From the sequence record OR999189.1: 64,000 nt of DNA; one strand, written 5' to 3'. Under the pieces are notes generated by a model. The model searched no databases, was not told the origin of the DNA, and was given only the letters and a program-made list of their open reading frames with translations. Below, piece after piece: positions 1 to 64,000 of the stretch. The stretch comes from Enterobacteria phage P922. Both the position numbers and the translations under genes were made by a program. Within the stretch, counting starts at the first letter, position 1; each line of letters opens with the position of its first letter.

Positions 1-398
1 CTTTTGCTTATGATGCTAAACACAAAGAAACTCTTCCTTATTGGGATAAATTTCCTTTGATAATTTACCTCGGTTTAGGTAAACATAATTTAATGTATGG
101 ATTGAACTTGCACTATATTCCACCTAAAGCTCGTCAGCAATTTCTAGAAGAGCTTTTAAAGCAATATTCAAATACACCTACTATTACTAATAAAACGAAA
201 TTAAAAATTGATTGGAGTCAAGTGAAAGGATTTAGGGGTGCAGACCAAATGATTAAGGCATATATACCTGGTAATATTATGGGTAGCCTTGTTGAAATCG
301 CCCCGAAAGACTGGGCGAACGTCGTGTTAATGCCACTTCAGCAGTTCGTTTCAAAAGGAAAACGTTTCTCTGCAAACAAAGTCTGGTCAAATATCTAA
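1..398 (+). CDS. gp2-like DNA end protector, C-terminal part (5' end outside window)
   Basis: Open frame runs from window edge (codons from nt 3) to stop at 398; position upstream of gp3/gene 1 as in T4. Confidence 0.4.
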
Positions 399-504
399 TT
401 CTATTATCTTCCATTCTTTTCTATTGTTTGTTCTAATTGGAATTGAATGGAAGGGACTTAGACCCATTATACCACCAACACTTATAAAGCATTATGAGGA
501 ATAT

Positions 505-1035
505 ATGTCGCAAGCACTACAACAAATTTTTAACCAAGCAAATACAACTAACTTTGTAGTATCAATACCGCATAGTAATACTACATCTGCTTTTACTTTA
601 AATGCTCAGTCAGTTCCTATTCCAGGAATTAGGATACCTGTTACTGATACCGTGACTGGGCCGTTTGGACTGGGCCGAGCACAACGTCCAGGTGTTACAT
701 TTGAGTACGACCCACTCATTGTGAGATTTATAGTTGATGAAGAGCTTAAGTCGTGGATAGGAATGTATGAATGGATGCTAGGAACTAGCAACTATCTTAC
801 AGGTGAAAATACTGCCCAAAAAACAGGTCCTGAATACATCACGCTTTACATTTTAGATAATAGTAAAACTGAAATCGTGATGTCAATAAATTTTTATAAG
901 CCTTGGGTTTCTGACTTGTCTGAAGTAGAATTTAGCTACACGGAAGATTCAGACCCAGCTTTAGTATGTACAGCAACGATTCCTTATACGTATTTTCAAG
1001 TAGAAAAAGATGGCAAAATTATAGCAGAAGTTTAA
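505..1035 (+). CDS. gp3-like tail completion/sheath stabilizer (176 aa from ATG 505)
   Basis: ATG at 505 preceded by GAGGA; 176 aa matches T4 gp3 length; sits immediately upstream of gene 1. Confidence 0.5.
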   Translation: MSQALQQIFNQANTTNFVVSIPHSNTTSAFTLNAQSVPIPGIRIPVTDTVTGPFGLGRAQRPGVTFEYDPLIVRFIVDEELKSWIGMYEWMLGTSNYLTGENTAQKTGPEYITLYILDNSKTEIVMSINFYKPWVSDLSEVEFSYTEDSDPALVCTATIPYTYFQVEKDGKIIAEV

Positions 1036-1084
1036 TGCTTCAGTTTCATGTGTTATAATCTTAACTAAATTTGAGGAGAAACAT

Positions 1085-1809
1085 ATGAAACTAATCTTTT
1101 TAAGTGGTGTAAAGCGTAGTGGAAAAGATACTACTGCTGATTTTATCATGAGCAATTATTCTGCGGTTAAATATCAACTTGCTGGTCCTATTAAAGATGC
1201 ATTGGCTTATGCATGGGGTGTATTTGCAGAAAACACTGACTATCCTTGCTTAACTCGTAAAGAGTTTGAAGGAATTGACTATGATCGTGAGACTAATTTA
1301 AATCTGACTAAATCAGAAGTAATCACGATTATGGAACAAGCATTTTGCTATCTTAATAGTAAAAGCCCAATTAAAGGTGTGTGTGTTTTTGAGGACGAAG
1401 GACAAGAATCAGTTGATTCCGTAGCATGTAACAAGATTATTGACGTTATAAATAATATTGAAGATCAATGGTCAGTCCGTCGTCTGATGCAAGCCCTAGG
1501 TACGGATTTGATTGTTAATAACTTCGACCGCATGTATTGGGTAAAATTATTTGCTTTAGATTATCTTGATAAATTTAACTCAGGTTATGATTATTATATC
1601 GTTCCTGATACTCGTCAAGATCATGAAATGGATGCGGCTAGGGCGATGGGTGCTACAGTAATTCATGTAGTTCGTCCTGGTCAAAAATCCAATGATACTC
1701 ATATTACAGAAGCTGGATTGCCAATTCGTGATGGCGATTTAGTAATTACAAACGATGGTTCTCTTGAAGAACTTTTTTCTAAAATTAAAAATACACTAAA
1801 GGTACTATA

Positions 1810-1810
<1 letters not shown>
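1085..1810 (+). CDS. 1: deoxynucleoside monophosphate kinase (gene 1)
   Basis: 241 aa, N-terminal P-loop GVKRSGKDT; matches recalled T4 gp1. Confidence 0.9.
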
Positions 1811-2495
<685 letters not shown>

Positions 2496-2507
2496 TTTCA
2501 CAAAGTT

Positions 2508-2537
2508 GTTTACACGTTGATGAGGTAGTGATACTAT
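2508..2537 (+). promoter_or_regulatory. T4-type early promoter (ipI)
   Basis: -35 GTTTAC 2508-2513, -10 TGaTACTAT; upstream A/T-rich TTCACAAAGTT element. Confidence 0.6.
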
Positions 2538-2567
2538 TACCTTATCAAAATTAATTAGGAAAATAAA

Positions 2568-2855
2568 ATGAAAACATTTAAAGAATTTACTTCTACAGCT
2601 ACCCCGGTTTCTACTATTACCGAAGCTACTCTTACTTCTGAAGTTATTAAAGCAAATAAAGGACGAGAAGGTAAACCAATGATTAGTCTGGTTGATGGCG
2701 AAGAAATCAAAGGTACTGTTTACTTAGGTGATGGGTGGTCTGCTAAAAAGGATGGTGCTACAATCGTTATCTCTCCTGCTGAAGAAACTGCGTTGTTTAA
2801 AGCTAAACACATTTCTGCGGCACATCTCAAGATTATTGCTAAAAATCTTTTGTAA
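2568..2855 (+). CDS. ipI: internal protein I-like (capsid-targeting leader MKTFKEF)
   Basis: 95 aa, N-terminal MKT(F/Y)xEF leader; T4 ipI position after 57B. Confidence 0.65.
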   Translation: MKTFKEFTSTATPVSTITEATLTSEVIKANKGREGKPMISLVDGEEIKGTVYLGDGWSAKKDGATIVISPAEETALFKAKHISAAHLKIIAKNLL

Positions 2856-2873
2856 TAAATAATTCACAAAGTT

Positions 2874-2903
2874 GTTTACATGGGGTTTTAGTTGTGATAC
2901 TAT
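2874..2903 (+). promoter_or_regulatory. T4-type early promoter (near-duplicate of the ipI promoter)
   Basis: GTTTAC 2874-2879, GTGATACTAT -10. Confidence 0.6.
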
Positions 2904-2933
2904 TACCTTATCAAAATTAATTAGGAAAATAAA

Positions 2934-3242
2934 ATGAAAACTTACCAAGAATTTATCAATGAAGCGGCTGCACCAAAGACATTCGTTATTAATACTCAAG
3001 CGAGTCTTGATGATGAGTACGCAGATGCAATTCTGAGGTCACTTGCTAAGAACGGCGTTGAAGTATCTGCATCGGACTTTAAGAAAGGGTCTTCCGAGAT
3101 GTTTATTTCTATAACTAAAGGATCTAAAGCTAAGATTAAATCATCATTCGGAGTTGCTCGTACCGATCAAATCGACAATCATGACTTTAAACAAACTGGT
3201 GCTAAACGGCATAATACGATTGCATCACGCGGAATAAAATAG
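2934..3242 (+). CDS. internal-protein-like with CTS leader MKTYQEFINEA
   Basis: 102 aa; promoter and first codons near-identical to the ipI cassette upstream. Confidence 0.6.
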   Translation: MKTYQEFINEAAAPKTFVINTQASLDDEYADAILRSLAKNGVEVSASDFKKGSSEMFISITKGSKAKIKSSFGVARTDQIDNHDFKQTGAKRHNTIASRGIK

Positions 3243-3253
3243 TTTATAAAACC

Positions 3254-3283
3254 GTTTACTTTTAGATAGGGTAGTGATACTAT
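3254..3283 (+). promoter_or_regulatory. T4-type early promoter
   Basis: GTTTAC ... GTGATACTAT. Confidence 0.55.
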
Positions 3284-3311
3284 TACCCTATCAACTACTG
3301 AGGAGAATAAA

Positions 3312-3497
3312 ATGAAACGTTGTGAATTAATTCGAAATGTTGCTATTGCAATTTCTGCTTCCGCTTTTAGTTTTTCAATGTTTGTTGGATTTATATGTGG
3401 ATTATTGACTACAGCAGAAAATGTTTTTTCACTTGTAGTAGCATTTTTAATTGGTTTAATCGCTATTGTTATGGATAAAATTTCTAAAGGTGAATAA
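3312..3497 (+). CDS. small hydrophobic membrane protein
   Basis: 61 aa ORF, SD GAGGAG upstream, two hydrophobic segments. Confidence 0.4.
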   Translation: MKRCELIRNVAIAISASAFSFSMFVGFICGLLTTAENVFSLVVAFLIGLIAIVMDKISKGE

Positions 3498-3902
3498 ATG
3501 AATATTAACGAATATTATGTTTATGCTGGGGATTATGCAAATCCTTCTCATTTTGAAGGTAATTTAATACCTGATAGAGTTTTTAATACTCCTTTTGAAG
3601 CGTGGAGTTGGGTTGAAAGTAAAAATGGATTTTCTTATCGTTATGTTGAAGTAACTGATTGGAAAGGAACTAAATATCCTAAAGAGCATTATTATGTAGA
3701 CCCATCTAAAGTAAATTTTCTTTTGTTCGCAGGCGATAATTACTATCCTTGCGGTGGATATGATGATTTGATTGCGTATGCTGAAACAGAAGATGAATTA
3801 CGCCAAATTATTGAAGACAATAAATCAAAACGATTTGGCGATAGTTTTGACTGGTGGCAAATCGTAAATGCCCATACACATACTATTGTTGATAAAGGTT
3901 AA
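3498..3902 (+). CDS. hypothetical protein
   Basis: 134 aa ORF, translationally coupled (TAAATG). Confidence 0.5.
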   Translation: MNINEYYVYAGDYANPSHFEGNLIPDRVFNTPFEAWSWVESKNGFSYRYVEVTDWKGTKYPKEHYYVDPSKVNFLLFAGDNYYPCGGYDDLIAYAETEDELRQIIEDNKSKRFGDSFDWWQIVNAHTHTIVDKG

Positions 3903-3904
3903 TA

Positions 3905-4192
3905 ATGATTCTTTATGCGAAAGTATCATCCATTGAAAATGGATATAAATATGATCAAGAAGCAGCTAAAGCCTTGATTGATGATTATGGCATTTTAACA
4001 TGTTTTGAAGTTGAAAAGGTTTACATTGACCGTTCATCTTCTCAAGTTAAATTAGTGAAGGAAGACCGTAAATTTAATACAGTAAATTTTGATTTCTTTA
4101 TTGAAACGGAAAAAGGTCCTCTTGAATATGATATTTTCAAGAATCCTTTGGGTCTTGAATGCATCGTAAATATGTATTATCATAAATGGTAA
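3905..4192 (+). CDS. hypothetical protein
   Basis: 95 aa ORF, coupled start TAATAATG. Confidence 0.45.
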   Translation: MILYAKVSSIENGYKYDQEAAKALIDDYGILTCFEVEKVYIDRSSSQVKLVKEDRKFNTVNFDFFIETEKGPLEYDIFKNPLGLECIVNMYYHKW

Positions 4193-4289
4193 ATATGCTT
4201 TAAGAATTATTTGTTATTATTAACTTATATCGCACTGATTAATACCCTCTATCATCAAGGGTTCTTGTTTGAGAGCCTTTGTTAATAAT

Positions 4290-4362
4290 TGGGAATTAGC
4301 CAAGTTGGTAAGGCACTGGATTTTGATTCCAGGATGCAAAGGTTCGAGTCCTTTATTCCCAG
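4290..4362 (+). tRNA. tRNA-Gln (anticodon UUG)
   Basis: Cloverleaf: acceptor TGGGAAT/ATTCCCA, anticodon loop TTTTGAT, T-arm GGTTCGAGTCC. Confidence 0.85.
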
Positions 4363-4363
4363 C

Positions 4364-4450
4364 GCGAGAATGGTCAAATTGGTAAAGGCACAGCACTTAA
4401 AATGCTGCGGAATGATTTCCTTGTGGGTTCGAGTCCCACTTCTCGCACCA
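4364..4450 (+). tRNA. tRNA-Leu (anticodon UAA), long variable arm, CCA encoded
   Basis: Acceptor GCGAGAA/TTCTCGC, loop CTTAAAA, T-arm GGTTCGAGTCC. Confidence 0.85.
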
Positions 4451-4455
4451 AATTT

Positions 4456-4529
<74 letters not shown>

Positions 4530-4539
4530 ATTTAATTTA

Positions 4540-4612
4540 CTCCGTGTAGCTAGTTTGGTAGAGCGCCTGATTTGGGATCAGGAGGTCCAAGGTTCAAATC
4601 CTTGTATGGAGA
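4540..4612 (+). tRNA. tRNA-Pro (anticodon UGG)
   Basis: Anticodon stem CCTGA/TCAGG with loop TTTGGGA; T-arm GGTTCAAATCC. Confidence 0.75.
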
Positions 4613-4614
4613 CT

Positions 4615-4704
4615 GGAGGCGTGGCAGAGTGGTTTAATGCACCGGTCTTGAAAACCGGCAGTCGCTCCGGCGACTCATAGGTTCAAATCCTATCGCCTCC
4701 GCCA
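4615..4704 (+). tRNA. tRNA-Ser (anticodon UGA), long variable arm
   Basis: Acceptor GGAGGCG/CGCCTCC, loop CTTGAAA, T-arm GGTTCAAATCC, CCA encoded. Confidence 0.85.
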
Positions 4705-4709
4705 GTTTT

Positions 4710-4785
4710 GCTGATTTAGCTCAGTAGGTAGAGCAACTCACTTGTAATGAGAAGGTCGGCGGTTCGATTCCGTTAATCAGCACCA
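4710..4785 (+). tRNA. tRNA-Thr (anticodon UGU)
   Basis: Acceptor GCTGATT/AATCAGC, loop CTTGTAA, T-arm GGTTCGATTCC. Confidence 0.85.
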
Positions 4786-4786
4786 A

Positions 4787-4861
4787 GGCCCTGTAGCTGG
4801 AAGGTTCAAGCAAGCGACTCATAATCGCCAGATGGTGGTTCAATTCCACCCAGGGCCACCA
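4787..4861 (+). tRNA. tRNA-Ile (CAU anticodon, probably lysidine-type) or Met
   Basis: Acceptor GGCCCTG/CAGGGCC, loop CTCATAA, T-arm GGTTCAATTCC. Confidence 0.75.
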
Positions 4862-4870
4862 AATTAATTT

Positions 4871-4957
4871 GGGGAGTTATCCCGTAGAGGTAGCGGTGTG
4901 GACTGTAAATCCATTGTCATTGCGACTCGGGTGGTTCGACTCCATCACTCCCCACCA
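4871..4957 (+). tRNA. tRNA-Tyr (anticodon GUA), long variable arm
   Basis: Acceptor GGGGAGT/ACTCCCC, loop CTGTAAA, T-arm GGTTCGACTCC; not among the eight T4 tRNAs I recall. Confidence 0.75.
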
Positions 4958-4961
4958 ATTT

Positions 4962-5036
4962 GGATGTGTAGCTCAATGGCAGAGCGATCGCCTGTTAAGC
5001 GATTGGTTATAGGTTCGAATCCTATCACGTCCGCCA
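4962..5036 (+). tRNA. tRNA-Asn (anticodon GUU)
   Basis: Anticodon stem ATCGC/GCGAT with loop CTGTTAA; T-arm GGTTCGAATCC. Confidence 0.75.
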
Positions 5037-5040
5037 AATC

Positions 5041-5116
5041 CGAGGCATAGCTCAGAAGGAAGAGCAAGGACCTTCTAAGTCCTAGGTCGTAGGTTCGATC
5101 CCTACTGCCTCGACCA
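5041..5116 (+). tRNA. tRNA-Arg (anticodon UCU)
   Basis: Acceptor CGAGGCA/TGCCTCG, loop CTTCTAA, T-arm GGTTCGATCCC. Confidence 0.85.
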
Positions 5117-5132
5117 ATTAAGTGAGGAAAAT

Positions 5133-5483
5133 ATGAAAGGTAATGTTTATTTAGTAGTTCATGATTTAACATTCTATTTTAATCACAATGACACTGTTAT
5201 TTCTGAACGTGTAATTAATTTACTTTATCAGCATGCAGATTATGTTTATGTCGAAAATGAATACGGTCATTGGCAATTTCTCAAAAATCGTTCATTTGGT
5301 TTAGATGGTTACGAATATTTTGAACGTAAAGATCTTTTAGATAAAATTCCGTTATCTACACAATATCAAAATCACAAGTCTTTATATAAATGCCGCCCAA
5401 TTCGAAATGCTGAATCTGCATATGAAGCGATTGATTTATGGCGTAAACGCCGTGAACAAATTGATGCTTTAAAAGAATATTAA
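5133..5483 (+). CDS. hypothetical protein
   Basis: 116 aa ORF with SD GAGGAAAATATG right after tRNA-Arg. Confidence 0.5.
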   Translation: MKGNVYLVVHDLTFYFNHNDTVISERVINLLYQHADYVYVENEYGHWQFLKNRSFGLDGYEYFERKDLLDKIPLSTQYQNHKSLYKCRPIRNAESAYEAIDLWRKRREQIDALKEY

Positions 5484-5818
5484 GAAACCGGGTCGCTACC
5501 GGTAAGTCGTCGGACTGATGTTCCCTGGAGTATAGTTTCTCCCACAGTTTTACTGTGTTCTGATTCTTTACTATCACAGCAGAAACGGCGCACCGAATTA
5601 TCGATTCGAGGAAATATCTTTGCCGTAAGCCGAGTAGCGTTTTTGACGGAACGTTCGGATATGATCGAGATATGGCCTTTTAAAAATATTGAGTAGCGTC
5701 AACTACTTAATAACCGGGTTCGAATCCCGGCGTTTCGTACAAACACTTGCCTTAGCAGGTGGAACCCCGACAAGGTTGCCGCAAGGCTTAGCCCCGACCG
5801 AAAGGTTGGGGCTTTTTA
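5484..5818 (+). ncRNA. candidate stable small RNA(s), T4 species 1/2 (rnaC/rnaD)-like region with tRNA-like T-arm
   Basis: About 330 nt without a convincing ORF next to the tRNA cluster; hairpins CCGGGTCGCTACCGG and CCGGGTTCGAATCCCGG; ends in GCCCCGACC-GAAA-GGTTGGGGC + T5. Confidence 0.3.
5791..5818 (+). terminator. intrinsic terminator
   Basis: GCCCCGACC-GAAA-GGTTGGGGC hairpin + TTTTT. Confidence 0.6.
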
Positions 5819-5907
5819 GTTTGAATCACATAGAGAATGCTGTTACGGATAATAACAAAGTAATAAATAATTAATAACCAACCGATAAATTATTTCAAGG
5901 ATTTTAA

Positions 5908-6471
5908 ATGAAAACCTATGCCGAATTTTTAACCGAAGCAGCAAAATTACCATCTGAAGCAGATCTTACTAAAGTATTCTTCCAATTAGACCCAAAAGAC
6001 CGTGGCGATTTTCTTAAGTGGAAAGCTAAAGCTATTGAAATGTATAACATCGATAATAGTTCTTTTACGATGAGTCAAGAAAATAAATTCAATAAAGCAT
6101 TTTTCAAAATTTCTAAGAAATTGGCATCAGGCGCTCAGGTTCCTAAATCTGCCTTAGCTACTCCTGAACGTGCACCTGTTAAAATTTCTAAGAATATGTT
6201 TGACACTAAAAAATATGTTAATGCTTTGAATAAAGCTCTTGACGCATTGGATGATGCAAAGAAGGCAGCCCGTGATCTTCAAGACGTGTACACCGATTTT
6301 GATCGTAAAACTAAAGGTTCTATTTCAAATAGCGAACGCAATAGTGTAAGTGTTTATTCTGATAGCCTTGATGTTCTTGGCGATGCGTATACTGAAATTA
6401 AAAATCGTATTAACACTGCATCTAAGCTAAAAGCTGCCGCAGAAGCTATAATAACTAAACTAGATAAATAA
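5908..6471 (+). CDS. internal-protein-like with CTS leader MKTYAEFLTEA
   Basis: 187 aa, Lys/Ala-rich, N-terminal MKTYxEF leader. Confidence 0.55.
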   Translation: MKTYAEFLTEAAKLPSEADLTKVFFQLDPKDRGDFLKWKAKAIEMYNIDNSSFTMSQENKFNKAFFKISKKLASGAQVPKSALATPERAPVKISKNMFDTKKYVNALNKALDALDDAKKAARDLQDVYTDFDRKTKGSISNSERNSVSVYSDSLDVLGDAYTEIKNRINTASKLKAAAEAIITKLDK

Positions 6472-6480
6472 TTTTAAATC

Positions 6481-6506
6481 CCTATCTAAATGATAGGGCT
6501 TTTTGG
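6481..6506 (+). terminator. intrinsic terminator
   Basis: CCCTATC-TAAA-TGATAGGG hairpin + CTTTTT. Confidence 0.55.
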
Positions 6507-6637
6507 TATCTAGGCCTTTCTGGACCTCTCTAGGCATCATTTAGTTTCTACCCTTTATAATATATTATCCTATCCTTTAATTGCCCCTCCCTGCCCTAGA
6601 ATTCTCTAAAACTTTTTAAAAATTTTTTCACAAAACT

Positions 6638-6667
6638 GTTTACACCCTTGTCATTCCATGGTACTAT
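6638..6667 (+). promoter_or_regulatory. T4-type early promoter
   Basis: TTTTTCACAAAACTGTTTACA ... TGGTACTATAC. Confidence 0.6.
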
Positions 6668-6710
6668 ACAACTATCAACTACTGATACAGAAAACAACTT
6701 GGAGAATGAA

Positions 6711-6974
6711 ATGGATAATTACGGCGAACTGTTCAACTTCTTTATGAAATGTGTTTCAGAAGATTTCGGTCGTACAGTGAATGATATTAAAGTTATCGGT
6801 CCTGACTATCCGATGTTTGAAACTTACGCAGTAATGGGTAATGAAGACGGTCAGTGGTATACTGTAAAGGTTGTGATTAACATGTTCACTGCTGAAGGTT
6901 ATGTTAAACTGTCTTCTAAAGTTTACCATGATAACGACGAAATTGCAGAAGAATATTTTAATAATATGAAATAA
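6711..6974 (+). CDS. hypothetical protein (start MDNYGELF)
   Basis: ATG at 6711 after GGAGAATGAA; the listed upstream start at 6648 lies inside the promoter. Confidence 0.5.
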   Translation: MDNYGELFNFFMKCVSEDFGRTVNDIKVIGPDYPMFETYAVMGNEDGQWYTVKVVINMFTAEGYVKLSSKVYHDNDEIAEEYFNNMK

Positions 6975-7029
6975 GTTTACATAGGCTCATGATTGAGATA
7001 TTATGAGCCTATAATTTGAGGAAACTGTT

Positions 7030-7560
7030 ATGTCTCTTTATACCGAACTGAATGAAACTTCCGAAAAATCTTTTGATGGTATTTTATCAATAATGCAAAA
7101 GCAGATATTAGAACAGCTTAGTGAAGCCGCAAGCAACGGACATAAGGCTTGTCGAATCCCAAGCCCACATCGTCGCCTGTATGAACGCCCTCTTATTAAT
7201 TGGCTAGAAAGTGAAGGTCTTACGGTTAAGATTTGTCCTGCCAAATTTGATGTCCCACGCATTCTTAATATTTACTGGGATAAACCGGTTGAGAAACCGA
7301 TTGAGAAAAGTGACCCTTGGGTTGTTAATGTAAAAACATATGATAATGGATGCTCACTTGAGGTGTCTGCTGTAATTAAAGGCACTCACGGTGAAAAATC
7401 GTGGGGTTGGCCTGGTAAAGATAAAGAAATCGTGTTAAGTGTAAAAGCTACTAGTATTAGTACTCCTATAGCTAAAAGCATTATTAATGCTGCTATCGAT
7501 GAAGCTGAACGAATTTGTAAAATTAAAAATAGTTTACATCTCTCAAATAATGGGATATAA
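7030..7560 (+). CDS. hypothetical protein
   Basis: 176 aa ORF, SD GAGGAAACTGTTATG. Confidence 0.5.
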   Translation: MSLYTELNETSEKSFDGILSIMQKQILEQLSEAASNGHKACRIPSPHRRLYERPLINWLESEGLTVKICPAKFDVPRILNIYWDKPVEKPIEKSDPWVVNVKTYDNGCSLEVSAVIKGTHGEKSWGWPGKDKEIVLSVKATSISTPIAKSIINAAIDEAERICKIKNSLHLSNNGI

Positions 7561-7603
7561 TTCTTCCACAGATTTTAAATCTCAATTAACCTAAGGAAAT
7601 ACT

Positions 7604-8197
7604 ATGAACACACTGAAGAAAATTGTTGAGTTTATTCGCACTAAACTTGGTTCTGCTATGGCTAAAAATCTATCTGTTGAAGAACAGTATACTGCTGCAG
7701 CAGCAAAATTACTTGATAAAATTAAAGACCTAAAAACTGCTTCTGTTAAATCTATTAATGAAGAAAAACGTATTCGTGAACTTGTTATCGAAAAGAATCG
7801 ACAAGCCGAATCAAAAGAGCGTGAAATTCGCAAACTTCTTTCCGAAGGTCAAGATGTAACAATGCATGCTAAGCTCGGTTTACTATATCGTCGAACAGCT
7901 GAGCAGTTGACTACTAAAGCTGATGGTTATGCTGAAATGCGAATTGAAATCGCCAAGAAAGTAGTTGAGTTAGATGATGCTCGCCAAGAACTTGCGGTTA
8001 AATTGGAATATATCCGTGAAACTCGTGCGGCAAATGCCCTTGGAATTAGTACTGCCGATGATGTAGTTGAAATTGCAGCGCTAACTAAGGTTGATATTGA
8101 AGATACTCTTGCTCGAGTTGAAACCTTTAACGGTAATATTTCCGGGGTTGAAACTACCTCTGCCGATGTTCAGGAATACATTAATTCTCTGAAATAA
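7604..8197 (+). CDS. all-helical coiled-coil protein, possibly PspA/IM30-like
   Basis: 197 aa, heptad-rich, amphipathic N-terminus; followed by GGGGC-TTCG-GCCCC hairpin. Confidence 0.45.
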
Positions 8198-8201
8198 TGA
8201 T

Positions 8202-8219
8202 AAGGGGCTTCGGCCCCTT
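8202..8219 (+). terminator. UUCG-tetraloop RNA hairpin (terminator or stabiliser)
   Basis: AAGGGGC-TTCG-GCCCCTT; no long T run. Confidence 0.45.
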
Positions 8220-8238
8220 ATACTTGGAGTAAATAGGA

Positions 8239-8853
8239 ATGAAAATGAAAATGCAAAGTGATTTCAATTCAATGTTTGAAGAGTTCCAAAGACAGGTTGA
8301 TGTTCCAGACCAATTACTAAATGCTCTTAAACGTATGGCAGAAGGACGTAATTACTATTGGGGGTCTTCATATGAAACTGATGAAAGTCTTTCTGGAAGA
8401 TTTTCTAGAGGTAAAAAGTCTTTAATACGTCCTGGAATACTCATTAACAGTATTGAATCAATTCATTCATTGACGTGTGATTTTGATGTTGAATTTACTG
8501 ATTTCATTTCTCCTGAATGGACAGTTTGTTATTTAAATGACGATTATGATTATCTTGGCGTTTATAGTTTAAGTGACGCGTGGTTTAGACGTAATTTACA
8601 AAAGTCAAATTTATTTTATATTGATACTACGGTAAAATTTCAGGGAAAGAAATATTTCTTTACTCTTATAGTTGACTCTGAAACAAAATATGAAAATAAG
8701 CGTATTCTTAATAAAAGGAATATCTTGACTATTATTGATGATCTTTTTGATAAATTCGTGGAAAATCCTAATTTTGAAAGCGATTTATTACTAGAAAAAT
8801 TTGTTAAGGAATGTAGAGAATATGTCAAAGCCATCACTATACCTTCCAAGTAA
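8239..8853 (+). CDS. hypothetical protein
   Basis: 204 aa ORF; C-terminal ...KFVKECREYVK junction motif. Confidence 0.5.
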   Translation: MKMKMQSDFNSMFEEFQRQVDVPDQLLNALKRMAEGRNYYWGSSYETDESLSGRFSRGKKSLIRPGILINSIESIHSLTCDFDVEFTDFISPEWTVCYLNDDYDYLGVYSLSDAWFRRNLQKSNLFYIDTTVKFQGKKYFFTLIVDSETKYENKRILNKRNILTIIDDLFDKFVENPNFESDLLLEKFVKECREYVKAITIPSK

Positions 8854-9214
8854 ACCTGTGAAGTATGAACTAAAGCGCCAGATAATTTCTACCGATGTAT
8901 TAATGGGTCCTGTGGTAGCTGTATCATTTGTGATTCTGCTAATTGCTGGAATGGTTATAGACGTTATGACTGATATTGAATCCGGTGTAATATTTGGAGC
9001 AACGCTAATTCTTCCATTAATAATTCCGCTTTTATTAGTACCTGTAAATTGGGTAGGATACTGGTATCAAGGAAGACATTATCGTAAACGCGTACGTGAA
9101 TGGAAAGCTCAGTGTAAAAAGATTAAAAAGGAACACCAGCTTAAACTAGATATGTATGAATTTAACGAAATTATGAAATTTGTTAAGGAATCACGATGCA
9201 AAAGCCAAAACTAA
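8822..9214 (+). CDS. membrane protein (tandem paralog 1)
   Basis: ATG 8822; hydrophobic helices; C-terminal ...MKFVKESRCK motif. Confidence 0.45.
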   Translation: MSKPSLYLPSKPVKYELKRQIISTDVLMGPVVAVSFVILLIAGMVIDVMTDIESGVIFGATLILPLIIPLLLVPVNWVGYWYQGRHYRKRVREWKAQCKKIKKEHQLKLDMYEFNEIMKFVKESRCKSQN

Positions 9215-9558
9215 ATAAAGTCAAATATTCGTTTCTCGAGGCAATGTTAATTCTTGCTGTATCAGTATTTGCAGCTCTTGCGGGTAGTCTTATTGGATTA
9301 ATGATTGACTGTTTTATTTTAAACGTCGATGGTTCAGCAATTATAACAGAGGTTTGGAGTGAACTTCGTTTTACTATAGCAATTTCATTATTTTCATTCT
9401 TTGGCACTATATTATATTTTCATTATGATAATTTTAAAATAAATTGGCAAAGAAAAAAGGATTACAAAATACAATTAAAAGAATATAATAACTACATGTC
9501 TTATATTGAAAATGAATCAATGAAAGAGTTTGTGAGTGATTGTAGGAAAATTAAATGA
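9196..9558 (+). CDS. membrane protein (tandem paralog 2)
   Basis: 120 aa, TM helices, C-terminal ...EFVSDCRKIK. Confidence 0.5.
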   Translation: MQKPKLNKVKYSFLEAMLILAVSVFAALAGSLIGLMIDCFILNVDGSAIITEVWSELRFTIAISLFSFFGTILYFHYDNFKINWQRKKDYKIQLKEYNNYMSYIENESMKEFVSDCRKIK

Positions 9559-10043
9559 TTTTAAAAACTCGCTGGTATGATTTAGATGATGGGGACGATG
9601 GCATTTCAGTTGATGGAGTTGACTGGAGTGGCTGTTCCGAAGATATGAAAAATTTGCTGATTAGGGAGTTTAGAATGGGATATCAACCAGTTAAGCCATC
9701 TACTGCAACAAATGATAAATTCGTGTGTATTCATAATGGTCGCGCTAAATTAACGAACGCTGATTGGTTCACAGATAAAATTATGATTCTGTGGTACATT
9801 ATTAGTTTTCCTGTGACATCATTTGTATTTTGCTTCTTTGGAGAAAGTCCAGTAGGCAGAACGGGAGATTGGATTATTTTAACCATACTTGTTAATATTT
9901 TTACAGCAGCAATATTATCTGGGATATGGTACACGTTCATTGAAATGCCATGGCGGCTACGCAGACAACAAAAGATTTTTGATGAAAAGAAATATACTCA
10001 AAATTTAAATAACTTTATCACTGAATGCAGGAAATTAAAATGA
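9555..10043 (+). CDS. membrane protein (tandem paralog 3)
   Basis: 162 aa, TM helices, C-terminal ...NFITECRKLK. Confidence 0.5.
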   Translation: MILKTRWYDLDDGDDGISVDGVDWSGCSEDMKNLLIREFRMGYQPVKPSTATNDKFVCIHNGRAKLTNADWFTDKIMILWYIISFPVTSFVFCFFGESPVGRTGDWIILTILVNIFTAAILSGIWYTFIEMPWRLRRQQKIFDEKKYTQNLNNFITECRKLK

Positions 10044-10480
10044 AAACATTATCAGCTGGTATTATCTTTATGACAGAAGATAAAGATTTATTTATGGGTC
10101 GGGTTACTGGTTCTCGTAAGCCTGGAATGATGGCACATCGCTGGGATATTCCAAAGGGCCGTGTAGAAAATTCTGATTTAAGCGCATTAGATGCAGCACG
10201 AAGAGAATGTTTAGAAGAGACTGGTTTTAACAATTATAATCCAGATCTTCTAGAAGACCTAGGTGTATTTAAATATTCTAGTAATAAAGACCTACAGTTA
10301 TTTTATTATACGATTCCAGTAGAGCATGAGATGTTTAGAAATTGCTATTGCGAGTCTTATTTTGAAAATAAAGATGGCGTTATGATTCCAGAGATGGATG
10401 CTTTTGCTCTTATTCCTCGTACCCAGTGGCAATATGTGATGGGCCCTTCACTTTACCGAATAATGAACAGCCTCTTTTAA
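10025..10480 (+). CDS. nudE: Nudix hydrolase NudE (e.1)
   Basis: 151 aa; Nudix box GRVENSDLSALDAARRECLEETG; adjacent to lysozyme gene. Confidence 0.8.
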   Translation: MQEIKMKTLSAGIIFMTEDKDLFMGRVTGSRKPGMMAHRWDIPKGRVENSDLSALDAARRECLEETGFNNYNPDLLEDLGVFKYSSNKDLQLFYYTIPVEHEMFRNCYCESYFENKDGVMIPEMDAFALIPRTQWQYVMGPSLYRIMNSLF

Positions 10481-11283
<803 letters not shown>

Positions 11284-11284
11284 T

Positions 11285-11314
11285 GTTTACTTCCTCCAAG
11301 GGTTTTGATACTAT
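11285..11314 (+). promoter_or_regulatory. T4-type early promoter (denV)
   Basis: GTTTAC ... TTGATACTAT. Confidence 0.55.
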
Positions 11315-11341
11315 ACATTCATCAACTACTTGGAGGAAATT

Positions 11342-11755
11342 ATGACCCGTATCAATTTAACACTTGTTTCTGAATTGGCCGACCAACATCTTATGGCTGA
11401 GTATCGTGAATTACCACGCGTATTTGGTGCAGTCCGTAAACATGTTCAAAACGGTAAATGTGTAAAGGATTTTAAAATCTCTCCAACATTTATATTAGGC
11501 ACAGGTCACGTAACATTCTTTTACGACAAACTCGAATTTTTACGTTTACGTCAAATCGAGCTAATCGCTGAATGCTTGAAACGTGGTTTCAAAATCAAGG
11601 ACACGACTGTCCAGGATATTTCCGACATCCCTGCCGAATTTCGTAATAATTATGTCCCGGACGAAGCGTCCATTGCGATAAGTCAAGCACGCTTAGATGA
11701 AAAAATTGCTCAACGTCCTACTTGGTACAAATACTATGGTAAATCAATTTACTAA
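11342..11755 (+). CDS. denV: endonuclease V, pyrimidine dimer DNA glycosylase (DenV)
   Basis: From ATG 11342: [34 protein letters not shown]... matches recalled T4 endo V. Confidence 0.9.
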
Positions 11756-11767
11756 GGAAAAATTAAA

Positions 11768-12022
11768 ATGTATCAAGAATTTATCGCTGAAGCAGATGCC
11801 AAAGGCCCCAAATTTAAAGTTAAAGCTTTCATTGGTGATGCCGAAGATTTTGGCTCATTAAAACGTAATGGGTATTCTTTCTCAGGCGGCAATGGTAAAG
11901 AAATAAACACCTATGCAAAACGTAGTGAAATTGCTTATGTTGTAGTAAGCCCTAAAGTAGATGTTGACGATATTGGATACGATTTTAACAACTTCGGAAT
12001 TATTTCTGGCGGTAAAGCTTAA
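11768..12022 (+). CDS. hypothetical protein with degenerate CTS-like N-terminus (MYQEFIAEA)
   Basis: 84 aa; N-terminus resembles the IP leader lacking KT. Confidence 0.45.
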   Translation: MYQEFIAEADAKGPKFKVKAFIGDAEDFGSLKRNGYSFSGGNGKEINTYAKRSEIAYVVVSPKVDVDDIGYDFNNFGIISGGKA

Positions 12023-12025
12023 ACA

Positions 12026-12055
12026 GTTTACGCTTAAGTATTAATATGGTATAAT
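12026..12055 (+). promoter_or_regulatory. T4-type early promoter
   Basis: GTTTAC ... TGGTATAAT. Confidence 0.6.
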
Positions 12056-12083
12056 TACTCTATCAAAACAAACAAGGAAACAC

Positions 12084-12659
12084 ATGAAAACGTATAAAGA
12101 ATTTATCGCTGAAGCTTCTGTGGAAAAGGCCAAAGGCATTAATAAAGATGAGTGGACTTACCGAGGAAATGGTTTTGACCCTAAAACAGCCCCTATTGAA
12201 CGATACTTAGCTACAAAAGCTTCCGACTTTAAAGCTTTCGCTTGGGAAGGACTTCGCTGGTGTACTGATCTAAATATTGAAGTTGATGGGCTTAAATTTG
12301 GCCATATTCAAGATGTTGTTGCTAGTAACTTGGACGCAGCTTTTGTTAAAGCTGACGGTGACCTTCGTCGCTGGAATTTAAAATTATTCTCTAAACAGAA
12401 AGGCCCAGTGTTTGTGCCTAAAGCTGGTAAATGGGTTATTGATAATAAATTAGCTAAGGCTGTCAACTTCGCCGGTCTTGAATTTGCCAAGCACAAATCG
12501 GCATGGAAAGGTCTTGATGCAATGGCTTTCCGTAAAGAATTCGCCGAGGTTATGACTAAAGGCGGCTTTAAGGCAGAACTAGATACCTCTAAAGGTACGT
12601 TTAAAGACGCTAATGTTCAGTATGCTTACGCCGTTGCTAATGCAGCCCGTGGTAATTAA
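12084..12659 (+). CDS. internal-protein-like with CTS leader MKTYKEFIAEA (IPIII-sized)
   Basis: 191 aa, Lys/Ala-rich, N-terminal leader; own promoter at 12026-12055. Confidence 0.55.
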   Translation: MKTYKEFIAEASVEKAKGINKDEWTYRGNGFDPKTAPIERYLATKASDFKAFAWEGLRWCTDLNIEVDGLKFGHIQDVVASNLDAAFVKADGDLRRWNLKLFSKQKGPVFVPKAGKWVIDNKLAKAVNFAGLEFAKHKSAWKGLDAMAFRKEFAEVMTKGGFKAELDTSKGTFKDANVQYAYAVANAARGN

Positions 12660-12836
12660 TAAGGCCGATACTTAGGCCTATTTACATTCAAATAACATGG
12701 GAACAAGCTGGACCTCATGATTCTATGAGAGATTCCCGCCAACCTGTAATAAGGTCGAGCCCAAGTGCGGTAATGGGTAAATACAGAAATGGACAATTCA
12801 TGCGCCATGGAATGGCCCAAATTTAGAGAGAATAAA

Positions 12837-13379
12837 ATGAGAACATTTTTAACTGGTCCTTATCTATCCCTGATGAATGCTTTTACACACCATTCTGATG
12901 CTAGAGTAGAAGAAATTTGTAATAGTGGATTTTATGTACCTGATTCGTCGCATTTATTTAAAGAATATTGTACACTTCGTTTAGATGGTGGCAGACAATC
13001 TGGTAAATCAACTGCAGTAACTAATTTTGCCGCTAATTGGTTGTATGACGGTGGAACAGTTATTGTTCTTTCTAATACTTCAGCTTACGCTAAAATTTCT
13101 GCGGGCCACATTAAAAAAGAATTTTCGCGTTATTCTAGCGATGATATTCGATTCCGCTTATTTACTGATTCTGTGCGCAGTTTTATTGGGAATAAAGGAA
13201 GCAAGTTCAGAGGTTTATCGCTTTCGCGGATTTTGTATATAATCGATGAGCCTGTTAAATCTCCTGATATGGATAAAATTTACGATATTCATATTGAAAC
13301 TGTGCACCACTGTTGCAATAGTAAATGCTGCATTGGCGGTATTACTCGTCCGCAGTTTTTCGTAATTGGGATGCAATGA
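12837..13379 (+). CDS. P-loop NTPase-like protein
   Basis: ATG 12837 after GAGAGAATAAA; Walker A GGRQSGKST. Confidence 0.5.
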   Translation: MRTFLTGPYLSLMNAFTHHSDARVEEICNSGFYVPDSSHLFKEYCTLRLDGGRQSGKSTAVTNFAANWLYDGGTVIVLSNTSAYAKISAGHIKKEFSRYSSDDIRFRLFTDSVRSFIGNKGSKFRGLSLSRILYIIDEPVKSPDMDKIYDIHIETVHHCCNSKCCIGGITRPQFFVIGMQ

Positions 13380-13705
13380 TGACAGATACGCAACTTTTCG
13401 AATATCTTTATTTTTCGCCAAAAACTATTAAAAATAAATTGGTGAATCATTTTGAAATTTTGGCAAATAACAACGTCTTGAGCGAATTTTATCCCAAGCA
13501 ATACAAATTACAAAAAGGTGTATTCAAAGGATGCAGAGTTTTGTGCACTGCTCCTAATGCAAGATTAATGAATAAAATTCCATATTTTACCATGGAATTT
13601 ATTGATGGACCTTTTAAAGGACTAATCACCCAAAGTTTAATGGCATATGATTCTGAGCCATTTTTAATTAAAGAACAATCTTGGATAAATTTATTTTCTA
13701 ATTGA
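13376..13705 (+). CDS. hypothetical protein (coupled to upstream gene via ATGATGA overlap)
   Basis: 109 aa ORF, start overlaps the preceding stop. Confidence 0.45.
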
Positions 13706-13713
13706 GAGGTTAT

Positions 13714-14076
13714 ATGAAAGCATACCAAATTCTTGAAGGCACACATAAAGGTACTATTTATTTTGAAGATGGTATTCAAGCACGAATTATTGTTTCTAAA
13801 ACCTTTAAAGAGGATTCTTTTGTAGACCCAGAAATTTTCTATGGTTTGCATGCCCGTGAAATTGAAATTGAAACACAACCTACAGTTAAAATCGAGGGTG
13901 GTCAACACCTGAACGTTAACGTTCTGCGTCGTGAAACTCTGGAAGATGCAGTTAAGCATCCGGAAAAATATCCGCAGCTGACCATCCGTGTATCCGGTTA
14001 TGCAGTTCGCTTTAACTCTCTGACTCCGGAACAGCAGCGCGACGTTATCGCTCGTACCTTTACTGAGAGTTTGTAA
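13714..14076 (+). CDS. autonomous glycyl radical cofactor GrcA/YfiD-like protein
   Basis: C-terminus ...[63 protein letters not shown] with RVSGY glycine-radical motif. Confidence 0.85.
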
Positions 14077-14297
14077 TGGCAAAGATAATTATTGAAGGTT
14101 CTAAAGATGTGCTAAATGCTTTCGCCGAGTGGTTTAGTAATTCAGGCGAACAGCAATTTAATGAAGCATGGAACATGGGTGATATTAGTGGAATTTATCC
14201 TACGACAGAAATTTCTGTTCAGGGATATGGCATTCATGAACCTATTCGTTTAGTTGAATATGATTTGGGTACTGGTGAGGAAGTAAAATATGATTGA
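14076..14297 (+). CDS. hypothetical small protein
   Basis: 73 aa ORF, coupled start. Confidence 0.4.
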   Translation: MAKIIIEGSKDVLNAFAEWFSNSGEQQFNEAWNMGDISGIYPTTEISVQGYGIHEPIRLVEYDLGTGEEVKYD

Positions 14298-14556
14298 AGA
14301 TATTAAGGGTTATAAGCCACATACTGAAGAGAAAATCGGTAAAGTGAATGCTATCAAAGATGCTGAAGTTCGTTTAGGACTTATCTTTGACGCTTTATAC
14401 GATGAATTCTGGGAAGCACTAGATAATTGCGAAGACTACGAATTCGCAAAGAATTATGCTGAAAGCCTCGATCAGCTAACTATTGCTAAAACGAAACTCA
14501 AAGAAGCCAGTATGTGGGCTTGTCGTGCTGTGTTCCAACCAGAGGAAAAATATTAA
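14290..14556 (+). CDS. hypothetical small helical protein (vs.4/Acb2 candidate by position only)
   Basis: 88 aa ORF in the regB-denV interval. Confidence 0.4.
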
Positions 14557-14834
14557 TGGCTCAATTAAGCGCAGGGTTTGGTTATGAGTATTATACTGCC
14601 CCTCGTCGTGTATCTGTTGCTCCTAAGAAAATTCAAAGTCTTGATGACTTCCAGGAAGTAGTCCGCAAAGCTTTCCAGGACTATGCACGTTATCTTAAAG
14701 AAGATTCACAGGACTGTCTCGAAGAAGATGAAATTGCTTACTATGAGCAGCGTCTTGAACAGCTTAAAAACCTACATGAGGTTCGTGCAGAAGTTACAAA
14801 GTCTATGAATAAATTGATTAGATTTAAAGAATAA
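14556..14834 (+). CDS. hypothetical small helical protein
   Basis: ATG 14556 overlapping upstream stop (TAATG). Confidence 0.45.
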
Positions 14835-14837
14835 TTG

Positions 14838-14867
14838 TTTACTTTTCCTCTTGACTGTGGTATAATT
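14838..14867 (+). promoter_or_regulatory. T4-type early promoter (regB)
   Basis: GTTTAC ... TGTGGTATAAT. Confidence 0.6.
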
Positions 14868-14893
14868 TTTCTATCAGTTAAGAGGAGAATAAC

Positions 14894-15355
14894 ATGACTA
14901 TCAACACAGAAGTTTTTATCCGTCGAAATAAGCTCCGTCGTCACTTTGAGTCGGAGTTTCGTCAAATTAACAATGAGATTCGTGAGGCATCAAAAGCAGC
15001 AGGGGTCTCATCGTTTCATCTAAAATATTCTCAGCATCTTCTTGATCGTGCAATTCAACGGGAGATTGATGAGACATATGTTTTTGAATTATTCCACAAA
15101 ATAAAAGACCATGTTTTAGAAGTTAATGAATTCCTGAGTATGCCTCCGCGTCCTGACATTGACGAGGATTTTATTGATGGGGTTGAATATCGTCCTGGGC
15201 GTTTAGAAATCACAGATGGAAATCTTTGGCTTGGATTTACAGTTTGTAAACCTAATGCGAAGTTCAAAGACCCGTCGCTTCAGTGCAGGATGGCAATTAT
15301 TAACAGTCGTCGTTTACCAGGAAAGGCTTCTAAAGCAGTAATTAAAACTCAATGA
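14894..15355 (+). CDS. regB: RegB site-specific endoribonuclease
   Basis: 153 aa; matches recalled T4 RegB length and N-terminus MTINTEVF... Confidence 0.8.
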   Translation: MTINTEVFIRRNKLRRHFESEFRQINNEIREASKAAGVSSFHLKYSQHLLDRAIQREIDETYVFELFHKIKDHVLEVNEFLSMPPRPDIDEDFIDGVEYRPGRLEITDGNLWLGFTVCKPNAKFKDPSLQCRMAIINSRRLPGKASKAVIKTQ

Positions 15356-15362
15356 GGTAAGC

Positions 15363-15908
15363 ATGAGAAAAGCACTACTCGCTGGTCTATTGGCCATTTC
15401 AATGATGGCACATAGCTCCGAGCATACTTTCAGTAATGTCCAACTCGATAACATGCGTTACGCATATCAATTCGGGGAACAATTTTCTAAGGATGGAAAA
15501 TATAAAACACACAAAAATATCCACAAGAGTGGATTAGGTCATATAATGGCTGCTATTTTATGGCAAGAAAGCTCTGCCGGAGTTAATTTAAAATCTAAAC
15601 CAAAGCATCATGCCTATGGAATGTTCCAAAATTATTTGCCGACCATGCGAGCAAGAGTTAAGGAACTTGGTTATAATATGACCGATGCTGAAATAAAAAG
15701 AATGTTGAATAAACGGTCCAATTCAGCTTCCTGGGCGTACATTGAACTTTCTTATTGGTTAAATATACATAAGGGCGATATAAGAAAGGCAATATCCTCT
15801 TATAATTCGGGATGGAATGTTAAAGCAGGTTCTAAATATGCTTCTGAAGTCCTAGAAAAGGCTAACTACCTTAAAAATAATAAACTGTTGGAAATAGTAA
15901 ATGACTAA
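15363..15908 (+). CDS. secreted lytic transglycosylase-like protein (SLT domain)
   Basis: Signal peptide; WQESSAGV ... AYGMFQ motifs of lytic transglycosylases. Confidence 0.65.
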   Translation: MRKALLAGLLAISMMAHSSEHTFSNVQLDNMRYAYQFGEQFSKDGKYKTHKNIHKSGLGHIMAAILWQESSAGVNLKSKPKHHAYGMFQNYLPTMRARVKELGYNMTDAEIKRMLNKRSNSASWAYIELSYWLNIHKGDIRKAISSYNSGWNVKAGSKYASEVLEKANYLKNNKLLEIVND

Positions 15909-16242
15909 AATTTTGGTTTTATGTGTAGGATTAATTTCATTTTCTGCGTTAGCAAATACATCATACACTGAAATTAGAGAGTATGTAAACCGTACTGCCG
16001 CGGATTATTGTGGGAAAAATAAAGCATGCCAAGCTGAATTTGCGCAGAAATTAATATATGCATATAAAGACGGAGAAAGAGATAAATCAAGCAGATATAA
16101 AAATGATACTTTATTAAAACGATATGCTAAAAAGTGGAATACCTTAGAATGTTCAGTTGCGGAGGAGAAAGATAAAGCCGCTTGTCATTCAATGGTTGAC
16201 CGTTTGGTAGATTCTTATAATCGAGGATTGAGTACTAGATGA
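15901..16242 (+). CDS. secreted Cys-containing small protein
   Basis: 113 aa with N-terminal signal peptide. Confidence 0.45.
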   Translation: MTKILVLCVGLISFSALANTSYTEIREYVNRTAADYCGKNKACQAEFAQKLIYAYKDGERDKSSRYKNDTLLKRYAKKWNTLECSVAEEKDKAACHSMVDRLVDSYNRGLSTR

Positions 16243-16718
16243 TTGTAAAATATATCAAGGGCGATATTGTCGCCCTATTTCTTCAAGGTAATATTATTGC
16301 GCACGGATGCAACTGCTTCCACACAATGGGCTCTGGTGTAGCGGGTCAATTAGCAAGAGCCTATCCCAAAATTTTAGAAATAGATAAAACCACTACCGAA
16401 TACGGTTCTCGTGATAAATTAGGCGATATGTCTATTGTTTTTAAGCATAGTCCTACGGGATTTGGTATATGCTATAACCTGTATACGCAATACGAACCGG
16501 GTCCTAATCTTGATTATGGTGCTTTAGTAAATTGCATGATAGAATTAAATCTACAGGCAGAAACCCTTTTGTTTAAACCAGTAATTTACATTCCACGCAT
16601 AGGTTGTGGTATTGCTGGCGGTGATTGGGATAAGGTTTCTAAATTAATCGACATGTTTACTCCTGATATTGATTTAATAGTGGTGGATTATGAAAGCACA
16701 TTACCCACATCCGTTTGA
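16239..16718 (+). CDS. macrodomain protein (ADP-ribose binding/processing fold)
   Basis: N-terminal IAHGCNCFHTMGSGVAGQLA resembles the macrodomain N-x(6)-G-x-G-V-x-G motif; 159 aa. Confidence 0.6.
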   Translation: MIVKYIKGDIVALFLQGNIIAHGCNCFHTMGSGVAGQLARAYPKILEIDKTTTEYGSRDKLGDMSIVFKHSPTGFGICYNLYTQYEPGPNLDYGALVNCMIELNLQAETLLFKPVIYIPRIGCGIAGGDWDKVSKLIDMFTPDIDLIVVDYESTLPTSV

Positions 16719-16902
16719 CCCTAAAAATAAAGTGGAAATTATTCGTCAATGGGAACGCATTTGCCGTACTAAATGCCCAATTAATAGTCTACATGATGTA
16801 GATAAAGACTACATCGGAACATTCGTTGAATATACCTTTATTGATAAGAAAGGTCGTAAACAACATGTAGAAGAATATTGCTTAAAGGTTACATGGTTAT
16901 GA
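16690..16902 (+). CDS. hypothetical small protein
   Basis: 70 aa ORF. Confidence 0.4.
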   Translation: MKAHYPHPFDPKNKVEIIRQWERICRTKCPINSLHDVDKDYIGTFVEYTFIDKKGRKQHVEEYCLKVTWL

Positions 16903-17084
16903 GTTTAAGTAAAGAACAAAAAGACAGACTGTTTTCTCTTATTCACGAAGTTATGGATAAAAATAGTGAATTGGAAAAAGTTTGCGATGAATGCGGTCCT
17001 TTTAATACCGACGAATACGAAGAACTGTGTAAAGATTTCGACGATAAAGAACAAGAACTTATTGATTATATAAATTCCTTATGA
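16878..17084 (+). CDS. hypothetical small acidic protein
   Basis: 68 aa ORF. Confidence 0.4.
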   Translation: MLKGYMVMSLSKEQKDRLFSLIHEVMDKNSELEKVCDECGPFNTDEYEELCKDFDDKEQELIDYINSL

Positions 17085-17269
17085 TTACTCGCGAACAAAA
17101 GAATGAAATACGATTTTTAATCAGCGAAATTACTAGTTTAGAACGAGATTTATCTTTTGAATTGGCTTCGGATTATGGAGATGCTGAAACATACTACGAA
17201 TTAGTAAAATCTATCGATAAAGCTGAAAATGATTTAGAAACATATTTAGAAAATTTAACTAAGGACTAA
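17081..17269 (+). CDS. hypothetical small acidic protein
   Basis: 62 aa ORF. Confidence 0.4.
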   Translation: MITREQKNEIRFLISEITSLERDLSFELASDYGDAETYYELVKSIDKAENDLETYLENLTKD

Positions 17270-17270
17270 G

Positions 17271-17852
17271 ATGGCGAGTTTAATTTTTACTTATGCAGCA
17301 ATGAATGCTGGAAAATCTGCTTCTCTTTTGACTGCTGCACATAATTATAAAGAACGTGGAATGAGTGTATTAGTTCTTAAACCTGCTATTGATACTCGCG
17401 ATTCTGTCTGTGAAGTCGTTTCTCGCATTGGAATTAAACAGGAAGCGAATATTATTACGGATGATATGGATATTTTTGAGTTCTATAAATGGGCTGAAGC
17501 ACAAAAAGATATTCATTGTGTATTTGTAGATGAAGCACAGTTTTTAAAAACTGAACAGGTGCATCAATTAAGCCGAATTGTCGATACATATAATGTTCCT
17601 GTTATGGCTTATGGTCTAAGGACTGATTTCGCCGGAAAATTATTTGAAGGTTCTAAAGAACTTTTGGCGATTGCGGATAAACTTATTGAACTAAAGGCAG
17701 TTTGTCATTGCGGTAAAAAAGCGATTATGACAGCTCGATTAATGGAAGATGGAACACCAGTTAAAGAAGGTAATCAAATCTGTATTGGTGATGAAATTTA
17801 TGTTTCTTTGTGTAGAAAACATTGGAACGAATTAACTAAAAAGCTCGGTTAG
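17271..17852 (+). CDS. tk: thymidine kinase
   Basis: 193 aa; AMNAGKS P-loop and C-terminal Cys cluster typical of TK. Confidence 0.95.
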   Translation: MASLIFTYAAMNAGKSASLLTAAHNYKERGMSVLVLKPAIDTRDSVCEVVSRIGIKQEANIITDDMDIFEFYKWAEAQKDIHCVFVDEAQFLKTEQVHQLSRIVDTYNVPVMAYGLRTDFAGKLFEGSKELLAIADKLIELKAVCHCGKKAIMTARLMEDGTPVKEGNQICIGDEIYVSLCRKHWNELTKKLG

Positions 17853-17861
17853 TGCAAAAGT

Positions 17862-17869
17862 TATAAATA
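17862..17869 (+). promoter_or_regulatory. T4 late-promoter box TATAAATA
   Basis: Exact TATAAATA 26 nt upstream of ATG 17895. Confidence 0.45.
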
Positions 17870-17894
17870 GGTTTATCTAACTAAAGGGGTATAT

Positions 17895-18107
17895 ATGCTA
17901 CAATTAACTGAAAAGCAACTTCGCAATCTTACTGTGCTTCAATTAGATGAAATTCGTAGGGAAGTTGGAAATATCATTTCAGCTTTGCGTCGAGAAGTAT
18001 CACTCAACCAATCTCCGGCAGACTATACTAGATTGCGAAATTTTGAAAAATACCTTGATAAAGTTAAGGCCGTGCATCGGCATAAAGTAAATACAGGACA
18101 AAAATGA
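17895..18107 (+). CDS. hypothetical protein (rI.1 position)
   Basis: 70 aa ORF, SD AAAGGGG. Confidence 0.45.
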
Positions 18108-18119
18108 TAGGAGGCCTTT

Positions 18120-18413
18120 ATGGCCTTAAAAGCAGCGGCACTTTTTGCCATGCTAGGATTGTCATTTGTTTTATCTCCATCGATTGAAGCGAATGTCGAT
18201 CCTCATTTTGATAAATTTATGGAATCTGGTATTAGGCACGTTTATACACTTTTTGAAAATAAAAGCGTAGAATCGTCTGAACAATTCTATAGTTTTATGA
18301 GAACGACCTATAAAAATGACCCGTGCTCTTCTGATTTTGAATGTATAGAGCGAGGCGCGGAGATGGCACAATCATACGCTAGAATTATGAACATTAAATT
18401 GGAGACTGAATGA
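18120..18413 (+). CDS. rI: lysis inhibition regulator rI (secreted/membrane anchored)
   Basis: 97 aa, N-terminal signal anchor; size and position of T4 rI next to tk. Confidence 0.75.
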   Translation: MALKAAALFAMLGLSFVLSPSIEANVDPHFDKFMESGIRHVYTLFENKSVESSEQFYSFMRTTYKNDPCSSDFECIERGAEMAQSYARIMNIKLETE

Positions 18414-18796
18414 AATTCAGCGACTTTTCACAAAGTGGAAAACCTTCAAAGGCAGATGAATACTTAGGTTTATTAATGGCTGCGCAAGCTTATTTTCATT
18501 CTGCGCATTTTGAAACTAAAAGTTATGCTAGACACAAAGCATACGATTTTATTTTCTCTGAGTTGCCAGATTTGATTGACAAATTTGGTGAGCAGTATTT
18601 GGGGTATTCTGGTAGAAAATACACACCTTCAATTCCAGATGCTAGTAAACTTCCTACCGACACAATTAAAATGATTGATCGTATACTAGACCAATCTAAC
18701 AGCATTTACAAAGAAATGCCTCCAGCCATTCAAAGCACGATAGATGATATTACTGGAATGTTTTATCAAAGTAAGTATCTTCTTTCCCTCGAATAA
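18410..18796 (+). CDS. hypothetical protein (rI.-1 position)
   Basis: 128 aa ORF ending at a hairpin terminator. Confidence 0.5.
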
Positions 18797-18800
18797 CATT

Positions 18801-18824
18801 AGTCTCCTTCGGGAGACTTTTTTC
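18801..18824 (+). terminator. intrinsic terminator
   Basis: AGTCTCC-TTCG-GGAGACT + TTTTTT. Confidence 0.7.
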
Positions 18825-18833
18825 ATTTTACCG

Positions 18834-18863
18834 GTTTACTTTCCATTTGAGCTGTGATACTAT
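18834..18863 (+). promoter_or_regulatory. T4-type early promoter
   Basis: GTTTAC ... TGTGATACTAT, immediately after terminator hairpin. Confidence 0.6.
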
Positions 18864-18891
18864 ACAACCATCGGATAAAGAGGAGAACATC

Positions 18892-19080
18892 ATGAAAATT
18901 GAAGCACTTAATCAAGAAGGAAATATCTACGTCATCATTAATGGTGATTTTTTCGTCGACATGGATGAAGTTACTAGTGAAGAACTTGAAGAACTTCTTA
19001 AGAAACGTTATGATATGTGTGATGAAGCTGCAACTCACATGGCGTGTGCAATATTCTCTCTTTCATATGTGGTGGAATAA
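18892..19080 (+). CDS. hypothetical small acidic protein
   Basis: ATG 18892 after AAAGAGGAGAACATC. Confidence 0.4.
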
Positions 19081-19283
19081 TGATTAGTATCGAACAAGCA
19101 GATAAAATTAAAGAATTGGTAGCTTTAATTCGCAAAGCAGATGGGGAACTTAGTGACTTTGGTTGGTTTTCGTCAGGTATTGCAAATAAAGGTATTGAAG
19201 AATTTGAAGCTAAAGTTGATAATGCTGTAGAAGCTTTAGATATGTTTCTTGATGAAATTATCGATCATAATACGAGAGTTTAA
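19080..19283 (+). CDS. hypothetical small protein
   Basis: ATG 19080 ([13 protein letters not shown]...). Confidence 0.4.
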   Translation: MISIEQADKIKELVALIRKADGELSDFGWFSSGIANKGIEEFEAKVDNAVEALDMFLDEIIDHNTRV

Positions 19284-19285
19284 GT

Positions 19286-19480
19286 ATGCTGACACACGAA
19301 CAGTTTGAAAAAATCATTAAATTAGTACGTGATGTTGAAATAGATTCATATCAATTAGCAGTTGAGCATTGTGAAGGATATTCATACGACGGTATAGAAG
19401 CAGCTAAAAGAGATTTGGATAAATCCAAAGCTAAGTTAGTTCAATATCTTGAAATGATTAGGTGGAATAATGAAAACTGA
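19286..19480 (+). CDS. hypothetical small protein
   Basis: 64 aa ORF. Confidence 0.4.
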   Translation: MLTHEQFEKIIKLVRDVEIDSYQLAVEHCEGYSYDGIEAAKRDLDKSKAKLVQYLEMIRWNNEN

Positions 19481-19634
19481 AAAGCAGATGTTTTTAATGA
19501 AGCTAATTGAAGAATATGCTAATGCAGTTTCTGACTATGAGTATTCTTCTCGTGAAAGAGGTACAGCTTTCGCAAAGGAAGAAATGAAAATTATGGTTGA
19601 TGCTCACACAAAGCTTCAGAATTTTATTGAAAAC
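19470..19634 (+). CDS. hypothetical small protein (below the ORF-track length cutoff)
   Basis: ATG 19470 after GGTGGAATA; 54 codons. Confidence 0.3.
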
Positions 19635-19636
19635 GT

Positions 19637-19666
19637 CATTTAACGGTTTACAAGTTGGCAAGGTTA
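19637..19666 (+). promoter_or_regulatory. T4-type early promoter (nucleotidyltransferase operon)
   Basis: GTTTAC ... TGGTATAGT. Confidence 0.55.
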
Positions 19667-19810
19667 TGGTATAGTAATCTTGTCAACTGCTAAGGAGAAG
19701 AGAATGAAAGTTTTGTTTGTTGTGTATGTGATGATTCAATATAATTACCCAATGTTTACTTATAATCTGGTGAACAACATTATTGATATTATTCAAAGGA
19801 GTATGTAATT

Positions 19811-20368
19811 GTGAGTGAGTCGAAGAGAATCAATATGAAACGATTAGTACTAGAAGTTAGTTCACTTTTTGGTGAATTGGCTATAGAAAAAGTAAATAAT
19901 ATGTATCGTTTGACGCAAGAAGACGATATGCTATATTTTACGCCTAGCGAAATTATTCATTTAACCCAAATTGAAAAACCTTACACTGATAAAATTGTAA
20001 GCATTAATGATGAGCATAAAATTCATTTCTATTCTTTATGCCCAGGATTTAACATTGAAAGCGAGTCAATATGCTTATCAATTAATAATTGGGATAATTT
20101 TATAACTAAAATTAAATATTTTTATTATTCTAACGAAAGAAAACATGGTTTAAAATGGTTTAAAAATTGCAATGCTATTATTACTAACGATTGCAATCAG
20201 AATGATGAAACTCTTTTAAATGTATCAAAATGTTATGAAGAGGGAGATGTCTTAACTATTCGTCAAATTGATGATTTTCGATCACATATTGTCACATTTA
20301 CCAAAGACGAAGCTATTGCGCTAAAGACTTATCTTGATTCTGTCATTCCAACTATGATTTCAAAGTGA
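19811..20368 (+). CDS. hypothetical protein, paralog of the next gene
   Basis: GTG start after AAAGGAG; shares GFNIE(S/D)E and C-terminal EA-A-K-YL-V-P-M motifs with 20375-20896. Confidence 0.5.
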   Translation: MSESKRINMKRLVLEVSSLFGELAIEKVNNMYRLTQEDDMLYFTPSEIIHLTQIEKPYTDKIVSINDEHKIHFYSLCPGFNIESESICLSINNWDNFITKIKYFYYSNERKHGLKWFKNCNAIITNDCNQNDETLLNVSKCYEEGDVLTIRQIDDFRSHIVTFTKDEAIALKTYLDSVIPTMISK

Positions 20369-20374
20369 GGAAAT

Positions 20375-20896
20375 ATGTTTATTTCAAGTGAAAGCGGTTT
20401 AATTCGTGTTGAATTTAAAAATGACATCTTCCTTATTCAAGGAGATGATATTATTAAAATGAGTTATGACGAAATCAAGAAAATTTGTCATATTCTTGAA
20501 AGTCGTGGAAAAGGAAATGCTACTATCGATATAGGTGATTTATGGGTGACACTTTATGAAGTATCCGAAGGATTTAACATTGAAGATGAAAACAACATCT
20601 TAGCTATTGATAAAAGAAGTGATTTGTTTGATGTGTTAAAAGTTTATGAACAGTCAAACGGTGGAAGAAAAGCTGCATTGATTTATCAAAAACCACATTC
20701 ATGTGGAACTGCTTCAATCATTTCAAATATTGAAGATGAAACTGATACTTATATGTGTGTTTTAAAAGCTGGTGGTGACCGTCATCCGGATTTTATTTCT
20801 ATTCGTCAAAACAATGGAGAAATTTCATTATCAAAATCAGAAGCTGAAGCTATGATTAAGTATTTAACAACTGTTACACCTTCAATGAAAGGATAA
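20375..20896 (+). CDS. hypothetical protein, paralog of 19811-20368
   Basis: 173 aa; shared motifs with the preceding gene. Confidence 0.5.
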   Translation: MFISSESGLIRVEFKNDIFLIQGDDIIKMSYDEIKKICHILESRGKGNATIDIGDLWVTLYEVSEGFNIEDENNILAIDKRSDLFDVLKVYEQSNGGRKAALIYQKPHSCGTASIISNIEDETDTYMCVLKAGGDRHPDFISIRQNNGEISLSKSEAEAMIKYLTTVTPSMKG

Positions 20897-20898
20897 TT

Positions 20899-21360
20899 AT
20901 GATTATTAATGAAAGCTCTTGGCACTATAAATTATTCAAAATGTTTAATGATGAATGGAAACGACCTAAGACACTGTGTGCATACTTTTGGTCTATTGTT
21001 ATCCCTACATTTTTCGTTTCTTTTTTCGGATGTACTATACTCGCAGGTCTAACTATTATCTGTGCAGAAATCATGCAGAAATGGTTTATTTATGGTAGTT
21101 TATGGACTCTTATTCCATCAGCATTTATACTTGCTATTTTGCTTGTTTTACTTATTATTGGTTCATTTGTTATTCCTGCACAACTACATGAAAAATATAA
21201 AGATTATAAATGGAAAAAGGATTATGCTTTACATGTAGAAAATATTGATAGGGCGTATAAAGGTTTACCTCCTATTCAACCCAAGAAATCTATTATCGTC
21301 GAATTTTTAAAAACGCGTAAAGCTAAAGTATGTCCTGTTATTGAATATAAGGCTGAATGA
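20899..21360 (+). CDS. membrane protein (two TM helices)
   Basis: 153 aa with long hydrophobic segments. Confidence 0.5.
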   Translation: MIINESSWHYKLFKMFNDEWKRPKTLCAYFWSIVIPTFFVSFFGCTILAGLTIICAEIMQKWFIYGSLWTLIPSAFILAILLVLLIIGSFVIPAQLHEKYKDYKWKKDYALHVENIDRAYKGLPPIQPKKSIIVEFLKTRKAKVCPVIEYKAE

Positions 21361-22370
21361 TGAAAACAGTAATGAAAAGCTATTTCGGTAGTCATCTTTA
21401 TGGAACTTCTACTCCAGAATCTGATGTAGATTTTAAAGAAATCTTTGTTCCTCCTGCTCGTGATATTCTTATCGGAAATGTTAAAGAGCATATGAGTAAA
21501 AACACTAACAACACATCATCTAAAAACACTAAAGATGATATTGACCATGAACTATACAGTCTTAAGTATTTCTTTAAATTAGCAGCAGATGGTGAAACTG
21601 TAGCATTGGATATGCTTCACACTCCACCTGAGCTAGTGGTTAAATCTGATTTGCCTGATGTATGGAAGTTTATTCAAGACAATCGTTCTCGTTTTTATAC
21701 GACTAACATGAAATCCTATTTAGGATATGTCCGCAAGCAAGCTTCTAAATATGGTGTTAAGGGTTCTCGTTTGGCTGCATTACGTGATGTATTGAAAGTA
21801 GTTAATCAAATCCCCGATCAGTGGGTTGATTACCGAGAAGATGGAACACAAGGACAACGTCGTACTAAAGTTGAAGATATTAAGCATCGTCTTCCAGAGA
21901 ACGAATTCTGCGAATGGGTATTCCATAATCATGAGAAAACAGGCCCACAGACGTTCTACACAGTGTTGGGTCGTAAATATCAGACAACGCTTTCTCTTAT
22001 TGAGCTTAAGCAGTCACTGAACAAATTAGATGCTGAATACGGTGAACGTGCTCGTAAGGCCGAAGCCAATGAAGGTATTGACTGGAAAGCTCTGAGTCAT
22101 GCTTGCCGTGGTGGACTCCAACTATTGGAAATTTACAAAACTGGTGACTTGGTTTATCCACTCCAAGATGCTCCATTTATTCTCGACGTGAAGTTGGGTA
22201 AACATCCATTTAAAACGGTTCAAGAGTTTTTGGAAGATGTGGTCGATCAAGTAGAAGCAGCATCTACTGAAGCTTCTAAGAACGGTATGCAGCAAAAAGT
22301 AGACATGGGTTTTTGGGATGACTTCCTTGAGAGGGTTTATCTTGAAAACCACCGAAGTTATTATAAATGA
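21360..22370 (+). CDS. pol-beta superfamily nucleotidyltransferase-like protein
   Basis: N-terminal YFGSHLYGTSTPESDVDF fits the hG[GS]x(9-13)DxD nucleotidyltransferase signature; ends at a strong terminator. Confidence 0.6.
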   Translation: MKTVMKSYFGSHLYGTSTPESDVDFKEIFVPPARDILIGNVKEHMSKNTNNTSSKNTKDDIDHELYSLKYFFKLAADGETVALDMLHTPPELVVKSDLPDVWKFIQDNRSRFYTTNMKSYLGYVRKQASKYGVKGSRLAALRDVLKVVNQIPDQWVDYREDGTQGQRRTKVEDIKHRLPENEFCEWVFHNHEKTGPQTFYTVLGRKYQTTLSLIELKQSLNKLDAEYGERARKAEANEGIDWKALSHACRGGLQLLEIYKTGDLVYPLQDAPFILDVKLGKHPFKTVQEFLEDVVDQVEAASTEASKNGMQQKVDMGFWDDFLERVYLENHRSYYK

Positions 22371-22372
22371 TA

Positions 22373-22398
22373 GGGAGCCTTCGGGCTCCCTTTTTTAT
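22373..22398 (+). terminator. intrinsic terminator
   Basis: GGGAGCC-TTCG-GGCTCCC + TTTTTT. Confidence 0.7.
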
Positions 22399-22420
22399 TT
22401 CAAAAATTTTTCACAAAATT

Positions 22421-22450
22421 GTTTACAAGCATAAAGCTTTATGGTACTAT
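22421..22450 (+). promoter_or_regulatory. T4-type early promoter
   Basis: TTTTTCACAAAATTGTTTACA ... TGGTACTATAC. Confidence 0.6.
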
Positions 22451-22633
22451 ACAACTATCAAAACAAACACTTAAACGGAAAAACAAAATGAAAATTACAC
22501 CAATTGAAGTAAAAAAGTTGATTGACACAGAAGAAATTTCAGAGTGTTTTGAAAGTTTCTTAGAAGATGCAACTGAAGATAATGCAGTTTATCTCGCTCA
22601 GAAAATTATCGAAACTTATTTGGAGAAGAATCA

Positions 22634-22897
22634 ATGACAGTTTACGTAGATGTTTTAATGAATCATGGATGGAAACTTCGCGGTCATCCAACTAAAAATT
22701 GTCATATGTTCACTGATGGAGATATTGAAGAGCTTCATGAAATGGCAGAAGCAATAGGAATGAAACGTTCTTGGTTTCAAGATAAACGCATTAAACATTA
22801 TGACTTACACGCTCGGCGACGCCAAAAAGCTATAGAACTTGGCGCCGTAGAAGTATCTCGTCGCGAAGCAGTAAAAATTTGGCAAACATTAAAATAA
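22634..22897 (+). CDS. hypothetical protein
   Basis: 87 aa ORF. Confidence 0.45.
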   Translation: MTVYVDVLMNHGWKLRGHPTKNCHMFTDGDIEELHEMAEAIGMKRSWFQDKRIKHYDLHARRRQKAIELGAVEVSRREAVKIWQTLK

Positions 22898-22900
22898 ATT

Positions 22901-22930
22901 GTTTACAGCAGGGTAGTAGTGTGATACTAT
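22901..22930 (+). promoter_or_regulatory. T4-type early promoter (AAA+ gene)
   Basis: GTTTAC ... GTGATACTAT. Confidence 0.55.
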
Positions 22931-22966
22931 TACCCTATCAAAACAAATGTAAAATTGGAGAATAAA

Positions 22967-23935
22967 ATGAAAACTGTAACTATCAATAAGGGTATCTACT
23001 TCGGTAAAGAAATCTCTGGAACTTTTGAGCTCTTAGGTGAATGGTTCCCAGATAATGCTCCGGTAGATGCACAAGGAGATGGTAAAGTTTTTGTTGAAAT
23101 TGACGGTAAGCGTCGCGGTGTTTGGGTTTACAAATCAGACATTTCATATGATGGTGTAAAAGTTGAAGAAGTTAAAGAATCATATGAAGATATGAAAACC
23201 CGCATTAATAAAAGATTTAATGTTATGGGAATGATGACGAATGGTATTATTAACGGAAATATTCGTTCATTAATTATCTCTGGTGCGGCGGGTATTGGTA
23301 AAACGTATTCTTTAGATAAAGCTTTGAATAAAGCAAATGATAATGGATACATTGAATATAAAAGCATTAATGGTAAAATCTCTGGTATCGGTCTTTATGA
23401 ACAGCTTTGGAATAATCGTGAAGAGAATTCTGTCCTTTTGATTGATGATGTGGATGTTTTCTCTGATATGGACATTCTTAATCTTCTGAAAGCTGCTCTG
23501 GACACTGGAGAGACCCGTAAAGTCTGCTGGAGCACCGCATCTTCTTACTTAGAAGAAAAAGGCATTGAGCGTGAGTTTGAATTTAAAGGAACGATTGTTT
23601 TTATCACAAACGTTGACATTGACCGCGAATTAGACCGTGGTACTAAACTTGCTCCACATTTACAAGCATTAGTGTCCCGCTCGGTTTATTTGGATTTGGG
23701 TGTTCACACTAATGAAGAAATTATGGTCAGGGTTGAAGATGTTATTCTTTCAACTGACATGATGCAAAAGCGCGGTCTTTCTGATGAAGAAACTTATAAA
23801 GCATTATCATGGATGAAAGTTAATGTTAATCGTTTACGCAATGTTTCACTGCGTACTGCTCTTTATCTTGCTGACTTTATTATGACCGACAAAAACGGTT
23901 GGGAAGAAATTGCTGAGGTTACTCTTCTGAAATAA
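22967..23935 (+). CDS. AAA+-type ATPase
   Basis: Walker A SGAAGIGKT and Walker B VLLIDDVD; ATG 22967 after GGAGAATAAA. Confidence 0.65.
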   Translation: MKTVTINKGIYFGKEISGTFELLGEWFPDNAPVDAQGDGKVFVEIDGKRRGVWVYKSDISYDGVKVEEVKESYEDMKTRINKRFNVMGMMTNGIINGNIRSLIISGAAGIGKTYSLDKALNKANDNGYIEYKSINGKISGIGLYEQLWNNREENSVLLIDDVDVFSDMDILNLLKAALDTGETRKVCWSTASSYLEEKGIEREFEFKGTIVFITNVDIDRELDRGTKLAPHLQALVSRSVYLDLGVHTNEEIMVRVEDVILSTDMMQKRGLSDEETYKALSWMKVNVNRLRNVSLRTALYLADFIMTDKNGWEEIAEVTLLK

Positions 23936-24024
23936 TTCATAAGAGGACTTCTATGACAAAAAGGCAGTTCAGAAATAGATTATATGGACTGCCATTAAAA
24001 AGATAACTAGAATTAAACTGGTGA

Positions 24025-24339
24025 ATGGAGGTAATGATGTTATACTCAAAGGCTCGTGAAATTTACGAAACTAAAATTAAAGAAGCAGTATTTAAGTTCG
24101 CAACGACAATGCGATGGACAAATGACTGGGAGTATTCAAAAAATCATAAGAAGCCCATGGTGACAAGAAAGGCTCATATGTTAGTGTTAATAGACCGTGA
24201 GCAGATTAAAGCCCGAGAAGCCCTCCAGAATCATAAAAAGGCTGCCTTTGAATGGTTTATGGATAACACTGCTCCTGAGACTAAGAAAGCAGTGAGCGCA
24301 TGGTTCAGTGGAAAAAATTGTGAAAGAAGTTTCTTTTAG
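24025..24339 (+). CDS. hypothetical protein
   Basis: 104 aa ORF. Confidence 0.45.
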   Translation: MEVMMLYSKAREIYETKIKEAVFKFATTMRWTNDWEYSKNHKKPMVTRKAHMLVLIDREQIKAREALQNHKKAAFEWFMDNTAPETKKAVSAWFSGKNCERSFF

Positions 24340-24341
24340 TG

Positions 24342-24372
24342 GTTTACAAGACTGTTCCTCTGTGGTACTATA
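24342..24372 (+). promoter_or_regulatory. T4-type early promoter
   Basis: GTTTAC ... TGTGGTACTATAC. Confidence 0.6.
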
Positions 24373-24399
24373 CAACTATCAACTACGGAGGAACACAAA

Positions 24400-24927
24400 A
24401 TGAACGCTAAAGATATTTTCAACCTGGTAAATTACAACGATGGTAAATTTAAATCTGAAGCGCAAAGCAAGTTCTTTAACGACATCTCAATCGGAGGTGA
24501 AATCACTGTTGATGGAGGACAAATTTACAAATCCCGTTGGAATTGGATCGTTATTATTGATGAGATCGGTATTGTAGAAATTTACAAGAATACGAATAAA
24601 AATCGTACATTACACTGGTCTCGTGATACTAACGAACAGTACAAAAAGGATAAAGCATCTAAAATGTCTCGTGTAACTCAAGAAGATATTGAGTTCATCA
24701 AGAAAGATATTTTAATGTATGATAACTTAATTGCTGAAGAGCAAGCTGTTATTGATAAATTTGACGAGATTAAAGCTTCTCGTGAAATTCCTGATTTTAT
24801 GAAAGAATCAGTAAATGAACGATACTCTCTCATTTCAGAGCGTATTGAAACTTACAAAAAGCAAAGAGCTGAACGCCAAAATACTCTTCGGAAGTTTGAA
24901 GAACGGTTAAAGACGGTACTCGCATAA
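24400..24927 (+). CDS. hypothetical protein
   Basis: 175 aa ORF after promoter and SD GGAGGAACAC. Confidence 0.5.
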   Translation: MNAKDIFNLVNYNDGKFKSEAQSKFFNDISIGGEITVDGGQIYKSRWNWIVIIDEIGIVEIYKNTNKNRTLHWSRDTNEQYKKDKASKMSRVTQEDIEFIKKDILMYDNLIAEEQAVIDKFDEIKASREIPDFMKESVNERYSLISERIETYKKQRAERQNTLRKFEERLKTVLA

Positions 24928-24982
24928 CCGCTTTATACCAAGGATGGTATAATGGTTCTAAGCCCTTTTAATTGAGATTATT

Positions 24983-25390
24983 ATGAAACGGTTGATAATT
25001 AAAAGATTGAATTTATTGATATGTTGTTTATGTATAGTAGTTGCATATGGTTATTACGCAATTAATGATTATATGCATTATAAAGATTATGATGTTACTG
25101 TAGTTAATACTATTACAGGAACTCAAGGAAAAGGGTCTAGTTTATCGTTTATTGCCGTATATGAACTCAAAGACGGTTATAGATTTAGTGAATATATTTC
25201 CCCAGAGATGTATTCTTCAATAGAAAAAGGTGATAATATTACTGTAAGTTTACGTCCTTTCGACGTAAAACAGACACTGTTTGATAATATTGTTTGGTTC
25301 TTTGGGATGGTATTAGTTCAATCCGTGTGTGGCGCTTATGTAGTTTGTTCAATCATATTCTGTGTATTTAGTAAAATTGAAATTGAGTGA
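24983..25390 (+). CDS. membrane protein
   Basis: 135 aa with N- and C-terminal TM helices. Confidence 0.5.
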   Translation: MKRLIIKRLNLLICCLCIVVAYGYYAINDYMHYKDYDVTVVNTITGTQGKGSSLSFIAVYELKDGYRFSEYISPEMYSSIEKGDNITVSLRPFDVKQTLFDNIVWFFGMVLVQSVCGAYVVCSIIFCVFSKIEIE

Positions 25391-25397
25391 GGAAAAT

Positions 25398-26288
25398 ATG
25401 TCAGTAGTAATTAATAATGTCAATGCAGTAATTAAATCTTTAGTTAATAAAAAAATGATGAATGAATGGACTGTACTTCGTCGTGGAGAGCCAGATAAAT
25501 TTTTTCATAGATTTAACCCAACTTTGGATTTGAATGTTATTGATAAAGATGTTCATGCCGAAATTTTAGATAAGTTTAAAGTTGATATTGGATTTGGATT
25601 AGAAAAACATTTGCAGCGAACAAGCGGATCTGGAATGAGTTTATCTAATCGCATTATGAAAGCCCTTAATAAAATTGGAGCATTGTCTCGTATTAACGCG
25701 AGTGAAATCCTTCGTAATTATAATAAAGGATATGACCTTTATGGTCGACTGATGCCAAAATTATCATTCGATCAAATGATAGCGGATTTGTGGGAAAATC
25801 AAAGACGATTATTAGCATTAGGCGCTCGATTAGCTAAAGGTTTAGATAAACAAATGATTTTTAAGACCAATAATACAGAAGACCTTAAATGCTTTAAATT
25901 TAGTATTCGTGGAGATGATTATTACATCAGAGCTCACTCTACAGATTATGCTAATATGGGGCATCATCTCTGTTTAGCTTTTGAAGTTTTAAAAGAAGCT
26001 GGAACATTAGAATATACGTCTGGTGCTAAATGCCCTATTGGTTCAAGTTGTATTTTAATTTATCGCCCGGATGAATCCAGTTCAACTAAATTGCCTACAA
26101 AACCTGTACCGGTTCGTAGTAACGAAAAACATTCTGAACAAATTGATTATTTTAATAAGCAGATTGAAGAGCTGAATATTTCTATTCAACAATATGATGA
26201 TGAAATTTTCAGACTATCTGGATTGAGTAGTAAAGCTAAATCTGAGCGTGAAAAGTTAATTAAAATTGTTGATTTACTTAAATCTTAA
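25398..26288 (+). CDS. paralog-array protein A (globular domain + Pro-rich linker + C-terminal coiled coil)
   Basis: ATG 25398 after TGAGGAAAAT; C-terminal heptad helix ...QIEELNISIQQYDDEIFRL... Confidence 0.5.
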   Translation: MSVVINNVNAVIKSLVNKKMMNEWTVLRRGEPDKFFHRFNPTLDLNVIDKDVHAEILDKFKVDIGFGLEKHLQRTSGSGMSLSNRIMKALNKIGALSRINASEILRNYNKGYDLYGRLMPKLSFDQMIADLWENQRRLLALGARLAKGLDKQMIFKTNNTEDLKCFKFSIRGDDYYIRAHSTDYANMGHHLCLAFEVLKEAGTLEYTSGAKCPIGSSCILIYRPDESSSTKLPTKPVPVRSNEKHSEQIDYFNKQIEELNISIQQYDDEIFRLSGLSSKAKSEREKLIKIVDLLKS

Positions 26289-26296
26289 GGAACACC

Positions 26297-27325
26297 ATGA
26301 AAACTCGTTCTCAAATTGAAGATATGGTTCGTAATGCCAGTTATACTCGTGATGTTATGACATTTTTGTGTGAAAATAATTTAGACCCTGATAAAGTTAA
26401 TCGTGTTATTCATCACTTTAAGTATACGAATAGCAGTGAATGGGTGCGTAATTTTAGTAAAGCGGGATATATTACACAAATGACTGCTCGTGAGCAACTC
26501 ACCGATTTCTGTAAAACTATTGATTATAAAAATCCTTTATTTGTTCAAGGCGTTGGTCAAAGTAAGGTCGATTTATCATCTGGATTTTTCAATCCAAATC
26601 ATTATCGTATTGAATGGAGATTTATTGCTCTGTTCCGTAGACAATTAAAGCAAATTTTATCAACTGCGAGTCGATTAAAAGGTTCTGATATTAACTTAAA
26701 GAACCTGAAATTTGATGGTTATACTCTTCAGATGGAAGTAAGACCATTAAAAGAAAATAATAGAACTGCACGAATTAGCTTTAAACCTAATACAAAAAAT
26801 TCTCTTTCAATTTGCGAATGCCTTAAATCGCAGTTGACAGAAGCATTTAAGTATATGGATGTTGTTGCCGCTGTTCAGTCTAAGATTTTACCTCATTTTG
26901 AGCGAAATTGGGAACATACAACAACGTATGAACTTGATATGATCGTTTCATTTAAATACGATTTTTTGAGAAAGGACGAAGTCACGCAAGAGAAAAAGCA
27001 AGAAGTGCAAGATAACTTAAATTTAAATTTATCTAATTACTCATCAAACGATCCTAAATTTTGGATGTATAGTTCAGGTAATAAGGATGCATGGAAATTC
27101 AATAAAGTGAATTTTCTTCCTGTTGAAAATCCGAGTCTTAAACCTGTTGAAAAATGGCATGCAGATGCGATTGAGAAGTCTATCAAGGCAGTAGATGATG
27201 AACTCGTTAAAGCAACTAATGAAGTGCTAGAAGCTGAAAAGATGCTAGAAAAAGCTCAAGAAAAAGTCAAAAATCTTACGAAGCAACGTTCTAAACTGAA
27301 CAATGCACTAAATGCACTAAACTAG
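26297..27325 (+). CDS. paralog-array protein B
   Basis: 342 aa; MKTR N-terminus; C-terminal coiled coil ...EVLEAEKMLEKAQEKVKNLTKQRSKLNNALNALN. Confidence 0.55.
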   Translation: MKTRSQIEDMVRNASYTRDVMTFLCENNLDPDKVNRVIHHFKYTNSSEWVRNFSKAGYITQMTAREQLTDFCKTIDYKNPLFVQGVGQSKVDLSSGFFNPNHYRIEWRFIALFRRQLKQILSTASRLKGSDINLKNLKFDGYTLQMEVRPLKENNRTARISFKPNTKNSLSICECLKSQLTEAFKYMDVVAAVQSKILPHFERNWEHTTTYELDMIVSFKYDFLRKDEVTQEKKQEVQDNLNLNLSNYSSNDPKFWMYSSGNKDAWKFNKVNFLPVENPSLKPVEKWHADAIEKSIKAVDDELVKATNEVLEAEKMLEKAQEKVKNLTKQRSKLNNALNALN

Positions 27326-27354
27326 TTTACTTTGCCACAAGGATGTGGTATAAT
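27325..27354 (+). promoter_or_regulatory. T4-type early promoter inside the paralog array (before paralog C)
   Basis: GTTTAC ... TGTGGTATAAT. Confidence 0.6.
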
Positions 27355-27382
27355 GTTCTTACTTTCTACTGAGGAGATTAAT

Positions 27383-28384
27383 ATGACTCGTAACGAATAT
27401 ATCAAATCATTCAATAGCGTTATTGATGATAAAGTTAAACCTATGTCTAGTCAGAATAGTGTTCTTTCTATTATCAATCAATGGCTCAATAATATTGATG
27501 TAAGCATTGTTTCTTCCAACAGATTTATTCACGAAGTTCGTGAAATTTCTAGTCGTACAGATAAAGATGACATTAAGAAAACCTTTAAAGGGTCTCGTCT
27601 TCTTTCATACTTAGTCAACAGAGATATTCTTGGTAAATTTGGGAAAGAAATTAAACGAACTAAAGATGTAGTAGGATATAATTGGTTCGGTGATGTTAAT
27701 TCTTATCATCTTAATAATAAAGAAGACCCTGAGAATATTTTTACTCGTCGTTGGATTAGTAATTTCAGACTTTTCAAAGGACAAATTCTAAAATCAGCTT
27801 CTAAATTATGTTATGGCGATTATCGTCAAATTCATCCTTTGGCTTCTGATATGATTATCGTAAAAGAATATGAACTTGATAAAAATAAAGTAGCTATTTT
27901 TGTGAATTATGGATTTTTTACACCAGACGCTAACCAAAAGAATATTAATAAATTTTTCTCAATTGCTAGCACTATAACTTATCAATTAGAGGCGGCTTTG
28001 GGCTGTATGGAAACCGTAAAAAGTATTCATACTTATCCTTTTAAAAATATGTGCGGTTGGGAAGGATATAAAATTATAATTAGCCTCCGTGAAGTGAAAC
28101 GTACGTACTCACCGACTGATAAAGAAATTTACCAACAAAAATGTGATGAAATTGTGAATACTCCTAAAGAAGAAACTACCCTTGAAGAACTAATGGAATG
28201 TCTTGACGATTCGCCTGAACCGATAGAAATTCGTCCAGAAGTTATTGCACTAGAAAAAGCTTATAAAGAAGTTCTAGAAATTTCTAATAAAGCGCAGAAA
28301 GATTATGAGAAGGCTAAAAGGATTTGGGAAGAATCTGTTAATCGCCTTGATCGTTTGGAACAAGCTTTACAGTTAATTAAGTAA
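27383..28384 (+). CDS. paralog-array protein C
   Basis: ATG 27383 after GAGGAGATTAAT; C-terminal coiled coil ...KAQKDYEKAKRIWEESVNRLDRLEQALQLIK. Confidence 0.55.
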   Translation: MTRNEYIKSFNSVIDDKVKPMSSQNSVLSIINQWLNNIDVSIVSSNRFIHEVREISSRTDKDDIKKTFKGSRLLSYLVNRDILGKFGKEIKRTKDVVGYNWFGDVNSYHLNNKEDPENIFTRRWISNFRLFKGQILKSASKLCYGDYRQIHPLASDMIIVKEYELDKNKVAIFVNYGFFTPDANQKNINKFFSIASTITYQLEAALGCMETVKSIHTYPFKNMCGWEGYKIIISLREVKRTYSPTDKEIYQQKCDEIVNTPKEETTLEELMECLDDSPEPIEIRPEVIALEKAYKEVLEISNKAQKDYEKAKRIWEESVNRLDRLEQALQLIK

Positions 28385-28436
28385 TTTAAAGCCAAGGATG
28401 GCTCGGAGTATAAATCATTAACCAAGTGAGAAGAAC

Positions 28437-29363
28437 ATGAAAACTCGTAAACATTATATTGATTATTTTGACAGTCTTATTACTAAACATCGTAATTATC
28501 AGATAGGACATAGAGCAGTAATCAATAATATTCTTCGTGATTTTTTAGACTATATTGGATGGGAAAACCATATTTGTAAAGATACACAAAATGCGTATTC
28601 ACATTCTCTTGGTTCTTTGCTAGAGTGGTTCAAACGTTCCCGATTACTATCTTCTGTGATAGCTGTTAATAATGTTAAAAAATTTATGTATCCAAGCTAC
28701 ATTGAGACTAATGTATCAAATGCTAATGTTGTTACATTTAATATTATTAATGACGTGAAAAGAACTTATTTAGAAGAATGGTTTTCTAAAAATAGTAAAG
28801 AAAAATTTGCTAGTGAGTTTTCACATGAATTTAATAATAATGTGAATATGCTTTTTAAGCATTCTCGTAGACTGTTTTGTCATGGCGATGACCGTACTAT
28901 TAATGTAAATGTAAAAGATTGGGTTACGGCTAAATTTATTCCATCATCACAGAATGGACCATTTGAATTGTCAATTATTGTTTGTGCTCCGCATGAAATA
29001 TATAAAAATCTTCCATATATGAAACCGCGTGAAGCTAATAAACATAATAAAACGATTCGTTCTTTGACTTATAATCTTCGTACGTTATTGTCTAAAATGG
29101 ACGTAGTTGAATCCTTTGATGATAATACGAATTATGGTCTTTCACTGTTTGAAACTAAAGTTGTTATTAAGTTAAAGGACCCTAGTAAATTTAAACCTAC
29201 ACCAAAGCCCAATCATGGGAATGATACTATGAAAGAAGAACGCGAATATCTCAGTGCCCGTTTGATTGAAGTTGAAAAACAGATTGAAGAGCATACTAAA
29301 GTTATTAAGGCTTTAACCGCCAAAGCAAATGGTTTACGTGATGCTATTGAGGTACTGAAATGA
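28437..29363 (+). CDS. paralog-array protein D
   Basis: 308 aa; MKTR N-terminus; C-terminal coiled coil ...[33 protein letters not shown]. Confidence 0.55.
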   Translation: MKTRKHYIDYFDSLITKHRNYQIGHRAVINNILRDFLDYIGWENHICKDTQNAYSHSLGSLLEWFKRSRLLSSVIAVNNVKKFMYPSYIETNVSNANVVTFNIINDVKRTYLEEWFSKNSKEKFASEFSHEFNNNVNMLFKHSRRLFCHGDDRTINVNVKDWVTAKFIPSSQNGPFELSIIVCAPHEIYKNLPYMKPREANKHNKTIRSLTYNLRTLLSKMDVVESFDDNTNYGLSLFETKVVIKLKDPSKFKPTPKPNHGNDTMKEEREYLSARLIEVEKQIEEHTKVIKALTAKANGLRDAIEVLK

Positions 29364-29677
29364 AAAAGCGTTTATTAGAAGATATTGCAGCTTCAAGTAA
29401 TTCCAGTCTAATTAAAATTATTATGGCTGGTGAAGAAGACGATCTAGAAATGCGTGGAAAGATTCATGGTTGTGACGATCTAGACTTTAAACCTCCAGCT
29501 TGGGATGCCATTATGGTTATGGTTGAACGTCGCGAAAGGGCTTCTAAAAACGTTCCTAATTGTCCTGAATGCGGTACTGAACAGGTTCAATTAGTCCATT
29601 GGCAGACTAGTAATCTTCGTTATAAATGCCGTCATTGCAAACACCGATTTAACCGAGAAGAAAATGACAAAGCGTAA
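29360..29677 (+). CDS. small zinc-ribbon protein
   Basis: 105 aa; CPECG ... CRHCKH Cys pairs. Confidence 0.5.
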
Positions 29678-29906
29678 AGAATATATGGAGACTGCTGAAA
29701 AGGCAGTCCGTGAATTAGCAATAGCGTATTATAATGAACACGGTAAATTTCCTGATAGATACAGCGTGCTTAAATCTGCTTTAACTCGTTCATATAAAAA
29801 TATGCTATCAGAAGTAAGTGATATTATATACAAACATAAAGAACAAACAGGTCAAAGTCTTGATTACGACGAGACTTTTAAACAAGTACTAGGAATTAAG
29901 GAATAA
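29664..29906 (+). CDS. hypothetical protein
   Basis: 80 aa ORF. Confidence 0.45.
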
Positions 29907-29907
29907 T

Positions 29908-30171
29908 ATGTTTAAAGTATATGGCTATGATAGCAACATCCACAAATGTGTGTATTGCGATAATGCAAAACGTCTTTTGACTGTGAAGAAACAGCCGTTT
30001 GAATTTATCAACATTATGCCGGAAAAAGGTGTTTTTGATGACGAGAAAATTGCTGAGCTTCTGACGAAACTAAGTCGTGATACTCAAATCGGATTGACGA
30101 TGCCACAAGTATTTGCTCCTGATGGAAGTCATATTGGTGGATTTGACCAATTGCGGGAATACTTTAAATGA
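29908..30171 (+). CDS. nrdC: thioredoxin/glutaredoxin NrdC
   Basis: 87 aa; CVYC redox motif; MFKVYGYDSNIHKCVYCDNAKRLL matches recalled T4 thioredoxin. Confidence 0.9.
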   Translation: MFKVYGYDSNIHKCVYCDNAKRLLTVKKQPFEFINIMPEKGVFDDEKIAELLTKLSRDTQIGLTMPQVFAPDGSHIGGFDQLREYFK

Positions 30172-30476
30172 TAGAATTAAATGAACAGACTATTTTTCTA
30201 GGCGATGGCACAGAAGACGAACTGGAATATAAACTATATGAATATATGGTTTGGTTAGCTAAAGCAGAAGGTATAGACTTTGTTGTGGCTAACCCGTATG
30301 GCGAGAACACGGTTGTAATCGGTGGTACTGCTTATGAAGTCCAATGGCAATACGTTGGGCTTGAATCTGAAGAATTTGAAGAAGATGAGCATGGTGATTG
30401 GCATCCAGTGGGTCCTTGGTATTGGGAAAACGGTGAACCTGATTTTGAAGTGTCGAGTTGGTGGTGTGATAAATGA
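30168..30476 (+). CDS. hypothetical acidic protein
   Basis: 102 aa ORF. Confidence 0.45.
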   Translation: MIELNEQTIFLGDGTEDELEYKLYEYMVWLAKAEGIDFVVANPYGENTVVIGGTAYEVQWQYVGLESEEFEEDEHGDWHPVGPWYWENGEPDFEVSSWWCDK

Positions 30477-30793
30477 CTATTGAAAATAAATTAGATGTTG
30501 ATGCAGTTCTGAGTGAAATCATTGAAGACCATGATGCATTTTCAGAAAATTATGATTTTGATTTTTCAGACTATCTTAAACCTGTCGAAATAGAAGACTG
30601 GGTACAAGATGGCAAATGTCAATATCGGCAGTGTGTTTATTTTAGCCCAAAACATAATGTACATGTTTCCGTAAATGAATGCCGTTCAGGTTCTTACCAT
30701 TCTGACTGGTATTATGCAGTTCCGACTGTTGAATTAGTCGAGCCCCGTGAACGTGTAGTAACTCAGACAATACGAGAATGGATTACGCTATAA
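30473..30793 (+). CDS. hypothetical protein
   Basis: 106 aa ORF. Confidence 0.45.
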   Translation: MTIENKLDVDAVLSEIIEDHDAFSENYDFDFSDYLKPVEIEDWVQDGKCQYRQCVYFSPKHNVHVSVNECRSGSYHSDWYYAVPTVELVEPRERVVTQTIREWITL

Positions 30794-30916
30794 AACCTTG
30801 GTGGGCGGCTAGATGGGAAACAGTAGAGCCAGAGCCGGAAGAACCGGTTTACACTGATGAAGAAACAGTATATAATGAACCTACGATAAATGACTTAATT
30901 GATATGGAGATGGGAC

Positions 30917-31363
30917 ATGATTACAGTAGATAAGTGGTTTAGAATTAATCGTGCTGATAAAGGGCTATGTAATTATTGGCCAGAACTTAGTGCAGGTACT
31001 GTCTTTAAAGTTCGTGAACTCGCAAAAGAATGCGAAGATGATATAGAACCTGATACTGGAATTATTGAAATTGAACTTTCTGATGGAAAGATTATTAACA
31101 TCTATGATAAGCCAATTACGTATTGGTGCTTGTGGAATACTGAATCAGTAGAAAATGGCGAGATTGAAGAAGTTGTAGAACGAGTTGATCAAGCTATTCA
31201 TAAACCTAAAGCCGCTTTTCAAGGTGAACGCATTTCATATGCATTAGCTAAATTAGCTGCGCAAGAAAACAACGATGGCTATGAAGGAAATTTGATGCAA
31301 GCTGCGGCAGAATATATTGAATGGCTTGAAACTCAAATTTCTTTTTCTGACCGAGCATTTTAA
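30917..31363 (+). CDS. hypothetical protein (possibly Pin-like by position)
   Basis: ATG 30917 after GGAGATGGGAC; 148 aa. Confidence 0.4.
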   Translation: MITVDKWFRINRADKGLCNYWPELSAGTVFKVRELAKECEDDIEPDTGIIEIELSDGKIINIYDKPITYWCLWNTESVENGEIEEVVERVDQAIHKPKAAFQGERISYALAKLAAQENNDGYEGNLMQAAAEYIEWLETQISFSDRAF

Positions 31364-31540
31364 TGAAAACTGAATTGGTTTATACTGAAAAGTTAAATGG
31401 TGGTAAGGTTTGGAAACTTTTTATTAAAGGAAGTCCTACCGACTCTAATATGACCACTTGTGTAGGAACTTATTCTCGTCCTACTAAAAAGATGATTCGG
31501 CAATATAAGCGATTGCATCGAATGTTTTACAATACTTGAA
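31364..31540 (+). CDS. hypothetical small protein (below the ORF-track cutoff)
   Basis: ATG 31364 overlapping upstream stop (TAATG); 58 codons. Confidence 0.3.
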
Positions 31541-31580
31541 AATAATAAATACCCTTATCTATTTAAGGTAAGGGTTTATT

Positions 31581-32054
31581 ATGTTATTGACTGGCAAATT
31601 ATATAAAGAAGAAAAACAGAAATTTTATGATGCACAAAACGGTAAATGCTTAATTTGCCAACGAGAATTAAATCCTGATGTTCAAGCTAATCACCTTGAC
31701 CATGACCATGAATTAAATGGACCGAAAGCAGGAAAGGTACGTGGATTGCTTTGTAATCTCTGCAATGCTGCAGAAGGTCAAATGAAACATAAATTTAATC
31801 GTTCTGGTTTAAAGGGACAAGGTGTTGATTATCTTGAATGGTTAGAAAATTTACTTACTTATTTAAAATCCGATTACACCCAAAATAATATTCACCCTAA
31901 CTTTGTTGGAGATAAATCAAAGGAATTTTCTCGTTTAGGAAAAGAGGAAATGATGGCTGAGATGCTTCAAAGAGGATTTGAATATAATGAATCTGACACT
32001 AAAACACAATTAATAGCTTCATTTAAGAAGCAGCTTAGAAAGAGTTTAAAATGA
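31581..32054 (+). CDS. 49: recombination endonuclease VII (gp49, Holliday junction resolvase)
   Basis: 157 aa; MLLTGKLYKEEKQKFYDAQNGKCLICQREL... matches recalled T4 endo VII. Confidence 0.95.
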   Translation: MLLTGKLYKEEKQKFYDAQNGKCLICQRELNPDVQANHLDHDHELNGPKAGKVRGLLCNLCNAAEGQMKHKFNRSGLKGQGVDYLEWLENLLTYLKSDYTQNNIHPNFVGDKSKEFSRLGKEEMMAEMLQRGFEYNESDTKTQLIASFKKQLRKSLK

Positions 32055-33868
32055 CAATTGAAAAAGAAATTGAAGGATTGATTCATAAAACTAATAAAGA
32101 CCTTTTAAACGAGAATGCTAATAAAGATTCTCGTGTTTTTCCAACTCAACGGGACCTTATGGCTGGTATTGTGTCTAAACACATTGCCAAAAATATGGTC
32201 CCGTCTTTTATTATGAAAGCGCATGAAAGCGGAATTATCCATTTCCACGATATTGATTATTCCCCTGCTCTTCCATTTACTAATTGTTGTTTAGTAGATT
32301 TAAAAGGAATGCTTGAAAACGGATTTAAGCTCGGCAATGCACAGATTGAAACTCCTAAATCAATCGGCGTTGCTACTGCAATTATGGCACAAATTACTGC
32401 ACAGGTTGCTTCCCATCAATACGGTGGAACGACTTTTGCGAATGTAGATAAAATCCTTTCTCCTTATGTTAAACGCACCTATGCAAAACATATTGAAGAC
32501 GCGGAAAAATGGCAAATCACTGATGCGTTGAATTATGCCCAATCTAAAACAGAAAAAGACGTATACGATGCATTCCAAGCTTATGAATATGAAGTAAATA
32601 CTCTCTTTAGTTCAAACGGACAAACGCCTTTTGTAACAATTACATTTGGTACGGGAACTGACTGGACTGAACGAATGATTCAGAAAGCAATTCTGAAAAA
32701 TCGTATTAAAGGTCTTGGTCGTGATGGGATAACTCCTATTTTCCCTAAGCTTGTTATGTTCGTTGAAGAAGGTGTTAATCTTTATAAAGACGATCCGAAC
32801 TATGATATTAAGCAGCTTGCTCTAGAGTGTGCAAGCAAAAGAATGTATCCTGACATCATTTCGGCTAAGAACAATAAAGCTATCACCGGTTCATCTATTC
32901 CTGTTTCTCCAATGGGTTGTCGTAGTTTCTTGGGCGTATGGAAAGATTCGACTGGTAATGAAATTCTTGATGGACGTAATAATCTTGGTGTTGTAACACT
33001 AAATCTTCCTCGTATTGCGTTAGATTCTTATATTGGAACACAGTTCAATGAACAGAAATTTGCCGAATTGTTCAATGAACGAATGGATTTATGTTTTGAA
33101 GCATTGATGTGTAGAATTAGTTCCTTAAAAGGAGTTAAAGCTACTGTTGCTCCTATTCTTTACCAAGAAGGCGCATTCGGGGTTCGTCTTAAACCTGATG
33201 ACGATATAATTGAGTTATTTAAAAACGGTAGAAGTTCAGTGTCCTTAGGATACATTGGTATTCACGAATTGAATATTCTTGTCGGTCGTGATATTGGACA
33301 AGAAATTTTAACTAAAATGAATGCTCATCTTAAGCAGTGGACTGAAAGAACCGGTTTTGCTTTTAGTTTGTATTCTACACCTGCTGAAAACCTGTGCTAT
33401 CGCTTCTGTAAACTTGATACCGAAAAATATGGAAGTGTAAAGGATGTTACTGATAAAGGCTGGTACACTAACAGTTTCCACGTTTCAGTAGAAGAAAATA
33501 TTACTCCGTTTGAAAAGATTTCTCGCGAAGCCCCATATCATTTCATTGCGACAGGTGGTCACATTTCTTATGTTGAACTTCCTGATATGAAAAATAACCT
33601 AAAGGGTCTTGAGGCTGTATGGGATTATGCTGCACAACATTTAGATTATTTTGGTGTTAATATGCCAGTAGATAAATGTTTTACATGTGGAAGTACCCAT
33701 GAAATGACTCCTACTGAAAACGGATTTGTTTGTTCTATTTGTGGAGAAACTGATCCTAAAAAGATGAACACAATAAGAAGAACTTGTGGTTATTTGGGAA
33801 ATCCGAATGAACGCGGATTTAATCTCGGCAAAAATAAAGAAATCATGCATAGGGTTAAACACCAATGA
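32051..33868 (+). CDS. nrdD: anaerobic ribonucleoside-triphosphate reductase NrdD (uninterrupted, no intron)
   Basis: 605 aa; C-terminal Cys cluster; contiguous reading frame. Confidence 0.95.
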   Translation: MTIEKEIEGLIHKTNKDLLNENANKDSRVFPTQRDLMAGIVSKHIAKNMVPSFIMKAHESGIIHFHDIDYSPALPFTNCCLVDLKGMLENGFKLGNAQIETPKSIGVATAIMAQITAQVASHQYGGTTFANVDKILSPYVKRTYAKHIEDAEKWQITDALNYAQSKTEKDVYDAFQAYEYEVNTLFSSNGQTPFVTITFGTGTDWTERMIQKAILKNRIKGLGRDGITPIFPKLVMFVEEGVNLYKDDPNYDIKQLALECASKRMYPDIISAKNNKAITGSSIPVSPMGCRSFLGVWKDSTGNEILDGRNNLGVVTLNLPRIALDSYIGTQFNEQKFAELFNERMDLCFEALMCRISSLKGVKATVAPILYQEGAFGVRLKPDDDIIELFKNGRSSVSLGYIGIHELNILVGRDIGQEILTKMNAHLKQWTERTGFAFSLYSTPAENLCYRFCKLDTEKYGSVKDVTDKGWYTNSFHVSVEENITPFEKISREAPYHFIATGGHISYVELPDMKNNLKGLEAVWDYAAQHLDYFGVNMPVDKCFTCGSTHEMTPTENGFVCSICGETDPKKMNTIRRTCGYLGNPNERGFNLGKNKEIMHRVKHQ

Positions 33869-34335
33869 ATTACGATAGATTTTATCCCTGCGATTTTGTA
33901 AATGGCCCTGGATGCAGGGTCGTTCTTTTCGTTACGGGGTGTTTGCATAAATGTGAAGGGTGTTATAATAAATCAACATGGAATGCTAGAAATGGCGTTC
34001 CATTCACTGGTGAAACACTAGAACAATTAATTGAATGTTTGAATAATGATTATATAGAAGGATTAACTATAACTGGAGGAGACCCTCTTTATCCTGATAA
34101 CCGAGATGATGTTCATTGCATTGTTCAAACGGTAAAAAATCTTTATCCGAATAAAAGCATTTGGTTGTGGACAGGATATAAGTTTGAAGATATTAAACAA
34201 CTAGAAATGCTTAAATATGTTGATGTTATTATTGATGGGAAGTATGAGAAAAATCTTCCGACCAAAAAGCTGTGGCGAGGTTCAGATAATCAGCGGCTTT
34301 GGTCAAATACCGATGGGGTGTGGAAACATGATTAA
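33865..34335 (+). CDS. nrdG: anaerobic RNR activating radical-SAM protein NrdG
   Basis: 156 aa; CxxxCxxC (CLHKCEGC) radical-SAM cluster motif. Confidence 0.9.
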   Translation: MNYDRFYPCDFVNGPGCRVVLFVTGCLHKCEGCYNKSTWNARNGVPFTGETLEQLIECLNNDYIEGLTITGGDPLYPDNRDDVHCIVQTVKNLYPNKSIWLWTGYKFEDIKQLEMLKYVDVIIDGKYEKNLPTKKLWRGSDNQRLWSNTDGVWKHD

Positions 34336-34449
34336 ACTGAATTATATTATTGATACTATAAATGATATGGTTTTTCATTTTGGTCCAGAATTTTATTCGC
34401 AGTATAGTTTAGTACTTATCAATGCTTGGTTAATAAATTAAGGGTAAAT

Positions 34450-34665
34450 ATGTATAAATTTCGTAAAGGTTTAGCTGATTTTCTTACAACTGTGACGTTC
34501 TTTTTGTTTATGGCAGTTGGTGCTATTTTTCTTATTCCTTTTATTGCTATATTTTTCGTGATTAGTTTGATTTCTCCAGAAAAAGGCTTATCTTCTAGCG
34601 AGTTCAATGAGCGTCTGGATAAAATTACTAACAAACTGAATTCTGTTCTTGACAAAAAGGCTTAA
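34450..34665 (+). CDS. small membrane protein
   Basis: ATG 34450; hydrophobic core FFLFMAVGAIFLIPFIAIFFVISLI. Confidence 0.45.
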   Translation: MYKFRKGLADFLTTVTFFLFMAVGAIFLIPFIAIFFVISLISPEKGLSSSEFNERLDKITNKLNSVLDKKA

Positions 34666-34667
34666 TT

Positions 34668-34979
34668 ATGATTAGTTTTGAGCGGTATGTGGTAGAGAGT
34701 TGGAAGGGTTTTGATATGTTCGGTAATGACTATTATTTCTATGAATGTAGTCTAAATCCTAGTTTTTGGGCTGGACGAGAACGAGAACTCGAAGAAATTA
34801 ATAACCGTGCTGAATTGTTAGGTGAATTACCTACGGTTTATTTTACCTTTGATGCATCTGGATTTGTTATCCAGGTTTATTTTCCTGAAGAAAATTCTGG
34901 CGATGATTCTGTTAACCCGCCATACTGGGCTTATCAAGGAATTATTTCTCGTGGAACAAAACTCGAACTTAAAGAATAA
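34668..34979 (+). CDS. hypothetical protein
   Basis: 103 aa ORF. Confidence 0.45.
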   Translation: MISFERYVVESWKGFDMFGNDYYFYECSLNPSFWAGRERELEEINNRAELLGELPTVYFTFDASGFVIQVYFPEENSGDDSVNPPYWAYQGIISRGTKLELKE

Positions 34980-35274
34980 GATTGAAGTCTATGGAATTCC
35001 AGATGAAGTAGGTCGTTGTCCTGGATGTCAATCAGTTACAAAACTTCTAAAGGAGCTCAATGCTCCTTTTACTTTCTATAAAGTTCTTACAAATAATGGT
35101 AAGATTGAGTATGATCGTCCACTGATTGTATCTCTTGCTAAACGCGCTGGATTCACATCTCTTAACATTCGTTATCCAGTCATTTTCATCAATGATTCTA
35201 GACAAAAGAACATTAAACACTTCAAAGAAACTCTCATTTCACTTGGATATGATAGAGATATCATAGAAGACTAA
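34951..35274 (+). CDS. glutaredoxin-like (NrdH-like) protein, start codon uncertain
   Basis: GRCPGCQS redox motif from about 34981; no in-frame ATG after the upstream stop, GTG at 34951 is the nearest candidate. Confidence 0.4.
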   Translation: MEQNSNLKNKIEVYGIPDEVGRCPGCQSVTKLLKELNAPFTFYKVLTNNGKIEYDRPLIVSLAKRAGFTSLNIRYPVIFINDSRQKNIKHFKETLISLGYDRDIIED

Positions 35275-35276
35275 GA

Positions 35277-35297
35277 CGGGCCCTCTGGGCCTTTCTT
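35277..35297 (+). terminator. putative terminator hairpin
   Basis: GGGCCC-TCT-GGGCC + TTTCTTTCTC. Confidence 0.45.
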
Positions 35298-35370
35298 TCT
35301 CACATTCTGTATATTACCATTCTAACTATCATTCACTTCTTATCATTCCCTAAAATAATTTCACAAAGTT

Positions 35371-35400
35371 GTTTACAACAAGTTCAAACTGTGGTATTAT
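35371..35400 (+). promoter_or_regulatory. T4-type early promoter
   Basis: ATTTCACAAAGTTGTTTACA ... TGTGGTATTAT. Confidence 0.6.
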
Positions 35401-35430
35401 TAACATATGAATTGCCTTTGAGGATTTGAT

Positions 35431-35613
35431 ATGGTTGTGGTTGATAAAGAGATTAAAAAGGGGCAATATTATTTTATTAATGGTAATGTTGTTCGTGTTA
35501 CTTATGTAAACGGTTTTGAAGTTTATTATCTTATACTCAAGTTACATAAACAGATGATTTGTGATCGTGCTGTATTTAGTTCAGTTGCTAAGGAAATTAA
35601 ACTCCATGGGTAA
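35431..35613 (+). CDS. hypothetical small protein
   Basis: 60 aa ORF. Confidence 0.4.
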   Translation: MVVVDKEIKKGQYYFINGNVVRVTYVNGFEVYYLILKLHKQMICDRAVFSSVAKEIKLHG

Positions 35614-35899
35614 AACGTATCGTCGTAAAGATTTAAAAGTACGTGATTATGACTATTTCGGAAAGCGTAAAGCTCCTGATGGTGTAAGTCATAAAGATAT
35701 GGTTGAAAACATTTTTCGCTCTGATAAATGGCGTAGAATGAAAGGAATTGATTCAGAAGTTAAAGATGAGTTAAATCGTCAATTACGTAGTGAAGTAAGA
35801 AAGTTGAAAAAATCAGTTTACATTGATGACGATTTTGATTATAATACTTCTCAACGAGTTGCTAAGCGTAAATCAAACGAGTGCTATCGTTACAGCTGA
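35609..35899 (+). CDS. hypothetical basic protein
   Basis: ATG 35609 (MGKTYRRKDLK...); Lys/Arg-rich. Confidence 0.4.
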   Translation, partial: GKTYRRKDLKVRDYDYFGKRKAPDGVSHKDMVENIFRSDKWRRMKGIDSEVKDELNRQLRSEVRKLKKSVYIDDDFDYNTSQRVAKRKSNECYRYS

Positions 35900-36038
35900 G
35901 GAAAATATGAATATCAAACGCATGCTTTTTAAACAAGGATTATACACTTTAAATGTTGCTCCAAAAGGCGATACGACCAAGTGGTCAGTAAATGACTGGA
36001 TTAAATTCATTGATGAAAACGGTAACTGGAAAATTTAA

Positions 36039-36239
36039 ATGAATCCTGAATCTAAATTATCACAACGAATTGCCGAAGCTCGTCGTCAGTTCTTTGAAAA
36101 TATGATAGCCCAAGGTATTGATGACGAAGTTTTTCTGAACTGGTTTTGGAATCACAAATATTCAAAATGCGCAGGAGCAATATTAATATCAGCTGCAATG
36201 ATGTACGAAGGCTGGAAGGGTGCCAAACGGTTTAGCTAA
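36039..36239 (+). CDS. hypothetical small protein
   Basis: 66 aa ORF ending at a hairpin terminator. Confidence 0.4.
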   Translation: MNPESKLSQRIAEARRQFFENMIAQGIDDEVFLNWFWNHKYSKCAGAILISAAMMYEGWKGAKRFS

Positions 36240-36256
36240 GGGCTTCGGCCCTTTTT
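36239..36256 (+). terminator. intrinsic terminator
   Basis: AGGGC-TTCG-GCCCT + TTTTT. Confidence 0.6.
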
Positions 36257-36291
36257 GGATAATAAAATTTTAACGCAATTGAGGATAATGT

Positions 36292-36618
36292 ATGACTATT
36301 CAAATTAAAAACGCCATCAATTCTTATGCATATGATAAAGTAGTTTCTTTGCTAGAAAAAGGCGATATTGTAACTCCTCAAATTTTGGATAAATGGGAAA
36401 AAGAGCTTCATCAGACGATGAAACAGAATGATCAGAAAATTGGACGCAATACTATCCGTGAATTGTTGGTTCAATATATCCTGTCAGAATTTGATGTTAA
36501 AGCTTTTGGTGTAGAATCTAAAGCTTATCAAAAACATGAAATTTCCGATAAAACTATTCGTCGTATGAAAAATCAACGCAAGAAAAAATTTGCTGACCTG
36601 AAAATTACTAAGGCATAA
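36292..36618 (+). CDS. hypothetical protein
   Basis: 108 aa ORF. Confidence 0.45.
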   Translation: MTIQIKNAINSYAYDKVVSLLEKGDIVTPQILDKWEKELHQTMKQNDQKIGRNTIRELLVQYILSEFDVKAFGVESKAYQKHEISDKTIRRMKNQRKKKFADLKITKA

Positions 36619-36620
36619 TT

Positions 36621-36836
36621 ATGAACGAAGCTCTTATTAACGATTTACGTCTTGCCGGATATGAAGTAAATATAAACGGCGTTGGTTTAACTCAAATTGA
36701 AGGAAATGGATTCATCCTTGAGTATGAATTTAGCCAATGGTGGTTATATGCCAATTACGGTAAACTGATTGAATATGTTGACCAATTTGATTCACTAGAT
36801 GCAGCTCTTGAAGCGGCTAAGTTGATGAATGCATGA
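36621..36836 (+). CDS. hypothetical small protein
   Basis: 71 aa ORF. Confidence 0.4.
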   Translation: MNEALINDLRLAGYEVNINGVGLTQIEGNGFILEYEFSQWWLYANYGKLIEYVDQFDSLDAALEAAKLMNA

Positions 36837-37102
36837 AATTTATTAATATTTCTATTACTATTGAAAATTATGGAATTTTCTATGTTGACCAATATATGAA
36901 AATTTCATTTTTCCCAAATAAGACTGGTGTTGGATATTGGGAAAGCCATGTTTCTGAATTAAATGAAAGTGAATATGTTAGCACACATGAAAAGTTTTTA
37001 GACTTTTTATATCATGCTGATTTAACTAGTCATTACATAGATATTCATGAATTTAAAAAGATGATGGAGAAAGTGTTCCAAGCATACTGTTTACTTAGAT
37101 AA
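36833..37102 (+). CDS. hypothetical small protein
   Basis: 89 aa ORF. Confidence 0.4.
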   Translation: MKFINISITIENYGIFYVDQYMKISFFPNKTGVGYWESHVSELNESEYVSTHEKFLDFLYHADLTSHYIDIHEFKKMMEKVFQAYCLLR

Positions 37103-37182
37103 CTGATTCATCCTCTATGCTTTAAGATAGATCTTCAAATATTATGATATAATAGATCTATGAATTGAGCTAAGAGGTGAAA

Positions 37183-37740
37183 ATGTCAGAAACTAAGCCT
37201 AAATATAATTACGTAAACAATAAAGAGCTTTTACAAGCTATTATTGATTGGAAAACAGAATTAGCAAATAATAAAGACCCAAATAAAGTAGTTCGTCAGA
37301 ATGATACTATCGGATTAGCCATTATGCTTATTGCAGAAGGCTTATCTAAACGTTTCAACTTTTCAGGATACACCCAATCCTGGAAACAAGAAATGATTGC
37401 AGATGGTATAGAAGCTTCTATTAAGGGGCTTCATAATTTTGACGAAACGAAATATAAAAACCCACATGCATATATAACTCAAGCTTGTTTTAATGCATTC
37501 GTCCAACGTATTAAAAAAGAACGTAAGGAAGTTGCAAAGAAATATAGTTACTTCGTTCACAATGTCTATGACAGTCGTGACGACGATATGGTTGCGTTAG
37601 TAGATGAAACTTTTATTCAAGACATCTACGATAAAATGACGCATTACGAAGAATCAACCTATAGAACACCGGGGGCTGAAAAGAAAAGTGTTGTAGACGA
37701 TTCTCCTAGTTTGGATTTTTTATATGAGGCTAACGATTAA
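37183..37740 (+). CDS. 55: late-transcription sigma factor gp55
   Basis: 185 aa from ATG 37183: [24 protein letters not shown]... matches recalled T4 gp55. Confidence 0.9.
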
Positions 37741-37942
37741 CCTCTCCGGATTCTTGGAAGAAATACCTGAAGTTGAAGCTATTCCCTATTTACTTAAAAT
37801 GTATCTCAGGGAAGTTTTAGCTCTTGACATTGATATTGATCCAGAAAATCCGTATGATACCGCTTTTAAATCTAATGGTGTAGAATTAAACTATCGGTAT
37901 CATTTAACAGATGATGATTTTTATTTTATATTAGAGAAATAA
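37724..37942 (+). CDS. hypothetical small protein
   Basis: 72 aa ORF. Confidence 0.4.
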
Positions 37943-37943
37943 T

Positions 37944-38261
37944 ATGACTGATAAACCCGAAATTAATGATGAAGTGGAAAAGCTTATTTCTTCTATTGAA
38001 GAAAAGAACCGTCTTGAAGCAGAAAGAAAAGCAAATAAGTTATTGTCTAAAAATAAACGCGAACTGAACCGTCTTTATAAACACGCTCAGATTGCAGCTG
38101 AAAACAATAATTTTGCTCAATACGAATATGCTATCAAGAAAAGTCGGGATATTCTAAAACAGCCATATAACGATGAACTTATTAGTATTCTTTGGAAGAC
38201 TACTAGATCGCAGATTGAGGATATGATTGATGCTTACACACGTAAAATTCAAGCGTCTTAA
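37944..38261 (+). CDS. hypothetical helical protein
   Basis: 105 aa ORF. Confidence 0.45.
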   Translation: MTDKPEINDEVEKLISSIEEKNRLEAERKANKLLSKNKRELNRLYKHAQIAAENNNFAQYEYAIKKSRDILKQPYNDELISILWKTTRSQIEDMIDAYTRKIQAS

Positions 38262-38433
38262 AATTAATGCAGGATTTACTGAATCTTTGAATGGTCATCT
38301 TTGCGTGAAAATTTCTGAAAAAGAATACCATGATAGTTCAATCAAAGAAGTTAATCCTCCTATTGTAAGAGCAGACCCTAATATGAAAGTGTGGGTTGAT
38401 TCTTATCAAGTCAAAAAATGGTGGCAACTGTGA
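38227..38433 (+). CDS. hypothetical small protein
   Basis: 68 aa ORF. Confidence 0.35.
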   Translation: MMLTHVKFKRLKINAGFTESLNGHLCVKISEKEYHDSSIKEVNPPIVRADPNMKVWVDSYQVKKWWQL

Positions 38434-38609
38434 AAGATGAACACCAGACTTCTGAAATAGATTATAATAAAATTCGTTCCTCTAAAGTAGAAATGATGAG
38501 ACGCTTTAAAGAGGCTCATGATAAAGCTAAAGCAGAAGGAACTATAACGTATAAGCGCATAAAATTTAGAAGCTCTAATGAGCCTCTGTATGGTGTATTA
38601 TGCGGATAG
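38418..38609 (+). CDS. hypothetical small protein
   Basis: 63 aa ORF followed by hairpin. Confidence 0.4.
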   Translation: MVATVKDEHQTSEIDYNKIRSSKVEMMRRFKEAHDKAKAEGTITYKRIKFRSSNEPLYGVLCG

Positions 38610-38623
38610 GAGCTTCGGCTCCT
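38608..38623 (+). terminator. UUCG-tetraloop hairpin
   Basis: AGGAGC-TTCG-GCTCCT. Confidence 0.45.
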
Positions 38624-38675
38624 ATATTGCTTTATAAATTTTTGGTAAAATAAACCAAAACAATGAGGACATTAA

Positions 38676-39878
38676 ATGAAAGTATGTATTTTTATGGCTC
38701 GAGGTCTTGAAGGTTGTGGTGTAACTAAATTTTCTCTTGAGCAGCGTGATTGGTTTATTAAAAATGGTCATGAAGTAACTTTGGTTTATGCTAAAGATAA
38801 ATCATTTACTCGTAATTGCGCGCATGATTATAAGTCATTTTCAATTCCGGTTTTATTGGCAAAAGAATACGATAAAACGCTTAAGCTGGTAAATGATTGT
38901 GATATTCTAGTTATCAATTCAGTTCCTGCTACTTCAGTCGAAGAAGACACAATTAATAACTATAAAAAAATTATTGATAACATTAAACCTTCGGTTCGTG
39001 TTGTAGTTTATCAGCATGACCATTCTTCTCTTTCTTTGCGTCGAAATTTGGGATTAGAAGAAACTGTTCGTCGAGCTGATGTTATTTTTAGCCATTCTGA
39101 TAATGGTGACTTTAATAAAGTTTTGATGAAAGAATGGTATCCGGAAACTGTTTCTTTGTTTGATGATATTGAAGAAGCACCGACCGTATATAACTTTCAG
39201 CCTCCTATGGATATTGCGAAGGTTCGATCAACCTACTGGAAAGATGTTTCTGAAATTAACATGAATATCAACCGTTGGATTGGTCGTACTACTACATGGA
39301 AAGGCTTTTATCAGATGTTTGATTTTCATGAAAAACATCTTAAACCTGCAGGACTAAGTACTATTATGGAAGGTCTGGAACGTTCTCCAGCATTTATTCC
39401 TATTAAAGAAAAAGGAATTCCATACGAGTATTATCGTCTTCATCAAGTAGACCAAATTAAAATTGCTCCTAATTTGCCAACGCAAATTCTCGACCGTTAT
39501 GTAAATAGCGAAATGCTTGAACGCATGAGTAAATCCGGATTTGGTTATCAGCTGAGTAAATTAGATAAAAAATATCTACAGCGTTCTTTAGAATATACTC
39601 ATCTCGAGCTTGGTGCATGCGGAACAATTCCAGTATTTTGGAAATCTACTGGCGAAAATTTAAAATTCCGTGTTGATAATACTCCGTTAATTTCTCATGA
39701 TAGCGGTATCGTTTGGTTTGATGAAAATGACATGGAATCAACATTTGAACGTATTAAAGAACTGTCATCTGACCGAGCTCTTTATGACCGTGAGCGAGAA
39801 AAAGCGTATGAATTTTTGTATCAACATCAAGATTCAAGCTTCTGCTTTAAAGAACAGTTTGACATTATTACAAAATAA
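38676..39878 (+). CDS. agt: DNA alpha-glucosyltransferase (HMC glucosylation)
   Basis: 400 aa; matches recalled T4 alpha-gt length and N-terminus. Confidence 0.85.
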   Translation: MKVCIFMARGLEGCGVTKFSLEQRDWFIKNGHEVTLVYAKDKSFTRNCAHDYKSFSIPVLLAKEYDKTLKLVNDCDILVINSVPATSVEEDTINNYKKIIDNIKPSVRVVVYQHDHSSLSLRRNLGLEETVRRADVIFSHSDNGDFNKVLMKEWYPETVSLFDDIEEAPTVYNFQPPMDIAKVRSTYWKDVSEINMNINRWIGRTTTWKGFYQMFDFHEKHLKPAGLSTIMEGLERSPAFIPIKEKGIPYEYYRLHQVDQIKIAPNLPTQILDRYVNSEMLERMSKSGFGYQLSKLDKKYLQRSLEYTHLELGACGTIPVFWKSTGENLKFRVDNTPLISHDSGIVWFDENDMESTFERIKELSSDRALYDREREKAYEFLYQHQDSSFCFKEQFDIITK

Positions 39879-39900
39879 AGGGCTTCGGCCCTTTAGCTTT
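39878..39900 (+). terminator. UUCG-tetraloop hairpin / terminator
   Basis: AAGGGC-TTCG-GCCCTT + TAGCTTT. Confidence 0.5.
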
Positions 39901-40054
39901 ATACGGAGTTTGATATAATGATATTTCTTGGATATGTGATACTTTTTCTTGCATTTTATCTATTCACTAGAGCATGTTGGATTGGATTCTTTAGCACTCC
40001 AGATGGATTTATTTCAATAATTTTATTTTGCATTTCAATGACGGTTCTTGATAT

Positions 40055-40678
40055 ATGAAAAAATATATAACTTATTTAACAATATATAGTGGAGATAAAC
40101 TTCCTCCTTTTTATATTGGATCTACATCTTTAGACAGGCATTTAGCCGGATATCATGGATCAGTTTTATCTAAAAAGTATAAGAAAATTTATAATGAAGA
40201 ACTTTCAAATAACCCACATTTATTTGATTCATGCATTTTAGATGAATTTGATACGCGCGAAGAAGCTATTAAATGCGAGCTATATTATCAACGTTTGCAT
40301 GATGCGGTTAAAAATCCATTGTTCTTTAATATGTCATATGCTGCTCCAAAAGGTTCATTTGGAAGAGATATTAAAGGACAAAATCATCCATTATATGGTT
40401 CTCATAATTGTAAAGGAAACATACATTCACATGACCCATTAACAGGAAAATCTGCCTTTTTACCATATATTCCAGAAGGTTATGTAAAAGGAAGGTCAAA
40501 TAAATTTAAAGCTTCATCACATAATAAAGGTAAAAAATGGTATAATAATGGAGTTAAGCAAATGTTATGTCATGAACCTCCTGGTCCTGAATGGACAAAA
40601 GGAAAAATTAAAGAACTAGTTTCAAAAGCAGCTAAATTAGGATGGAAAAGATACCATGAAAATATTAAACTTGGGTGA
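40055..40678 (+). CDS. GIY-YIG homing endonuclease (Seg-like, free-standing)
   Basis: N-terminal YITYLTIYSGDKLPPFYIGST and downstream R...E...N residues (REEAIKCELYYQ) of the GIY-YIG module; basic C-terminal DNA-binding region. Confidence 0.65.
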   Translation: MKKYITYLTIYSGDKLPPFYIGSTSLDRHLAGYHGSVLSKKYKKIYNEELSNNPHLFDSCILDEFDTREEAIKCELYYQRLHDAVKNPLFFNMSYAAPKGSFGRDIKGQNHPLYGSHNCKGNIHSHDPLTGKSAFLPYIPEGYVKGRSNKFKASSHNKGKKWYNNGVKQMLCHEPPGPEWTKGKIKELVSKAAKLGWKRYHENIKLG

Positions 40679-41675
40679 TTGGCATTTAGGCGTTAAAGCT
40701 GATGATGAATGGATTCGCGGTATTCAAATTGATGGAATTAAACAAGCGATAGAATATTCTAAGAAAAATGGAATTACTGTATGGATTCAATACGGTGATA
40801 TTTTTGATGTACGAAAAGCGATCACGCATAAAACTATGGAGTTTGCTCGTGAAATAGTTCAAATGCTTGATGACGTTGGAATCACATTACATACTATTGT
40901 AGGAAATCACGATCTCCACTATAAAAATGTAATGCATCCAAATGCTTCTACTGAGCTTTTGGCTAAATATCCTAATGTTAAAGTATATGATAAGCCTACT
41001 ACAGTAGATTTTGACGGATGTTTAATTGATTTAATTCCTTGGATGTGTGAAGAAAATACTGGTGAAATTCTTGAGCACATCAAAACTTCATCTGCTTCTT
41101 TTTGCGTCGGTCACTGGGAACTGAATGGATTTTATTTTTATAAAGGAATGAAATCTCACGGTCTTGAACCTGATTTCCTTAAGACTTATAAAGAGGTGTG
41201 GTCTGGTCACTTCCATACTATCTCTGAGGCTGCTAACGTCAGATATATTGGGACACCATGGACACTAACTGCAGGTGACGAGAATGACCCTCGTGGGTTC
41301 TGGATGTTTGATACAGAAACAGAACGAATGGAATTTATTCCAAACAACACTACCTGGCATCGTAGAATTCATTATCCATTTAAAGGAAAAATTGACTATA
41401 AAGATTTTACAAATCTATCAGTACGTGTTATAGTAACTGAAGTAGACAAAAATCTAACGAAGTTCGAATCTGAACTAGAAAAAGTTGTGCATTCATTACG
41501 AGTTGTGTCAAAGATTGATAACTCTGTCGAGTCAGATGACAGTGAAGAAGTTGAAGTTCAATCTCTTCAGACGTTGATGGAAGAATACATTAATGCAATT
41601 CCAGACATCACTGATTCTGACCGTGAAGCACTTATTCAATATGCAAATCAGTTATATGTAGAGGCAACACAATGA
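40656..41675 (+). CDS. 47: recombination nuclease subunit gp47 (Mre11/SbcD-like)
   Basis: 339 aa; phosphoesterase motifs DWHLG, GDIFD, GNHD. Confidence 0.9.
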   Translation: MKILNLGDWHLGVKADDEWIRGIQIDGIKQAIEYSKKNGITVWIQYGDIFDVRKAITHKTMEFAREIVQMLDDVGITLHTIVGNHDLHYKNVMHPNASTELLAKYPNVKVYDKPTTVDFDGCLIDLIPWMCEENTGEILEHIKTSSASFCVGHWELNGFYFYKGMKSHGLEPDFLKTYKEVWSGHFHTISEAANVRYIGTPWTLTAGDENDPRGFWMFDTETERMEFIPNNTTWHRRIHYPFKGKIDYKDFTNLSVRVIVTEVDKNLTKFESELEKVVHSLRVVSKIDNSVESDDSEEVEVQSLQTLMEEYINAIPDITDSDREALIQYANQLYVEATQ

Positions 41676-41935
41676 CTTTTGATGAATTTAAAAATGTTAT
41701 GATGAGTCAGCATTTTGAATGCGAAGTAAAAGATGATATTGGGCATAAAGAAATTATTGAATATTGGTTTGAACCGCTAGAGGTTGAAGATAATTGTATT
41801 AAAAAGGTCACGGTCTGCACTGACTGGGCTGTATCTTTTAACTTCAACATTTTAGATAATGACACACCTAAATCATTGCGAGATATGGCCGTATCTTGTA
41901 TTAAGGATGCATACTGTGAAGTTTTCGACATTTGA
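41672..41935 (+). CDS. hypothetical protein
   Basis: 87 aa ORF. Confidence 0.4.
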   Translation: MTFDEFKNVMMSQHFECEVKDDIGHKEIIEYWFEPLEVEDNCIKKVTVCTDWAVSFNFNILDNDTPKSLRDMAVSCIKDAYCEVFDI

Positions 41936-42122
41936 CATTAATGATGAATTCATAGCAAACATTGATTATACCGAAGAAGATTCTAGATATGTTGGAATAA
42001 TTTATATTACATCAAAAACAGCACAAGGCGTTGTTTGCATGGCTGAATTTGATGAATACTTTTTAGATTATGATGATATGATAGAATGGTCTAAAAGATA
42101 CATTAAAAGGAATCTTTTGTGA
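41907..42122 (+). CDS. hypothetical protein
   Basis: ATG 41907 after AAGG; 71 aa. Confidence 0.35.
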   Translation: MHTVKFSTFDINDEFIANIDYTEEDSRYVGIIYITSKTAQGVVCMAEFDEYFLDYDDMIEWSKRYIKRNLL

Positions 42123-43801
42123 AGAATTTTAAACTAAACCGAGTTAGGTATCAAAATATAATGTCAGTAGGTGGAAATCCTATTGACATTCAATTAGATA
42201 AGGTTCAAAAAACTCTTATTACTGGACGAAATGGCGGTGGTAAGTCTACTATGTTAGAAGCCATCACATTTGGGCTTTTTGGCAAGCCATTTCGTGATGT
42301 AAAGAAAGGTCAATTAATAAACAGCACAAATAAGAAAGAACTTTTAGTTGAACTGTGGATGGAATATGATGAGAAAAAGTACTATATCAAAAGAGGACAA
42401 AAACCGAATGTTTTTGAAATCACCGTTAACGGTACACGTCTTAATGAATCTGCCAGCAGTAAAGATTTCCAAGCAGAATTTGAACAGCTTATCGGAATGT
42501 CATATGCCAGTTTCAAACAGATCGTCGTACTCGGCACGGCTGGATATACCCCTTTTATGGGCCTATCCACTCCTGCAAGAAGAAAACTCGTCGAAGACCT
42601 GCTCGAGGTAGGAACATTAGCTGAAATGGATAAGCTTAATAAAGCACTAATACGTGAATTAAATTCACAGAACCAAGTGCTTGATGTTAAAAAAGATAGT
42701 ATTATCCAGCAAATTAAAATATATAATGATAACGTTGAACGCCAGAAAAAATTAACTGGTGATAACCTTACTCGTCTGCAGAATATGTACGATGATTTGG
42801 CAAAAGAAGCTAGAACGCTAAAATCGGAAATAGAAGAAGCTAATGAAAGATTAGTTAATATTGTTTTGGATGAAGACCCGACTGATGCATTTAATAAAAT
42901 CGGTCAAGAAGCATTTTTAATTAAATCAAAAATTGACTCGTATAATAAAGTCATTAATATGTATCACGAAGGTGGATTATGTCCAACCTGTTTGTCACAA
43001 TTAAGTTCCGGTGATAAAGTTGTTTCTAAAATTAAAGATAAAGTTTCTGAATGTACGCATTCATTTGAACAGCTTTCAACACATCGTGATAATTTAAAAG
43101 TTCTTGTTGATGAATACCGAGATAATATTAAAACCCAGCAGACGTTGGCAAATGATATTCGCAATAAAAAGCAATCCTTAATCACGACGGTAGATAAAGC
43201 TAAAAAGGTTAAAGCGGCTATAGAAAAAGCATCATCTGAGTTTATTGACCATGCTGATGAAATAGCACTGCTTCAAGAAGAACTTGATAAAATTGTTAAG
43301 ACAAAAACTAATTTAGTAATGGAAAAATACCACAGAGGAATTTTGACTGACATGCTCAAAGATTCTGGTATTAAAGGCGCTATTATTAAAAAGTACATTC
43401 CATTATTTAATAAGCAGATTAACCATTATCTTAAAATAATGGAAGCGGATTATGTGTTTACATTAGATGAAGAATTTAATGAGACAATTAAATCCCGTGG
43501 TCGTGAAGATTTTAGTTATGCTTCATTTAGTCAAGGTGAAAAAGCACGAATTGATATTGCTCTTTTATTTACTTGGCGTGATATTGCTGAAAAAGTTTCA
43601 GGTGTTAAAATAAACACACTAATTCTTGATGAAGTTTTTGATTCAGCAACCGATGTTGAAGGTGTAAAAGCTATTTCAACTATTTTAGATAGTTTAAAAA
43701 ATACTAATGTTTTTGTTATTTCACATAGAGACCACGACCCGCAAGCATATGGTCAGCATCTTCAAATGAAGAAAGTTGGTCGATTTACTGTAATGGTTTA
43801 A
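42119..43801 (+). CDS. 46: recombination ATPase gp46 (Rad50/SbcC-like)
   Basis: 560 aa; Walker A GRNGGGKST, coiled coil with CPTC zinc hook, C-terminal ATPase motifs; GTG start. Confidence 0.9.
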   Translation: MKNFKLNRVRYQNIMSVGGNPIDIQLDKVQKTLITGRNGGGKSTMLEAITFGLFGKPFRDVKKGQLINSTNKKELLVELWMEYDEKKYYIKRGQKPNVFEITVNGTRLNESASSKDFQAEFEQLIGMSYASFKQIVVLGTAGYTPFMGLSTPARRKLVEDLLEVGTLAEMDKLNKALIRELNSQNQVLDVKKDSIIQQIKIYNDNVERQKKLTGDNLTRLQNMYDDLAKEARTLKSEIEEANERLVNIVLDEDPTDAFNKIGQEAFLIKSKIDSYNKVINMYHEGGLCPTCLSQLSSGDKVVSKIKDKVSECTHSFEQLSTHRDNLKVLVDEYRDNIKTQQTLANDIRNKKQSLITTVDKAKKVKAAIEKASSEFIDHADEIALLQEELDKIVKTKTNLVMEKYHRGILTDMLKDSGIKGAIIKKYIPLFNKQINHYLKIMEADYVFTLDEEFNETIKSRGREDFSYASFSQGEKARIDIALLFTWRDIAEKVSGVKINTLILDEVFDSATDVEGVKAISTILDSLKNTNVFVISHRDHDPQAYGQHLQMKKVGRFTVMV

Positions 43802-43856
43802 TTTATAAGAGATTATGCTTTAATTTATTAGAGTATAATCTCTATGGAGGAAAAAC

Positions 43857-44045
43857 ATGGAATATTCAACTGGACAGCATCTATTAACTATTCCCGAAAT
43901 AAAACGATATATTCTGAGAAATAATTTTTCTAATGAAGAGCATATAGTTACTGAATCTATGCTTAAGAATGCATTTAAATCAGAATATACGAAAATAATG
44001 TCCAACAGAAATGAAGCTTGGACTGTTACTGATTATTATGACTAA
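43857..44045 (+). CDS. hypothetical small protein
   Basis: 62 aa ORF. Confidence 0.4.
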   Translation: MEYSTGQHLLTIPEIKRYILRNNFSNEEHIVTESMLKNAFKSEYTKIMSNRNEAWTVTDYYD

Positions 44046-44054
44046 AGGTGTATT

Positions 44055-44444
44055 ATGACTAAAATTACTGTGAATTATAGTGTTGATGTAAAAGATATTC
44101 AGCCAAAACACGTGCGTTCTGAATCAAATCCACAAAACCAAAATAAAATTCGTCGAGCATGGGTTTTGTCTCTTTCTGATAACGCGATGGAAGTTATTCA
44201 GAGCAAAATTAAATCTGCACCTGCTCGTCATGCGTATTATGAAGCTATCGATCGTGAAGTGAGTGATAAATGGATTGAACTAATGCGCAAACATACGTCA
44301 GAATCTCTAAATGCTGGTGCTAAATTTATTATGACTTCATGTGGTGAACGCCTTGAAGACGATTATTGTGGTAATGCAGATGAACGTCTAATTGTTGCTG
44401 CTCAAATTGTTGCGGAAACAATTGCTGCTGATTTTAATCGTTAA
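44055..44444 (+). CDS. rpbA: RNA polymerase binding protein RpbA-like
   Basis: 129 aa, T4 RpbA size, directly upstream of gene 45. Confidence 0.55.
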
Positions 44445-44499
44445 TTGCTTTATTAAATTAGTTATAAAATTAAATCTCATTTGAATTGAAGGAAATTAC

Positions 44500-45186
44500 A
44501 TGAAACTGTCTAAAGATACTACTGCTCTGCTTAAAAATTTCGCTACTATTAACTCTGGTATTATGCTTAAATCCGGTCAATTTATTATGACTCGCGCGGT
44601 TAATGGTACAACTTATGCGGAAGCAAATATTTCTGACACTATTGATTTTGATGTAGCAATTTACGATTTGAACGGTTTTCTCGGTATTCTGTCTCTAGTT
44701 AATGATGATGCAGAAATTTCCCAGTCAGAAGATGGTAATATTAAAATTGCTGATGCTCGTTCAACAATTTTTTGGCCAGCAGCCGATCCGAGTACAGTAG
44801 TTGCTCCTAATAAACCAATTCCATTCCCGGTAGCATCTGTTGTTACTGAAATTAAAGCTGAAGACCTTCAACAGCTGTTGCGTGTATCTCGTGGTCTGCA
44901 GATTGATACAATTGCTATCACAGTAAAAGAAGGTAAAATCGTAATTAACGGTTTTAATAAAGTAGAAGATTCTGCTTTGACCCGTGTTAAATATTCTTTG
45001 ACTCTTGGTGATTATGATGGCGAAAATACATTTAATTTCATTATCAATATGGCAAATATGAAAATGCAACCAGGAAATTATAAACTTCTGCTCTGGGCAA
45101 AAGGTAAACAAGGTGCTGCTAAATTTGAAGGTGAACACGCGAATTATGTAGTAGCTCTTGAAGCTGATTCTACCCACGACTTTTAA
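44500..45186 (+). CDS. 45: sliding clamp gp45
   Basis: 228 aa; MKLSKDTTALLKNFATINSGIMLKSGQFIMTRAVNGT... matches recalled T4 gp45. Confidence 0.95.
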   Translation: MKLSKDTTALLKNFATINSGIMLKSGQFIMTRAVNGTTYAEANISDTIDFDVAIYDLNGFLGILSLVNDDAEISQSEDGNIKIADARSTIFWPAADPSTVVAPNKPIPFPVASVVTEIKAEDLQQLLRVSRGLQIDTIAITVKEGKIVINGFNKVEDSALTRVKYSLTLGDYDGENTFNFIINMANMKMQPGNYKLLLWAKGKQGAAKFEGEHANYVVALEADSTHDF

Positions 45187-45187
45187 T

Positions 45188-45206
45188 AAAGGGCTTCGGC
45201 CCTTTA
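45188..45206 (+). terminator. UUCG-tetraloop hairpin / terminator after gene 45
   Basis: AAAGGGC-TTCG-GCCCTTT. Confidence 0.5.
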
Positions 45207-45237
45207 TAATTTACACTAAAACTTGAATGAGGAAATT

Positions 45238-46197
45238 ATGATTACTGTAAATGAAAAAGAACACATTCTTGAACAGAAATATCGTCCATCTACTATCGAT
45301 GAATGTATTCTTCCCGCCTTTGATAAAGAAACCTTTAAATCTATTACAAGTAAAGGTAAGATTCCACATATTATTCTTCATTCTCCTTCTCCAGGAACAG
45401 GTAAAACAACCGTAGCAAAAGCATTGTGTCATGATGTAAATGCTGATATGATGTTTGTGAATGGGTCAGATTGTAAAATTGATTTCGTTCGTGGTCCTTT
45501 GACTAATTTTGCTAGTGCAGCTTCATTTGATGGTCGTCAAAAAGTAATCGTCATTGATGAATTTGACCGTTCAGGATTAGCAGAGTCTCAGCGACATCTT
45601 CGTTCCTTTATGGAAGCTTATAGTTCAAACTGTAGTATTATTATTACTGCTAACAATATTGATGGTATTATTAAACCGCTTCAGTCACGCTGCCGAGTTA
45701 TTACGTTCGGTCAACCGACCGATGAAGATAAAATTGAAATGATGAAGCAGATGATTCGTCGATTGACTGAAATCTGTAAGCGTGAAGGAATTGCTATAGC
45801 TGATATGAAAGTTGTAGCAGCTTTGGTTAAAAAGAATTTTCCTGATTTTCGTAAAACTATCGGCGAGCTCGATAGTTATTCATCTAAAGGTGTTTTGGAT
45901 GCTGGTATTTTATCACTGGTTACTAACGATCGTGGTGCTATTGATGATGTTCTTGAGTCTCTCAAAAATAAAGATGTTAAACAACTCAGAGCTTTAGCAC
46001 CAAAATATGCGGCTGATTATTCGTGGTTCGTAGGTAAACTTGCCGAAGAAATTTATACACGCGTAACTCCGCAAAGTATTATTCGTATGTATGAAATTGT
46101 TGGTGAAAATAACCAGTATCATGGAATTGCGGCTAATACTGAATTACATTTAGCATATCTTTTCATTCAATTGGCATGCGAAATGCAGTGGAAGTGA
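45238..46197 (+). CDS. 44: clamp loader large subunit gp44
   Basis: From ATG 45238: [23 protein letters not shown]...; Walker [11 protein letters not shown]. Confidence 0.95.
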
Positions 46198-46198
46198 T

Positions 46199-46762
46199 AT
46201 GAGCTTATTTGAAGATGATATTCAATTAAACGAGCATCAAGTTGCTTGGTATTCAAAAGATTGGACAGCTGTCCAATCTGCTGCTGATTCTTTTAAAGAA
46301 AAAGCTGAAAATGAGTTTTTTGAAATAATTGGAGCTATTAATAATAAAACTAAATGCTCTATTGCTCAAAAAGATTATTCAAAATACATGGTTGAGAATG
46401 CATTATCACAATTTCCGGAGTGCATGCCAGCTGTATATGCTATGAATTTAATTGGATCAGGTTTAAGCGATGAAGCCCATTTTAATTATCTGATGGCTGC
46501 TGTTCCTCGTGGTAAAAGATATGGTAAATGGGCAAAACTGGTTGAAGATTCTACCGAAGTATTGATTATTAAGTTACTTGCTAAGCGGTATCAAGTTAAT
46601 ACAAATGATGCAATTAACTATAAATCAATTCTTACTAAAAATGGAAAACTTCCTTTAGTATTAAAAGAACTAAAAGGTTTAGTCACGGATGATTTTTTGA
46701 AAGAAGTGACTAAGAATGTAAAAGAACAGAAACAACTCAAAAAACTAGCATTGGAATGGTAA
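46199..46762 (+). CDS. 62: clamp loader small subunit gp62
   Basis: 187 aa, coupled to gene 44 (TGATATG). Confidence 0.9.
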
Positions 46763-46763
46763 A

Positions 46764-47132
46764 ATGATTGAAATTACTCTTAAAAAACCTGAAGATTTTC
46801 TGAAAGTTAAAGAAACCTTGACTCGCATGGGAATTGCTAATAATAAAGATAAAGTTCTGTATCAATCCTGTCATATTCTCCAGAAAAAAGGACTATACTA
46901 TATCGTCCATTTTAAAGAAATGCTTCGTATGGATGGTCGCCAGGTTGAAATGACAGAAGAAGATGAAGTTCGTCGTGATTCGATTGCATGGCTGTTAGAA
47001 GATTGGGGACTGATTGAAATCGTTCCTGGTCAAAGAACTTTTATGAAAGATTTAACCAATAACTTCCGAGTTATTTCTTTTAAACAAAAACATGAATGGA
47101 AACTCGTTCCAAAATATACGATTGGTAATTAA
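46764..47132 (+). CDS. regA: translational repressor RegA
   Basis: 122 aa; MIEITLKKPEDFLKVKETLTRMGIANNKDKVLYQSCHILQKKG... matches recalled T4 RegA. Confidence 0.9.
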   Translation: MIEITLKKPEDFLKVKETLTRMGIANNKDKVLYQSCHILQKKGLYYIVHFKEMLRMDGRQVEMTEEDEVRRDSIAWLLEDWGLIEIVPGQRTFMKDLTNNFRVISFKQKHEWKLVPKYTIGN

Positions 47133-47133
47133 T

Positions 47134-47355
47134 ATGACTGCTATAACCCCACAAGAATACATGGCGTCTCTTAAAGAAAAATATAATCTTTCTGCAACAG
47201 AAACACTTTTTGATTTACCAGAAAATCTCCAACTAAAATTTCAGGTAGAATTTCAAAAATTAGTTCACCCAGAACAAAAACACTTTACCGCAGTGGTTAA
47301 GTCAATTAATGCAGATGGATTGACAATTTTTCACCGACAAATGGTATTAATTTAA
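47134..47355 (+). CDS. hypothetical small protein
   Basis: ATG 47134 (MTAITPQEY...); ends before a hairpin terminator. Confidence 0.4.
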   Translation: MTAITPQEYMASLKEKYNLSATETLFDLPENLQLKFQVEFQKLVHPEQKHFTAVVKSINADGLTIFHRQMVLI

Positions 47356-47357
47356 GC

Positions 47358-47379
47358 AAGGGGCTTCGGCCCCTTATTT
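47358..47379 (+). terminator. UUCG-tetraloop hairpin / terminator before gene 43
   Basis: AAGGGGC-TTCG-GCCCCTT + ATTTGG. Confidence 0.5.
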
Positions 47380-47433
47380 GGAGTATAATATATCAAGAGC
47401 CTAATAACTCGGGCTATAAACTAAGGAATATCT

Positions 47434-50130
47434 ATGAAAGAATTTTATATCTCTATCGAAACAGTCGGAAATAATATTGTTGAGCGTTATATTGATGAAA
47501 ACGGAAAGGAACGTACTCGTGAAGTAGAATATCTTCCGACTATGTTTAGGCATTGTAAGGAAGAGTCAAAGTACAAAGACATTTACGGTAAAAATTGCGC
47601 TCCTCAAAAATTTCCATCAATGAAAGATGCACGAGATTGGATGAAACGAATGGAAGACATCGGTCTCGAAGCTCTTGGTATGAACGATTTTAAACTCGCT
47701 TATATCAGTGATACATATGGTTCAGAAATTGTTTATGACCGAAAATTTGTTCGTGTAGCTAACTGCGACATTGAGGTTACTGGTGATAAATTTCCTGACC
47801 CAATGAAAGCAGAATATGAAATTGATGCTATCACTCATTATGATTCAATTGACGACCGTTTTTACGTCTTTGATTTGTTGAATTCAATGTACGGTTCAGT
47901 ATCAAAATGGGATGCAAAGTTAGCTGCTAAGCTTGACTGTGAAGGTGGTGATGAAGTTCCTCAAGAAATTCTTGACCGAGTAATTTATATGCCATTCGAT
48001 AATGAGCGTGATATGCTCATGGAATATATTAATCTCTGGGAACAGAAACGACCTGCTATTTTTACTGGTTGGAATATTGAGGGATTTGACGTTCCGTATA
48101 TCATGAATCGTGTTAAAATGGTTCTCGGTGAACGCAGTATGAAACGTTTCTCTCCAATCGGTCGAGTAAAATCTAAATTAATTCAAAATATGTACGGTAG
48201 CAAAGAAATTTATTCTATTGATGGCGTATCTATTCTTGATTATTTAGATTTGTACAAGAAATTCGCATTTACTAATTTGCCATCGTTCTCTTTGGAATCA
48301 GTTGCTCAACATGAAACCAAAAAAGGTAAATTACCGTACGATGGTCCTATTAATAAACTTCGTGAGACTAATCATCAACGATACATTAGTTATAACATTA
48401 TTGACGTAGAATCAGTTCAAGCAATTGATAAAATTCGTGGGTTTATCGATCTAGTTTTAAGTATGTCTTATTACGCTAAAATGCCTTTTTCTGGTGTAAT
48501 GAGTCCTATTAAAACTTGGGATGCTATTATTTTTAACTCACTGAAAGGTGAACATAAGGTTATTCCTCAACAAGGTTCGCACGTTAAACAGAGTTTTCCA
48601 GGTGCATTTGTGTTTGAACCTAAACCGATTGCTCGTCGATACATTATGAGTTTTGACTTGACGTCTCTGTATCCTAGCATTATTCGTCAGGTTAACATTA
48701 GTCCTGAGACTATTCGTGGGCAGTTTAAAGTTCATCCAATTCATGAATATATCGCAGGAACAGCTCCTAAGCCAAGTGATGAATATTCTTGTTCTCCGAA
48801 TGGATGGATGTATGATAAGCATCAAGAAGGTATCATTCCAAAGGAAATCGCTAAAGTATTTTTCCAACGTAAAGATTGGAAAAAGAAAATGTTCGCTGAA
48901 GAAATGAATGCCGAAGCTATTAAAAAGATTATTATGAAAGGTGCAGGGTCTTGTTCAACTAAACCAGAAGTTGAACGATATGTTAAGTTCAATGATGATT
49001 TCTTAAATGAACTATCAAATTATACTGAATCTGTTCTTAATAGTCTGATCGAAGAATGCGAAAAAGCTGCTACACTTGCTAACACAAATCAGCTGAACCG
49101 TAAAATTCTTATTAACAGTCTTTATGGTGCTCTTGGTAATATTCATTTCCGTTACTATGATTTGCGAAATGCTACTGCTATCACAATTTTCGGTCAAGTT
49201 GGTATTCAGTGGATTGCTCGTAAAATTAATGAGTATCTAAATAAAGTGTGTGGAACTGATGGTGAAGATTTCATCGCCGCGGGTGATACTGATTCGGTAT
49301 ATGTTTGTGTAGATAAAGTTATTGAAAAAGTAGGTCTTGACCGCTTTAAAGAACAAAATGATTTAGTTGAATTCATGAATCAGTTTGGTAAGAAAAAGAT
49401 GGAACCTATGATTGATGTTGCATATCGTGAGTTATGTGATTATATGAATAACCGCGAGCATCTGATGCATATGGACCGTGAAGCTATTTCTTGCCCTCCG
49501 CTTGGTTCAAAGGGCGTTGGTGGATTTTGGAAAGCGAAAAAACGTTATGCTCTGAACGTTTATGATATGGAAGATAAGCGATTTGCTGAACCACATCTAA
49601 AAATCATGGGTATGGAAACTCAGCAGAGTTCAACACCAAAAGCAGTACAAGAAGCTCTCGAAGAAAGTATTCGTCGTATTCTTCAGGAAGGCGAAGAGTC
49701 TGTCCAAGAATACTATAAGAACTTTGAGAAAGAATACCGTCAACTTGACTATAAAGTTATTGCTGAAGTAAAAACCGCGAACGATATAGCGAAATATGAT
49801 GATAAAGGTTGGCCAGGGTTTAAATGCCCGTTCCATATTCGTGGTGTACTAACTTATCGTCGAGCTGTTAGTGGTTTAGGTGTAGCTCCAATTTTGGATG
49901 GAAATAAGGTAATGGTTCTTCCATTACGTGAGGGAAATCCATTTGGTGACAAGTGTATTGCTTGGCCGTCGGGCACAGAACTTCCAAAAGAAATTCGTTC
50001 TGATGTACTGTCTTGGATTGACTACTCAACTTTGTTCCAAAAATCGTTTGTTAAACCGCTTGCGGGCATGTGTGAATCGGCAGGTATGGACTATGAGGAA
50101 AAAGCTTCGTTAGACTTCCTGTTTGGCTGA
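47434..50130 (+). CDS. 43: DNA polymerase gp43 (family B)
   Basis: 898 aa; exonuclease and polymerase motifs (YGDTDS at GDTDSVYV). Confidence 0.95.
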   Translation: MKEFYISIETVGNNIVERYIDENGKERTREVEYLPTMFRHCKEESKYKDIYGKNCAPQKFPSMKDARDWMKRMEDIGLEALGMNDFKLAYISDTYGSEIVYDRKFVRVANCDIEVTGDKFPDPMKAEYEIDAITHYDSIDDRFYVFDLLNSMYGSVSKWDAKLAAKLDCEGGDEVPQEILDRVIYMPFDNERDMLMEYINLWEQKRPAIFTGWNIEGFDVPYIMNRVKMVLGERSMKRFSPIGRVKSKLIQNMYGSKEIYSIDGVSILDYLDLYKKFAFTNLPSFSLESVAQHETKKGKLPYDGPINKLRETNHQRYISYNIIDVESVQAIDKIRGFIDLVLSMSYYAKMPFSGVMSPIKTWDAIIFNSLKGEHKVIPQQGSHVKQSFPGAFVFEPKPIARRYIMSFDLTSLYPSIIRQVNISPETIRGQFKVHPIHEYIAGTAPKPSDEYSCSPNGWMYDKHQEGIIPKEIAKVFFQRKDWKKKMFAEEMNAEAIKKIIMKGAGSCSTKPEVERYVKFNDDFLNELSNYTESVLNSLIEECEKAATLANTNQLNRKILINSLYGALGNIHFRYYDLRNATAITIFGQVGIQWIARKINEYLNKVCGTDGEDFIAAGDTDSVYVCVDKVIEKVGLDRFKEQNDLVEFMNQFGKKKMEPMIDVAYRELCDYMNNREHLMHMDREAISCPPLGSKGVGGFWKAKKRYALNVYDMEDKRFAEPHLKIMGMETQQSSTPKAVQEALEESIRRILQEGEESVQEYYKNFEKEYRQLDYKVIAEVKTANDIAKYDDKGWPGFKCPFHIRGVLTYRRAVSGLGVAPILDGNKVMVLPLREGNPFGDKCIAWPSGTELPKEIRSDVLSWIDYSTLFQKSFVKPLAGMCESAGMDYEEKASLDFLFG

Positions 50131-50142
50131 TAGAATAAATCT

Positions 50143-50165
50143 AGGGACCTCCGGGTCCCTTTTTC
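50143..50165 (+). terminator. intrinsic terminator after gene 43
   Basis: AGGGACC-TCCG-GGTCCCT + TTTTTC. Confidence 0.65.
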
Positions 50166-50247
50166 ATACAAGTAATATAAATCTATACTTAGGAAAAATA
50201 GATGATTCTGGACCTCTGGAATTCATTAAAAAATTTTTCACAAAACT

Positions 50248-50278
50248 GTTTACATCCCGGTTCCTTTGTGGTACTATA
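50248..50278 (+). promoter_or_regulatory. T4-type early promoter
   Basis: TTTTTCACAAAACTGTTTACA ... TGTGGTACTATAC. Confidence 0.6.
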
Positions 50279-50311
50279 CAACTATCAACTGATGCGGATT
50301 TGGAGAATGAA

Positions 50312-50692
50312 ATGAAAATCGCTATTTTGGTTATTGCATTGGGTCTTACTGGTTGTGTAGCTCAAGGACCAGTAGTAAATCAGTCTGATGTAGGAAAAAT
50401 TGTAAACTGTTCAAGCAAATTTTATAATCCTAACGTCAAGTGTTATAAAGAGGCTCCAAAACAGACAGTAGAACAAATGCAGGCGAATTTTGACGAAGCT
50501 ATTCGTCCAGATGAATCTGCACAAGCATATCGTAATTCAGATGTGATTACGCGTGAAGAAAAAATTGAAAACTACTGTGCTGAACTTTGGGCAAATTGGG
50601 CTAATAATTACCAATGGCGTACTGGTAAAAATGCTCCGATGGAGTATGTAGTAAATTCTTATAATTCATGTGTAAAAAATTTGACTAAGTGA
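50312..50692 (+). CDS. lipoprotein (signal peptide with lipobox LTGC)
   Basis: ATG 50312 after GGAGAATGAA; MKIAILVIALGLTGCVAQ. Confidence 0.5.
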   Translation: MKIAILVIALGLTGCVAQGPVVNQSDVGKIVNCSSKFYNPNVKCYKEAPKQTVEQMQANFDEAIRPDESAQAYRNSDVITREEKIENYCAELWANWANNYQWRTGKNAPMEYVVNSYNSCVKNLTK

Positions 50693-50699
50693 GGAAAAC

Positions 50700-50951
50700 A
50701 TGGAAACTTTAGTAGCAGGTTCAATTTTTATGGTTTTAGTTTCAGGCGTGTTGGCTATTATTATATACATGCTTCCGTGGTTCATCGCCTTGATGCGTGG
50801 GTCAAAATCGACAGTAGGAATCTTTTTCACGTCTTTACTGTTTAACTGGTCAATTATTGGTTGGTTTATTACCTTTATTTGGTCAATTGCGGGTGAAACT
50901 AAAAAATCTGTACAGCAAAATCAAGTAATTATCATCAGAGAGAAGGAATGA
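50700..50951 (+). CDS. imm: superinfection immunity membrane protein Imm
   Basis: 83 aa with two TM helices; T4 Imm size, between genes 43 and 42. Confidence 0.8.
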   Translation: METLVAGSIFMVLVSGVLAIIIYMLPWFIALMRGSKSTVGIFFTSLLFNWSIIGWFITFIWSIAGETKKSVQQNQVIIIREKE

Positions 50952-51097
50952 AAAGCAAAATTTTAGCAGTATTGCTTTTAATCTTGATGATTATAATAAG
51001 TATATACTATAGCGTAACAGTTCCTTGTATGATTCCAACGCTTATTATAGGGTGGAGTTTATTACTGTTACAAGTTAAATATGAATGCATCAATTGA
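50948..51097 (+). CDS. small hydrophobic membrane peptide (below the ORF-track cutoff)
   Basis: ATG overlapping the imm stop (ATGA); 49 aa. Confidence 0.3.
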   Translation: MKSKILAVLLLILMIIISIYYSVTVPCMIPTLIIGWSLLLLQVKYECIN

Positions 51098-51104
51098 GGT
51101 TTAA

Positions 51105-51845
51105 ATGATTAACGATTATATGACAGTTGAAGAAATCCGTCTTGATTTGGGTCTTGCATTAAAGGAAAAAGATTTCGTAATTGATAAAACCGGTGTTAAA
51201 ACTATTGAAATTATTGGTGCATCATTTGTAGCAGATGAACCTTTTATTTTTGGCGCTCTTAATGATGAATACATTCAGCGTGAACTTGAATGGTATAAGT
51301 CTCAAAGTTTGTTTGTTAAAGATATTCCAGGTGAAACACCAAAGATTTGGCAGCAGGTAGCATCTTCTAAAGGCGAAATTAACTCGAATTATGGTTGGGC
51401 CATCTGGTCAGAAGATAACTATGCCCAATATGATATGTGTTTAGCTGAACTTGGTCAAAATCCTGATTCTCGACGTGGTATCATGATTTATACTCGTCCA
51501 TCCATGCAGTTTGACTACAATAAAGATGGCATGTCAGATTTCATGTGTACGAATACAGTACAGTATCTGATTCGTGATAAGAAAGTCAATGCAGTAGTAA
51601 GCATGCGTTCAAATGACGTGGTCTTCGGATTCCGTAATGATTATGCATGGCAAAAATACGTACTAGATAAATTAGTATCTGATTTGAATGCAGGTGATTC
51701 AATTCGTCAGTATAAAGCAGGTTCCATTATATGGAATGTCGGAAGCCTTCATGTGTATTCCCGTCATTTTTATTTGGTTGACCATTGGTGGAAAACTGGC
51801 GAAACTCATATTGCGAAAAAAGATTATAACGGTGAGTGGAAATGA
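51105..51845 (+). CDS. 42: dCMP hydroxymethylase gp42
   Basis: 246 aa; near-identical to recalled T4 gp42. Confidence 0.95.
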   Translation: MINDYMTVEEIRLDLGLALKEKDFVIDKTGVKTIEIIGASFVADEPFIFGALNDEYIQRELEWYKSQSLFVKDIPGETPKIWQQVASSKGEINSNYGWAIWSEDNYAQYDMCLAELGQNPDSRRGIMIYTRPSMQFDYNKDGMSDFMCTNTVQYLIRDKKVNAVVSMRSNDVVFGFRNDYAWQKYVLDKLVSDLNAGDSIRQYKAGSIIWNVGSLHVYSRHFYLVDHWWKTGETHIAKKDYNGEWK

Positions 51846-52684
51846 TTCAATTCGTAATTCCAAGTTATCAACGCGTAGGGGCAGTTTCTGCCCTTGATAT
51901 GTTTCCATCTGATTATGAACCTCATATTGTAGTACGTAAACACGAAGAAAAAGCTTATTATGATGCTTATGGGTCTAGAGCTAAAATTATAACTATTCCT
52001 GATGATGTTAATGGAATTGCTGGTACTCGTAAAGCAATTACTGATATGTATGCAGGCCAACGAATCTGGATGATTGATGATGATACTACTATTCGTATGA
52101 GTTCAATGCGAAAGAAAGATGATCGTCGTTGCGTAGATAAAATTAATCAATTAACTCGTGAACAGTTCTATGAATTGATTCAATACGTTGAAGATGCCAT
52201 GGATTGTGGGTATTATCACGGTCATGCTCGTCTACCTATTTTTAAAATTACTTCATCTTGGGGTAATTATCGTGAAAATTCATATGGATTCACGAATACC
52301 TGGTATGACCTCGGAAAACTTACAACAGAACAAATTGGGTATGGAAAAATTGATTTATGCGAAGATATGTATGCATTTCTCAATTTAATTAATCAAGGTT
52401 ATCCGCATTTGGCCTTGTTCAAATATCTGGTTGTATCTGGAAAAGCACAAGCTCCAGGCGGATGTAGCTCAATTCGTAGTAATTCTAAACATAATAGAGC
52501 TCTTGAGCAAATCAATAGAGAGTTTCCAGAGCAAGCTCGTTGGAAAACATCGAATATTGAAAAGAGAAAATCGTTGGGTGAAGAAGACGAGCCATTAAAG
52601 GTTCTTCGCATGTGTGTTTCGCGCAAAGAAAAATCAGAAGCGTTTCATAAGTTTAATGCTATTCATCCAATAGCAGTTGATTAA
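51836..52684 (+). CDS. GT-A fold (GT2-like) glycosyltransferase at the T4 beta-gt position
   Basis: 282 aa; VIPSYQR start and IWMIDDDTTI (DxD) motif; differs from the 351 aa T4 beta-gt I recall. Confidence 0.55.
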   Translation: MEMIQFVIPSYQRVGAVSALDMFPSDYEPHIVVRKHEEKAYYDAYGSRAKIITIPDDVNGIAGTRKAITDMYAGQRIWMIDDDTTIRMSSMRKKDDRRCVDKINQLTREQFYELIQYVEDAMDCGYYHGHARLPIFKITSSWGNYRENSYGFTNTWYDLGKLTTEQIGYGKIDLCEDMYAFLNLINQGYPHLALFKYLVVSGKAQAPGGCSSIRSNSKHNRALEQINREFPEQARWKTSNIEKRKSLGEEDEPLKVLRMCVSRKEKSEAFHKFNAIHPIAVD

Positions 52685-52761
52685 TGCCTAAATTTATTGT
52701 GTTATAATTACTCTATCTTTAACCAGTGAGGAAAATATAATGATGCCTATGGAAAAAATGA

Positions 52762-53943
52762 ATGTCTATTGCAGATTTAAAATCCCGTTTGATTAAAGCT
52801 TCCACTTCTAAAATGACTGCTGAACTGACTACATCTAAATTCTTTAATGAAAAGGATGTAATCCGTACAAAAATCCCAATGCTTAATATCGCTATTTCCG
52901 GTGCGATTGATGGTGGAATGCAGTCTGGTTTAACCATTTTTGCAGGTCCTTCTAAACACTTTAAATCAAATATGTCTTTGACTATGGTTGCGGCGTATTT
53001 GAACAAATATCCTGACGCGGTATGTTTATTCTATGATAGCGAATTTGGTATTACTCCAGCTTATTTGCGATCCATGGGAGTTGACCCGGAACGAGTAATT
53101 CATACACCAATTCAGTCAGTTGAACAGCTGAAAATTGATATGGTGAATCAGCTTGAAGCTATTGAGCGCGGTGAAAAAGTTATTGTATTCATCGACTCAA
53201 TCGGTAATATGGCTTCTAAGAAAGAAACGGAAGATGCCTTGAATGAAAAATCTGTGGCAGATATGACTCGTGCTAAATCACTGAAGTCATTATTCCGTAT
53301 TGTTACTCCTTATTTTAGTATTAAAAACATTCCATGTGTTGCGGTTAACCATACAATTGAAACAATTGAAATGTTTAGTAAAACCGTGATGACAGGTGGT
53401 ACAGGCGTAATGTATTCGGCTGATACTGTATTCATTATCGGTAAGCGCCAGATTAAAGATGGTTCTGATCTTCAGGGGTATCAATTTGTTCTAAATGTAG
53501 AAAAATCTCGTACTGTTAAAGAAAAAAGTAAATTCTTTATTGATGTTAAATTTGACGGTGGTATCGATCCTTATTCTGGATTGTTAGATATGGCTCTTGA
53601 ATTAGGATTTGTAGTAAAACCTAAAAATGGTTGGTATGCTCGTGAATTTCTTGACGAAGAAACCGGTGAGATGATTCGCGAAGAAAAATCTTGGCGTGCA
53701 AAAGATACCAATTGCACTACATTCTGGGGTCCTTTATTTAAGCATCAACCATTCCGAGATGCTATTAAACGTGCTTATCAGTTAGGTGCTATTGATAGTA
53801 ATGAAATTGTTGAAGCTGAAGTCGATGAATTGATTAACTCAAAGGTTGAAAAATTTAAATCTCCAGAAAGTAAAAGTAAATCAGCAGCTGATTTAGAAAC
53901 TGACCTAGATCAGTTAAGTGATATGGAAGAATTTAATGAATAA
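52762..53943 (+). CDS. uvsX: RecA-like recombinase UvsX
   Basis: 393 aa; Walker A GPSKHFKS; matches recalled T4 UvsX. Confidence 0.95.
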   Translation: MSIADLKSRLIKASTSKMTAELTTSKFFNEKDVIRTKIPMLNIAISGAIDGGMQSGLTIFAGPSKHFKSNMSLTMVAAYLNKYPDAVCLFYDSEFGITPAYLRSMGVDPERVIHTPIQSVEQLKIDMVNQLEAIERGEKVIVFIDSIGNMASKKETEDALNEKSVADMTRAKSLKSLFRIVTPYFSIKNIPCVAVNHTIETIEMFSKTVMTGGTGVMYSADTVFIIGKRQIKDGSDLQGYQFVLNVEKSRTVKEKSKFFIDVKFDGGIDPYSGLLDMALELGFVVKPKNGWYAREFLDEETGEMIREEKSWRAKDTNCTTFWGPLFKHQPFRDAIKRAYQLGAIDSNEIVEAEVDELINSKVEKFKSPESKSKSAADLETDLDQLSDMEEFNE

Positions 53944-54280
53944 AGATGATTTAGATTTAGATCTAGAGACTATCGATGAATCCCCCTCTTCGGAGGGGGA
54001 AGAAGAAAGAAAAGAACGTCTTTTTAATGAATCTCTTAAGATAATTAAATCTGCTATGGAAAATGTTATCCAGGAGATTGTTATTAAACTAGAAGACGGT
54101 TCTACACACATTGTGTATGTGACAAAATTAAATTGGGTTGATGGAAAAGTCGTAATGGACTTTGCTGTTCTTGACCAAGAAAGAAAAGCTGAATTAGCTC
54201 CTCATGTAGAAAAATGTATTACAATGCAACTACAAGATGCATTTAATAAAAGGTCAAAGAAAAAATTTAAATTCTTTTAA
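53936..54280 (+). CDS. 40: gp40-like head assembly protein
   Basis: ATG 53936 overlapping uvsX stop; acidic N-terminus; position between uvsX and 41. Confidence 0.5.
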   Translation: MNKDDLDLDLETIDESPSSEGEEERKERLFNESLKIIKSAMENVIQEIVIKLEDGSTHIVYVTKLNWVDGKVVMDFAVLDQERKAELAPHVEKCITMQLQDAFNKRSKKKFKFF

Positions 54281-54289
54281 GGAGTAAGT

Positions 54290-55717
54290 GTGGTAGAAAT
54301 TATTCTTTCTCATCTCATATTTGATCAAGCTTATTTTTCAAAAGTTTGGCCATATATGGATTCAGAATATTTTGAAAGTGGTCCAGCTAAAAATACATTC
54401 AAATTAATTAAATCTCATGTCAATGAGTACCATAGCGTTCCATCTATTAATGCGTTAAATGTTGCATTAGAAAATAGTTCATTTACTGAAACAGAATATT
54501 CTGGTGTAAAAACACTTATTTCGAAACTAACCGATTCTCCGGAAGACCATAGCTGGTTAGTAAAAGAAACAGAAAAATATGTTCAGCAAAGGGCGATGTT
54601 TAACGCCACATCTAAAATAATTGAAATTCAAACTAATGCTGAGCTTCCTCCGGAAAAACGAAATAAGAAAATGCCAGATGTAGGTGCTATTCCTGACATC
54701 ATGCGTCAAGCATTATCAATTTCATTTGATAGCTACGTTGGTCATGATTGGATGGATGACTACGAAGCACGTTGGCTATCTTATATGAATAAAGCTCGTA
54801 AGGTTCCATTTAAACTCAAAATTCTAAATAAAATTACTAAAGGTGGAGCTGAGACTGGAACACTGAACGTTTTAATGGCTGGTGTTAACGTTGGTAAGTC
54901 ATTAGGTCTGTGTTCATTGGCAGCAGATTATTTACAGCTCGGTCATAATGTTCTTTACATTTCAATGGAAATGGCAGAAGAAGTCTGTGCTAAGCGTATT
55001 GATGCTAATATGCTTGATGTTTCTCTTGATGACATTGATGATGGGCATATTTCTTACGCTGAGTATAAAGGAAAAATGGAAAAATGGCGTGAGAAATCTA
55101 CTCTCGGTCGTTTAATCGTTAAACAGTATCCTACTGGTGGAGCAGACGCTAATACATTTCGATCGCTTTTAAACGAATTAAAGCTCAAGAAGAATTTTGT
55201 TCCAACAATCATTATTGTTGACTATCTAGGTATTTGTAAATCTTGCCGCATCAGAGTTTATTCAGAAAATAGTTACACAACTGTTAAAGCTATCGCAGAG
55301 GAATTGCGTGCTCTGGCTGTTGAAACCGAAACTGTTCTTTGGACTGCAGCGCAGGTTGGTAAGCAAGCTTGGGATTCTTCTGATGTTAACATGAGCGATA
55401 TTGCAGAATCTGCCGGTCTTCCAGCAACAGCCGATTTTATGCTTGCGGTCATTGAAACCGAGGAGTTAGCAGCGGCTGAACAACAACTCATTAAGCAAAT
55501 CAAATCACGATATGGTGATAAGAATAAATGGAATAAGTTTTTGATGGGTGTTCAAAAAGGAAATCAGAAATGGGTAGAAATTGAACAAGATTCTACTCCA
55601 ACTGAAGTGAACGAAGTAGCAGGTTCACAGCAGATTCAGGCTGAACAGAACCGCTATCAAAGAAATGAATCGGCTCGAGCTCAGTTAGATGCTTTAGCAA
55701 ACGAATTAAAATTTTAG
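54290..55717 (+). CDS. 41: replicative DNA helicase gp41 (DnaB-like)
   Basis: 475 aa, GTG start; Walker A GVNVGKS; matches recalled T4 gp41. Confidence 0.95.
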   Translation: MVEIILSHLIFDQAYFSKVWPYMDSEYFESGPAKNTFKLIKSHVNEYHSVPSINALNVALENSSFTETEYSGVKTLISKLTDSPEDHSWLVKETEKYVQQRAMFNATSKIIEIQTNAELPPEKRNKKMPDVGAIPDIMRQALSISFDSYVGHDWMDDYEARWLSYMNKARKVPFKLKILNKITKGGAETGTLNVLMAGVNVGKSLGLCSLAADYLQLGHNVLYISMEMAEEVCAKRIDANMLDVSLDDIDDGHISYAEYKGKMEKWREKSTLGRLIVKQYPTGGADANTFRSLLNELKLKKNFVPTIIIVDYLGICKSCRIRVYSENSYTTVKAIAEELRALAVETETVLWTAAQVGKQAWDSSDVNMSDIAESAGLPATADFMLAVIETEELAAAEQQLIKQIKSRYGDKNKWNKFLMGVQKGNQKWVEIEQDSTPTEVNEVAGSQQIQAEQNRYQRNESARAQLDALANELKF

Positions 55718-55746
55718 TTTACAAGCTGACAAGACTATGGTATAGT
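55717..55746 (+). promoter_or_regulatory. T4-type early promoter (dmd)
   Basis: GTTTAC ... TGGTATAGT. Confidence 0.55.
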
Positions 55747-55775
55747 AGTCTTGTTGGTTAAATGAGGAGATTGTT

Positions 55776-55958
55776 ATGGAATTGGTAAAGGTAGTTTTTA
55801 TGGGGTGGTTTAAGAATGAAAGCATGTTTACTAAAGAAATCACAATGATGAAAGATGACGTTCAATGGGCTACTACTCAATATGCTGAAGTTAATAAAGC
55901 ATTAGTTAAAGCTTTCATTGATGACAAGAAAGTATGCGAAGTGGATTGCCGAGGATAA
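55776..55958 (+). CDS. dmd: Dmd-like antitoxin (anti-RnlA/LsoA), 60 aa
   Basis: 60 aa ORF immediately after gene 41, T4 dmd size and position; sequence match from memory only. Confidence 0.5.
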   Translation: MELVKVVFMGWFKNESMFTKEITMMKDDVQWATTQYAEVNKALVKAFIDDKKVCEVDCRG

Positions 55959-55959
55959 T

Positions 55960-56202
55960 ATGCACATTGTTTTATTTAAACCTACTCCGTATAATGTCAG
56001 GAAAAATACTCAATTCAAAGCACTTGTTGCAGATACGTGGGAATTGGTGTTAGATATTCCAGCAGAAGAAAGTCCTCCATTTGGTCGAGTGGAATTTATT
56101 AAGTTTGCTGTGCGCCCTACGAAGCGACAGATTCGCCAATGCAAAAGATACTTTCGTAAAATCGTCAAGTTAGAGAAACAGTTATTGATGCTAGTAAAAT
56201 AG
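55960..56202 (+). CDS. hypothetical basic protein
   Basis: ATG 55960 after GAGGATAAT. Confidence 0.4.
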   Translation: MHIVLFKPTPYNVRKNTQFKALVADTWELVLDIPAEESPPFGRVEFIKFAVRPTKRQIRQCKRYFRKIVKLEKQLLMLVK

Positions 56203-56204
56203 TA

Positions 56205-56234
56205 GTTTACAAGCTGATAGAGTTGTGTTATAGT
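56205..56234 (+). promoter_or_regulatory. T4-type early promoter
   Basis: GTTTAC ... TGTGTTATAGT. Confidence 0.5.
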
Positions 56235-56265
56235 AATTCTATCAGCTAATCGCGGAGAAAAGAAA

Positions 56266-56520
56266 ATGATGCTAGTTAATAGAGAATATCAGTTTAAATC
56301 AGAAGAACATTTGGAAAAATTCGCAAGTGGTTGTGAACTGAATAGACGCACAGCTAAAGTCATAGGATTAAAACCCTTTACAGTTCTAGATTGTGAAGTT
56401 TCTAAATTCCGCAGAGGGTGTTCTATTAGCGGTCATGCTCTGGTTGATGGGAACACATTTTTCTTTGTTTTTAGCGTCAGAGAACTTTTATTGATTAACG
56501 AACTTGAGGAAATAAAATAG
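56266..56520 (+). CDS. hypothetical protein
   Basis: 84 aa ORF. Confidence 0.4.
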   Translation: MMLVNREYQFKSEEHLEKFASGCELNRRTAKVIGLKPFTVLDCEVSKFRRGCSISGHALVDGNTFFFVFSVRELLLINELEEIK

Positions 56521-56550
56521 TTTACTTTTGTTGGAAATTGAGATACTATT
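56520..56550 (+). promoter_or_regulatory. T4-type early promoter (sp)
   Basis: GTTTAC ... GAGATACTAT. Confidence 0.5.
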
Positions 56551-56578
56551 ATAAACATAAACTACTGAGGAGATTATC

Positions 56579-56872
56579 ATGAAAAAATTTGTTTTTGCTG
56601 CAATTTTTGCTTTGGCTTCTTGTACTGCTCAGCCTGCTATGGCAGGTTATGATAAAGATTTGTGCGAATGGTCTATGACTGCAGATCAGACTGAGGTTGA
56701 AACTCAGATTGAAGCAGATATTATGAATATCGTTGAGCGTGATCGCCCTGAAATGAAAGCTGAAGTACAAAAACAGCTTAAATCTGGTGGTGTAATGCAG
56801 TATAATTATGTTCTGTATTGCGATAAAAACTTCAATAATAAAAATATCATCGCTGAAGTGGTAGGTGAATAA
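56579..56872 (+). CDS. sp: Spackle-like periplasmic protein (sp)
   Basis: 97 aa with signal peptide; T4 Sp size and position. Confidence 0.5.
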   Translation: MKKFVFAAIFALASCTAQPAMAGYDKDLCEWSMTADQTEVETQIEADIMNIVERDRPEMKAEVQKQLKSGGVMQYNYVLYCDKNFNNKNIIAEVVGE

Positions 56873-57498
56873 TGCTTTATCAAATGCACAAGTGCAAAGA
56901 CACGTACAAATATAAAGGTGCCCAGTGTTATATCATTAATCGTGAAAACGCAGGTCCAGGTCATTCGCATCAATCGCGGTTTGTATTCGTTAAAAACAAC
57001 GAAATTATAGCAGTTGCTAATTACATGCTTGCGACTAGTGATGTTAATCCGGTGCCTTTCACATATTATAATCTAATGGACTTGGCGTACGATTATAATT
57101 GGTTTAATCATGATAATTTGGCTCATATTGAAGGCGTAGGATTTGACATCTCTTATTCTAGTTACTCGTTGTGTCCTATGAGCCGAGCTCATAAAGAGCC
57201 TGAATATTTTTCATTTCGTCGGCGTGTAGACTTTGAACGCAGCACAGAGTATATCGGTGGAATCTTTGTTAAAGATAATCGAATTACTCGCATTATTTAT
57301 CCTTTGGGCTGTGGTCAAAAAGATATTGATGTTGATTTAGACTTTACTGAAAACATCATTAATCATATTGCTTCTGTGTATTTTGATATTGATCATAAAA
57401 TTGTAATATGTGGATATGAATTACCATCAGAAAAACAGTCTAAAGTGAATGTTTCTATTGATGACCAAATTTTTAATGCTTTTATGAATAGAGGTTAA
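56872..57498 (+). CDS. hypothetical protein (61.2 position)
   Basis: 208 aa ORF. Confidence 0.5.
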   Translation: MLYQMHKCKDTYKYKGAQCYIINRENAGPGHSHQSRFVFVKNNEIIAVANYMLATSDVNPVPFTYYNLMDLAYDYNWFNHDNLAHIEGVGFDISYSSYSLCPMSRAHKEPEYFSFRRRVDFERSTEYIGGIFVKDNRITRIIYPLGCGQKDIDVDLDFTENIINHIASVYFDIDHKIVICGYELPSEKQSKVNVSIDDQIFNAFMNRG

Positions 57499-57499
57499 T

Positions 57500-57664
57500 A
57501 TGAAAACATATAAAGAATTTATCAAAGAAGATATGGTCGCTGGAGATTCAGGTGGTAATCCTGAAAATATCTCTATTGGAACAACGTCAGGTGCTGTAGT
57601 AAATAAAGGTCCTGAACAGATTCCTAAAAAGAAAAAAGAGGAATCTAAAGAAAAAGAAGAGTAA
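57500..57664 (+). CDS. small protein with internal-protein-type leader MKTYKEFIKED (below the ORF-track cutoff)
   Basis: ATG 57500 after GAGGTTAAT; 54 aa, Lys/Glu-rich tail. Confidence 0.4.
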   Translation: MKTYKEFIKEDMVAGDSGGNPENISIGTTSGAVVNKGPEQIPKKKKEESKEKEE

Positions 57665-57666
57665 AA

Positions 57667-58695
57667 ATGTCATCAATACCTTGGATTGATAATGAGTTTG
57701 CATATCGTGCGTTAGCTCATTTACCTAAATTCACACAAGTAAATAATAGTTCAACTTTTAAATTACGGTTTAGATGCCCTGTTTGTGGAGATTCAAAAAC
57801 CGATCAAAATAAAGCCCGTGGATGGTATTATGGTGATAACAATGAAGGAAATATTCACTGTTATAACTGTAACTATCATGCGCCAATCGGAATATATTTA
57901 AAGGAGTTTGAACCTGATTTATATCGTGAGTATATCTTTGAAATAAGAAAAGAAAAAGGTAAAAGTCGTCCAGTAGAAAAACCTAAAGAACTTCCTAAAC
58001 AACCTGAGAAGAAAATAATTAAATCTCTTCCGTCATGCATTAGATTAGATAAACTGGCGGAAGACCATCCAATTATAAAATACGTAAAAGCTCGCTGTAT
58101 TCCAAAGGATAAATGGAAATATCTTTGGTTTACAACCGAATGGCCTAAATTGGTTAATAGTATAGCACCGGGAACATATAAAAAGGAAATATCTGAGCCT
58201 CGTCTTGTTATTCCAATTTATAATGCTAATGGAAAAGCTGAGTCTTTTCAAGGACGTGCATTAAAGAAAGATGCTCCTCAAAAATATATCACCATCAAAG
58301 CTTATCCTGAGGCAACAAAAATCTATGGTGTTGAACGAGTTAAAGATGGTGATGTATATGTTTTAGAAGGACCTATAGATTCACTTTTTATTGAAAATGG
58401 TATAGCTATTACAGGTGGTCAATTAGACCTAGAAATTGTTCCATTTAAAGATAGACGTGTGTGGGTTTTAGATAATGAACCTCGTCATCCTGATACTATT
58501 AAACGAATGACTAAATTAGTTGATGCAGGAGAAAGGGTTATGTTTTGGGACAAATCTCCCTGGAAATCAAAAGATGTTAATGATATGATTAGAAAGGAAG
58601 GTGCAACCCCTGAACAAATTATGGAATATATGAAAAATAATATTGCGCAGGGGTTGATGGCTAAAATGCGGCTATCTAAATATGCTAAGATTTAA
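57667..58695 (+). CDS. 61: DNA primase gp61
   Basis: 342 aa; zinc-binding CPVCGD ... CYNC and TOPRIM-like core. Confidence 0.9.
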   Translation: MSSIPWIDNEFAYRALAHLPKFTQVNNSSTFKLRFRCPVCGDSKTDQNKARGWYYGDNNEGNIHCYNCNYHAPIGIYLKEFEPDLYREYIFEIRKEKGKSRPVEKPKELPKQPEKKIIKSLPSCIRLDKLAEDHPIIKYVKARCIPKDKWKYLWFTTEWPKLVNSIAPGTYKKEISEPRLVIPIYNANGKAESFQGRALKKDAPQKYITIKAYPEATKIYGVERVKDGDVYVLEGPIDSLFIENGIAITGGQLDLEIVPFKDRRVWVLDNEPRHPDTIKRMTKLVDAGERVMFWDKSPWKSKDVNDMIRKEGATPEQIMEYMKNNIAQGLMAKMRLSKYAKI

Positions 58696-58892
58696 ATTAA
58701 CCCAACTAAAGCAAATGCTAAATCTACGAATGTATCGAGAGTAATTACTGGAATATTAACGCCATGAGCAATAGCAATTGGTGATAAAACAAAATTCCAG
58801 AGTAAAATTCCTATCATAGCAGAAATAGTAAAAGCTATACGTTTTTTATTACCTTTTATGGCATTAACAAGTGCCATTAATTTTTGTACCAT
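58692..58892 (-). CDS. small two-TM membrane protein, only convincing minus-strand gene in the window
   Basis: Minus-strand ATG preceded by AAGGAGGACAT; 66 aa hydrophobic. Confidence 0.5.
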   Translation of the reverse strand: MVQKLMALVNAIKGNKKRIAFTISAMIGILLWNFVLSPIAIAHGVNIPVITLDTFVDLAFALVGLI

Positions 58893-58963
58893 ATGTCCTC
58901 CTTATTGCTTTATATATTTATTGTATAATTAATCTACTAACCCATGAATTGAAAGGAAAAATA

Positions 58964-59482
58964 ATGGCTTACTTTAATGAATGTTCGCAACTGATCGAAG
59001 GCGCTGATAAAGCTCAAAATGAATACTGGGATATTCTCGGTGACGAAAAAGACCCACTGCAAGTTATGCTTGATATGCAGAAATCTTTGCAGGTTCGTTT
59101 AGCTAAAGATAAACCTGAATATAACCGTCATCCTGATGATTTGGCTACTGCAGGTGAAGTTGTTGATTGGCTGCGTAATCAGAAAGATTATATTGACGAT
59201 GAATTCCGTGAACTTCTGACTTCTCTTGGTGGTATGAGCAATGGTGAAAAAGATGCATCTGCTGTATGGAAGCCTTGGAAGTCGCAGCATGGTGAACGTC
59301 GTGAAACTCTGATTACTGATTTGTCTCCACAAGACCAGTTGGAAATTAAATTCGAAATGATTGATATTCTTCATTTCGTTCTGAACATGTTCCAAGGTCT
59401 CGGCCTTACTGCTGAAGAAATCTTTAAACTTTATTATCTGAAGAATGCTGAAAACTTCGCTCGTCAAGACCGAGGTTATTAA
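58964..59482 (+). CDS. 56: dCTPase/dUTPase gp56
   Basis: ATG 58964 (MAYFNECSQLIEGADKAQNEYWDILG...); MazG-like; T4 gp56 size. Confidence 0.85.
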   Translation: MAYFNECSQLIEGADKAQNEYWDILGDEKDPLQVMLDMQKSLQVRLAKDKPEYNRHPDDLATAGEVVDWLRNQKDYIDDEFRELLTSLGGMSNGEKDASAVWKPWKSQHGERRETLITDLSPQDQLEIKFEMIDILHFVLNMFQGLGLTAEEIFKLYYLKNAENFARQDRGY

Positions 59483-59517
59483 ATATAAACGACGGCTTAA
59501 AAGCTGTGAGAATTTAT

Positions 59518-59525
59518 TATAAATA
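59518..59525 (+). promoter_or_regulatory. T4 late-promoter box TATAAATA upstream of soc
   Basis: Exact TATAAATA about 30 nt before ATG 59556. Confidence 0.55.
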
Positions 59526-59555
59526 GTCATGTAATTTAAATAAAAGGAGAATTAC

Positions 59556-59801
59556 ATGGCTAGTACTCGCGGTTATGTTAATATTAAAACATTTGAGCAG
59601 AAATTAGATGGAAATAAGAAAATTGAAGGAAAAGAAATTTCTGTAGCTTTCCCTCTTTATTCTGACGTTCACAAAATTTCTGGTGCTCATTACCAGATAT
59701 TCCCTTCAGAAAAAGCAGCATATACTACTGTATACGAAGAAAATCAACGTGATGCATGGATTGCTGCAAACGAAGATTTGTGGAAAGTAACTGGTGGTTA
59801 A
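59556..59801 (+). CDS. soc: small outer capsid protein Soc
   Basis: 81 aa; MASTRGYVNIKTFEQKLDGNKKIEGKEISVAFPLY... matches recalled T4 Soc. Confidence 0.85.
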   Translation: MASTRGYVNIKTFEQKLDGNKKIEGKEISVAFPLYSDVHKISGAHYQIFPSEKAAYTTVYEENQRDAWIAANEDLWKVTGG

Positions 59802-59807
59802 TAATTC

Positions 59808-59834
59808 AAGGACTCCTTCGGGAGTCCTTTTTTC
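59808..59834 (+). terminator. intrinsic terminator after soc
   Basis: AAGGACTCC-TTCG-GGAGTCCTT + TTTTTC. Confidence 0.7.
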
Positions 59835-59843
59835 ATTTTACTG

Positions 59844-59873
59844 GTTTACTTTCCAAAATGAGTATGGTATAAT
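59844..59873 (+). promoter_or_regulatory. T4-type early promoter
   Basis: GTTTAC ... TATGGTATAAT, after terminator hairpin. Confidence 0.6.
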
Positions 59874-59899
59874 AAAATTATCTTATAGAGGAGAGCACT

Positions 59900-60106
59900 A
59901 TGTTAAATCGTTGGATTAAACCAAATGAAGATTTAGATATTATCATTTCACGACATGTAATGAAGAAATATGAACTACAGCCATGGTCTACAGAAGTTGT
60001 TGTACATTCATTTATGATGTACGCAGATGGTTCTGTCGAATTTAATGCAGAGATTCGATATGATTATGGTGAGAAGCAAGTTGAATTCAAGAGAGGCTTT
60101 TTGTAA
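59900..60106 (+). CDS. hypothetical small protein
   Basis: 68 aa ORF after promoter 59844-59873. Confidence 0.4.
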   Translation: MLNRWIKPNEDLDIIISRHVMKKYELQPWSTEVVVHSFMMYADGSVEFNAEIRYDYGEKQVEFKRGFL

Positions 60107-60444
60107 TGTTTATCTTTAATTGGTTTAAAAGTTTCTTTACGGATTTTTTCTCTACAACTCCCGGAGAAGGTGTAGTTCCTATTTCAAATGACTACCTTCC
60201 TTTAACTGTAGTTGAATATGTTTATATGGGAGATGGAACAGTAGAAGCAGTTACTATGACTTATGAAGAAGCCCAAGAATATTATAAAAATCCTTGGCGC
60301 TGGTCAACACCTACATCATCTAATACGCAGAATACACAGTCTAGTTCTGATTCATATGACACTAATGTTCCTGTTCATGTATGGGCAGGCGATTCGTGTG
60401 GAAGTTCTTGTGATTCTAGTTGTTCATCTACATCTTGTGATTGA
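60106..60444 (+). CDS. hypothetical protein with Ser/Cys-rich C-terminal tail
   Basis: 112 aa; tail ...[18 protein letters not shown]. Confidence 0.4.
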
Positions 60445-60938
60445 GGAAAATTATGGAAGCGATTTTGTTTGAAATGTATATTAGCAGTAATAGTTTGTCG
60501 TTTGCTAAAGACGTTCCAATTACCGTAGCAGTAATGATTGATAAGGGTTATTGTGACCCAATGTATCTCGTAGAAAATTTCGTTTCAATGCCAGTTCCAG
60601 AAGATGCTGAAATAAAACTTAAAAAGATTGGTATTATTGAAACTGTGCCAAATATTCCGTTTAGAGCAATTGAAGCATTTACTAAATCAGAATACATTAA
60701 TGTTAGCGCAGAACAATATAATGATAAACCTTTATCTTTTTATTCGTATGATTCAGTATATAGTTGGAAAATAGATAAAGGAAATAAATTTATAATTGCG
60801 AGTGAAGATGCTTTATCATACTTTATTTCTTCTATATGGAATAGTTTACATCCAAATTTGCTAAAAATTCATGAATTTGATGATGCTCCTACTGTTGTTT
60901 TAGGTAAAACAAATGAAAGTTCTGAAGAAAATGCTTGA
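60441..60938 (+). CDS. hypothetical protein
   Basis: 165 aa ORF. Confidence 0.45.
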
Positions 60939-61116
60939 ATGGTTCAGTAGACCAAACTCAATGTATATTGACGATGGTTGGGTTGAACAAGCAAATAAAG
61001 AAATGCAGAACGAATCAGAAGAATGGATGAAATCAATGATTGCTGCTGAGAAAGAAAAGAAATTAGAACGCTCAGCGCTTAAATTGATGAGAGACATCTA
61101 TGGGGATAAATCGTGA
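60913..61116 (+). CDS. hypothetical small protein
   Basis: 67 aa ORF. Confidence 0.35.
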
Positions 61117-61269
61117 ACAGAGATATGACGTTAGAAGAGGCTAAAGCTAAAGCAAATGAAGCAATGGATTTGCTTCTTAAAATTGGCAGTAAAATGATGG
61201 AAGAAAATGAGAAATACATTCAGGAAAACAAAATTCCTGACGGCCCATTAGTAGGCAAGAGGAAATCAC

Positions 61270-61752
61270 ATGATTGAAGTAGCAAAACATTATTCAATAG
61301 AATTTATGTCTAAAGAAGGTAAATCAGTAAATACACTTGATAAAAAGTGCTCATTAATTATTCCTTTAGCAGAAAATCCGGATATTTTAATTAAAGATAT
61401 AAAAGAAAGAAAATATCCAGAAAATGTTATTCTAATTATAAAGCATACTGAAGATATTTTGCAGAATACTGATTCACCGTTTTCTTCTTCTGAAGCTTTA
61501 ACTATTAAAGGATATAAAAGAGCTCATGAATATGGTCTTTTTGACCTGTTTGAAGATGATAACGTTAAATTAGCACTTAATTTAGCAGGTCAACTTTCTA
61601 AAAGTAAAACATTCATTATTGAAGATATTAAAGATATAAATGCATTTGTTAAGATGGTCTGGGCTCATTTTGATGTTGGACTACGCTGGAGAATGTCCGA
61701 AGAAGAAAGAAAAATTATTGAAGCTAATCGTTATTTTGGTTTTTATCGCTAG
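61270..61752 (+). CDS. hypothetical protein
   Basis: 160 aa ORF. Confidence 0.45.
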
Positions 61753-61760
61753 GAATTAAT

Positions 61761-61943
61761 ATGGATTTATTTGAGATGTTAGAAGATAATCATTCTACGA
61801 ATATCCAGAATGATTCTAGTGATTATAAGAAAGAGTACCGTATAGTATTACAGAATTATGGAATTGAAGCCCCAGATGCTCTTCTAGAAGAACTAGCTTC
61901 ATACCATCTTGACCCTCCGCCCTGGGCTCCCTGGGCAAAATAA
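61761..61943 (+). CDS. hypothetical small acidic protein
   Basis: 60 aa ORF. Confidence 0.35.
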   Translation: MDLFEMLEDNHSTNIQNDSSDYKKEYRIVLQNYGIEAPDALLEELASYHLDPPPWAPWAK

Positions 61944-61954
61944 TTCAAAAAGTT

Positions 61955-61984
61955 GTTTACTTTCCTTCCTAACAATGATATGAT
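61955..61984 (+). promoter_or_regulatory. T4-type early promoter (modB)
   Basis: AAAGTTGTTTAC ... TGATATGAT. Confidence 0.5.
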
Positions 61985-62010
61985 AGCTTCTGAAGTATAT
62001 GGAGGCTATC

Positions 62011-62634
62011 ATGATTATTAATCTTGCAGATGTTGAACAGTTATCTATAAAAGCTGAAAGTGTTGATTTTCAATATGATATGTATAAAAAGGTCTGTGAA
62101 AAATTTACTGATTTTGAACAGTCAGTTCTTTGGCAATGTATGGAAGCCAAAAAGAATGAAGCTCTTCATCGGCAGTTGAATAAAATCATTAAAAAGCATT
62201 TAACTAAATCACCTTATCAGCTATATCGTGGTATATCAAAATCGACAAAAGAGCTCATTAAAGATTTACAAGTCGGAGAAGTGTTTTCAACGAACAGGGT
62301 AGATTCATTTACTACTAGTTTGCATACAGCGTGTTCTTTTTCTTATGCTGAATATTTTACTGAAACAATACTTCGCTTAAAAACTGATAAAGCTTTTAAT
62401 TACTCTGACCATATCAGCGATATTATACTTTCTTCTCCTAATACTGAGTTTAAGTATACATATGAAGATACTGATGGATTAGATTCAGAACGTACTGATA
62501 ACTTAATGATGATTGTGCGTGAACAAGAATGGATGATTCCAATTGGAAAGTATAAAATAACTTCTATTTCAAAAGAAAAATTACACGATTCATTTGGAAC
62601 ATTTAAAGTGTATGATATTGAGGTAGTTGAATGA
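62011..62634 (+). CDS. modB: ADP-ribosyltransferase ModB
   Basis: ATG 62011 after GGAGG gives 207 aa; R-S-ExE motifs (YRG, FSTN, EQEWMIP). Confidence 0.75.
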   Translation: MIINLADVEQLSIKAESVDFQYDMYKKVCEKFTDFEQSVLWQCMEAKKNEALHRQLNKIIKKHLTKSPYQLYRGISKSTKELIKDLQVGEVFSTNRVDSFTTSLHTACSFSYAEYFTETILRLKTDKAFNYSDHISDIILSSPNTEFKYTYEDTDGLDSERTDNLMMIVREQEWMIPIGKYKITSISKEKLHDSFGTFKVYDIEVVE

Positions 62635-63233
62635 AATATTCAGCAATGCAATTAAAAGATTTTAAAATCAAATCAATGGATGCATCGGTGCGTGCTTCTA
62701 TTCGTGAAGAATTACTTTCTGAAGGATTTAATTTATCCGAAATTGAACTTTTAATTCATTGTATTACTAATAAGCCAGACGACCACTCTTGGTTAAATGA
62801 AATAATCAAATCTCGTTTGGTTCCAAACGATAAACCTCTTTGGAGAGGTGTTCCAGTTGAGACTAAGCAGGCGTTAAATCAAGGAATTGATATTATTACA
62901 TTTGATAAAGTAGTATCAGCTTCATATGATAAAAATATAGCTCTACATTTTGCTTCTGGATTAGAATACAACACACAAGTTATTTTTGAATTCAAAGCTC
63001 CTATGGTATTTAATTTCCAGGAATATGCTATAAAAGCTCTACGTTGTAAAGAATATAGTCCAAGTTTTAAGTTTCCGGATAGTCATCGCTATCGTAATAT
63101 GGAATTAGTTTCAGATGAACAAGAAGTAATGATACCAGCTGGAAGTGTATTTAGAATTGCGGATAGATATGAGTATAAAAAGCATTCAACATACACTATC
63201 TATACTCTTGATTTTGAAGGATTTAATCTATAA
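62631..63233 (+). CDS. modA: ADP-ribosyltransferase ModA
   Basis: 200 aa; R-S-ExE motifs (LWRG, VSAS, EQEVMIP). Confidence 0.75.
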   Translation: MKYSAMQLKDFKIKSMDASVRASIREELLSEGFNLSEIELLIHCITNKPDDHSWLNEIIKSRLVPNDKPLWRGVPVETKQALNQGIDIITFDKVVSASYDKNIALHFASGLEYNTQVIFEFKAPMVFNFQEYAIKALRCKEYSPSFKFPDSHRYRNMELVSDEQEVMIPAGSVFRIADRYEYKKHSTYTIYTLDFEGFNL

Positions 63234-63288
63234 TGGAAGGACTTAGATTCATTATACCATGAAAGTTTTAAAGCATTTTTCATAAAGT

Positions 63289-63320
63289 TGTTTACAAGCT
63301 GAAGTAAAAATGATATAGTA
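63289..63320 (+). promoter_or_regulatory. T4-type early promoter
   Basis: AAAGTTGTTTACA ... TGATATAGT. Confidence 0.5.
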
Positions 63321-63348
63321 TAAGTAGTTAACCGTCCGTGAGAAAAAT

Positions 63349-64000
63349 ATGAAACTGTCTAAAAATCAAATTCGTAAAATTACACGTCGTCTAGAGCATA
63401 CTCAGGCATCTGCAAAAAGACGTTCTAAAGATTTTAACTTAGACTTCAATTACATTAAGAACATTTTAGATCAAAAAGTTTGTGCTTACTCGGGAGAACC
63501 TTTTGATAATCGTATTGAAGGAGAGAAATTATCATTAGAACGTTTTGATAATAACGTTGGATACATTAAAGGGAATGTTATTGCAGTAAAGAAAAAGTAT
63601 AATACATTTCGTTCTGATTATACTTTAGAAGAGTTGATTGAAAAGCGTGATTTATTTGCTTTGCGAATTGGTCGTTCATCTGCGAAAAAAGTTCATAAAC
63701 TAAATTTAGATGAAAAGAAATGGGCTAAAATCAAAAAGACTTATAATCAAATTAAAGCTATACAGAAAAAACGTGAAAACCGAATTGAGCACATTTCTCA
63801 GCTTTCTAAATCAAAACAAACTTCTGACGTTAAGCTAACGATTATAGCACTCAAAGCTCGTATTGATGGTTCTCGTATAGCAGAAGGCGCTGAAGTTGTT
63901 AAATTGAACGTTCTTCTTAAAGGCTCTGATTGGAAAACTGTGAAAAAGTTGTCAGAAGCAGAAATGCAATATGATATGTGTGATAAAATTATTCAGGGTG
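63349..64000 (+). CDS. Srd-position protein, 3' end outside window; contains a degenerate HNH-like segment
   Basis: ATG 63349 after promoter; open to window end; CAYSGEPF ... FDNNVGYIKGNVIAV. Confidence 0.4.
   Translation, partial: MKLSKNQIRKITRRLEHTQASAKRRSKDFNLDFNYIKNILDQKVCAYSGEPFDNRIEGEKLSLERFDNNVGYIKGNVIAVKKKYNTFRSDYTLEELIEKRDLFALRIGRSSAKKVHKLNLDEKKWAKIKKTYNQIKAIQKKRENRIEHISQLSKSKQTSDVKLTIIALKARIDGSRIAEGAEVVKLNVLLKGSDWKTVKKLSEAEMQYDMCDKIIQG

Follow-up and report, generated by a model that had tools for sequence, protein, structure and literature searches.

A common C-terminal peptide and repeated gene junctions in the e.5-e.4-e.3-e.2 string of T4-like phages

Four neighbouring genes of T4-like phages, e.5, e.4, e.3 and e.2, encode proteins that carry versions of one short peptide near their C-termini, and the codons for this peptide, taken together with the start signal of the following gene, form short direct repeats that are spaced one gene apart. 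The explanation that we consider best for the whole, at a probability of about 0.65, is a common tail maintained by selection on its peptide sequence, with junction repeats that act as crossover points and, more conjecturally, turnover of the gene array and a docking role for the tail helix. These genes were analysed in a 64,000 nucleotide stretch of Enterobacteria phage P922 DNA (sequence record OR999189.1; "the window" below) and in related loci of other T4-like phages.

The gene string between e.6 and nudE

The window is Tequatrovirus DNA, and the region of interest is 96.7% identical to Tequatrovirus genomes. Its four ORFs are T4 genes e.5, e.4, e.3 and e.2 (msp4-msp7 of GenBank L13089 are these same genes), all on the plus strand and, as a preliminary description had stated, upstream of nudE; the ORF coordinates given there are correct, and all four DNA strings that it quoted are present, each with the next start codon. 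The e.5 homologue (8239..8853, + strand) encodes a soluble protein of 204 aa (phrog_2607, precomputed PF26876), the e.4 homologue (8822..9214, +) a 130 aa protein with two predicted TM helices and a basic cytoplasmic tail (phrog_2604), the e.3 homologue (9196..9558, +) a 120 aa protein (phrog_2330), and the e.2 homologue (9555..10043, +) a 162 aa protein with a ~74-aa soluble N-terminal domain and two TM helices (phrog_2203). The matches to these four separate PHROGs are full-length (E = 1e-109, 2e-70, 1e-55 and 1e-78). A conserved e.6 homologue (7604..8197, +, 197 aa) lies directly upstream of e.5, and nudE (a Nudix hydrolase gene at 10040..10480, +, Pfam NUDIX E = 1.3e-13) abuts the last junction module (below); the T4 annotation starts nudE at the equivalent of 10025, versus 10040 here. 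The window's ORFs follow the order e.6 - e.5 - e.4 - e.3 - e.2 - nudE - e of the T4 annotation, and genes for the Nudix hydrolase and lysozyme come after e.2. The four proteins are 70-96% identical to those of T4 and its relatives (by tblastn against T4, 81% for e.3 and 70% for e.2), and order, lengths and overlaps are identical. Gene e.2 is intact in the window, while the copy in the T4 reference genome is split by two frameshifts.

The genes are tightly packed; e.5, e.4, e.3 and e.2 overlap the next start by 32, 19, 4 and 4 nt, respectively. Because no strong promoter-like site was found between e.6 and nudE (the best sites lie upstream of e.6, including a sigma70-like match TTTACA-17-TATAAT at 7533-7561, and upstream of e.7), the string e.5-e.4-e.3-e.2 appears to be co-transcribed as early genes. 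A hairpin with a UUCG loop lies between e.6 and e.5 (8200..8221, +, -15.6 kcal/mol, z = -2.8) and carries a putative stem_loop annotation in L13089; lacking a T-run on the plus strand, it is not a canonical terminator. The T4 e.2-e.6 RNAs have been classed as early and the proteins have been detected (PMC9697503, supplements 4 and 6). In public annotation the T4 e.2-e.5 products are named hypothetical proteins or predicted membrane proteins and are spread over four unrelated PHROGs, and our search of the literature found no functional study of e.2-e.5 and none that links them by a common C-terminal motif.

A Kyte-Doolittle scan predicts two TM segments in each of e.4, e.3 and e.2, in agreement with the multiple TM helices reported earlier for these three, and no TM helix in e.5 (maximum KD19 0.87). 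The three TM proteins have a common layout of a short basic N-terminus, two TM helices, a basic juxtamembrane stretch and a helical tail; e.5, which is soluble and belongs to another family, lacks this layout and has only the tail motif in common with them. In the AF2 model of e.3 (pLDDT 87.8) TM1 is helix 13-42, and a continuous helix, 58-119, covers TM2, the tail and the motif; the AF2 model of e.5, which is of low confidence (pLDDT 56), places the tail in helix 182-198. Comparison of these models with the PDB gave no significant match for e.3 (the best were ExbB/TolQ helical hairpins, E >= 0.66) and only meaningless ones for e.5 (best Foldseek E = 0.03, TM ~0.2). In Pfam and NCBIfam the four proteins and e.6 all fall below the curated cut-offs, and a likeness of e.6 to PspA was not detectable; thus no homology in the Pfam, NCBIfam and PDB fold searches ties the motif to a partner or an activity.

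The C-terminal motif and the level at which it is conserved

The strict form of the motif, F[VI]xxCR[KE], has three matches in a six-frame translation of the 64 kb, all near the C-termini of e.5, e.3 and e.2. In e.5 it reads L-E-K-F-V-K-E-C-R-E (8791..8820, +; core FVKECR at 8800-8817) and is set back from the stop by 10 residues instead of being strictly terminal; in e.3 it reads F-V-S-D-C-R (9529..9546, +), followed by K-I-K and the stop, and in e.2 F-I-T-E-C-R (10014..10031, +), followed by K-L-K and the stop. The e.4 tail is a variant, F-V-K-E-S-R-C (9179..9199, +), with Ser at the Cys position and Cys two residues later. The F(V/I)xxCR(K/E) ending that had been ascribed to all four genes therefore holds for e.5, e.3 and e.2, with the displacement in e.5 just mentioned, and does not hold for e.4. 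The DNA pattern TTTRTBANKGAWTGYAGR has three matches, where 0.14 would be expected and none of 100 shuffled sequences had as many, although the pattern was drawn from those same three sites and the test is partly circular. In the remainder of the T4 genome (L029, L030, L031 and L001) [FW][IV]..C[RK] occurs in real ORFs only in e.5, e.3 and e.2, where T4 13.5-63 kb was covered through the homologous window and not through the T4 sequence itself.

The DNA here is AT-rich and of low complexity (34.7% GC) and has many short repeats (31 direct families), so a chance resemblance of AT-rich gene ends might be suspected. That idea is refuted and has practically no probability left: the three strict peptide matches are at the same position in neighbouring genes and nowhere else in the 64 kb, the DNA matches are far in excess of expectation (above), and the motif is kept at the same gene ends even in phages whose e.6 is only 60-65% identical.

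We fetched related loci with e.6 as the anchor and collected 76 unique motif instances from 21 loci of Tequatro-, Mosig-, Gapriver- and Dhakavirus and of phages that resemble Enterobacter CIP9, Klebsiella Marfa, Pectobacterium PM2 and Klebsiella KPV15. In its extended form, hydrophobic-x-x-[F/W]-[I/V/L]-x-x-Cys-[R/K], the motif is present in 3-6 genes per genome across the 21 loci and at least eight T4-like lineages, with 1-3 more motif genes beyond e.2-e.5 in the other genera; its consensus is [L/I/M]-x-x-[F/W]-[I/V/L]-x-x-C-[R/K], usually with basic residues next. Only F188, C192 and R193, together with M1 and N100, are invariant in the e.5 family across genera. Elsewhere among the genera, the genes at the e.4 position encode I, V or M in place of Cys, and since e.4-position genes do without it the role of the Cys is not universal. 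The bodies that carry the motif are of three kinds, namely the soluble e.5 family, 2-TM hairpins of several subfamilies (e.4, e.3, e.2 and RB69 ORF133c-like) and, in phages of other genera, small (~100 aa) soluble proteins for which no relationship with e.5 or with the TM bodies could be detected. A variable membrane-protein family, as had been proposed, fits the 3-6 motif genes per genome but does not fit the soluble e.5. Word-indexed protein searches returned close relatives only, and an exhaustive profile search with alignment A5 against 1.84 billion proteins found only nine representative clusters, all from T-even-type phages.

Positions 0 and +1 of the motif are always hydrophobic (100% of instances), position +4 is so in 93% and position -3 in 83%, and this -3, 0, +1, +4 spacing is the pattern expected of an amphipathic alpha-helix. 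The positive-inside rule predicts that the motif is cytoplasmic, and we infer that it may be a cytoplasmic amphipathic docking helix.

Is it the peptide or the nucleic acid that is selected? The peptide would be a mere by-product of translation if the gene junctions held an RNA element for translational coupling or regulation, a site for processing or one dedicated to recombination, and indeed all motif instances overlap the translation-initiation region of the next gene, SD-like runs lie inside motif codons (AAG GAA, GAG GAA and AGG AAA), and junctions 1 and 2 (below) have 16 identical nucleotides in common. We nevertheless consider such a signal improbable, as codon usage largely refutes it. 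The invariant residues are freely recoded: Cys is encoded by 31 TGT and 29 TGC codons (~1:1), Arg by all six of its codons from two codon families (AGA 29, CGT 19, AGG 12, CGA 6, CGC 6 and CGG 1), and Phe by TTT 59 times and TTC 11 times, with Trp (TGG) instead in 6 cases. Since synonymous codons vary so freely, this comparison shows that selection acts on the motif peptide and not on DNA or RNA, and for the same reason the junction as such does not qualify as a conserved DNA element. Furthermore, the distance from motif to ATG ranges from -7 to +61 nt, Rfam gave 0 matches at E <= 1 in 7500-10700, the junction RNAs fold no better than their shuffled versions (z = +0.65, +0.37, -1.97 and +0.30), and an SD sequence does not need the F and C codons.

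Junction repeats and the loss of single genes

All four junction modules end in the ATG of the next gene. Module 1, AAATTTGTTAAGGAATGTAGAGAATATG (8797..8824, +), contains motif codons, AAGGA and the e.4 ATG, and module 2, AAATTTGTTAAGGAATCACGATG (9176..9198, +), has a 16-nt exact repeat in common with it; modules 3, GAGTTTGTGAGTGATTGTAGGAAAATTAAATG (9526..9557, +), and 4, AACTTTATCACTGAATGCAGGAAATTAAAATG (10011..10042, +), both contain an SD-like AGGAAA, and in them the e.2 start and e.3 stop, and the nudE start and e.2 stop, respectively, overlap as ATGA. The 16 nt of junctions 1 and 2, AAATTTGTTAAGGAAT, are the only long exact DNA repeat and are accompanied by 14/18 matches at the next gene start, and an ungapped count over 30 nt gives 77% identity between junctions 3 and 4. 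The repeated junction module that had been noted earlier is thus real and non-random, but its long exact repeat is confined to junctions 1 and 2 and the similarity is mainly that of the encoded peptide; the DNA similarity is in large part a by-product of C-terminal peptide, SD-like sequence and ATG. Gene conversion between junctions 1 and 2 was considered and is not compelling, as the 16-nt identity encodes the same five residues and the SD-like run constrains two of the codons (p ~0.04-0.1, a rough estimate with assumed T4 codon frequencies).

Each next-gene ATG at the window's junctions is preceded, at a distance of 5-12 nt, by AAGGA or AGGAAA, and in 56 of the 76 motif instances the next ATG falls between -7 and +10 nt relative to the end of the motif (24 of the 76 have the ATGA overlap). 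The predicted layout, in the relatives as well, is a translationally coupled one in which a stop overlaps or abuts the next start and the SD-like run is in the upstream coding sequence. Because the motif lies 0-15 residues from the stop and stops overlap or abut the next starts, motif codons, an SD-like purine run (AAGGA, GAGGA or AGGAAA) and an ATG are seen to make up a direct repeat at one-gene spacing.

T4 recombines at microhomologies of 6-10 bp, and direct repeats lead to tandem amplification or deletion of its accessory genes (PMC9391042). Two whole-gene losses among the related loci have their crossover inside a junction module. Yersinia phage PST, RB33 and L008 lack exactly e.2, a unit of 486 nt from ATG to ATG; the e.3 tail of L008 is a hybrid of junction 3 on its left and junction 4 on its right and adjoins nudE directly. 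A 100-nt probe over this L008 junction matches in one piece in PST, RB33, BCH953P2 and Pu-Krd-SF2, and in two pieces spanning 584-585 nt in phages that have e.2. Likewise, e.4 is precisely absent from Dhakavirus, with the crossover inside AARGRGGTTCRWAATG, and the Dhakavirus e.5-e.3 junction consists of the left half of the Gaprivervirus e5-e4 junction and the right half of its e4-e3 junction. In these natural phages, as the hybrids show, crossovers in the junction repeats removed exactly one gene.

The rearrangements that break in a junction module are two of the five seen. The others break elsewhere and include an e.4::e.2 fusion within TM1 (P0091) and an internal deletion in e.4 (P0095), and an e.3 loss in L012 that was at one point a candidate for a third junction-mediated deletion is actually an internal deletion of ~240 nt. 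No junction-mediated duplication was seen in the related loci compared; only losses were caught at junctions. The preliminary description had proposed serial duplication by recombination at a short junction sequence; crossing over at the junctions is borne out by the e.2 and e.4 losses and not by the other rearrangements, and duplication of these four genes is not demonstrated, since the events are losses and the similarity of the proteins depends on the motif (below).

In the explanation that we favour, the 6-10-bp microhomology recombination of T4 would act on the junction repeats, so that the gene array could expand, contract and generate chimeras, and no product would lose its tail. Selection on the peptide and on the SD-like sequence would regenerate microhomology at each gene boundary, and because of this the same in-frame gene-unit event could recur.

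Ancestry and possible role of the tail

Could the genes simply be tandem paralogs of ancient origin? A single small gene for a 2-TM protein whose C-terminus is functionally constrained might have been duplicated several times long ago, in which case the junction DNA would be the peptide's shadow with no special recombination role, and the e.5 tail would belong to a fifth, heavily diverged or domain-swapped copy. With full sequences hhalign gives colinear alignments of e.2 with e.3 (95% over 81 columns) and of e.3 with e.4 (90% over 87 columns), pairwise BLASTP among e.2, e.3 and e.4 gives E = 1e-4 and 3e-3, and the three have in common the order N-in, TM1, short loop, TM2, basic stretch and tail. 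Tandem paralogs are clear in PM2 (15796/16181, E = 4e-10 over 90 aa; 11371/11702, E = 9e-8) and in Marfa (15715/16122, E = 8e-7), the synonymous variation of the motif is what constraint at the peptide level would give, and several rearrangements break away from the junctions. However, the hhalign values drop to 0.5% for e.2-e.3 and 13.9% for e.3-e.4 once the motif is trimmed off, and because they are then at most 14%, homology of e.2, e.3 and e.4 beyond the motif does not appear demonstrable in the window; the carriers may conceivably have acquired their tails independently. The motif is also found on the unrelated soluble proteins (above), and two independent whole-gene losses cross over exactly inside the junction module. 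We therefore think simple paralogy unlikely, although it has more in its favour than the other alternatives to the common, peptide-selected tail.

The capsid-targeting sequence (CTS) of T4 is the N-terminal M-K-T-Y-x-E-F-I-x-E, which is cleaved after Glu, and the prohead protease gp21 follows the cleavage rule I/L-x-E. A tail with F-I-x-E before Cys resembles both, Glu precedes Cys in 40/76 instances (for example RFIAECRE in Dhakavirus e.5), and internal protein (IP) genes nearby in the window start with MKTYKEFIAE and MYQEFIAEA, so the tails could be imagined to be gp21 sites that are clipped or CTS mimics that are directed to the prohead. But the residue before Cys is Y, G, D, Q, N, S, H or K in the other 36/76 and whole genera have no Glu there, the motif is C-terminal rather than N-terminal, its carriers are mostly integral membrane proteins made early, and its invariants are F, C and R rather than I-x-E; on this pattern of residue conservation the idea was rejected as very improbable.

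The T-even IPs are, all the same, the best analogy for a common address tag on variable cargo, and they come from the same genome neighbourhood (CTS-bearing genes at 10987-11283, 11768-12022 and 12084-12659 in the window): IPI, IPII, IPIII and their variable relatives are dissimilar small proteins united only by a ~10-residue terminal peptide. Their CTS is N-terminal and targets virion proteins to the scaffold before gp21 cleaves it, whereas the motif with its invariant F, C and R is at the C-terminus of mostly inner-membrane proteins. Tentatively, and with rather less than even odds, the tail may be a docking helix that bundles its carriers together, bringing soluble e.5 to the inner membrane, or that binds one cytoplasmic partner. 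A more speculative and somewhat less likely extension is that the [L/I/M]xxF[I/V]xxCR helix is an address tag for varied cargo, equivalent at the C-terminus to the CTS of the IPs, and also makes each gene a self-contained in-frame recombination cassette; the tag would direct its cargo, which comprises the 2-TM proteins as well as soluble e.5 and the ~100-aa proteins, to a single partner or assembly on the cytoplasmic side of the inner membrane, and, being fused to the next start signal, would be kept while cargo is gained, lost or swapped.

The junction modules resemble the PeSL elements (PMC2839356) in that both are short direct repeats between non-essential genes of a hyperplastic region, and when two copies recombine the gene in between is lost or exchanged. 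PeSLs are intergenic and non-coding, with a strong sigma70-like promoter and a terminator stem-loop; the junction modules, by contrast, have no intergenic space, promoter or stable hairpin, have identities of only ~8-16 nt, and code for a conserved peptide in addition to an SD-like run and an ATG. No promoter-like site coincides with any of the four junctions, and the only stable hairpin, at 8200-8221, is outside the array. The repeats in which we place the crossovers are about as long as the 6-10 bp of Srikant, Guegler and Laub (2022; PMC9391042); the microhomologies in that work were fortuitous and different in each event, whereas those at the junctions would be regenerated at each gene boundary. 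The finding is a variant of what the hyperplastic region of T4 is already known to do.

Even in T4, the best-studied phage, e.2-e.5 have been filed as four unrelated families, and one strongly conserved tail, predicted to be cytoplasmic, now links them and offers a testable handle on their function. The motif could also help to recognise members of a fast-evolving family that profile searches miss. More generally, selection on a terminal peptide in combination with tight gene packing would automatically create gene-spaced microhomologies, which T4 recombination can apparently use for clean gene loss and presumably for gain, a coding-sequence analogue of PeSL-mediated shuffling.

The e.5–e.2 cluster of P922

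Comparison with the annotated T4 genome places e.6 (7604–8197), e.5 (8239–8853), e.4 (8822–9214), e.3 (9196–9558), e.2 (9555–10043) and nudE (10040–10480) in this order on the + strand, followed by the lysozyme gene e, so that e.5–e.2 are bounded by e.6 upstream and nudE downstream. The window is Tequatrovirus DNA; over positions 8200–10500 its identity to Salmonella phage pSe_SNUABM_01 is 96.7%, and matches occur in 505 phage records. The cluster is already known and uncharacterised: an older T4 GenBank entry names the e.5–e.2 genes msp4–msp7, and the four proteins belong to four separate PHROGs of unknown function (E = 1e-55 to 1e-109). Pfam and NCBIfam searches with e.5–e.2 gave no match at cut-off, and the precomputed Pfam family PF26876 is assigned to e.5 homologues. 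In T4 the e.2–e.6 RNAs are of the early class and mass spectrometry has detected the proteins (PMC9697503, supplements 4 and 6); these are therefore genuine expressed genes. A strong promoter-like site is present at 7533–7561, 5′ of e.6, and no strong one was found from e.6 to nudE.

Several features of the neighbourhood were observed in passing. The e.6 protein (197 aa, predicted helical; 7604–8197 in the window and ~10001–10594 in the related loci L008–L027) is 60–100% identical across genera, far above every gene 3′ of it, and matched nothing in Pfam or NCBIfam. Between e.6 and e.5 lies a very stable UUCG-loop hairpin (AAGGGGC-UUCG-GCCCCUU, 8200–8221, −15.6 kcal/mol, z = −2.8). It has no T-run on the + strand; instead of terminating transcription, it may serve in RNA stabilisation or processing. 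In the annotation of the T4 reference, e.2 (4450–4961 of T4 segment L001 = NC_000866 67449–67960, minus strand) has 102 aa and a gap of 161 nt comes after it; its translation continues in frame +2 and then in frame 0 again, ending NFITECRKLK and stop. The reference copy therefore has two compensating frameshifts, or sequencing errors, whereas e.2 is intact (162 aa) in the window (9555–10043) and most relatives. The T4-annotated nudE start (MQEIKMKTL...) corresponds to an ATG at 10025 that arises from the Glu-Cys codons of the e.2 tail (GA-ATG-C); the ATG at 10040 is preceded, at 5 nt, by a better SD-like sequence (AGGAAA) and agrees with nudE N-termini in other genera.

A C-terminal motif shared across T4-like phages

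The preliminary description held that all four ORFs end in F(V/I)xxCR(K/E), that a repeated DNA module containing the next start codon lies at each of the junctions e.5|e.4, e.4|e.3, e.3|e.2 and e.2|nudE (junctions 1–4), and that this looked like serial duplication by recombination. All four junction strings are where it placed them, every one closing with the next ATG, and six-frame translation of the 64-kb window gives exactly three matches to F[VI]..CR[KE], all close to the C-termini of e.5, e.3 and e.2. The tail was thus correctly assigned to these three but not to e.4, which has FVKESRC with Ser at the Cys position, and in e.5 it lies near the C-terminus but 10 residues before the stop. 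A long exact repeat (16 nt) joins junctions 1 and 2 but no others. The last three ORFs do have TM helices (two each; e.5 has none). A degenerate DNA version of the motif has 3 matches against 0.14 expected, although this pattern was built from those same three sites and is not an independent test. Elsewhere in the T4 genome no real ORF carries the motif (T4 13.5–63 kb being represented by the homologous window). The observation is genuine and not due to chance, and its first interpretation was partly right; we found no description of this conserved C-terminal peptide motif in the literature searched.

With the conserved neighbour e.6 as anchor (protein identity 100% down to 60%), 21 loci were collected from Tequatrovirus (the window, L008–L010), Mosigvirus (L011, L012), Gaprivervirus (L013, L018, L020), Dhakavirus (L014–L017, L019), Enterobacter phage CIP9-like (L021, L022) and Klebsiella phage Marfa-like phages (L023–L025), Pectobacterium phage PM2 (L026) and Klebsiella phage KPV15 (L027). 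Every genome has 3–6 motif-ended genes between e.6 and e. A soluble protein at the e.5 position is present in each, together with two to five proteins of the 2-TM kind; a soluble ~100-aa carrier occurs in addition in CIP9-like, Marfa-like and KPV15 phages. Among 76 unique instances, position 1 is F (70) or W (6), position 2 I (49), V (19) or L (8), position 5 C (60), V (5), S (4), I (3), M (3) or A (1), and position 6 R (73) or K (3), and the residue three positions before the motif is hydrophobic in 83%. The only invariant columns of the e.5 family alignment are M1, N100, F188, C192 and R193. A profile search run exhaustively over 1.84 billion representatives returned 9 clusters only, all T-even-type; the motif family is narrow and fast-evolving.

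Possible paralogy of the carriers and recombination at their junctions

Pairwise similarity among the window's carriers is marginal (e.2/e.3, E = 1e-4; e.3/e.4, E = 3e-3). Profile–profile values fall from 95% with full sequences to 0.5% with the motif trimmed for e.2–e.3, and from 90% to 13.9% for e.3–e.4; the demonstrable sharing in the window is therefore architecture and tail only. Proteins at the e.5 position are related to one another across genera (68–70% probability even when trimmed), and the soluble ~100-aa carriers have no detectable relation to e.5 or the TM proteins. Adjacent paralogs that are clear over both TM helices occur in PM2 (15796/16181, E = 4e-10; 11371/11702, E = 9e-8) and Marfa (15715/16122, E = 8e-7), and tandem duplication is therefore at work in the motif family; no duplication mediated by a junction was seen. 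A second tandem family, of 2–5 small soluble ORFs (61–118 aa) whose C-terminus G-x-W-[V/I/Y]-S-S-S-x-x-C abuts the stop, lies between e.3 and e.2 in Mosig-, Gapriver-, Dhakavirus, CIP9-, Marfa- and PM2-type phages (L012 11700–12494; L018 11863–13129; L015 11522–12764; L021 11710–13334; L023 11567–13139; L026 12407–13450); the window and T4 have none.

Two natural polymorphisms, loss of e.2 and loss of e.4, have their crossover inside the junction module. The e.3 tail of L008 (...TTTGTGATTGATTGCAGGAAATTAAAATGAAAAC) joins junction 3 (left half) to junction 4 (right half), with nudE directly after it. A 100-nt probe over this joint matches in a single piece in Yersinia phage PST, RB33, BCH953P2 and Pu-Krd-SF2, and in two pieces spanning 584–585 nt in e.2-bearing phages, a difference of ~485 nt that agrees with the e.2 unit of 486 nt from ATG to ATG. 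Of the Tequatrovirus-type records, taken at 60% protein identity or more, ~500 match e.3 and ~450 match e.2. Gaprivervirus has ...GCTAAAGGGGTTCAAAATGcga at e5|e4 and ...ATTAAGGAGGTTCGTAATGgaa at e4|e3; Dhakavirus lacks e.4 and has ...GCTAAAGAGGTTCAAAATGgaa at e5|e3. Three other rearrangements have breakpoints outside the junctions: a ~240 nt internal deletion in L012 e.3; the metagenomic protein P0091, a natural chimera of e.4 from its N-terminus to the start of TM1 and e.2 from TM1 on, with e.3 gone (at the equivalent point of the window, TCCTGTG is common to e.4 and e.2); and P0095, also metagenomic, an e.4 copy minus its TM region. Separately, the first ~12 residues of Dhakavirus e.3 occur in two versions behind one junction module, MERPSLSSHVYQ and M(Y/H)KPSKTDPGYA (L014 11172 and L016 11100 compared with L015 11172), which suggests that this 5′ gene end was exchanged.

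The mechanistically closest systems are PeSL-mediated shuffling (PMC2839356) and the microhomology-driven amplification and deletion of T4 segments, known to proceed by recombination between 6–10-bp microhomologies (PMC9391042). Unlike PeSLs, the junction modules have no promoter, stem-loop or intergenic DNA. Among proteins, the nearest conceptual analogue is the internal-protein family with its unifying N-terminal capsid-targeting peptide, whereas the junction motif is C-terminal, has other invariant residues and is mostly on membrane proteins. Three window ORFs just downstream (10987–11283, 11768–12022 and 12084–12659) start with that capsid-targeting peptide, and are another neighbourhood family whose only common feature is a terminal peptide.

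Selection on the peptide and a possible role for the tail

Three layers make up the junction module: the codons of the motif; an SD-like purine run, formed by the two variable codons (AAG GAA, GAG GAA, AAA GGA) or by the Arg-Lys codons (AGG AAA); and the next gene's ATG. Codons in the motif vary freely for Cys (TGT 31, TGC 29), Arg (AGA 29, CGT 19, AGG 12, CGA 6, CGC 6, CGG 1) and Phe (TTT 59, TTC 11), the spacing from motif to next ATG ranges from −7 to +61 nt, the junction region has no Rfam match, and its RNA folds no better than shuffled controls; selection is therefore on the peptide. The next ATG lies −7 to +10 nt from the motif end in 56/76 instances, because the motif is C-terminal and T4 genes are compact and overlapping; an ATGA stop/start overlap is present in 24/76.

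The hydrophobic spacing of the motif (−3, 0, +1, +4) is that of an amphipathic helix. An AF2 model of e.3 is a confident (pLDDT 87.8) helical hairpin whose helix 2 continues unbroken from TM2 through the entire tail of 45 residues as far as the motif. A helix is likewise predicted for the e.5 tail, in a poor model (pLDDT 56), and fold searches gave no significant match. The motif should be cytoplasmic, since the N-termini are basic and the tails very basic. Unrelated bodies strictly conserve F, C and R, which suggests that the motif makes a specific contact with a protein and does not bind lipid. The tail could be a docking helix that bundles the carrier proteins, tethering e.5 to the membrane, or that binds one shared partner, a tentative reading to which, in either form, we give a probability of about 0.3. 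In forming the junctions between these genes, the motif has visibly shaped the gene content of the cluster.

Follow-up and report, generated by a model that had tools for sequence, protein, structure and literature searches.

The gene at positions 13,714 to 14,076 of the DNA analysed here (the window: 64,000 nucleotides of Enterobacteria phage P922, sequence record OR999189.1) is the Tequatrovirus gene vs.6 (Y06I), whose product is a small glycyl-radical protein of the stand-alone kind; in the 3′ half of the gene, 170 consecutive nucleotides are identical to grcA of E. coli. We consider it very probable that the gene goes back to an old capture of a whole grcA-like gene, the radical domain of which was overwritten by host grcA via homologous recombination at least two times, and that its product rescues PFL as that of T4 does. 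The gene and its biochemical role were already known; the mosaic mechanism is the new element. An earlier description of the vs.6 mosaic was not found in the literature, in which a remark on the nucleotide identity may stand in older T4/GrcA papers; PMC2993671 makes general remarks on lateral transfer among T4 relatives and contains no vs.6 mosaic.

Table 1. Coordinates in the window of vs.6, its parts and one gene of the context
Feature	Position	Strand	Remark
vs.6 (T4 Y06I) coding sequence	13714..14076	+	120 amino acids plus stop; phage GrcA/YfiD homologue; from the list of open reading frames
Shine-Dalgarno-like GAGAGG	13704..13709	+	4 nt 5′ of the ATG; putative, read off the sequence
Phage-type 5′ part, codons 1-61	13714..13896	+	AT-rich; GrcA N-terminal half, anciently diverged
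Host-derived tract, glycyl-radical domain	13897..14066	+	170 nt corresponding to E. coli grcA nt 205-374, 100% identical
Radical-bearing glycine codon GGT in RVSGY	13996..13998	+	vs.6 Gly95, aligned with GrcA Gly102 and PflB Gly734
3′ edge	14067..14076	+	last base of Glu118, then Ser-Leu-stop; 3 synonymous differences from E. coli
nrdD, anaerobic ribonucleotide reductase, 605 amino acids	32051..33868	+	open reading frame; context only, second glycyl-radical protein in the window

The assignment rests on several independent matches. T4 vs.6, which RefSeq labels "autonomous glycyl radical cofactor GrcA", and P922 vs.6 are 97.5% identical (9 differences in 363 nt), and the proteins differ in 2 residues when the RefSeq record of T4 is compared and in 1 with another T4 record. 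The GrcA/YfiD family, tested as NCBIfam TIGR04365 (InterPro IPR011140), matches residues 20-120 of vs.6 with 154.6 bits, which is below the GrcA equivalog cutoff of 170 bits (E. coli GrcA scores 233.9 bits and the homologue of phage CC31 157 bits) because the N-terminal half has diverged. Pfam Gly_radical (PF01228) scores 67.2 bits (cutoff 22.2), GrcA in PDB 6owr matches the vs.6 protein with E 4.6e-42, and residues 697-759 of PflB match its C-terminal domain with E 5e-26; the radical role of the glycine in RVSGY is taken from PMC8683613. The protein belongs to the small GrcA class (about 14 kDa) and its gene has an SD-like site and a stop codon of its own, stands among unrelated small genes and overlaps the next one in the sequence TAATG, the final base of the vs.6 TAA being the A of the ATG of the open reading frame 14076..14297 (vs.5-like). 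A sequence-only reading of the window had already called the gene a GrcA/YfiD homologue and had stated that T4 carries a YfiD-like spare-part protein. Both were right: the T4 protein is Y06I, the product of vs.6 (Wagner et al., 2001, according to the passage on it in PMC8683613; RefSeq record of T4).

Residues 61-120 of vs.6 are identical to residues 68-127 of E. coli GrcA (60/60, RVSGY included), so the GrcA-like C-terminus with RVSGY that had been read from the letters, with a length given as about 65 residues, is real. In the codon alignment the identical run against E. coli grcA is unbroken over 170 of 170 nt (13897-14066), and in blastn the stretch 13894-14076 matches grcA with 97.8% identity in all 5426 complete E. 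coli genomes, no nucleotide alignment between vs.6 and grcA being found 5′ of 13894 in these genomes. The 5′ breakpoint lies between nt 178 and 186 of the gene (window about 13891-13899); the junction that had been put at about 13880 exists and sits some 15 nt further downstream. At the other end the phage has GAG AGT TTG where E. coli has GAA AGC CTG, the differing bases being 14067, 14070 and 14071. The tract, previously taken to extend from about 13880 to 14076, is thus internal and ends shortly before the stop codon, at a 3′ edge that had gone unremarked. Among phage alleles the bases of this edge (14067-14076) differ.

Informative sites divide the gene in the same way. Between nt 1 and 183, 63 sites group P922 with phage CC31 and 7 with E. 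coli, and between nt 184 and 353, 33 group it with E. coli and none with the phage (Fisher p 2e-20 versus the 5′ part). At the tract sites that separate E. coli from K. pneumoniae grcA, P922 has the E. coli base in 21 of 21 cases. Twelve other species have the identical 60-amino-acid C-terminus, the coding DNA of which agrees with that of E. coli to only 82-93% (one Escherichia sp. 98.9%), and therefore protein conservation cannot account for the identity of the tract. The sequence-only reading had proposed the alignment to grcA, which locates the breakpoint and the run at 100%, and had named a nucleotide identity no higher than protein conservation leads one to expect as speaking against an exchange; the values found are 100% and 82-93%.

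In megablast the tract matches every E. coli chromosome, and no other stretch of the 64 kb has a match on these chromosomes, despite the presence of nrdD in the window. The only other match listed for the 64 kb is tRNA-Tyr-like and lies on a plasmid. A second match per E. coli genome is probably due to an exact word of 35 nt that the tract shares with enterobacterial pflB. Over 183 nt pflB is only about 75-80% identical to P922 (E. coli pflB is 83% identical to the homologue of phage JD18), so that grcA, not pflB or tdcE, is the donor.

The composition of the gene changes at the junction. In 100-nt windows GC is 0.27-0.31 upstream and 0.44-0.50 within the tract; by part it is 0.32 in the 5′ half and 0.50 in the tract, equal to that of the E. 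coli grcA tract (0.50). GC3 is 0.44 in the tract and 0.16 in the 5′ part, as compared with a phage mean of 0.24 (sd 0.07) in 57-codon windows over the open reading frames of P922 itself, which places the tract in the top 1%; this background included two minus-strand open reading frames, at least one of them spurious (antisense 13489-13959, overlapping vs.6), which hardly alters the percentiles of GC3 and codon use. All five leucines of the tract are encoded by CTG (8% of the leucine codons of the phage) and all three prolines by CCG (14%). GC, GC3, CTG and CCG thus agree with the earlier statement that the 3′ half is GC-rich with host-like codons, and the sliding-window GC and codon check suggested along with it confirms a compositional break.

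The 5′ half, which had been described as AT-rich and phage-like, is indeed AT-rich; it is not an unrelated phage sequence but a deeply diverged GrcA N-terminal half. Its amino acid identity to bacterial GrcA is 28-35%, BLASTP aligns it with the N-terminal half of E. coli GrcA at 35% over 40 amino acids (E 2e-6), and hhalign of N-half profiles from 12 phage and 10 bacterial sequences gives a probability of 97.1% (E 5.5e-11, 60 columns). Homology between vs.6 and GrcA, as these alignments show, spans the whole gene, and the gene is not a domain fusion.

The mosaic is not peculiar to P922. The sequence-only reading had singled out the mosaic junction and asked how other T-even phages compare; the mosaic is real and is common to T4 and more than 600 Tequatrovirus and Mosigvirus records, being present in frame and at the same position in 645 phage records at 90% identity or more, including T4, T2 and RB69. 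The two genera diverge by about 10-12% in the 5′ half and by 0-2 nt in the tract. T4 and Mosigvirus L088 differ at 18 of 183 positions in the 5′ part and at 0 of 170 in the tract (p 6e-6), P922 and L088 at 23 of 183 and 0 of 170 (p 1.6e-7), and among codons for the same residue 15 of 55 differ between P922 and RB69 in the 5′ part versus 1 of 56 in the tract. On this comparison the tract is younger than the rest of the gene, and the exchange with host grcA that had been suggested as recent is borne out in that the 3′ half is host DNA, imported far later than the rest. The 60 C-terminal residues are identical in 15 of 16 coliphage alleles (a single R-to-H change is further present in the reference record of T4), and over the 16 alleles the tract has 0-7 differences from E. 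coli, which is of the same order as the divergence of the 5′ half within a genus. The ends of the tract vary between Tequatrovirus alleles (positions 201/204 on the 5′ side and 375/378/379 on the 3′ side); two older-looking edge bases, 375G and 378T, are common to both genera, and 379T versus 381A are genus-specific.

Jiaodavirus phages have a tract of another type. In JD18, RCIP0102 and Merci it is 94-96% identical to the one K. pneumoniae grcA allele compared, as against 84-88% to E. coli grcA, it contains the Klebsiella-specific residues LLDAVEH, and its GC is 0.56 versus 0.37 in the 5′ halves, that of the K. pneumoniae tract being 0.59. The 5′ boundary falls at the same codon boundary as in Tequatrovirus. 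At informative sites between JD18 and K. pneumoniae the tract has 35 of host and 4 of phage type, the upstream part 9 and 60 (p 1e-15). Since the identity to the compared allele is below 100%, either the true donor was another sequence or the event is older. In Karamvirus (CC31, PG7) the 3′ half is 76-81% identical to E. coli grcA, no bacterium in the sample exceeding 82%, and has a GC of 0.39-0.42; these homologues, with their phage-like diverged 3′ half, represent the unconverted state. Pseudotevenvirus (RB16-type) homologues have the same 60 residues at only about 83% nucleotide identity. Tequatroviruses isolated on Salmonella, Yersinia or Citrobacter retain the E. coli-type tract, which argues that conversion is infrequent on the time scale of host switching.

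Four further leads were followed. Two bases of phage alleles, 240C and 213G, are also those of E. coli alleles (K-12/C600, O157) and may reflect several E. coli donors; many other species share them at these third-codon sites. Another Escherichia donor was sought for the divergent alleles IME537 and Killian, and none of 84 bacterial sequences fits them better than E. coli. An AT-biased decay of the tract was suggested by two Mosigvirus alleles, in which 7 of 7 changes are from GC to AT; over the 16 alleles a hand count gives about 14 versus 8 from AT to GC, which is not significant. The IMG/VR sequences L111 (Yersinia-like, 0.91 nucleotide identity) and L152-L162 (PflB-like) had seemed to be additional cases of host tracking and were set aside, since they are full-length bacterial grcA or pflB on contigs labelled viral and no spare parts of phages.

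From these findings we propose the following history. A T-even ancestor would have taken up a whole grcA-like gene long ago, the 5′ half of which then drifted to about 30% amino acid identity with GrcA, while the 3′ part was replaced by grcA of the resident host through homologous recombination (gene conversion) inside the infected cell. This would have happened at least twice, with an E. coli donor in the Tequatrovirus/Mosigvirus lineages and a Klebsiella donor in Jiaodavirus. E. coli and K. pneumoniae grcA are 0.848 identical in the 5′ part and 0.876 in the tract; this even divergence of the host genes, together with the host-like GC, indicates that the direction was from host to phage. The tract may extend only as long as phage and host sequences are similar enough for pairing, so that the refreshed stretch remains pairable and the unrefreshed one diverges. 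Such a pairing limit would account for the sharp 5′ edge at the same codon, before EGGQHLNV, across genera; the 5′ junction and the beginning of the similar block are no more than about 5 nt apart, closer than one would expect from simple homologous exchange. The 3′ limit would be set by the overlap of the vs.6 stop with the vs.5 start, and converted alleles may have been kept for their exact fit to host PflA and PflB. The annotations of related phages show no homing-endonuclease gene in the neighbourhood of vs.6, and a break-induced mechanism for the conversion is unsupported.

T4 breaks down cytosine-containing host DNA early in infection, and recombination between host and phage should therefore be rare. 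A further step, to which we give a little less than an even chance, is that this gene is updated from the host again and again in its 3′ half: each time a T-even lineage establishes itself on a new enterobacterial host, grcA of that host would rewrite the radical domain by homologous recombination, up to a fixed homology cliff at the domain boundary, and so match it to the local PflA and PflB. In that case vs.6 would be a natural and measurable example of gene conversion from host to phage in phages that destroy host DNA.

The most serious competitor is a history with one import from host to phage in the coliphages, followed by spread from phage to phage among co-infecting Tequatrovirus and Mosigvirus, the Klebsiella-type tract being separate; we regard it as a real possibility, although not the likelier one. 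T-even phages recombine freely in mixed infections. Spread between phages would fit with 375G and 378T occurring in both genera, with a tract divergence (0-7 over 16 alleles) similar to that of the 5′ half within a genus, and with the E. coli tract persisting in Salmonella and Yersinia isolates, from which host conversion would be rare. It would require, however, that the same narrow tract was exchanged between flanks that remained genus-specific (12% in the 5′ half; 379T versus 381A), the tract ends differ even between Tequatrovirus alleles, and a host copy of grcA is present in every infected cell, which a heterologous phage is not. Could a single ancient capture of grcA without any recombination suffice, purifying selection and convergent selection for optimal codons having kept the 3′ half identical to the host gene? 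The 60 residues are strongly constrained, as their identity in 15 of the 16 coliphage alleles indicates, and the RB16-type phages show that protein selection is enough to hold the amino acids. The same phages, at about 83%, and the bacteria, at 82-93%, show that it leaves the nucleotides free to differ, whereas the 170 identical nucleotides include the non-optimal codons GTA, GCA, TAT, CAT and AAG and the E. coli base at all 21 diagnostic sites, Klebsiella phages have the synonymous variants of Klebsiella, and synonymous differences between the genera fall from 15/55 in the 5′ part to 1/56 in the tract. Selection as the sole cause is highly improbable and effectively refuted.

Identity as such does not give a direction, and phage DNA could have overwritten the 3′ ends of grcA in E. 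coli and Klebsiella. This reversal we hold to be extremely improbable: GC (E. coli 0.50, K. pneumoniae 0.59) and codons of the tract are those of the hosts and make it an outlier in the phage (GC3 top 1%), host grcA has diverged between species to a similar degree in both halves, all 5426 E. coli genomes contain the tract, and the unconverted phage homologues are AT-rich. An assembly chimera or contamination of one record with host DNA, for which nothing but the abrupt change in composition speaks, has a practically negligible chance in view of the same in-frame mosaic in 645 independent phage records, T4, T2 and RB69 among them.

With respect to function, PFL-AE activates Y06I as well as YfiD, and both proteins can restore PFL that oxygen has cleaved (Wagner, 2001, according to the passage on it in PMC8683613). 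PFL rescue by P922 vs.6 is taken over from the T4 orthologue and is thus predicted by orthology. Host PflA would put the radical on Gly95 of vs.6, the activated protein would dock on host PflB that lacks its oxygen-cut C-terminus so that PFL activity is regained, and the restored PFL would sustain the fermentative output of acetyl-CoA, ATP and formate during infection at low oxygen. Class III ribonucleotide reductase uses formate as its reductant. The link between vs.6 and NrdD is therefore probably metabolic and not one of direct repair.

The sequence-only reading had suggested that the protein may repair oxygen-damaged NrdD or host PflB. That vs.6 is a spare part for phage NrdD, or for NrdD as well as PflB, we consider quite improbable. 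The gene for this second glycyl-radical enzyme does lie in the same window, and NrdD is also cut by oxygen at its glycine. A role of vs.6 in nucleotide metabolism, which would agree with such a repair, was speculated on by Nolan et al. (2006) (PMC1524935), who also gave a Pfam match for vs.6. The C-terminus of NrdD in the window (RRTCGYLG..., ...RRTCGYLGNPNERGF...) and vs.6 share, however, no significant similarity, the best BLASTP hit having an E of 6.3 and lying away from the glycine, whereas the radical domain of vs.6 is identical to that of host GrcA and strongly matches PflB 697-759. The tract follows host grcA, as partnership with host PflA and PflB would predict, and the biochemistry described in that passage of PMC8683613 shows rescue of PFL. 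Direct repair of NrdD is thus unsupported.

New is a stretch of 170 nt of host DNA, copied without a single change, in phages of the T4 type, T4 being the best-studied phage of all; Klebsiella phages have a stretch of Klebsiella type that starts at this boundary too. If the proposed history is true, T-even phages, though they degrade host DNA, recombine with the host chromosome where there is homology. Exchange could then hold a phage metabolic gene matched to the enzymes of the host with which its product cooperates, the tract would be a simple sequence marker of the long-term host of a lineage (E. coli or Klebsiella type), and host-phage exchange of the psbA type would reach from marine cyanophages to enterobacterial phages.

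The closest known system is T4 Y06I/E. coli GrcA (solution structure PDB 6OWR), with which P922 vs.6 shares the small stand-alone form, a C-terminal part of 60 amino acids identical to that of GrcA and a homologous N-terminal half; this half is only 28-35% identical to that of bacterial GrcA and 7 residues shorter than in E. coli GrcA. What is added here to Y06I/GrcA is evolutionary and not biochemical, namely the host tract identical in nucleotides and its host-specific counterparts in other genera. The C-terminal glycyl-radical domains of PflB and TdcE have the same fold and motif as the tract product. In evolutionary terms vs.6 resembles psbA and psbD of cyanophages, in which a phage copy of a host metabolic gene swaps segments with the host, as revealed by a patchy G+C content and segment-specific phylogenies (Zeidner et al., 2005; Sullivan et al., 2006, PMC1484495). 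In both cases the product replaces a damage-prone component of the host. The vs.6 gene differs from psbA and psbD in that the exchanged DNA is one sharp block, 100% identical to the sequence of a single named host species, in that only one domain is affected while the other half of the gene is deeply diverged, and in that the same boundary is found with different hosts and the direction is only from host to phage. It differs also in its carriers, which are T4-type coliphages, and these degrade host DNA.

The last 60 residues of vs.6, the phage homologue of E. coli GrcA (YfiD), are identical to residues 68–127 of the E. coli protein, RVSGY included, much as the sequence-only reading had claimed for some 65 C-terminal residues. 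In a codon-by-codon alignment with E. coli grcA, 170 identical bases follow one another unbroken (13897–14066, the tract, which encodes the glycyl-radical domain); before 13897 nucleotide identity is at background level. The breakpoint proposed near 13880 thus exists, but the identical run starts at 13897 and ends at 14066, before the gene does; the last three codons are GAG AGT TTG rather than GAA AGC CTG, all synonymous differences. In a blastn search of 5426 complete E. coli genomes, grcA of every one aligned to 13894–14076 at 97.8%, and the 5′ half of vs.6 (codons 1–61) was found in none of them. On entering the tract GC content climbs from 0.27–0.31 to 0.44–0.50, GC3 reaches 0.44 (within the highest 1% for 57-codon windows in ORFs of the phage itself, which average 0.24), and Leu is encoded by CTG (5/5) and Pro by CCG (3/3), codons used for 8% and 14% of these residues in the phage. 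The GC-richer 3′ half with CTG and CCG codons was therefore correctly seen.

The neighbours of the gene are a vs.7-like ORF and, overlapping the vs.6 stop codon with its ATG (TAATG), a vs.5-like ORF; further downstream follow acb2 (vs.4), regB, vs.1 and vs, and upstream lie ipII/ipIII-like ORFs and a tRNA cluster. Many Tequatrovirus genomes are 96–98% identical to the window across this region. The orthologue is named vs.6 in RB69 and T4 (9/363 nucleotides differ from T4), and RefSeq calls that of T4 'autonomous glycyl radical cofactor GrcA', in agreement with the remark in the sequence-only reading that T4 is known to carry a YfiD-like spare-part protein.

Features of the vs.6 neighbourhood
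Feature	Position	Strand	Remarks
tRNA cluster, 10 genes	4290–5116		Gln, Leu, Gly, Pro, Ser, Thr, Met-CAT, Tyr, Asn, Arg
vs.6 ORF	13714–14076	+	120 aa
vs.4 orthologue, just downstream of vs.6	14290–14556	+	anti-CBASS protein Acb2 in phage P8 annotation
regB orthologue, just downstream of vs.6	14894–15355	+	

When the entire 64 kb was compared with all E. coli genomes by megablast, only three kinds of match appeared: the vs.6 tract, a second match in each genome, which is probably pflB, given a 35-nt exact word common to the tract and enterobacterial pflB, and a tRNA-Tyr-like match on a plasmid. None fell in 21–64 kb, though nrdD lies there. The window's tRNA-Tyr (4868–4960) matches a plasmid record of E. 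coli O111:H8 (NZ_CP077546.1) at 90.5%, at a site annotated as tRNA-Tyr; T4 carries eight tRNA genes, in comparison with which Tyr and Asn would be extra. Windows of 57 codons with phage-atypical usage also occur in ORFs at 24025–24339 and 42161–43801 (+), both lacking an E. coli megablast match; the ORF at 42119–43801 (560 aa) is probably gene 46, judged by size and position. An antisense ORF (13489–14082, −, 197 aa) overlapping vs.7 and vs.6 has the most atypical codon usage of the window and is therefore almost certainly not a gene; a shorter, ATG-started version of it (13489–13959) was included in the background ORF set.

Identity of this degree exceeds what protein conservation gives. Among 80 bacterial grcA genes, the identical 60 residues are encoded by 12 species besides E. 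coli, at 82–93% nucleotide identity to E. coli except for one Escherichia sp. at 98.9%, as against 170/170 in the phage; Salmonella grcA has 58/60 residues and 84%. At all 21 tract sites that distinguish E. coli from K. pneumoniae grcA, the base in the window is that of E. coli. Convergent codon optimisation is ruled out because non-optimal E. coli codons were copied too. Between species, divergence of host grcA is even from end to end (E. coli versus K. pneumoniae 0.848 in the 5′ part, 0.876 in the tract) and its GC is host-like, while within the phage the tract is the compositional outlier; the direction of transfer is therefore from host to phage.

Fusion with an unrelated partner does not account for the 5′ half. 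The NCBIfam GrcA model covers vs.6 residues 20–120, the N-halves alone match by BLASTP (E 2e-6, 35% identity), an end-to-end profile alignment of 12 phage with 10 bacterial N-halves gives a probability of 97% (E 5.5e-11), and intermediate phage sequences such as L101 connect the two by eye. Thus vs.6 is a GrcA homologue over the whole gene, its 5′ half anciently diverged and its 3′ part essentially brand-new host sequence.

GrcA-like genes are held by 1463 phage records. All T-even homologues compared have 120 codons, so the alignments are ungapped; they reveal an E. coli-type tract common to Tequatrovirus and Mosigvirus and a Klebsiella-type one in Jiaodavirus. Against T4, the window has 7 differences in the 183 positions of the 5′ part and none in the 170 of the tract; against Mosigvirus (RB69, L087, L088) it has 23 and 0–2 (L088: Fisher p 1.6e-7, tract 170/170 identical to E. 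coli). Codons for the same residue differ between window and RB69 in 15/55 cases in the 5′ part and 1/56 in the tract. The T4 reference (NC_000866.4, 63557–63919; L178, 2558–2920) has a non-synonymous CGT to CAT change in the tract, Arg73 to His (LRHETLED), absent from T4 record OL964735.1 and 15 other coliphage alleles.

In the Klebsiella phages JD18, RCIP0102 and Merci (Jiaodavirus) the 5′ half is of normal phage type (72–74% to the window, GC 0.37), and the tract, starting at the same codon as in coliphages (GC 0.56), is 94–96% identical to K. pneumoniae and 84–88% to E. coli grcA, with Klebsiella-specific LLDAVEH for E. coli LEDAVKH; JD18 agrees with K. pneumoniae at 17/21 diagnostic sites. 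With the host gene and CC31 as references, informative sites in the window's vs.6 are 63 phage versus 7 host before nt 183 and 0 versus 33 in nt 184–353 (p 2e-20), and in JD18 60 versus 9, then 4 versus 35 (p 1e-15); both genes place the 5′ breakpoint in the interval from nt 178 to nt 186. In Karamvirus (CC31, PG7 and related phages of Enterobacter and Cronobacter) the 3′ half is phage-like (GC 0.39–0.42, 51–53/60 residues, 76–81% to E. coli grcA, ≤82% to any sampled bacterium). In Pseudotevenvirus (RB16 type) and Slopekvirus (KP15 type, with LLDAVEH) the C-terminal 60 residues are identical or nearly so to E. coli- or Klebsiella-type GrcA at 79–84% nucleotide identity to E. coli and ≤85% to any sampled bacterium, which fits either older exchanges followed by drift or selection acting only on the protein.

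L111 (IMG/VR, labelled viral) is a full-length bacterial grcA closest to the Yersinia sequence in the set, and L152–L162, likewise labelled, are full-length or cut pflB; they probably stem from contamination or from host DNA that flanks prophages, and such contigs can pass for 'phage spare-part' genes in protein-based searches. The grcA of K. aerogenes NCTC10006 (L169, LR134122.1) is annotated as truncated because an A-run (GAAAAAATACC) is one A too long; without that A the gene encodes a normal GrcA of 127 aa, and the frameshift is therefore probably an error of sequencing.

No single origin can account for both the E. coli-type and the Klebsiella-type tract, hence at least two events occurred. 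The coliphage tract, 0–7 differences from E. coli in 16 alleles with only one change non-synonymous, is far younger than the Tequatrovirus/Mosigvirus split, which upholds the recent exchange with host grcA first suggested, and requires that the tract was imported either in separate events or once, with later transfer from phage to phage. Two of the phage variants match polymorphisms known from E. coli; they were not counted as evidence on events, the sites being variable in many species. Tract edges vary among coliphage alleles (201/204 on the 5′ side, 375/378/379/381 on the 3′ side), consistent with several conversion tracts that ended at different points and lie within an older host-derived layer; selection on the protein could also contribute, because the final codons still encode the host ESL (CC31 ends KEM). 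The E. coli-type tract persists in Tequatroviruses that were isolated on Salmonella, Yersinia or Citrobacter, which makes conversion a rare event compared with changes of host.

Phage DNA likely recombines homologously with host chromosomal fragments inside the infected cell, which would leave a gene-conversion patch in vs.6. For the sharp common 5′ edge the best explanation would be a 'homology cliff', with genes too unlike to pair on the upstream side of EGGQHLNV and, downstream, every refresh renewing pairing for the next. At the 3′ edge the stop/start overlap with vs.5 may limit the tract. Converted alleles would plausibly be favoured on their way to fixation, since the domain has to fit host PflB and to be recognised by the host activase PflA.

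PFL makes formate, the reductant of class III ribonucleotide reductase. An indirect link of vs.6 to phage NrdD through formate is thus plausible; the direct NrdD repair once considered is unsupported, as the vs.6 C-terminus has no similarity to that of NrdD (32051–33868) and matches PflB residues 697–759 (E 5e-26). Rescue of host PflB, the other suggestion, gains from biochemistry: according to PMC8683613, Knappe and co-workers (Wagner et al., 2001) showed that PFL-AE installs a glycyl radical on both E. coli YfiD and T4 Y06I, and that these reactivate oxygen-cleaved PFL. Since the window protein is one or two residues away from T4 vs.6, the number varying with the T4 record, this function can be carried over to it with high confidence.

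The gene and its biochemistry were thus already known. Nolan et al. (2006, PMC1524935) gave for vs.6 a Gly_radical Pfam match and conservation in six T4-like genomes, nothing more, and in the literature searched, to which neither the original Y06I article nor the review of the T4 genome belonged, there is no description of a nucleotide-identical tract or of host-specific versions. These two appear to be new; the kind of phenomenon is known, since in cyanophage psbA and psbD (PMC1484495), as in vs.6, host and phage exchanged sequence within a phage-borne gene of host type.

What the first reader, a model, noticed from the sequence alone, without database searches (positions are those of the whole stretch)
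16239..16718. Phage-encoded macrodomain protein
The 159 aa product carries IAHGCNCFHTMGSGVAGQLA, resembling the macrodomain ADP-ribose-binding motif (N-x(6)-G-x-G-V-x-G). The same window encodes ADP-ribosyltransferases ModA and ModB, and macrodomains reverse ADP-ribosylation (for example DarG against DarT) or process NAD-derived defence signals. It could therefore be an anti-defence eraser or a regulator of phage-made ADP-ribosylation.
Basis: partly seen in the sequence, partly recalled or inferred. Interest (0 to 1): 0.5.

Follow-up and report, generated by a model that had tools for sequence, protein, structure and literature searches.

The report
T4-type phage macrodomain gene tk.4 (adfM)

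Summary
The ORF at 16239-16718 (+, 159 aa) and its motif are real. It is a macrodomain: Pfam Macro scores above the curated cut-off, and an AlphaFold model (pLDDT 90.8) matches TARG1, BT1257, Poa1p, DarG and SCO6735.

The window is a Tequatrovirus. By synteny (regB, vs.1, vs, tk.4, tk.3, tk.2, tk.1, tk) the gene is the ortholog of T4 tk.4, annotated in RefSeq as carrying an A1pp motif. A November 2025 preprint named T4 tk.4 adfM: it was the only hit in a transposon screen on DarTG2 cells, and its knockout sensitises T4 to DarTG2. So the anti-defence eraser reading is supported, and the finding is already known.

The suggested link to ModA/ModB is weak. Both genes are in the window, but 45 kb away.

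Two refinements:
- **Active site.** The family has an invariant Gln (Q84) where DarG and TARG1 have their catalytic Lys. Its active site therefore resembles Streptomyces SCO6735, which cleaves thymidine-linked ADP-ribose with Gln85, rather than DarG or PhiKZ AdfM.
- **Swapped allele.** This allele is only 58% identical to T4 Tk.4, while flanking genes are 90-100% identical (vs 96%, tk.3 90%). It is an old allele cassette exchanged by recombination, and its own activity is untested.

The parts
16239..16718 (+). tk.4 / adfM coding sequence: a 159-aa stand-alone macrodomain
   Evidence: ORF. Pfam Macro above cut-off. AF2 model pLDDT 90.8. Foldseek matches TARG1, BT1257, Poa1p, DarG and SCO6735. 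Synteny with T2 and T4 tk.4. 58% identical to T4 Tk.4.
16302..16313 (+). H22-G-C-N25 motif at the end of strand 2. N25 aligns with SCO6735 N27, DarG's conserved Asn and PhiKZ AdfM N23. H22 aligns with SCO6735 H24 and Poa1p H23.
   Evidence: H22, G23, N25 and C26 are invariant in 37 homologs. Alignments. Mutational data for N27 and N23 are in PMC9411070 and PMC13309987.
16326..16343 (+). M30-G-S-G-V-A35, the G-x-G loop of the ADP-ribose binding cleft
   Evidence: G33 and A35 are invariant; M30 and G31 are at least 90% conserved. G31 and G33 are also conserved across TARG1, DarG, PhiKZ and BT1257.
16476..16490 (+). N80-L-Y-T-Q84 motif. Q84 occupies the position of the catalytic Lys of DarG (K80) and TARG1 (K84), and of Gln85 of SCO6735.
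   Evidence: N80, Y82, T83 and Q84 are invariant. MAFFT alignment. hhalign against DarG, probability 98.5%. hmmsearch against TARG1 and BT1257. hhalign against SCO6735/BT1257, probability 98.9%.
16593..16628 (+). P119-R-I-G-C-G-I-A-G-G-D-W130, the diphosphate-binding loop. A126 stands where TARG1 has the catalytic D125.
   Evidence: P119, G122, G124 and W130 are invariant. The motif is near-identical to PRIGCGLAGG(T/K)W of SCO6735 and BT1257.
16277..16700 (+). Divergent allele cassette: the segment where DNA identity to T2/T4 falls to about 42-80%, between flanks that are 95-100% identical
   Evidence: Sliding DNA identity. Per-gene amino-acid identities. Third-codon-position identity of 0.32-0.60, and identical first 38 nt.
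15901..16242 (+). Upstream gene vs (valyl-tRNA synthetase modifier). Its TGA stop overlaps the tk.4 ATG (ATGA), which suggests translational coupling.
   Evidence: Annotation of relatives.
16690..16902 (+). Downstream gene tk.3 (DUF7202), which overlaps the end of tk.4 by 29 nt
   Evidence: PF23832, E=3e-37. Annotation.
14838..14866 (+). Best sigma-70-like promoter match upstream of regB (TTTACT-17-TATAAT with TG). It is a candidate early promoter for the regB-vs.1-vs-tk.4-...-tk gene run.
   Evidence: This is a consensus match only; that it serves tk.4 is an inference.
18801..18818 (+). Terminator-like hairpin after rI.-1, the first one downstream of the gene run
   Evidence: A terminator is annotated at the equivalent place in phage SV76.

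Best explanation
The gene is the ortholog of T4 tk.4 (adfM). It encodes a free-standing macrodomain hydrolase of the ALC1/TARG1-like class, made from the regB-vs-tk gene run.

Its most likely job is to strip ADP-ribose from thymidine bases that the host DarT2 toxin puts on single-stranded phage DNA. This would restore replication, so the phage escapes DarTG2 abortive defence. In effect it is an orphan antitoxin carried by the phage.

Catalysis is probably of the SCO6735 type. Q84 is held by N25 and positions the distal ribose, and a water molecule carries out the chemistry. The DarG/TARG1 lysine mechanism is unlikely because the lysine is absent.

What is shown here: the macrodomain identity, the orthology by synteny, the motif equivalences and the allele mosaicism. 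What is shown in the literature: T4 tk.4 is required for DarTG2 resistance, SCO6735 (Gln85) and PhiKZ AdfM cleave thymidine-linked ADP-ribose on DNA, and SCO6735 protects against DarT toxicity. What is inferred: this 58%-identical allele does the same, and it does so by hydrolysis.
For: - **Macrodomain.** Pfam Macro scores above its cut-off. The AF2 model has pLDDT 90.8 and its top structural matches are TARG1, BT1257, Poa1p, DarG and SCO6735.
- **Orthology.** The gene order regB-vs.1-vs-tk.4-tk.3-tk.2-tk.1-tk is the same as in T2/SV76 and T4. The protein is 58% identical to T4 Tk.4 over the full length without gaps.
- **Function of the ortholog.** T4 tk.4 was the only hit on DarTG2 cells, and its knockout sensitised T4 (preprint).
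- **Conserved residues.** All 19 family-invariant residues are present in both the window allele and the T4 allele.
- **Active-site equivalence.** H22, N25 and Q84 align with SCO6735 H24, N27 and Q85. In SCO6735, Q85A abolishes and N27S nearly abolishes cleavage of thymidine-linked ADP-ribose, and the protein protects Streptomyces from DarT (PMC9411070).
- **Precedent in another phage.** PhiKZ macrodomain AdfM removes DarT2-made ADP-ribose from DNA in vitro, and mutating the Asn equivalent to N25 reduces activity (PMC13309987).
- **DarG models.** The PADLOC and NCBIfam DarG models are the best defence or antitoxin matches, but weak at 27.5 and 27.7 bits.
Against: - No experiment exists on this allele. 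It shares only 58% identity with the tested T4 protein.
- For T4 Tk.4 itself, only genetics from a preprint is available. Hydrolysis of DNA-linked ADP-ribose was stated there as likely, not shown.
- The catalytic Lys of DarG/TARG1 is replaced by Gln, and TARG1 D125 by Ala.
- The two lysines that help SCO6735 bind DNA are not conserved: K34 aligns with S32, and K89 lies in a 5-residue loop that is absent here.
- The nearest solved relative by sequence, BT1257, has no known function.
- Macrodomains of this class also act on proteins and small molecules.
Confidence: 0.7

Rival explanations
1. The protein counters DarT2 mainly by binding and blocking the toxin, or by shielding its DNA target, rather than by hydrolysing ADP-ribose.
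For: Catalytically dead SCO6735 Q85A, DarG K80A and TARG1 K84A all inhibit DarT in vitro, and SCO6735 does so most strongly (PMC9411070). The deep allele divergence inside otherwise identical genomes is the pattern expected for a protein that must fit a variable partner.
Against: The residues that line the ADP-ribose pocket (H22, N25, G31, G33, N80, T83, Q84, G122, G124) are invariant or at least 90% conserved across 37 homologs down to 38% identity. This points to selection on catalysis. The protein lacks the C-terminal DarT-binding domain of DarG: it has 159 aa and matches only positions 2-142 of the 338-position DarG model.
Confidence: 0.1
2. The protein processes a small ADP-ribose derivative rather than modified DNA. 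Candidates are ADP-ribose-1''-phosphate (Poa1p-like phosphatase, as database names suggest), O-acetyl-ADP-ribose, or an NAD-derived defence signal.
For: PHROG 335 and RefSeq call it 'phosphatase' with an A1pp motif. Yeast Poa1p is among the closest solved relatives. H22 and T29 align with Poa1p H23 and S30, the residues mutated in PDB entries 6lfs and 6lft. A survey of viral macrodomains argued that many act on soluble ADP-ribose derivatives (PMC9503650).
Against: The T4 ortholog has a specific phenotype on DarTG2, a DNA-modifying system. The 'phosphatase' label is inherited from the domain name, not from an assay. Poa1p F152 aligns with A126 here. No Thoeris or sirtuin context is seen near the gene.
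Confidence: 0.1
3. The protein erases or tunes ADP-ribosylation written by the phage's own Alt/ModA/ModB enzymes on host proteins or RNA.
For: ModB and ModA are encoded in the same window.
Against: ModB and ModA lie 45 kb away in another gene cluster. From background knowledge, the T4 ARTs modify arginine, and ALC1-like macrodomains are not known to cleave arginine-linked ADP-ribose. In the HIDEN-SEQ passages read, tk.4 appears only as the DarTG2 hit. Homologs are present in thousands of phages; whether these carry Mod-like ARTs was not checked.
Confidence: 0.05

Closest known systems
T4 Tk.4 = AdfM (anti-DarT factor Macrodomain), bioRxiv 10.1101/2025.11.20.689424
   Same: Same position between vs and tk.3 in a near-identical gene run. 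Same length class (159 against 155 aa). Full-length gapless alignment at 58% identity. All family-invariant residues are shared.
   Different: 42% of residues differ, and synonymous sites are near saturation. The diphosphate loop reads GCGIAGGDW here and GAGIGKGNW in T4. There is a C-terminal extension that overlaps tk.3 by 29 nt. This allele has not been tested.
Streptomyces coelicolor SCO6735 (PDB 5e3b), a thymidine-ADP-ribose DNA hydrolase with catalytic Gln85
   Same: Stand-alone ALC1-like macrodomain that is not encoded next to a DarT. It shares the H-x-C-N motif, the N-x-x-x-Q motif and the PRIGCG(L/I)AGG.W loop. hhalign probability is 98.9%, and Q84 aligns with Q85, N25 with N27 and H22 with H24. 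It cleaves thymidine-linked ADP-ribose and protects against DarT.
   Different: About 25% identity. The window protein lacks the 5-residue longer mobile loop containing K89 and has S32 in place of K34. It is viral rather than chromosomal. Unlike SCO6735, its regulation and substrates are untested.
DarG antitoxin macrodomain (T. aquaticus 5m31, M. tuberculosis 5m3i) and PhiKZ gp104 AdfM
   Same: Same fold class (TM 0.74-0.75). The conserved Asn and the G-x-G loop are shared. The biological target, DarT2-made thymidine-ADP-ribose, is the same as that proposed for Tk.4.
   Different: DarG and PhiKZ AdfM carry the FPTK motif with the catalytic Lys; this family has an invariant LYTQ. There is no C-terminal DarT-binding domain. 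The NCBIfam DarG score is 27.7 bits against a cut-off of 250. PhiKZ gp104 matches DarG at E=9e-25, whereas the window protein matches at 5e-5. The two phage proteins both named AdfM therefore belong to different macrodomain subfamilies.
Human TARG1/OARD1 (4j5r) and Bacteroides BT1257 (2fg1)
   Same: TARG1 is the best structural match. BT1257 is the best sequence and profile match, and it shares the Gln at the Q84 position.
   Different: The TARG1 catalytic dyad K84/D125 is replaced by Q84/A126. BT1257 has no assigned function.

Membership tests
Macro domain (Pfam PF01661) | Sequence score above the curated gathering threshold over the whole domain | tested here: met
   32 bits against a cut-off of 22, covering profile positions 2-117 of 118.
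Macro domain (Pfam PF01661) | Three-layer alpha/beta/alpha fold with a central mixed sheet and a G-x-G loop at the ADP-ribose cleft | tested here: met
   The AF2 model has pLDDT 90.8 and pTM 0.87, with 6 strands and 5 helices alternating. There are 146 PDB matches with E<=0.001, and all 50 listed are macrodomains or designed enzymes with the same fold. G31-x-G33 is conserved.
Macro domain (Pfam PF01661) | Binds ADP-ribose | not testable with these tools
   Needs ITC, a thermal-shift assay or a co-crystal.
T-even tk.4 / adfM orthologous group | Encoded between vs and tk.3 in the regB-...-tk gene run of a Tevenvirinae genome | tested here: met
   Flanking genes are 90-100% identical to those of T2.
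T-even tk.4 / adfM orthologous group | Required for phage growth on DarTG2-expressing hosts | not testable with these tools
   Shown only for the T4 allele, in a preprint.
DarG antitoxin (NCBIfam NF048014, equivalog) | Score above the curated cut-off; two-domain protein with a macrodomain plus a C-terminal DarT-binding domain | tested here: not met
   27.7 bits against a cut-off of 250. Only profile positions 2-142 of 338 are matched, and the protein is 159 aa.
DarG antitoxin (NCBIfam NF048014, equivalog) | Catalytic lysine (K80) in the FPTK motif | tested here: not met
   Q84 aligns with this Lys in MAFFT, hhalign and hmmsearch alignments. Gln is invariant in 37 homologs.
DarG antitoxin (NCBIfam NF048014, equivalog) | Encoded next to a darT toxin gene | tested here: not met
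   The neighbours are vs and tk.3. A bacterial homolog is also stand-alone.
TARG1-type hydrolase | Lys84/Asp125 catalytic dyad | tested here: not met
   K84 is replaced by Q84 and D125 by A126. The TARG1 sequence used was verified against PDB 2lgr.
SCO6735-type (Gln) DNA ADP-ribosylhydrolase | Gln at the catalytic-Lys position, held by the conserved Asn; His at the start of the H-x-C-N motif | tested here: met
   Q84 aligns with Q85, N25 with N27 and H22 with H24 by hhalign, probability 98.9%. The roles of these residues are described in PMC9411070.
SCO6735-type (Gln) DNA ADP-ribosylhydrolase | Extended mobile loop with K89, plus K34, which position the DNA | tested here: not met
   The 5-residue loop segment is absent and K34 aligns with S32.
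Poa1p-type ADP-ribose-1''-phosphate phosphatase | Residues probed in the Poa1p structures (H23, S30, F152) and Appr1p phosphatase activity | tested here: inconclusive
   H22 and T29 align with H23 and S30, but F152 aligns with A126. The activity is not testable here, and the Poa1p structure paper is not in the library.

The most novel reading that the evidence does not exclude
T-even phages may keep several ancient, recombining allele classes of tk.4/adfM, and apparently also of 61.2/adfA, because each class is tuned to a different set of host nucleic-acid ADP-ribosyltransferases. These could be DarT2 variants or other ARTs. On this reading, the window-type allele protects against systems that the T4-type allele does not.

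In addition, the Gln-type Tk.4 lineage would be a recruitment of a housekeeping SCO6735/BT1257-like genome-protector macrodomain. This recruitment would be independent of the DarG-derived, Lys-type AdfM of PhiKZ.
Probability: 0.2. Interest if true: 0.55.

Novelty: already known. Interest (0 to 1): 0.25.

Why it matters
The practical value is annotation. Hundreds of T-even genomes label this gene 'phosphatase' or 'hypothetical protein', when it is the adfM anti-DarTG2 locus.

Two modest points go beyond the passages of the papers read here:
- **Two unrelated proteins share one name.** The phage proteins called AdfM have different catalytic centres: Gln-type in T-even phages and Lys-type in PhiKZ. 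Mechanistic conclusions should not be carried from one to the other.
- **The gene is a recombination cassette.** Alleles are as little as 58% identical inside otherwise 95-100% identical DNA. This matters when predicting the host range of therapeutic T-even phages on DarTG-bearing strains.

Tried and rejected
- **ModA/ModB link.** Both genes are present but 45 kb away, so this was rejected as context evidence.
- **DarG family membership.** Rejected on score, domain architecture, catalytic Lys and lack of a darT neighbour.
- **TARG1 catalytic dyad.** Absent.
- **DarT next to bacterial homologs.** I looked next to one bacterial homolog of the family (P0094, Pelagimonas). There is none; the gene is stand-alone.
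- **Poa1p structure paper.** I searched for it to compare active sites, but it is not in the library.
- **Single-sequence phmmer alignments.** Those to BT1257 and SCO6735 place the N-x-x-x-Q motif one or two residues out of register. Profile and profile-profile alignments agree on N80 with N and Q84 with Q, so I used those.
- **Chimeric query.** One search used a chimeric query (window residues 1-112 plus the SCO6735 C-terminal 30 aa) only to make the tool print the SCO6735 sequence. Its E-value is not evidence.
- **Rapid positive selection.** Considered as the cause of the allele divergence. Rejected because third-codon positions are also near saturation and the breakpoints are sharp.
- **Other ORFs in the interval.** The opposite strand and other frames of 16239-16718 hold only ORFs of 30 aa.

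Full report
**Observation**

The window has an ATG-started ORF at 16239..16718 on the + strand encoding 159 aa. The string IAHGCNCFHTMGSGVAGQLA sits at residues 20-39. No competing ORF longer than 30 aa lies in the interval on either strand.

The product matches Pfam Macro (PF01661) at E=1.3e-7, 32 bits against a curated cut-off of 22, covering almost the whole profile. It also matches PHROG 335 at E=1e-71. tblastn finds homologs in 2,788 of 50,697 phage records.

**Fold**

I built an alignment of 37 homologs with 38-96% identity to the window protein (A1). With it, AlphaFold2 gave a confident model: mean pLDDT 90.8, pTM 0.87, with only the last five residues disordered.

Foldseek against the PDB returned only macrodomains, or designed enzymes with the same fold, among the 50 matches listed. 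The best were TARG1 (4j5r/4j5s), Bacteroides BT1257 (2fg1/2afc), yeast Poa1p (6lfq-6lfu), the DarG macrodomains of T. aquaticus and M. tuberculosis (5m31, 5m3i) and Streptomyces SCO6735 (5e3b). TM-scores were 0.67-0.75. Sequence searches of the PDB give the same set.

That test does not refute.

**Which gene it is**

The window is a Tequatrovirus. The best match over 25 kb is 97.7% to Escherichia phage EcNP1/Nami, and the local 2.6 kb is 98.8% identical to Salmonella phage F13076.

The + strand order is regB (14894-15355), vs.1 (15363-15908), vs (15901-16242), the macrodomain gene, tk.3 (16690-16902), tk.2, tk.1 and tk (17271-17852). This is the order annotated in T2-like phage SV76 and in T4 itself. 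The gene is therefore tk.4.

T4 RefSeq already annotates tk.4 as 'phosphatase; contains A1pp phosphatase motif'. Other records call it 'macro domain protein'. The stop codon of vs overlaps the tk.4 start (ATGA), and tk.3 starts 29 nt before the tk.4 stop. The only strong sigma-70-like promoter match in the neighbourhood is upstream of regB, at 14838-14866. The first terminator-like hairpin on the + strand downstream of tk.4 follows rI.-1, at 18801-18818. That tk.4 is read as part of this gene run is an inference.

**What is known about it**

- **T4 tk.4.** A November 2025 preprint (HIDEN-SEQ, 10.1101/2025.11.20.689424) ran a T4 transposon library on E. coli expressing DarTG2. It found tk.4 as the single significant hit, and a clean knockout sensitised T4 to DarTG2. 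The authors renamed the gene adfM and said it 'seems likely' that it removes ADP-ribose from DNA. No enzymology was shown in the passages I read.
- **PhiKZ gp104.** A 2026 Cell Reports paper used the same name AdfM independently for this protein. It removes DarT2-made ADP-ribose from a TNTC oligonucleotide in vitro, and an N23A mutant is impaired (PMC13309987).
- **Earlier hints.** Work on AdfN (T4 30.3, a NADAR enzyme against DarTG1) had noted that T4 lacking adfA and adfN is still resistant to DarTG2 and probably encodes a further factor (PMC11825919).

**Active-site comparison**

Across the 37 homologs the invariant residues are G8, H22, G23, N25, C26, G33, A35, D49, L61, G62, N80, Y82, T83, Q84, G88, P119, G122, G124 and W130.

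Three independent alignments place Q84 at the position of the catalytic lysine of DarG (K80, motif FPTK) and TARG1 (K84):
- a MAFFT alignment with TARG1, two DarG macrodomains, PhiKZ gp104 and BT1257;
- a profile-profile hhalign against a DarG/PhiKZ alignment, probability 98.5%;
- an hmmsearch of the family profile against TARG1 and BT1257.

TARG1 D125 corresponds to A126.

PhiKZ gp104, in contrast, has FPTK and matches DarG at E=9e-25. The window protein matches DarG only at 5e-5. It scores 27.7 bits against the NCBIfam DarG cut-off of 250 and covers only the macrodomain half of that model. So this protein is not a member of the DarG family, and the two phage 'AdfM' proteins belong to different subfamilies.

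The Gln has a precedent. SCO6735 of Streptomyces coelicolor has Gln85 at exactly this position. It cleaves thymidine-linked ADP-ribose from DNA and protects against DarT. Q85A abolishes its activity and N27S nearly does. The authors propose a water-mediated mechanism in which Gln85, locked by Asn27, positions the distal ribose (PMC9411070).

I recovered the SCO6735 sequence with a chimeric query used for that purpose only. hhalign of the Tk.4 family against SCO6735 plus BT1257 gives probability 98.9%, with H22 aligned to H24, N25 to N27 and Q84 to Q85. The diphosphate loop is nearly identical: PRIGCGIAGGDW against PRIGCGLAGGTW.

There are also differences. The 5-residue extension of the SCO6735 mobile loop that carries K89 is absent, and K34 corresponds to S32. 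So the protein works most like SCO6735 but is not a simple member of that group. A bacterial homolog (Pelagimonas, P0094) is a stand-alone chromosomal gene with no DarT nearby, as is SCO6735.

**Allele structure**

Identity to the T2-like phage SV76, gene by gene:

| Gene | Amino-acid identity |
|---|---|
| regB | 99.3% |
| vs.1 | 98.9% |
| vs | 95.7% |
| tk.4 | 56.6% |
| tk.3 | 90% |
| tk.2 | 82.5% |
| tk.1 | 90.3% |
| tk | 100% |
| rI.1 | 100% |

BLASTP against T4 Tk.4 gives 58% identity. A sliding DNA comparison shows 95-100% identity up to about 16260. It falls to 42-80% up to about 16700 and returns to above 90% from about 16726.

The first 38 nt of the gene are identical to T4 and T2. 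After that, third-codon-position identity is only 0.32-0.60, and 41 of the 106 differing codons are synonymous changes. The alleles are therefore old and have been exchanged by recombination at the gene's edges. They are not the product of recent fast evolution.

In the phage collection, 318 records carry a window-type allele (at least 90% identical). For T4 Tk.4, 224 records are at least 90% identical and 159 are 80-90% identical. Metagenome proteins fill in 60-82% intermediates. Whether the window-type allele has the same specificity as the T4 allele is untested.

**Rivals**

- **Inhibition of DarT2 by binding.** This is possible, because dead SCO6735, DarG and TARG1 mutants inhibit DarT in vitro. 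However, conservation of the ADP-ribose pocket across the family argues for catalysis.
- **A small-molecule role** (Appr1p phosphatase, OAADPr deacetylase or a defence signal). Database names and similarity to Poa1p suggest it, but no assay does, and it does not explain the DarTG2 phenotype.
- **A role in reversing ModA/ModB/Alt modification.** It rests only on the genes sharing a 64-kb window. ModB (62011-62634) and ModA (62631-63233) are 45 kb away.

**Verdict**

This is a real feature, correctly read by the first stage, and already known. T4 tk.4 has long been annotated with an A1pp (macrodomain) motif and was shown in 2025 to be the anti-DarTG2 factor adfM.

This analysis adds two refinements. 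The family has a Gln-type, SCO6735-like catalytic centre rather than a DarG-like one. The window also carries a deeply divergent, recombined allele whose activity remains to be tested.

I put confidence at about 0.98 that it is a macrodomain and the tk.4 ortholog. I put it at about 0.7 that it protects against DarT2 by hydrolysing thymidine-linked ADP-ribose.

Noticed in passing
window 56872-57498 (+): A 208-aa ORF lies between the spackle-like ORF (56579-56872) and 61.1/primase (57667-58695), the position of T4 gene 61.2. Gene 61.2 is adfA, another anti-DarT factor (strain table of PMC11257639). The ORF is annotated '61.2' in phage AR1 at 75% identity. Like tk.4, it shows a bimodal identity distribution: 231 records at 90% or more and 254 at 60-80%. 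The closest relative at the tk.4 locus, F13076, lacks this gene.
   Followed up: partly
window 16258-16276: A perfect 8-bp stem with a 3-nt loop (AGGGCGATATTGTCGCCCT) lies inside the 5' end of tk.4, coding K-G-D-I-V-A-L. It falls in the 38-nt stretch that is identical in T4 and T2, just before the recombination breakpoint. Its function is unknown and it could be coincidental.
   Followed up: partly
window 16690-16718: In this allele tk.4 reads 9 codons past the place where T4 has its stop, so tk.4 and tk.3 overlap by 29 nt instead of 4 nt.
   Followed up: yes
window about 16897; L001 3668-3880: T2-like phage SV76 has an extra ORF of about 370 bp between tk.3 and tk.2. It is absent from the window and from T4. 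Several other relatives show the same insertion as a two-piece match.
   Followed up: partly
window 19811-20368, 20375-20896 and 21357-22370 (+): Two tandem paralogs carry y05I-like putative transcription-factor domains (PF24449 and PF24448). They are followed, after a 153-aa hydrophobic (possibly membrane) ORF, by a 337-aa RlaP-family (RNA-repair-associated) nucleotidyltransferase. This stretch is not collinear with phage F13076, which annotates a 161-aa 'RNA polymerase ADP-ribosylase' at the equivalent place.
   Followed up: partly
window 4290-5116 (+): A cluster of 10 tRNA genes (Gln, Leu, Gly, Pro, Ser, Thr, Met, Tyr, Asn, Arg). The closest annotated relative lists 8 tRNAs, with a homing endonuclease before the last (tRNA-Arg).
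   Followed up: no
window 15363-15908 (+): vs.1 encodes a 181-aa protein with a signal-peptide-like N-terminus and an SLT lytic transglycosylase domain (PF01464, 23.4 bits against a cut-off of 21.3).
   Followed up: no
literature, not a coordinate: Two groups gave the name AdfM independently to non-orthologous macrodomains. T4 Tk.4 is Gln-type, and PhiKZ gp104 is Lys-type and DarG-like.
   Followed up: yes
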